Assembly (NCBI RefSeq): GCF_004010195.1
Contig: NC_057718.1
Span: forward strand, 81,896,110-81,919,025
Reading direction: 5' to 3'
Length of the DNA stretch: 22,916 nucleotides
Origin: Chiloscyllium plagiosum
Lineage: Eukaryota
The position numbers and the translations under genes are program-made. Positions 1-22,916 of this stretch are shown here, piece after piece. Every line of letters begins with the position of its first letter. Positions within the stretch are counted from its first letter, which is position 1. The notes beneath the pieces were generated by a model. It was given only the letters and a program-made list of their open reading frames with translations, was not told the origin of the DNA and made no database searches.

Positions 1-150
1 CCATAGTGTTTGGGGATATGCAGGTTAGGTGCATTAGTCAGGGGTAAAAATAGGGTAGGGGAATGGGTCTGGGTGGGTTATTCTTCAGGGGGTCGGTGTG
101 GCCTTGTTGGGCTGAGGGATTCCACATTGTAGGAATTCTAATCTATAATC
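1..150 (+). mobile_element. HE1-type tRNA-derived SINE, 3' half (cut by window edge)
   Basis: Reverse-complement match to the SINE copies at 5304-5614 and 13440-13763 (GTTAGGTGCATTAGTCAG...GGGTCTGGGTGGGTTA...GGGTCGGTGTGG) ending in a degenerate (CTAAT)n tail. Confidence 0.9.
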
Positions 151-1559
151 CCTCTCTCACTCAGGTCATGGCAGTCTTTCTGGCAAAGAGTCCCCAGAAT
201 CTTTCTTTCCTGACCCCTTTAATTGGTCTGATGGGCTTTGACATCACTTCAACAACAGGAATCATTTTACCCAAATCACAATCCCTGCCTCTCTGTATGT
301 TCAAAGTTCTGCCCTTTACAACTGTACAACACACTTAGTAGCACAGAGCTGATGCTTAAGTATTTTTGGTATCAAGTTTTTCTTTTGGAGGAGTTCTCAG
401 TGCAAGGCTGAGTGAGATTTATCACTTTATCTCACTGAATATACCTCAATAATTCCTATCCTACCCCCATGGCATTCCTCACATCTGATTCTAGCTCCAG
501 TTAACCAAGTGCTATTGCCAGGACAATTCACCACTTGCTGAATGTCCACCAAAAGACAATCATCCCTGCGTCATATTTGAAAGATCTCTGTGCACCCGGA
601 TGAGCACTAGTATTCTGAAGCTGCTCTGCTCTGTCAAGGATGGAATCGGAACATGTCAATGAAGGGGATGATGGAGCCTCAATGTATTTAGTGTAATTGG
701 AAACTAGACATTGATGAGGCAAGGCGTGGCATTAATAAGGCATTTAGCAACCTCTAATCCCCCTTAATTGGCAACTCACTGCTGCCTAGTGAGAAACCTG
801 TCTTGCCAATTGACAAAAGCTTAAGTGAGTTGCTTCTGATGTTGAGATAGGCCTTCCCACCTTTTTCATCTGATTCTGACACCCATCTCACCATTGCCCA
901 GGTCACTCAGAACCCTACAAGATACAGTCTCTGCTCTGTTATTGGAGACTTGCTTCAAAATAAGGATCTATTCAAATGCTGTCAGTCTTGTTCTGTTTGT
1001 TGCGAGCCTTGCTTAGTTTTATTTGCAGAAATTTGCAGTGCTTTGAACTGCCATGCAGATAAAACAGGCAGACCCCAACTCACTGCAGTTAGTCTTCAAT
1101 CTACTTTTGGCTTCTTAGTTGCTCATCCCTATTAGATTCCTGAGTCATACAGACATTTCTTGGAAACGAAGGATGTCATAATCAGGAAATCATTTTACCA
1201 TCTTTCAAAATACTCCCCAGCCCATTGTGTTCACTCAAAAGGAAATAGAAGCTTTTCCCCAGCATATGAGTCATTACAAAATTATTTAGTCATGCCACCT
1301 ATATTTAACTCAATCATTAATACCTACCGTGATTAGCAAAGGAAGCAATAATGACGCTGGAAACAATCACCTCATCACAAGATCATGATAGGCCTTTGCT
1401 TCCTGACACTAAGCCATTTTTGGATTTAATTGCCAATTTCTCTTAGATCCAATAAGCTGGGACAAAACAGAAACTGACAAACGATAAAAGCTGGATCCAA
1501 CCAGCTTTTAATTTTCTGAGCTGTTTACCAAATGGCAAGTTCTCAAACACCTTAGACAA

Positions 1560-2655
1560 CTCTAGGTAGATTAGATCAAATGCTGTACCATCACCAATCC
1601 CCCTTTGTTGCCTCCTGAAACAAATTCAATCAATTTAGTGAACGACAACCATCCCTAAGAAATCCCTGCTAACTGCCCTTCATTAATTTGTGCCTTTCCA
1701 AATGGCTGTGTATACTATCACGGGATTGTTTCTTTCTCAGAATGTTACACTGATTAGTCTGTAATTAGAAGAGTTTGTTTTGTTCTCCATTTTTAAACAA
1801 TGGCATAACAGTAGCTGTTATTCAATGCTTTTTGCTAGAGAGGATTTGAGCAAGCTGGTCAGAGCTTCTGTTATTTCTTTGCTTGCTTCTCTTAGTAGTG
1901 TGGGTGTTTTTCATCTAAGCCTTGTGATTTATCCACTTTCATGGAAGCTAAATACCTTAATATTACCTCTGTCGCTATATTTTTGCCATCCAATATTTCA
2001 CACTTCCTCAACAAGTATGCACTATCCTCCTTTTTTATGAAAATAATTGAAAAGCATCCCTTAAGGAATGTGCCCATGTTTTCTGCCCCTACACACAAGT
2101 TACCTTTCTGGTTTCTAATTAGACCTATTCTTTCCTTGGTAATTCCCTTGCTCTTAATGTATTCATAATTTGTTTGGTTTGGTTTCCCGTGATACTAATT
2201 GCCAATGGCTTTTATGTACCTTCTTCTACTTTCCTAGTTTCATATTTAATTTCACCCTTAGAATTTCCATTCTTGTCTAAGACTTTCACAGTGACTCACA
2301 CAAGCCTTTTTTTTACTGTTATATCCTACTGTGTATACTGTTTGACATCCAAGAGGGTCTAGACTTGGAGTCCGTTCCTTTTCCTTATGGGAATGCATAA
2401 GTTCTGTATACTCTTTACCTCTGTTTTAAATGCTTTCTGCTGGCCTAACATCAATTTACCTTCAAGTAGTTGTTTCCAGTACATTTTGCTAAATTGCCTT
2501 TTCCCTTACAAAAGTTGGCATTCCTTTGATTGAGCATTTAGTCTTGGTCAGTTATTATCCTTCTCCAAACCACTCTAACTCTAACTGAATTATGATTACA
2601 AACCACTTAAATGCTCTCCTACTGATACCCCTTCCACATGTCCAGATTAATTCAC
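1560..2655 (-). mobile_element. CR1 LINE ORF2 fragment (endonuclease C-terminus to RT N-terminus), heavily decayed
   Basis: Minus-strand translation gives CR1-like motifs LASMKVDKSQGLD (cf. KVDKSPGPD), VMPLFK, NYRL and GFLR..SFTKLIEF (cf. QHGF..GKSCLTNLIEFFEEV); many stops/frameshifts. Confidence 0.8.
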
Positions 2656-3123
2656 GAAAGTTTATTTTTAAAAACAAACAGCATACAATGCTGACAATAC
2701 TTATACAAGTGAACATCCATCAGAATACAACTCTTGGAGTAAATCATCTCAGTCAAATTTAGATTCACTTAAGGCATCATTTCAATTCAAACTCTGTTGC
2801 AAATTATAACTTGTGATACAAAGATGCATAATATAAAATAGAATTTAGATGAAATGCAAAATGACAATAACATTGTGAAAGCTCAGCCCCATCATGTGTT
2901 CCAACATCCCAGCTATAAGCAAATTATTTTTGTAATTGAGAATGACATTGTTAAGGCACGTGACTGTATGTGGTGATATTGAGGGGAAATCAGATAAGAA
3001 AGGAAAATCAATATTTTAATTTTTAAGCATTGATTGTTCTGTGCCAGTTACTATAAACCATAGGCTTCTATTCTGCACTAATACTGTTAAAGTATCTACT
3101 TAGGAGATATATATAAGCCACTT

Positions 3124-3236
3124 GTCCCAAATGTCCTTGGCAATAAATGGCTCTTATGCTGATTAAGTGCTGAGGCTGCAGGTTGAAGCATTTAATCAAA
3201 GTGTCGGAAGTGTTTATTGCCAAGGACACACAGGAC
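3124..3236. repeat. Long imperfect inverted repeat (hairpin) in otherwise unique DNA
   Basis: TGTCCTTGGCAATAAA (3132-3147) is the exact reverse complement of 3213-3228; inner stem TGATTAAGTGCT (3160-3171) / AGCATTTAATCA (3187-3198) 11/12; outer GTCC/GGAC. Confidence 0.85.
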
Positions 3237-3669
3237 TAATGCAGTTATCATTATTAATCCATACAGCACAAAGAAAGAAAGGAAACAAAAGCTGAGGCAA
3301 ATAACATTCATAAACGATATACTTTCTCAGAGCATAAAGAACTTCCCCCTATAGTACCTCCTGTCAGTGAGTGTGATATTACTGGTGCTTGAAAATGACT
3401 TAGTTCAAATTAAATTCTTAGCAGATATTTCTCTTAGTTTTGCTACTAAGATTGTTTCTAATTGATTTTCAGACAAGACATAAGAAATTAGTTCTATTTT
3501 AGCATTAGAAGTATAAAACGAGAGGAATCTAACTTGTTAAAGCACATCGTTTTTAGAGTATATTTGAGTATTAATATGTACTTAAATATACACAGCACCT
3601 GATCATAAACCATAAAAAAACAGCTCTGATAGTTCACAAACAAAAGAATATGTTGAAATGCAGACTTGC

Positions 3670-3800
3670 ATGTCAGGATGTCCTAAAAAAACTTAGAGCC
3701 AATTAATTTATTATTCAGTGTTGGCAATGCAATAATGTCGAAAACATGGCCGTGGTTTTTAAGGGAGCTAACACCCACAGATTGATAATGATTAAATAGG
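3670..3800 (-). mobile_element. Possible ancient DeuSINE (SacSINE1/AmnSINE-like) remnant
   Basis: CAGGATGTCCTAAAAAAC..AGCCAAT...AATGTCGAAAACATGGC...CCCACA...TGATAATGA resembles the recalled 3' region of the shark Deu-domain SINE; highly diverged. Confidence 0.35.
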
Positions 3801-4438
3801 CAAATGCTTAATAGAGAAATGACAGCATGTTTACAATGGGATCAAGAGATAGGGCATCAGTTCCAGGTTTCAAGCATTTGTTGATCAATTTATGCCACTC
3901 TGCTGTTTGCATCACACAAACAGGATCTCACCCTTACCGCTCCTATTATTTTATGAATTTGCTGTTTTGCACATTAATTGGCCATTGACCTTACTGCACA
4001 TATTTAGGATTCAGCTTTAGCAATGTAAGTAGATTTTCATCATGCAAGTTTTTAGAGTTCCATCTCTCCTGTTGATCACCACTTAATGTGCACCATCTAC
4101 TGACAAATCACTACGTCCTCCATGGTGAACTCCATTTGGAAGGGCATAGGATGTACTCTGGATGAGGAACCTTATTGCTGATCAGCAAGAGTTGCTCAGT
4201 GGCACCTTTATTGACCAAGCTGACCATGTTCGGAAGGGGTTTTTACCAAACATGTGGAGAAGGAGCCAACAAAAGAGAAATAACCTTCCTGATGTCAGCC
4301 TACCAATGTCCATGAGAGTCTTGACAGGAGCTATAACCGCACTGTCCTTATAGAGATTAAGTCTTCATACTGAGGATCTGTCCATTGTGTTGTGTGGCAT
4401 GCCCACTCTGCTAAATGGGCTTGAGTCAAAATAGATAT

Positions 4439-5128
4439 TGTTATGAAGGTGTAGGCACATACCGTACCTCTAAGAGAGAGTGAAAGCTGGCAAGGACTTA
4501 ACAAGCACAGAGCGTGCTGAAAAGTTTTAAAATGTAACATTTGGCTGTGAAGCAATTAGCTGAGCTGAGTTGCTATGATACACAACAAATTTGAATTTGG
4601 CTCATCAGTTTAAATTATGCCCCAAGGTACGAAAATCCAATCGAATTTGAATTTTCTGTTTGTATGACATCAAACCAGAGACGATCCGATGTTTTGGGGT
4701 ATAAGAATCAGGCATTTTCAACAGTTAGCCAGAGTGGCAAAGAGCAGCAACAAACACAGACTCCCTACGGAACCACTCTCTGAAAAGTACCTGTTCATAT
4801 AAAACCTGCGCAGCAAAAGAATGAAGGAAAGACCTTGAAAAATCGAAATTTGAATTTTCTGTACAATTTAATTGGGGGTTTTATCAGATCAGTACAGTGT
4901 TGTAGAGTGGGAGGTCGATAAACTGTTAAGACAAAGGAGATTTACAGTGTAGATAGTTGTTGTTTAATGTTCTCCTTTTCCTTGGAGTTCAAGAAAAAAC
5001 TTAACAATTTTTAAATAGTGGGATTTGGTAGTTCTTTGTCATTCATATATTTACAAATTACAAGAAAAAGTGAACTTTTTTGTGTGTCTGGTTTAAATTA
5101 GCAGAAAGATTTACTCCATATTGTTACA
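4439..5128 (+). mobile_element. Solo LTR (probably Gypsy-type), 690 bp
   Basis: Begins TGTTATGA, ends TTGTTACA, flanked by 4-bp direct repeat ATAT (4435-4438, 5129-5132); TATAAGAA at 4700; host LINE resumes on both sides. Confidence 0.8.
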
Positions 5129-5303
5129 ATATTATGCACACAAAACTGGACATCAATAAAGCACTGTACATTATCTGTAGCAGCAGGATAGTGGTCAAAC
5201 ACAATCTGTTATCTCACGGTCGGACATATCCCTTACTCCACAATTACCCTCGAGCCTAAGGTATCAACTTTAGTACAGTGAGGAGTTCTGGCGAGCATCT
5301 AGT

Positions 5304-5614
5304 TGATTAGATTCCCTACAGTGTGGAAACAGGCCCTTTGGCCCAACCAGTCCACACCGACCCTCTGAAGAGTAACCCACCCAGACCCATTTCCCTCTGA
5401 CTAATGCACCTAACACTATGGGCAATTTAGCATGGCCAATATACCTAACCGGCACATGTTTGGATTTGTGGGAGGAAACTGGAGCATCCAGAGGAAACCC
5501 ACGCAGGCACAGGGAGAACGTGCAAACTCCACACAGTCACCCGAGGCTGGAATCGAACCTGGGACCCAGGTGCTGTAATGCAGCAGTGCTAACCACTGAG
5601 CCACTGTGCCACCC
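5304..5614 (-). mobile_element. Full-length HE1-type tRNA-derived SINE
   Basis: Minus strand: A box TGGCTCAGTGG, B box GGTTCGATTCC, central conserved domain, LINE-like 3' tail; perfect 8-bp TSD CATCTAGT (5296-5303, 5615-5622). Confidence 0.95.
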
Positions 5615-6219
5615 CATCTAGTACTATGCATACCTGAAAATGATGTGTCAACTTGGTGAACGTGCAGTGTGGAATGACATGCATGATAAACAGTGGAAGC
5701 AGCCTGTAATTAATAATAGTTAGGCCAGTTAGCATTTCATGAATCAGATCTAACCTCTGCAGTCCTGTTACATCCAGTTGTGAATGGTGATGGACAATTA
5801 AAAAACTGACTGGAAGAGAAGACTCCATAAATATCCCCATCCACAATGATGGACAAAACCCAGCAAGTCAATGCAAAGTACAGACTTAAGCACTTGCATC
5901 CATCTTCAGCCAGAAGTGCCAAGTGGGTGATCCATCTCAGTGTCATCCTGAGGTCCCCAGCATCACAGATGCCATTCTTAAGCCAATTCAATTCACACCG
6001 TTTAATATCAAGGAATAACAGAAGGCAGAGCCCTGGAAAAAGCAAGGACAGCAACCCTGCAGTGGCACGGATGGCCTGTGTTCTAGAACTAGCCATGCCC
6101 TTAGCCAAGCTGCTCTAGTATAGGTATAACACTGGCATTTATCCAACAATGTGAAAGATTACCCAGTTATGTCTTGTACACAAAAAAAAAAGACCAATCC
6201 AATCCAGCCAATTACCTCT

Positions 6220-6415
6220 TTGGCCAGGGATCAGCCTAGTCCATCTCTTTGAACTGCCTCCAGTGCCAGTGTATCCTTTCTTAAATACTGGCAGCAAAAC
6301 AGGTGCAAATTCACCCACAACCTACACAGTTGGAATGGGACTTCCTAGCTTTCAACTCCAATCCCCTAGCAATGAAGGCCAAAATTCCATTTGCCTTCTT
6401 AATTACTTGCTGCAA
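6220..6415 (-). mobile_element. CR1 LINE ORF2 C-terminal fragment
   Basis: Minus-strand translation QQVIKKANGILAFIARGLELKARK and YLRKDTLALEAVQR, characteristic CR1 ORF2 C-terminus. Confidence 0.85.
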
Positions 6416-6629
6416 CAGTGAGTGTTACCTTTTCCTTTATGACCAGCATAATGTCATATTGTTCAATGTGGGAGCATCATATGATGGAAAGCTTTCAAAC
6501 AGTTGAAACTATTAACTTCTATTTGACAACAGCAAAACTGAAGAAAAACAAACATAAAGATCTGAATTTGCTCCTGGGAACAGACAGAGGTTGCTTGCCT
6601 TTCAATGGACAAAATATTTACATCAATTT

Positions 6630-7420
6630 ATAGCACACTCTGTTTGGACTGCAATGCAAAGCCACCCGAGACTGATCCAAGTATTGGAACTTCACCTTCA
6701 GGTGGCCATTGTTGCCAGCTCCACAATGGCCCTGGTTGAAGAATGTACTGCATTGTATCTACACTTGGCCTCAGTCAGGGATTTGCTTAACAGGGTGATC
6801 AGCTCTGGATGCAGAGGGTAGCACTTGTCTTCCAGTAACCATCCAAGTAAGGCATCCAGTCCTTGAAACAAAGCAGGACTAGAAGAGTTCTCAAGGATAT
6901 GGGCATCATGGCAGTTTCCAGGCTATCTGTCTCAGACTGTTTAGATGTGGTAGTGTTGATCATCAATGATTTGTACATTGATGGAATGGAACCCATTTCT
7001 ATTGATGAACTCGGCTATGTTGTATGTTGCTCTCAATGTGATGTGTGTCCAATCTATAGCACCCTGCACCTTGAGGATGCCAGCCATGTTGGCAAAGCCT
7101 ATTGTTCAGTCTGCAGTAGTGGCCTCATCATGGGAATACAAGATGAAGTGTGTGACCCGGCACAACTTGCATCAGTAATAATCTTAATACATTTCTTAGT
7201 TGAGGATTGAGTGATCCCACGCAGGCTCCAGTGGATCCTTGGATGGAGCCTGTTAGATGAAAATATATCTCGGTTGTTTGCCTTGACAGCCACCAGGGTA
7301 GAATGGCCAGCCACCCCCTTCAGCTCACAAATCCCAGGGCAGCTAATAGCATAGTGTTATGCCAATATCCTGAGTCTGGGACGGCAGTTACTTATCTGAA
7401 GGAAATGGCATTGAAGACAA
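6630..7420 (-). pseudogene. PIF/Harbinger DDE transposase pseudogene (HARBI1-like family)
   Basis: Manual minus-strand translation from 7087: MAGILKVQGAIDWTHITLRA..FINRNGFHSINVQII..PGNCHDAHILENS..GWLLEDKCYPL..TEAKCRYNAVHSSTRAIVE then (frameshift) GHLKVKFQYLDQSRVALHCSPNRV; upstream GHSTLVAVK..GITQSSTKKCIKIITDA; three in-frame stops and frameshifts. Confidence 0.9.
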
Positions 7421-7542
7421 GATATGTTAAAAGATTAAATTGGACTATCTCCATGGACATTAATATAATATTAAACGGTTAAACTGCACTGACAGAACAT
7501 TCTGGAAGTGAATAGGGACGAAATTCATGCAGGAATGCAGAT

Positions 7543-7821
7543 GATAGGTTTAGGGTGACAGGGGAAAGATATAAAAGAGACCTAAGGGGCAACCTTTTCA
7601 CACAGAGGGTGGTACATGTATGGATTGAGCTGCCAGAGGAGGCTGGTACAATTGAAACATTTAAAAGGCATCTGGATGGGTATATGAATAGGAAGAGTTT
7701 GGAGGGATATGGGCTAGGAGATGGCAGGTGGGACTGGATTGGGTTGGGATATCTGGTTGGCATGGACAAGTTGGACCGAAGGGTCTGTTTCCATGCTATA
7801 CATCTCTATGACTCTATGACT
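7543..7821 (+). mobile_element. CR1 (HER1-like) LINE 3' end, 5'-truncated
   Basis: ORF GERYKRDLRGNLFTQRVVHVW.ELPEE..TIETFKRHLDGYM; 3' UTR GGACCGAAGGGTCTGTTTCC and (CTATGACT)n tail. Confidence 0.92.
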
Positions 7822-7837
7822 TTCACCCCATTTAGAC

Positions 7838-8412
7838 TGTAATTTACTACTACTCCCCTACTATTATCAAATTATACTCTCATTCATCCACTTCCATTTA
7901 GAAATACTTTCATAGCCATCCCCCAGCCAATCAGGTTCACTCGCGTGATCGTCCCTGATGCTGAAGTCGATCACACCTACATTGTCCGGGGAAGTAGCAG
8001 AGCCAGAACTCATTTGCAGGGCCGCCCTGAAGGTAGGACACATCACACCTACATTGTCTTGTGGAATCACGGAGTCAGGAAATCATCGGTATAACAATTC
8101 CCCAGGATTAGGGCAATTACCTTTGCATTATCTCTGAGGATGATCTCATACCTACCTGGGGTAATGTGTGGTTATGGGAGAGTGGAGGTAGGGAGTGGCC
8201 AGAGTATCTGTGAGCATTACCAATTGATCCATATAAAGAGAATGTGATTTCCTTGCTCGGGGCCTCATTTTGACTCAACTTTGCATGACCAGTGAAGAGT
8301 GCCAGAGGGGTCACCTAGCTTATACAGGCTTTAATAAATTTTAACTGTTTGCAGAAGTTGGTGTGCATGCATTGAATCTCGTATGTGAGATTCTTGGGAA
8401 AAGAACCTAACA
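7838..8412 (+). mobile_element. Probable retroviral/LTR-element solo LTR
   Basis: CCAAT box 7927, 17-bp direct repeat 7970-7986/8042-8058, TATAAA 8232, AATAAA 8333, ends ..CCTAACA at 8412; candidate TG start 7838 but no TSD found so left boundary uncertain. Confidence 0.55.
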
Positions 8413-9511
8413 CTTGTACCTACTTTGCATCCCAAGGTGATCTGCAGCTGCATGTGGTGACTGGTTGGCAGCCACTAGAGGTTAGTGCTCATCCTGAACT
8501 TGCCGGAGCACCAGTTCCTCCTCGATTTCTCTGGGACCACCATAAGGACAACCCCTGCTGATGCTAGACCCATCAGTCATGGTTCTAATAAAGAGAGTGG
8601 AGAGTATAAGAAACAGAACATCACAAAACATGGTACAGCATTTTCCTCCACATAGTATGACGTGAACGACTCTGACAAGGAGGGCCATGGAAGGCCTCGA
8701 CATGGAGACCTTATTCCAACGTGGACAGCAGAGGCCAGGCCACAAATACAGTAGGTGATTGTCAGTGCTGTAGAATTACCGAAACCTTGCCACGCCTCCA
8801 CACACAACACCCAAGAAAAGTCGTTTCAGATGATCATGTTGGTGAATATAAGCAGTTCAAGGGGAAAGGAAATCAGCTCTGTGCCCTTATACTGCCAGTG
8901 AGATCTTGGATTGCCTTTGTAAACAGTGACCCCCCAAGGTTTAAGGTTGGCTGTGTTAACACAGACGTGACTATGATCAATTTGCAATGATCAATGACAA
9001 TGTCAGGATTTGTATCCTCCACAGGCATTTCATACGTAGGATGTTATGATTACAGACATCTTCAATTTGTTTTGTGTTAGTGCCTGTTCAATGCAATTGT
9101 CCTTTGAAGGGCCTCACATTACTTAGAAGTCATTAAAAAAACATTTATTCTACCCATTTCAGGCATGGTGTCAGCTACATTCCATTTCCATTGCACATTT
9201 GCCACTTCGATGAGGGTGGCAGGCAACATAGGTTGCATTTCACAGAGTGAGTCACAGACTCAGCCTGTAATCTAGCCAACTCTCCAAACCTTCATGTCCC
9301 TTTTTGTCTTGCACTTCCTGTCAACACCAATGAGCTTCCACACATTCCCAACCTAATCCTTTGATTTAACTTATCATTTCCCTGAACTCCAGCCCTAACG
9401 CATTGTTGAGCCAACCACCATGCTGCATTGTCCTACCATCAAAGCCAGGATGTTGATGACAGACAATGACCCTTCGCTCCTGCAGTAATCCATGCCATCC
9501 AATGCATGACT

Positions 9512-9529
9512 CCCCCCCCCCCCCCCCCC
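9512..9529. repeat. C18 homopolymer
   Basis: 18 consecutive C residues. Confidence 0.95.
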
Positions 9530-9923
9530 ACCCCACGTATATGTCAAATCCCCTCCTTTCACAATGATTGTCCTTTCTGCAACCCAATGCTTTGCCTACA
9601 ATCCCCACAACTGACTTCCCTAACCTCCCCACCACAATGAAAACCCTCCTTGACTTTCGGTGGATCAACGTGGAAGACTAATCATGGCCCTACTCCTAAT
9701 CAACATAAAAGAACAGCCCTAACTATTGAGTGACTGGAACCCTGAGTGATATCTGTGCAGGTCTGACCTACTTCTAACCCCTTGCCTAGTTGCACTGGAC
9801 CAGCAGGACAAAGACTGTGTCCAAGACTGTGTTTTTCAAATTTATATCAGGGAAATTATCAGGGCATGAGAGCAGAATTGGCTATGTAGGTTAAAGTATT
9901 GATCAATACAGAAGTAGCAGCAA

Positions 9924-10638
9924 GGTAAAAGCAATGACTGCAGATGCTGGAAACCAGATTCTGGATTAGAGTGGTGCTGGAAAAGCACGGCAGTTCAGAC
10001 AGCATCCGAGGAGCAGGGAAATCAACGTTCCAGGCAAAAGTCCTTCATCAGGAAAGAGGCAGAGTGCCTGAAGGGTGGAGAGATAAATGAGAAGAGGGTG
10101 GGGGTGGACTGGGGTGAGGTGGGGGAAGGGGAAATGAGGAAACTGGTGAAGTCAACATCGATGCCCTGGGGTTGAAGTGTTCTGAGGCGGAAGATGAGGT
10201 GTTCTTCCTCCAGGCGTCGGGTGATGAGGGAGCGGCGGTGAAGGAGGCCCAGGACCTCCATATCCTCGGATGAGTGGGAGGGGGAGTTGAAATGTTGGGC
10301 CACAGGGTGGTGTGGTTGATTGGTGTGGGTGTCCCAGAGATGTTCCCTAAAGCGCTCTTCTAGGAGGCGTCCAGTCTCCCCAATGTAGAGGAGACCGCAT
10401 CGGGAGCAACGGATACAGAAATGATATTGGTGGATGTGCAGGTAAAACTTTGATGGATGTGGAAGGCTCCTTTGGGGCCTTGGATGGAGGTGAGGGAGGA
10501 GGTGTGGGCACAGGTTTTGCAATTCCTGCGGTGGCAGGGGAAGGTGCCAGGACGGGAGGGTGGGTTGTTGGGGCATGGACCTGACCAGGTAGTCATGGAG
10601 GGAACGGTCTTTGCGGAAGGCTGAAAGGGGTGGGGAGT
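9924..10638 (-). mobile_element. Penelope-like element, 5'-truncated (GIY-YIG endonuclease + pseudo-LTR)
   Basis: ORFs GTFPCHRRNCKTC and CIRCSRCGLLYIGETGRLLEERFREHL..VAQHFN..RRLEEEHLIFRL; perfect 13-bp TSD GAAGTAGCAGCAA (9911-9923, 10639-10651). Confidence 0.93.
10020..10055 (-). ncRNA. Degenerate minimal hammerhead ribozyme motif in Penelope pLTR
   Basis: Minus strand CTGATGA-aGGAC-TTTT-GCCT-GGAAC-GTT; GAAA box mutated. Confidence 0.6.
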
Positions 10639-11100
10639 GAAGTAGCAGCAAACCTTTCTAGAGGATATTTCAGAACACACAAAATGATGCATTCCAAAAA
10701 AGTAAGAAAACTTTTAAGAGGTGGGCACATCATCTGTGATTAACTAACAATATTGAAGATAGCATCGAACTTAAAGGTAAAGCATACAATTGTGCAAAAT
10801 TGGTGGCAAGTCAGAAGATTGACAGAATATAAAAATGAGTAAAGAATGACCAAAACATTAATTAAGAAGGAAAAGTTGGAATATGAGAGAAAACTAGCCA
10901 GTAATTTAAGAACAGACAGAAAAGGTTTCTATAAATATTTTAAAAAAGAAAATAATTAACAAAGTGAATGTTGGTCCCATAGAAATTGGATATGGAGAAT
11001 TAATAAAGGAAAATAAAGATATGGTGTTTGAATTGAAAGATATTTTACTTCAGTCTTCTCTATAGAGGATACAAACACCATCCTGAAGCACTGTATACAG

Positions 11101-11291
11101 TCTCTTGCTCCTCGGATGCTGCCTGGCCTGCTGTGCTTTTCCAACACCACAATTTTCGACTCCATTAATCTTTGCAATGTGGACTGTATACAGTCTCACT
11201 GTATACAGTCCACATTGCAAAGATTAATGGAGTCAAAAATTGTGGTGTTGGAAAAGGACAGCAGGCCAGGCAGCATCCGAGGAGCAAGAGA
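11101..11291. repeat. 191-bp fold-back inverted repeat (94-bp arms, 3-nt loop)
   Basis: 11101-11194 is the reverse complement of 11198-11291 with 2 mismatches (11135, 11157); palindrome ACTGTATACAGT at 11090, 11183 and 11198. Confidence 0.97.
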
Positions 11292-12533
11292 ATCAACGTT
11301 TCGGGCATAAGTTCTTCATCAGGAATGTGGAGGGGGGCAGGAGCTGAGAGATTAATAGAGTGATGGTGGGGAGAAGGTAGGTGGGAAGGTGATAGGTGGA
11401 TGTAGGTGAAAGGTAATTGTGATAGGTCAAAGGGGAGAATGGAGTGGATGGTGGGAAGGAAGATGGACAGGTGAGACAGGTCAAGAGGGCAGTGCCGAGT
11501 TGGAGGCTTGGACCTGGGATGAGGTGGAGAGAGGGGAGATTTGGAAACTAGTGATGTCGATGTTGATGCCATGTAGCTGAAGACTCCTGAGGTGGAAGAT
11601 GAGGCATTCTTCCTCCAGTTGGTGGGTGGCCTGGATTTGGTGGTGGAGGAGGCCCAGGACTTGCATGTCCTTGAGGGAGTGGGAGGGGGATTTGAAGTTG
11701 TCGGCCACAAGACGGTGGGTTTGTATGGTGCATGTGTCCCAGAGATGTTCCCTGAAACATTCCACGAGTTGGCGTCCTCTCTCCCCAATCTAGAGGGGAC
11801 CACATCAAGAGCAATGGACACAGTAGATGAGATGGATGGGTGTGCAGGAAAATCTCTGTTGGATGTAAAAATATCCTTTGGGCCTTGGATGGAGGTGATG
11901 GGGAAGGTATGGGCGCAGATTTTACAGCTCGTGCAGCGGCAGGGGAAGAGTGTGGAGGGTGGGGTGGTAGGGAGAGTGGATCTAATGAGAAAGTTGGAGA
12001 GGGAATGGTCTCTGTGGAATGCAGATAAGAGTGGGAGGGAAACATATCTCTGCTGGTGGAGTCTGATTGTAGGTGGTGGAAATGGTAGAGGATAATACGC
12101 TGTATCCAGAGATTAGTGGGGTGCAAGGTGAGAACCGGGCGGTTCTATCCTTGTTGCGGTTGGAGGGGTGGGGTTTGGGAAGTAGAGGAGATGCTCTGGG
12201 GTGCATTGTTGATCACCTGGGAGGGGAAATTGCAGTCCTTAATATATGAGGCCATCTGGGATGTCCTGGAGTGGAATTGCTCCTCCTGGGAGCAGATACG
12301 GTGAAGGCGGAGGAATTGGGAGTAAGGGGTCACATTTTTACAGGAGAGGGTGTAGCCAAGGTAGCTATGGGAGTCGGCAGGTTTGAGGTAGATGTCCATG
12401 TTGAGTCGATAGTTGGAATTAGACATGGAGAGGTCCAGGAAGGGGAAGGAGGTGTCAAACATGGACCATGTGAACTTAAGGTCAGGGTGGAAGGTGTTGG
12501 TGAATTTGGTGAACTGTTCAATCTCCTTGTGGA
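11230..12533 (-). mobile_element. Penelope-like element (RT C-terminus, GIY-YIG, pLTR), decayed
   Basis: ORF FTNTFHPDLKFTWS..FPFLDL..DIYLKPADSHSYL..PYSQFLRLHRICS and FREHLWDT..LEEECLIFHL; pLTR similar to 9924-10055 and 19125-19548. Confidence 0.92.
11291..11327 (-). ncRNA. Minimal hammerhead ribozyme motif in Penelope pLTR (core boxes intact, stem II damaged)
   Basis: Minus strand ATTC-CTGATGA-aGAAC-TTAT-GCCC-GAAAC-GTT-GATT. Confidence 0.7.
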
Positions 12534-12694
12534 GTTGGTTGAATTTGAGCCCCAGGTAATATCTAAGGGTCAAATTAGATGATGACATGTGTCCACTTTT
12601 TGATCCTTTGGTATCAGCTCTTGTGAAGCAGAATTCAGCAAATATTGGATTGTTTGCCCATTCACAGGGAACGTGAGCTGGGATGAGACCATTT

Positions 12695-12890
12695 TAGGAT
12701 GTGGAATGTGCTGTCTAGGAGTACAGTACGGTAGATTCAATAATGGTCTTCAGAAAAAAATAGGATAATTATCTGAAGAAAACATTTTTGCAGAGATTAC
12801 AATGAAAGGCAGACAGGAGAGATTACATGAATTGCTCTTGTAGAGAGCCAGCACAGATAATGATTGGCTAAAAAATTCTATAATTTAAAA
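12695..12890 (+). mobile_element. Old CR1 LINE 3' end fragment
   Basis: ATGTGGAATG..GATTCAATAATGGTCTTCAGAAAA..GGATAATTATCTGAAG..GAATTGCTCTTGTAGAGAGCCAGCACAGA resembles CR1 ORF2 end and 3' UTR. Confidence 0.55.
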
Positions 12891-13439
12891 GGCCAGACAC
12901 ACAACCTGAGAGCAAGAGAATTTTAAAGAATTTAAATTATTGCAAAGTGTTTGTGAAGTACTCAGGAGTGTACAGGGAGTATAAGTAGGCCTTCATTCAA
13001 CGTTGCCTTGTTTTCATTATTTCATTTTAACATTAAGTTAAAGGAGTCTGTAATCTCATTGAGCTTACTGAAATTCATTTTTTTCATCTCACTATCAGCA
13101 TGACCATGCAGCCTCTGTCACTCTTTAACTATCTGACTTCCAGCCCCTCACAATATTGGACCCTCTGACCTGCTTTCTCCCCCCAATAGTAAACTGAGGT
13201 ACTCCTCGTCCATCAGCAATGCCTACCTCTAGTGGTTCATCCATGTATCCCAGGGGTGTTCTGAGTTATTTACTGAAGAGAAATGGCAAGGAAAAGAGAT
13301 ATGAGTCTCTGGTCATCCCTGACTGGTTTTCTACTAACTTGGGTAAAGATAAGAAAACAGTTCCACTGTAAGTAGCTGGGGTTCTTTCTCTAACTCTACT
13401 ATGTATTACTGTGAAGCTGAACCCCACACTGTTACAGAG

Positions 13440-13763
13440 TTAGATTAGATTCCTACAGTATGGAAACAGGCCCTTTGGCCCAACAAGTCCACACTGACTC
13501 TCCAAAGAGTAACTCACCCAGAGCCATTCCTGTACCCTATATTTAAACCTGACTAATGCACCTAACAATATGGGCAATTTAGCATAGTCAATTCACCTGA
13601 CCAGCACATCTTTGGACTATGGGAGGAAACTGGAGCACCCAGAGGCAATCCACGCAGACGTGGGGAGAATGTACAAACTCCACACAGTCACCCAAGGTGA
13701 GAATTGAACCTGGGTCCCTGGTGCTATGAGGCAGCAGTGCTAACTACTGAGCCACCATGCTGC
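13440..13763 (-). mobile_element. Full-length HE1-type tRNA-derived SINE
   Basis: Collinear with 5304-5614 over its whole length; (TAGAT)n tail; A box TGGCTCAGTAG, B box GGTTCAATTCT; no clear TSD. Confidence 0.95.
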
Positions 13764-13899
13764 TTCTTTTGTGTAAAGTTAGGTAAACAAAGATGAGAGG
13801 AGCATGCACACCTATACAGATGAGCTGAGCCAAATTGTCTTGTTTTGCATTATAAATCCCATGTAATTTACCATGCCACAAAAACTACAGTCAACTTTT

Positions 13900-15095
13900 T
13901 TAGTTGCAGTCAATCTGTACAGAAACCAGCCAAGAATTCTCATCTCTTCTTAAATCAATTCTGGGATTTGGATTATTAATTAGTAATAGTACTGAAACCA
14001 AACTGTGTGTTGCAAACCAAACAATTAATACACAATGATAGCAATGGTGGAGAGAACATTTCCAACAATTCATTAACCATGAATCCACTGCCATAACCGA
14101 TGTTCACCAGATTCTCCAATACCCTGCAATAAGAATCCATGTCTGGACTACTATTGATGGGAGAACTACATCAAGCAAACCAATGAGCAACATTAAAGCC
14201 TAAGGCCATAATAGTATTCCAGCTGAGGTCTTCAAAGCTGGACAGTGTTTTGCTGATATCAAAACTCCTTGCAACCATCCTGGACATTTCAAAGAAAAAG
14301 AAAACCAATCCCTTGGTTTCCAGAATGTGACTATTGTAGCTACCTTCAAGAATGGAGAGTAATCCTGCTGTAGAAACTATTGAGGTCTTTCACTTTTGTC
14401 CATGGCAAAGAAAATCTGGATGCACATTCTTCTGAATCACCAACCACCTGTAATGAAGAAAACTGTACCAGAGACACAATGTGGCTTTATACCTTCCAGA
14501 GAAACCTTTGATTTAATCTTTGTTGCTAGACAACTCCTAAAAGGACATTGAGAAAAACACCGGGAACTCTTCCACTGACCAAATCATTTGACTCAGTAAA
14601 AATCACAAGGATTTGTTGTTCGTTCTTCAGGGATCTGGATGTTTAAGAAATTTCCTCACAATCCTACAACTCATTCCTGATTATATGACTGCAATTGTCT
14701 TGAGTGGGAAACATGAAAGAAATACCTTCAAAATCTGATCAGTACCAAGCAAAGCTGTGTGATATCCCCAATATTATTTGCAGTCTACCTAATGATCATT
14801 TTTCACCTCATCAAACATTAACTGCACTCTGGTGTCAGTGTTAAGTACTGACTAGATGAAAATCTCTAACCTCGGTCACCTCCATCCCAAAACTAAACAG
14901 ACCACCAAAGATGTACGTGTATTTAAATGACTACTATTTTAACACCCTCTCTGCACAAAATTTGCAAGCCTCTCTCAAACTCTTCAATTCTCTACACAAG
15001 AGACTCAGCATCTCTGGTTGTTGTCAATGCAAAACTCAAACATCAACCTACACATGTTCAGTGAAATATTCTCTACCTTCCAAGAAAAACCTTGG
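13900..15095 (+). mobile_element. RTE-clade LINE, RT region (segment 1 of 4), decayed
   Basis: Motifs WREHFQQ, SIPAEVFKAG, TFKNGE*SCCRNY*GLSLLS, VPETQCGFIPSR..DLIFVARQL, LTKSFDSV, KQSCVISPILF. Confidence 0.85.
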
Positions 15096-15134
15096 AATAC
15101 GTTGAGCATATCCCATACTTAGATTCTTCTCTTG

Positions 15135-15858
15135 AAAGGGCCTTGGGTAGTGTTGTAAAGCGACCTCAGGGTTCAGATATGCGATTCTTTGAAATTTGCA
15201 TCCTATACAGACAGGCTGGTTAAAAAAGCATTTAGCATGCTTGCCTTTATTGCTCAGACCTTTGAATATCAGAATTAGGATGTTATGTTGAGGTTGTACA
15301 GAATGTTGGTGAGACCTCTTCTGGTCCAGTTCTGGTCGTTCTATTAAAGGACGGATAGTATGAAGCTGGAGAGGGTTCAGAAGAGATTTACCAGGATGTT
15401 GCAAGGAATGAAGGGTTTGTGTTACAAGGAGAGGCTGGATAGGCAGGGATGTTTTTCACTGGAGCATAAAAGGTTGAGGGGTTACCTTATAGAGATTTAT
15501 AAAATCATGAGGGGTATAGATATAGTGAATGGGAGGTGTCTTTTCCCTAGCATGGGAGATTTTAATACTGGGGGGGGGGGTATTTTTTAAGGTGTGATGA
15601 GAAAGATTTAAAAAGGACATGAGGAACAATCTTTTTACACAGAGAAAAGTTTGTGTGTGAATGAACATTTAGAGGATGCAGGTACAGTTAGAACGTTTCA
15701 AGACATTTATATCAGTATATGAATAAGAAAGGTATGGAAAGATATAGTCCAAGTGCAGGCAGATGGAACTAGTTTAGTTTGGAATTATGGTCAGCATGGA
15801 CTAGTTGGACCAAAGGGTCTGTTTCCATGCTGAATGACTCTACGATTCTATGACTCTA
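15135..15858 (+). mobile_element. CR1 LINE 3' portion inserted into the RTE element
   Basis: ORF KLERVQKRFTRMLQGMKGLCYKERLDRQGCFSLEHKRLRGYLIEIYKIMRGID; CR1 3' UTR and (CTATGACT)-type tail; internal G11 run at 15570-15580. Confidence 0.92.
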
Positions 15859-15859
15859 T

Positions 15860-15990
15860 AACATGTAAAAGTATTAGAAAATTTCCACTAATAATGCATC
15901 CACTGTCTTCTTTGGATCTAATGATTCAAATTGTTGAAGCCAACTCTCCACACATTCAGGCAAAACCCCTGCAAAATCAACAACAGTGGT
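15860..15990 (+). mobile_element. RTE LINE segment 2
   Basis: EANSPHIQAKPLQNQQQW resembles RTE C-terminal A..PSI.A.....QLRW(AGH). Confidence 0.55.
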
Positions 15991-16213
15991 TGCCTTTCGA
16001 GTGGTCAAGGCAGCAGTCTGGCCTATACTTTATTGAAAACTGATTGAAAGATGGCAGCCCTCAAACAGTGCCTCATGGTGGAGATCATGTGTACAACAAG
16101 CCATAAGATACACTAACATAAGCTACACATTTCACACATGACTATTCTCATTCACTGGCAGTTTATTATTATTGTCACATTTTGCATATCCTTGCACACA
16201 TGGTTTTGGATCA
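15991..16213 (-). repeat. Gypsy 3' LTR
   Basis: 15991-16112 aligns with 20297-20423 (TCAAGGCA.CAGTCTGG, TTTATTGAAAA, GCAGCCC, CAAGC); minus-strand AATAAA at 16029-16034; PPT-like AGGAGGGAGG directly adjacent at 16216-16225; exact length uncertain. Confidence 0.7.
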
Positions 16214-18703
16214 TGCCTCCCTCCTAAAGTTATACACATGTTGTCACTGACTGTTCTTCTGTGTTAGGTTCCTTTCCCTGGGGAATGTCATTCTCGTGTG
16301 AGCTGTTGTTGCCAATGGTACCTATTGTTGTTCCATTTCGTCAGGGTGCTGCAGACGTCTGGGTCTGATGGCTGATCTGTGGACTGTGGAGGTGATTAGT
16401 TCACATCCTCCTGATCAGTCACTTACAGTTGAGGGACAGCTTCTCGAGTATTCAGCTGCGGGTGGGATGGTATACCTGGCTATAAAATTCCACTGCACGT
16501 GATTAAAGTAATTAAAGTAACAACTAGTCCACGTACATCCCTCATTGCTACTTGGACTGACTCCTGCAGAGAATGGTGAACCATAGCAGACTTCTAAAGC
16601 TTGACTCCAAAGCTGGCAATGCTTTGGCAGTCTTAGAAAATGAAATTTGACTTTCTGCCATTTCACCTTGATTTTTCCATTCACATCTATTACTAATTCT
16701 GGCTTCAATAGCCCTTTTGTTATTGAAAGAGTAATTTGGGTATGGTACCACATTAGTCTATATACTGGACTACTTTCCATGCTCCCTGTAAGTGCCCTTT
16801 TCCACTCAAGAACTGCCTTGCTCAACCTGTGGTGGATTTGCTCAACTTCTTGATGATTCCTGAGATGCTTGAGATATTCACTGCAGTCTCAGTCTTTGCA
16901 TTTGATTGGGGATAGTGTGAGGATCGTATATAGTGTTGAATATCTCAATACTTTCATAAGCAGCTGAATTCTTCAACTCATGAATTGAAGGCCATTATAA
17001 CTTAGCACAATTTTTGGAATGCAATAATGGTTAAAGTGTGATTTCAGGCATGCTATAATCATTGAAGTTTGTTCAAGCACCTCCCAGTGGTCAGCGTAGC
17101 AGTCTACTGTGACTAGATAATCAGCTCCTGCAATAGTAAAGAGATCTCCTCTCAGCTTCCACCATTGTCTGTCTGGGATGTCATGTCATTATGACTCTCT
17201 AGCTTGTTTAGCTTGGTACTCATTACAAATACTGTATGACTGAATTGGTCCTTGATTCCATTGTTCATGTTTGACCAGTGGAGTACGTCTCTTGCTTTCT
17301 TCAGACTTGACTCAATACCTTGGCAACTTGTATGAAAGTTGTTTAGATCTGTCCTCTCACCTCCTTTGGAATGAAGATGTTATTTCCGTTGTACAATATG
17401 CAACCATGGGCTGTCAATGCTGCACACACACTATTAGAAACAAATGTGCCCCTGATGTTGTTCTGTTGCTATCAATGCCCTAGATACAAATGCAATGGTT
17501 GTCCTTGCTGCACTAGGTTTTCTCCAAGACCCGTCTCACTGGTATCATAGTATTTCAGCTTTGCCATTGCCATCACTAGTTGCTTTATTTTAGCGAATGC
17601 AACTTCATGTTCTGTACCCCAATACCATTGGGCATCCTTGGCCATGAGTTGGTGTAATGGTTCATATTCTGTTGACAACTTGGAGATAACTTGGACAACT
17701 CAAGAATTGTACAAAATAGTTAACACATCCAACATATTGTTGCTTTTTTCTTACATCTATTGGTTATTGCATTCTGGCTACAAATCCCATCTTTTGAGAA
17801 CCTGGTAAAGATCTTTTGCTGTCAGTACTTGGCCTATGTACTTGACGTTAGGGATCTTTAATTACAAATTTTCCCTTGTTCAGTTTCAGGTTCATCTGGC
17901 AAGGTTTGTCCAACAGTGAAAATTGTGATCATGGTCAGCAAAAGCTTTGTCCATTGTGCCTCCTCATCTGTAAGCTAGCAGATCATCCATTATAGTTTCC
18001 ATTCCAAGATGATCACCAATCATCAAGTGTTGTCTACGAGGATACTCCTCTGGAGACATTGAAATACAACACAATTTGAGCAAGTATCTGTATCTCCAAA
18101 CAGGATTCCAGAATATAGTCAGAAAGTTGTTACTTCCATCCAACATCTCTTGTCAGTAACTACCCTTCACAACTAGGATAGTGAAGAAGTTTTGCAAACT
18201 GTGACAAAATTCCTTTGATCGTTGGCATGAGCTCGTGAAGTTTCTTCAGAGCTCTACATAGTTCCTTTAGGGTCAATGCATACTCTCAATTTTCCCAATT
18301 GTTTCACTACATAGTTGCTAATCCATTCTGTAGGAGTTGTCATTTTCTTGATTACTGCTTTGTTTTCCAACTCATCCTTCTTTGTTTTTCAGGCTGATGG
18401 AACACTTCCTTTGCAAATACTGAAAGAGTCTTACACTCTCATCTGATTCAAGATGATAATCTCCAAGAAATATACTAAACCCATGAACACATTGTTGTAC
18501 TCTTCCAGAATATAAGTTATGGTCAATTGTTTGATTTGCTGCAAAATATTGTAATCTCTTTTGGCACATTGAGGGTTATCAATCCAAGTTTTAGACTTGC
18601 TCCAATGGAATGAATAGTACTTGCTTGCCATTCATGATCTGGAACTCCAGAGCTTCATTCTACTTATTACATTGAGCTTGCATTGTCGTCTGCCCTCATA
18701 TTG

Positions 18704-18813
18704 TTTTTGTATTCATTAATGGGATGTGGGCATCACTGGCTAGGCCAGCATTTATTGCCAATTCCTAGATAACCTTGGGACAGTGGTGGTTCGCTGCATA
18801 TTGAATCACTGTA
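18704..18813 (-). mobile_element. Short 3' end of a CR1/L2-group LINE inserted in the Gypsy protease region
   Basis: Minus strand GGCAATAAATGCTGGCCTAGCCAGTGATGCCCACATCCCATTAATGAATAC matches the recalled 3' terminus of an abundant shark LINE. Confidence 0.7.
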
Positions 18814-19124
18814 GCCTCAGCTTTACTTTGGAGTGCTTCATTTTTGGATTATCATGTCGAGCCATTTTGCGCAGGTCTGTGAAGGTCATAATGTTATATT
18901 TTGCATTGGTTCTCCTTCTGCAGTCCTCATTCCAAGAGTCACAAATCCATCGAGCTGACTGAACTAATCTATGCACGGTGAGGAATGATTTCTCAGAATT
19001 GTCAGCTGATATCTCTCAACATGCTTGCCCTTCCTTCTAGCCATACAGTTTTGTGCAAAATGAATCAGTTTCTTTCCTCAGACTAGACATGTCTTTTCTT
19101 TTTGTTTGCATGATATCCTCCTGC

Positions 19125-19548
19125 ATTCTCATCTTCTGCCTTGGGATCCTCCAACCTCATGGCATCAATGTGGATTTCATCAGTTTCCTCAGCTCCCCTA
19201 CCCCCAACTTATCCCAGATCCAACCCTTCAACTTGGCACTGCCCTCATGACCTGTCCTGTCGATCTTCCTTCCCACCTATTCGCTCCACCCTCAGCTCCA
19301 ACCTATGACCATCACCCCCACCTGCATCTGCCTATTGCCTCCCTAGCTACCTTGCCCCATAGTCCCACCCCCCCCCTCCTATTTATCTCTCAGCACCATT
19401 GGCAACCCCACCCCCCATGTTTCTGATGAAGGGCTTATTCCCAAAACGCCGACTCTTCTGCTCCCTAGATGCTACATGACCGGCTGTGCTTTTCCAGCAC
19501 CATACTTTTTGACTCTGATCTCCAGCAACTGCCGTCCTCACTTTCTCC
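19125..19548 (+). mobile_element. Penelope-like element 3' fragment inserted in Gypsy gag
   Basis: LIFCLGILQPHGINVDF then pLTR with hammerhead-like CTGATGA-aGGGC-TTAT-TCCC-AAAAC-GCC (19423-19450); 14-bp TSD TGATATCCTCCTGC/TGATATCCTTCAGC (19111-19124, 19549-19562, 12/14). Confidence 0.9.
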
Positions 19549-20277
19549 TGATATCCTTCAGCTCCTGCCCTTTGATTGTCATTGTTATTTGGACCTGTAG
19601 TATCTATTAGCATTATGCAATGCCTGGTCAATTCTGCCACAAATATGCTCTTGCTGCTTAACATTTCTGTACATGTCAATTCATTTTCTGAGAGAAAGTC
19701 TCTCCTTTCTCAACAGATGTGCTCTCATTGTGGGATCTCTTATGCTGTCTTTAATTAGATTATTTTTCTGTTGAATAAATGCACAGGATTTTGCAGGCTG
19801 ATTAATGCAGCCATGTGTTGATCAATGCACTCTTTTTTCACTTTGGGCTCCAATACTAAGCACATTTCATTCATAAGTTACATTCATTAAGGTTTAAACC
19901 ATGCACCGAAGTTTTCAAAATTTCTGCAATCTTTTCAATCCATTAGGCAAATGTAGGATGGAGTATAATTTGAAACAGTCTCTTTCCAGCAGTGATTGGA
20001 GCCTATCCATAGCTTGTTAAGCAAACCTGTTGCAATTTCACAATTTTGATGGTGCACACATGGAAATGTAATCAATTCTGCTTCATATTACATATCATTT
20101 TGACCAGAGATGGGAGAGGACAGGTTGCAGCCATTGTGTTGGACCTAGTGCTTCAGCTATGATTTATTTTTTAGATCATTTTTATTTATTTTGGTTTAAT
20201 TTATTTTGGTTGCTTGTTCCTGCTCGCAGCCTGAAGTATTCCATATCTGTGGTTTTTTTATAGCTTTTCAGCACTCA

Positions 20278-20296
20278 ATCTCAACTCCTGACACTT
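20278..20296 (-). promoter_or_regulatory. Primer-binding site remnant, tRNA-Leu(CAG) type
   Basis: Plus-strand ACTCCTGACAC (20284-20294) equals part of the 3' end of vertebrate tRNA-Leu(CAG) (..ATCCCACTCCTGACACCA), directly adjacent to the 5' LTR. Confidence 0.7.
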
Positions 20297-20423
20297 TGGC
20301 TCGAGCTCTCAAGGCAACAGTCTGGTCTGTACTGTGACTTTATTGAAAATGAGCTGGAAGATTGCAGCCCCACTCAGTGCTGCATGACAAAGGTCACATG
20401 GATATGACAAGCTAGGAGGAACA
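20297..20423 (-). repeat. Gypsy 5' LTR (diverged, possibly truncated)
   Basis: Similar to 15991-16112, roughly 70-75% identity by eye. Confidence 0.7.
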
Positions 20424-20523
20424 TTGGTGCAGGTTGCATTTCTATCCAGATGACTGAAAAACATTTCCCCACCAGGTCCCATTTTCTCAACTATCAAACA
20501 ACCAGGTTTCCAGGGAGAACAAG
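20424..20523 (+). mobile_element. RTE LINE segment 3
   Basis: QMTEKHFP/HQVPFSQLSNNQVSR resembles RTE RM...RLP.Q..(Y/F)S.L..G.R following the QLRW motif of segment 2. Confidence 0.6.
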
Positions 20524-22075
20524 CAGGAGACTGGAAGAACACAGCAAGCCACGCAGCATCAGGAGGTGGAGAAATCAACATTTTGGATGTAACCCTTTTT
20601 CAGGACTGAGGGTGGGTGGAAGGGGAGCTGCAGATAAACAGAGTGGCAGGGGCAGGGTGATGAAGTGGGGATAGGTGAACAATGGGAGGAATGAATCCGA
20701 TTGGTGCTGGAAGGAAGGGCCGATGAGAGGAATGGAAGGGAGGGGGAGGGGCTGGGAAAGGGGTACTGCATCCCAGGCTGAATTGGACCAGTTCATCAAC
20801 TTTGCCGATAACTTCCACGCCACCCTCAAATTCACTTTGTTCATATTGGACACCTCCCTCCCCTTTCTTGACCTCTCCATTTCCAGTGACAGTTTCCAGA
20901 TGGACATTTATTCTAAATACTCACAACTACCTGGAGTACACCTTCTTCCACCCAGTATCCTGCATGAACTCCATCTCATTCTCCCAATTTCTCTGCCACT
21001 GCCACATCTACTCGGATGAGAAGACATTCCATTCCCTGCATCCCAAATGGCCACCTATTTTGAACAACGTGCTTTCCCCCCTCTGTCATATAGACAGCCT
21101 TCACACACCACCTCCATTCCCCATTCCATTGCTCTAACCCCCCCAACACAATAAAGATAGAGACCCCTTGTCCTCACTACCACCCCACCAGTCTCCACAT
21201 CCAACACATCATCCTTAAACACTTCTGCCAACTTCAACTAGATCCCACCATCAAGAACGTCGTCCCCTCCCCATCCCCTCTGTCTTTTGCAAGGACTGTT
21301 CCCTTTGAAAGTCCTTGGTTCATCCCACTCTCCCCACCAAACCCCACTCCCCAACCCCCAACCCTCAGGTACCTTCCCCTGCAACTGGAAAAGATCCAAA
21401 ACCTGCCATCACACCAAGCCCCCTCACTTCCATCCAGGTCCCCAGGTGAGTCAGAGATTCAGCTGTCTCTCCTCCAACCGAGTTTACTGCATCAGGTGCT
21501 CCCGATGTGGTCTTCTCTCCATCAGTGAGACCAAATGTAAAATAAGGGAATGTTTTGCCCACAGGGGCCGACCGGATCTCCCAATCACCACCCATTTTAA
21601 TTTTGCTTCCCACTCCCTTTCCGACATGACTATCCTTTGTCTCCTCCATTGCCACAACGAATCACACCTCAACATTGGAGGACCAACACCTCATATTCCG
21701 CTTGGGCAGCCTACAGCCCAAAGGACTCAACATTGAGTTGTCCAATTTCAAATAAGCTCCATTTCCTTCCCCAGCCCCTCCCCTTCCCCTCCATTCCTCT
21801 CAACAACCCTTCCTTCCAGCCACAAACTGGATTCATTCCTCCCATCGATCAACCAGGTTATACCCTCTACCTGTGTTCACCTATCCCCACCTTACCCCCT
21901 GCACCCCTCACCCTCTTTAGCTGCAGTTCCTCTTACGCCACCCCCAGTCCTGAAGAAGGGTTACACCCAAAACAATGAGTTCTCCACATCCCAATACTGC
22001 CTGGCTTACTGTGTTCATCCAGTCTCCTGCTTGTTTACCTTGGATTCCAGCTTCTGCCGTTATTTTTGTATCTAA
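20518..22075 (+). mobile_element. Penelope-like element (second family) with inverted 5' pseudo-LTR
   Basis: 20518-20762 is an inverted copy of 21770-22035; body has SQAELDQFINFADNFHATLKFT..LPFLDL, GTFPCNWKRSKTC, VYCIRCSRCGLLSISETK; flanked by TTCCAGGGAGAACAAG/TTCTAGGGAGAACAAG (20508-20523, 22082-22097). Confidence 0.92.
21946..21980 (+). ncRNA. Degenerate minimal hammerhead ribozyme motif (second Penelope family); inverted sister copy at 20573-20607
   Basis: AGTC-CTGAAGA-aGGGT-TAC-ACCC-AAAAC; stem II perfect, GAAA box and cleavage triplet mutated. Confidence 0.6.
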
Positions 22076-22097
22076 TCACACTTCTAGGGAGAACAAG

Positions 22098-22400
22098 AGA
22101 CAAACTACAATAGCACTCTTGAAATTCTCAATGCTGTGCAGCAGTATTGATATTAATGGCTAAGAATAACTTTCTTTCAGTCATTCAAAATGATGACAAC
22201 TTATCCATCAGGCTGCCTCATAATTTAATTCCATGCACCTTAACAATGATGGAAAATGGAGGCAAGGAGGGGGGAAATGGAAGGAAACTCTGCACTTTGG
22301 ATCCTATGGCCCCATGGGAAGTCCCACCTCATGGTGCCAAAACTCTGAATTGGAAATTAGCCGATTTACTTCCATAGTAACCCGTGGAAGAAACCTGTGA
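22098..22400 (+). mobile_element. RTE LINE segment 4 (ORF C-terminus)
   Basis: LKFSMLCSSIDING*E*LSFSHSK**QLIHQAAS*F resembles RTE LK.SL....I....WE..A..R..WR..I; stops fall at expected Trp/Arg codons; right end uncertain. Confidence 0.6.
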
Positions 22401-22449
22401 CAATTAAGCTGCTCCCTTTGTCATTGAACCGGAACTTGTTCTGAAGGAT

Positions 22450-22527
22450 TCCATCTAGTGGCAGATACTAGACAGTGCACTGGGATTCAGATATGCCTGC
22501 ACCAACTAACATCTGCTACTAGATGGA
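22450..22527. repeat. 78-bp inverted repeat made of two divergent CTCF-like motifs
   Basis: TCCATCTAGTGGCAGATACTAG (22450-22471) vs CTAACATCTGCTACTAGATGGA (22506-22527): 19/22 reverse-complement match. Confidence 0.75.
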
Positions 22528-22613
22528 GATTTGACAAAAAAATGTACAATACTTCTACTGCATTTTTAACAAAGTATTATACAGAGAACATTCTGTATTT
22601 TATTTCTTGCTTG

Positions 22614-22916
22614 TATACTTAAGAGGGAAATCAGGAGGGCAAAAAAGGGGACATGAGATAGCTTTGGCAAATAGAATTAAGGAGAATCCAAAGGGTGTTT
22701 ACAAATATATTAAGGACAAAAGGGTAACTAAGGAGAGAATAGAGCCTCTCAAAAATCAGCAAGGCTGCCTTTGTGTGGAGCCGCAGAAAATGGGGGAGAT
22801 ACTAAATGAGTATTTTGCACCAGTATTTACTGTGGAGAAGGATATGGAGGATATAGACTGTAGGGAAATAGATGGTGACATCTTGCAAAATGTCCAGATT
22901 ACAGAGGAGGAAGTGC
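22614..22916 (+). mobile_element. Relatively young 5'-truncated CR1 LINE ORF2, runs off window
   Basis: ILKREIRRAK / GHEIALANRIKENPKGVYKYIKDKRVTKERIEPLKNQQGCLCVEPQKMGEILNEYFAPVFTVEKD; one frameshift in an A run. Confidence 0.92.

Follow-up and report, generated by a model that had tools for sequence, protein, structure and literature searches.

In their usual form, as two papers describe it, Penelope insertions have an inverted copy joined to the element's 5' end, and only one of their ends bears a tail (PMC8557442, PMC3846280). Against this head-to-head arrangement, Arkhipova et al. set a tail-to-tail product of 3' self-priming on a sense template, as outlined in the portion of their paper available to us (PMC3846280). 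Inverted repeats are also a product of mutation at the level of DNA. The template switches catalogued in apes copy fragments with a median of 12 nt and a maximum of 128 nt, according to the sections accessible in that study (Walker et al. 2021, PMC7954356), and the available text of PMC2943611 attributes complex local insertions of several rounds, as well as snap-back inverted repeats, to synthesis-dependent end joining.

We have analysed a 22,916-nt stretch of DNA (the window) in which a near-perfect fold-back lies at the 3' end of a decayed Penelope-like element. In our assessment it is probably a one-off, DNA-templated snap-back duplication that took place long after the Penelope insertion. 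The locus is undescribed in the literature searched, where Penelope, tail-to-tail and self-priming occur together in one paper.

Structure of the fold-back

The fold-back measures 191 nt and consists of two 94-nt arms around a CTC loop, with two mismatches between the arms, 11135/11257 and 11157/11235 (Table 1). A 12-nt palindrome is found at 11090, 11183 and 11198. Together with the adjacent CTC it makes up a 15-nt unit with copies at 11090 and 11183, and a 14-bp direct repeat has its copies at 11089 and 11197. In each arm 62 nt are pLTR, and the remaining 32 nt could not be aligned to the four other pLTR ends of the window. An earlier note on this DNA had reported 94-bp arms with a 3-nt loop and two mismatches, a triple palindrome, a 14-bp repeat and a unit occurring twice, and about 60 nt of pLTR plus about 32 nt of private sequence per arm; the same anatomy was recovered here from the sequence.

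Table 1. Features of the fold-back and its surroundings, in window coordinates
Feature	Position	Strand	Remark
Left flank, degenerate LINE (CR1-like) coding fragment	10642..11089	+	Orthologue in organism B
First 15-nt unit (12-nt palindrome + CTC)	11090..11104	+	Last 4 bases are a microhomology with the pLTR
Left arm, putative new copy in inverse orientation (62 nt pLTR, 20 nt filler, palindrome)	11101..11194	+	Family base at both mismatches
Palindrome-CTC-palindrome, fold-back centre, putative self-priming hairpin	11183..11209	.	12-bp stem, 3-nt loop
Right arm, putative template	11198..11291	+	Runs on into the Penelope copy
20-nt non-Penelope filler, where the tail would be	11210..11229	+	Partly resembles 11349-11361
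GAGA microhomology, putative end of back-copy and re-annealing site	11288..11291	+	First of 9 such 4-mers in 11210-11600
Predicted minimal hammerhead motif	11295..11322	-	CUGAUGA 11322-11316, GAAAC 11302-11298, triplet GUU 11297-11295
Decayed, 5'-truncated Penelope-like element, 3' part of reading frame + pLTR, tailless	11230..12520 (end approximate)	-	
Junction between the Penelope copy's 5' end and the right flank	12475..12900	+	Common to organisms A and B

The arrangement is tail-to-tail, with the two element 3' ends facing each other. Folded as DNA, the structure reaches -117.9 kcal/mol (z -25.4), a value equalled by none of 200 shuffles, and the central 27-mer by itself forms a hairpin of -9.9 kcal/mol with DNA parameters. 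Exact matches to the 25-nt junction motif were absent from the metagenome contigs.

The element that hosts the fold-back aligns at 74% to the copy at 10105-10641. A frame of that paralog (10022-10657) has a weak Pfam match to GIY-YIG (E 0.0039, below the cut-off) and an atlas score of 0.96 to clusters in which 13-26% of the members carry GIY-YIG; the frames of the fold-back's own copy gave no Pfam match. A degenerate pLTR motif found no match in viral, metagenome or prokaryote contigs. The usual Penelope tail is missing at the fold-back, as the earlier note had pointed out. This is not peculiar to the locus: the tail is absent at two of the five pLTR ends of the window, this one included, and is described as optional in the accessible part of PMC11167929.

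The left flank, which we take to be CR1, matches over 10759-11067 a relative of the CR1-like fragment that closes the window (tblastn, E 2.6e-4), and this gives weak support to the CR1 host named in the earlier note. The best relative of that closing LINE fragment is named from a bamboo shark, in line with a shark-like genome. Continuation of CR1 into the filler is unsupported: the tblastn alignments to four relatives end at 11067, and the organism-B contigs stop too soon after 11090 to show it. Beyond the element, 12690-12870 shares the strand of the left flank and presumably resembles a degenerate CR1 3' end. CR1 may thus resume there, contrary to the earlier note, but the alignment does no better than shuffles (the scores against two other CR1-like ends in the window were reached by 94 and 55 of 200). 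Depth in the run contigs is mildly raised at 12768-12848. The filler or the palindrome may derive from the element's tail, which it resembles by eye. A scan of 26 frames detected no host gene, and four of these frames had Pfam matches, all below the cut-off.

Comparison with organism B

The age of the fold-back was approached through contigs from 4 of 24 runs, DNA-type or unlabelled: X1, X7 and two organism-B runs. The comparison did not extend to organism C, to the first study's second individual or to two runs of raw RNA. The word shares of runs in organism A (0.37-0.87) were not counted as evidence.

The 5' junction of the element is covered by contigs of X1 (12479-12900, 2 differences) and of one organism-B run, X11 (12475-12900, 28 differences and 12 gaps). 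The junction is common to A and B, and therefore the element predates the split between them. At 12693 and 12701 the letters of the X1 contig agree with those of organism B but not with those of the window, where there is either an error of the assembly or a second allele.

At the 3' end, the organism-B contigs align from 10612 and 10616, with 24 and 23 differences (about 5%), and in both runs the match ends at 11090 with 35 further letters over. At the other end of the flank contigs extend by 26-47 nt into the repeat next to it, so that in organism B a high-copy repeat probably starts within a few bases of 11090; most simply, this repeat would probably be the element's own end. The earlier note had looked to the orthologous locus for the unduplicated allele. 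Organism B lacks the fold-back at this site, as such an allele would, but it lacks the palindrome as well and is hence not the immediate precursor.

The arms themselves carry a second line of evidence. Over 50 ungapped pLTR bases they differ from each other at one position, against 11 and 8 differences from the two window paralogs, and they share three changes against both paralogs, at 11105, 11126 and 11144. Part of these shared changes could be subfamily letters, and arms so closely spaced could have been homogenised later, which would conceal their age. The arms diverge at 2/90, against 4.8-6.6% between A and B, and this difference falls short of significance (P 0.06-0.18). Organism B may also have lost the fold-back, instead of organism A having gained it. 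We nevertheless regard the fold-back as probably younger than the Penelope insertion and lineage-specific.

A probable snap-back duplication

Removal of 11090-11182 leaves the flank, palindrome-CTC-palindrome, the 20-nt filler and the element. From this reconstructed precursor, a single switch-and-return places 601 of 601 positions in register, the two arm mismatches being the only differences, although the precursor is derived from the product and the fit is thus partly built in. The rebuild uses a 90-nt reversed fragment for a gain of 93, with homologies of 4 nt at one switch and 12 nt at the other. Rebuilding without a prior tandem needs two untemplated letters and has 2-nt homology, and the 14-bp bracket of the earlier note likewise requires two untemplated letters.

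The sequence of events would be as follows. The junction between the 3' end and the flank would have been rebuilt in the organism A lineage, probably at a break, with 47 nt of new sequence that included two copies of the 12-nt palindrome 3 nt apart. A minus-strand 3' end bearing the palindrome pair could then fold into a 12-bp hairpin (palindrome-GAG-palindrome) and prime its own extension, and the polymerase would back-copy the filler and then the pLTR. Release at the first GAGA, re-annealing on the GAGA beside the palindrome and synthesis on into the flank would duplicate the 15-nt unit and give the net gain of 93 nt. The right arm would later have taken two substitutions. We infer the precursor, the direction of change and the enzyme, and the four steps may represent one repair event.

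Snap-back synthesis-dependent end joining starts from a double-strand break and requires polymerase theta. The locus has sequence marks of this pathway, namely a hairpin-forming primer repeat with a 12-bp stem and a 4-nt microhomology at the re-joining, and the back-copy passes three shorter GAG sites before it reaches GAGA. It can equally be written in the four-point form of a template switch, the product being the left part, the reverse complement of a nearby fragment and the right part of the reconstructed precursor. Break repair and a replication template switch are indistinguishable by sequence. The filler matches 11349-11361 at 12 of 13 positions, which 5 of 200 shuffles do as well, and this is a modest hint that the precursor may itself have been a repair patchwork. 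The earlier note proposed iterative switching at a self-priming palindrome; switching finds support here, and one event suffices for the 93-nt insert, whereas the 47 nt from which it started may have taken one round or several.

A possible RNA-templated route

The same final sequence would, by reasoning, also be reached by reverse transcription in cis, a route we consider unlikely. A read-through RNA of this copy, cut by the hammerhead, would serve as template; a nicked minus-strand end would anneal to it via the palindrome, and the cDNA would run off the cut 5' end and be joined at GAGA after trimming of 3 nt. The 15-nt unit would then be a target-site duplication. Tail-to-tail orientation with a palindrome at the joint is the product expected from 3' self-priming on a sense template, as far as the available text of PMC3846280 goes, and the inverted copy, bracketed by the 15-nt repeat, begins 3 nt past the predicted cut.

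The cleavage triplet is numbered here by established hammerhead convention. The CUGAUGA and GAAAC boxes stand in register in the pLTR of the host copy, and a ribozyme is predicted. Stem II of this copy has two substitutions in four pairs relative to the family, of uncertain date, which weighs against the route. Rfam returned no hammerhead family match up to E 1, and for three copies the hammerhead fold did not emerge from plain energy folding. The earlier note placed the end of the arm 2 nt from the triplet; it is indeed close, and we count 3 nt (11294-11292). The switch point lies inside the microhomology 11288-11291, which puts the end point 3-6 nt from the predicted cut. This proximity needs no ribozyme, because GAGA is the first 4-nt microhomology met and stem II is broken.

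Published data and the state of the copy also speak against RNA templating. According to the accessible part of PMC4209133, a minimal hammerhead on its own did not cleave itself in vitro, and for an anole Penelope-like element no RNA reads beginning or ending at the hammerhead cut are reported in the sections available from PMC11167929. The copy at the fold-back is also truncated at its 5' end, and the 26 frames scanned revealed no host gene. If the RNA route were true, the locus would preserve in nature the predicted tail-to-tail, sense-primed product and would testify in the genome to in vivo cleavage by a minimal hammerhead; further tail-to-tail fold-backs, with ends just 3' of the cut site, would then be expected as a class. 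This would matter for whether Penelope hammerheads cut in vivo, since the anole study saw no reads that end at the site.

A possible insertion intermediate

The earlier note also raised the possibility of a Penelope insertion intermediate. In such a frozen intermediate the arms and the filler would have been laid down at insertion and later kept alike by conversion, the filler being carried-over flank; we hold both the origin and this source of the filler to be rather improbable, slightly more so than the RNA route. The fold-back does sit exactly at the element's 3' end, and inverted pLTRs with palindromic joints are common in these elements, as described in the available parts of PMC3846280 and PMC8557442. 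However, organism B shares the 5' junction of the element and lacks both the palindrome and the fold-back, the contigs of both its runs stopping at 11090, and the arms share private changes; because of this the fold-back is probably no insertion intermediate, with later homogenisation still a possible reason for the likeness of the arms. The orientation also argues against it: two 3' ends face each other, whereas the canonical pair in the window, at 20500-22060, is head-to-head. Similar structures at other Penelope ends, which the earlier note took as bearing on this idea, were found at none of the four other pLTR ends of the window, where the longest stems are 10-12 bp.

The head-to-head insertion at 20500-22060 belongs to a second Penelope family. 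A short, tailless inverted copy is joined there to a tailed copy of 1.3 kb; the pair, of the type made at insertion, is only 82% complementary over 116 nt, well below the arms of the fold-back, which favours a later date for the latter, although the families differ and the arms of the pair are 1.3 kb apart. Two further 5'-truncated Penelope copies, both tailed, are located at 9920-10641 and 19128-19550. The junction at 10641 is crossed by contigs of X1, X9 and X11 and is therefore common to organisms A and B.

The fold-back in sequencing runs and as a possible hairpin RNA

The fold-back is real. A 523-nt contig of X1 equals 10608-11130 with no differences and thereby crosses the left junction: it runs through the flank and the palindrome and enters the inverted arm by 30 nt, at a depth of 10.9, which corresponds to single copy (other exact pieces, 11.5-13.2). 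A stop 30 nt into a repeat is to be expected from words of 31 letters. The left arm keeps the family base at both mismatches: 11135 agrees with four of four paralogs, and 11157 belongs to a family-consensus CpG. One right-arm mismatch is CpG decay. Ageing would account for this pattern better than errors in the reads.

For an assembly or chimeric-read error it can be said that long reads are known to yield fold-back chimeras, and that, of about 154,800 pieces, the 32 listed do not include the hairpin centre. X1, the sole confirming run, is possibly the assembly's own sample, and X7, from another study, has no exact piece beyond 10978 among the pieces listed. Against the exact, single-copy contig over the left junction and the family bases of the left arm, we regard such an error as very improbable.

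Equally improbable is a selected hairpin that would yield anti-Penelope small RNAs or a new microRNA: the minus strand as RNA is predicted to fold at -185.1 kcal/mol (z -27.2), and template switches have made new primate microRNA hairpins according to the accessible part of bioRxiv 10.1101/2023.04.19.537475, but the structure is missing from organism B's orthologous site, the scan for a host gene was negative, and the five Rfam microRNA family matches, all far below the gathering score, reflect generic pairing. The run search listed no RNA holder, which has no bearing on expression. As the sequence is able to fold, the cruciform, dsRNA or siRNA effects suggested in the earlier note may occur.

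Other features of the window

Three repeat copies at 5301-5609, 13438-13760 and 24-145, which we take to be SINE-like, are 74-82% alike. The first two start beside short pieces that resemble CR1-like 3' ends. LINE coding fragments at 1833-2241 (minus strand) and 22600-22916 (plus strand) match the same relatives. A direct repeat of 37 nt at 7970-8078 has a spacing of 72 nt; its copies are 76% alike and identical in the first 17 bases.

Comparison with known systems

With the inverted-pLTR units of endonuclease-bearing Penelope-like elements, as presented in the available parts of PMC3846280 and PMC8557442, the fold-back has in common an inverted pLTR, a palindromic joint and one tailless end. 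It differs from them in being tail-to-tail instead of head-to-head and, probably, post-insertion, in arms that include non-element DNA, and in an inverted copy without the hammerhead core (PMC3846280, PMC8557442).

The resemblance to short-range template switches under the four-point model is closer. Both involve one switch-and-return, a nearby reverse complement, a new inverted repeat and a net gain, judging from the accessible text of PMC5453318 and PMC7954356. The 90-nt fragment lies inside the range given in the latter but far above its median of 12, and the ancestral state is here reconstructed rather than aligned. The locus also lies in repeats, whereas the human-chimp scan of Loytynoja and Goldman (2017), in the sections available, was made on unmasked sequence (PMC5453318).

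Snap-back or complex microhomology-mediated end joining, as described in the accessible part of Yu and McVey (2010), has hairpin-primed synthesis and re-annealing at a microhomology, both of which our model of the locus contains (PMC2943611). A filler that partly resembles nearby sequence is a further likeness, shared with this pathway and with the fold-backs of yeast (available text of PMC2943611 and PMC11724301). The yeast fold-back inverted duplications at breaks differ in size, being mostly 5-34 bp in the part of PMC11724301 available, and for our locus both the break and the polymerase are putative.

The fold-back is thus most likely a mutation scar of a known class, without known function. 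The stem includes part of a very abundant retroelement end and, as best explained, has little significance in itself. It stands as a clean, unusually long case of a known one-step route to a near-perfect hairpin.
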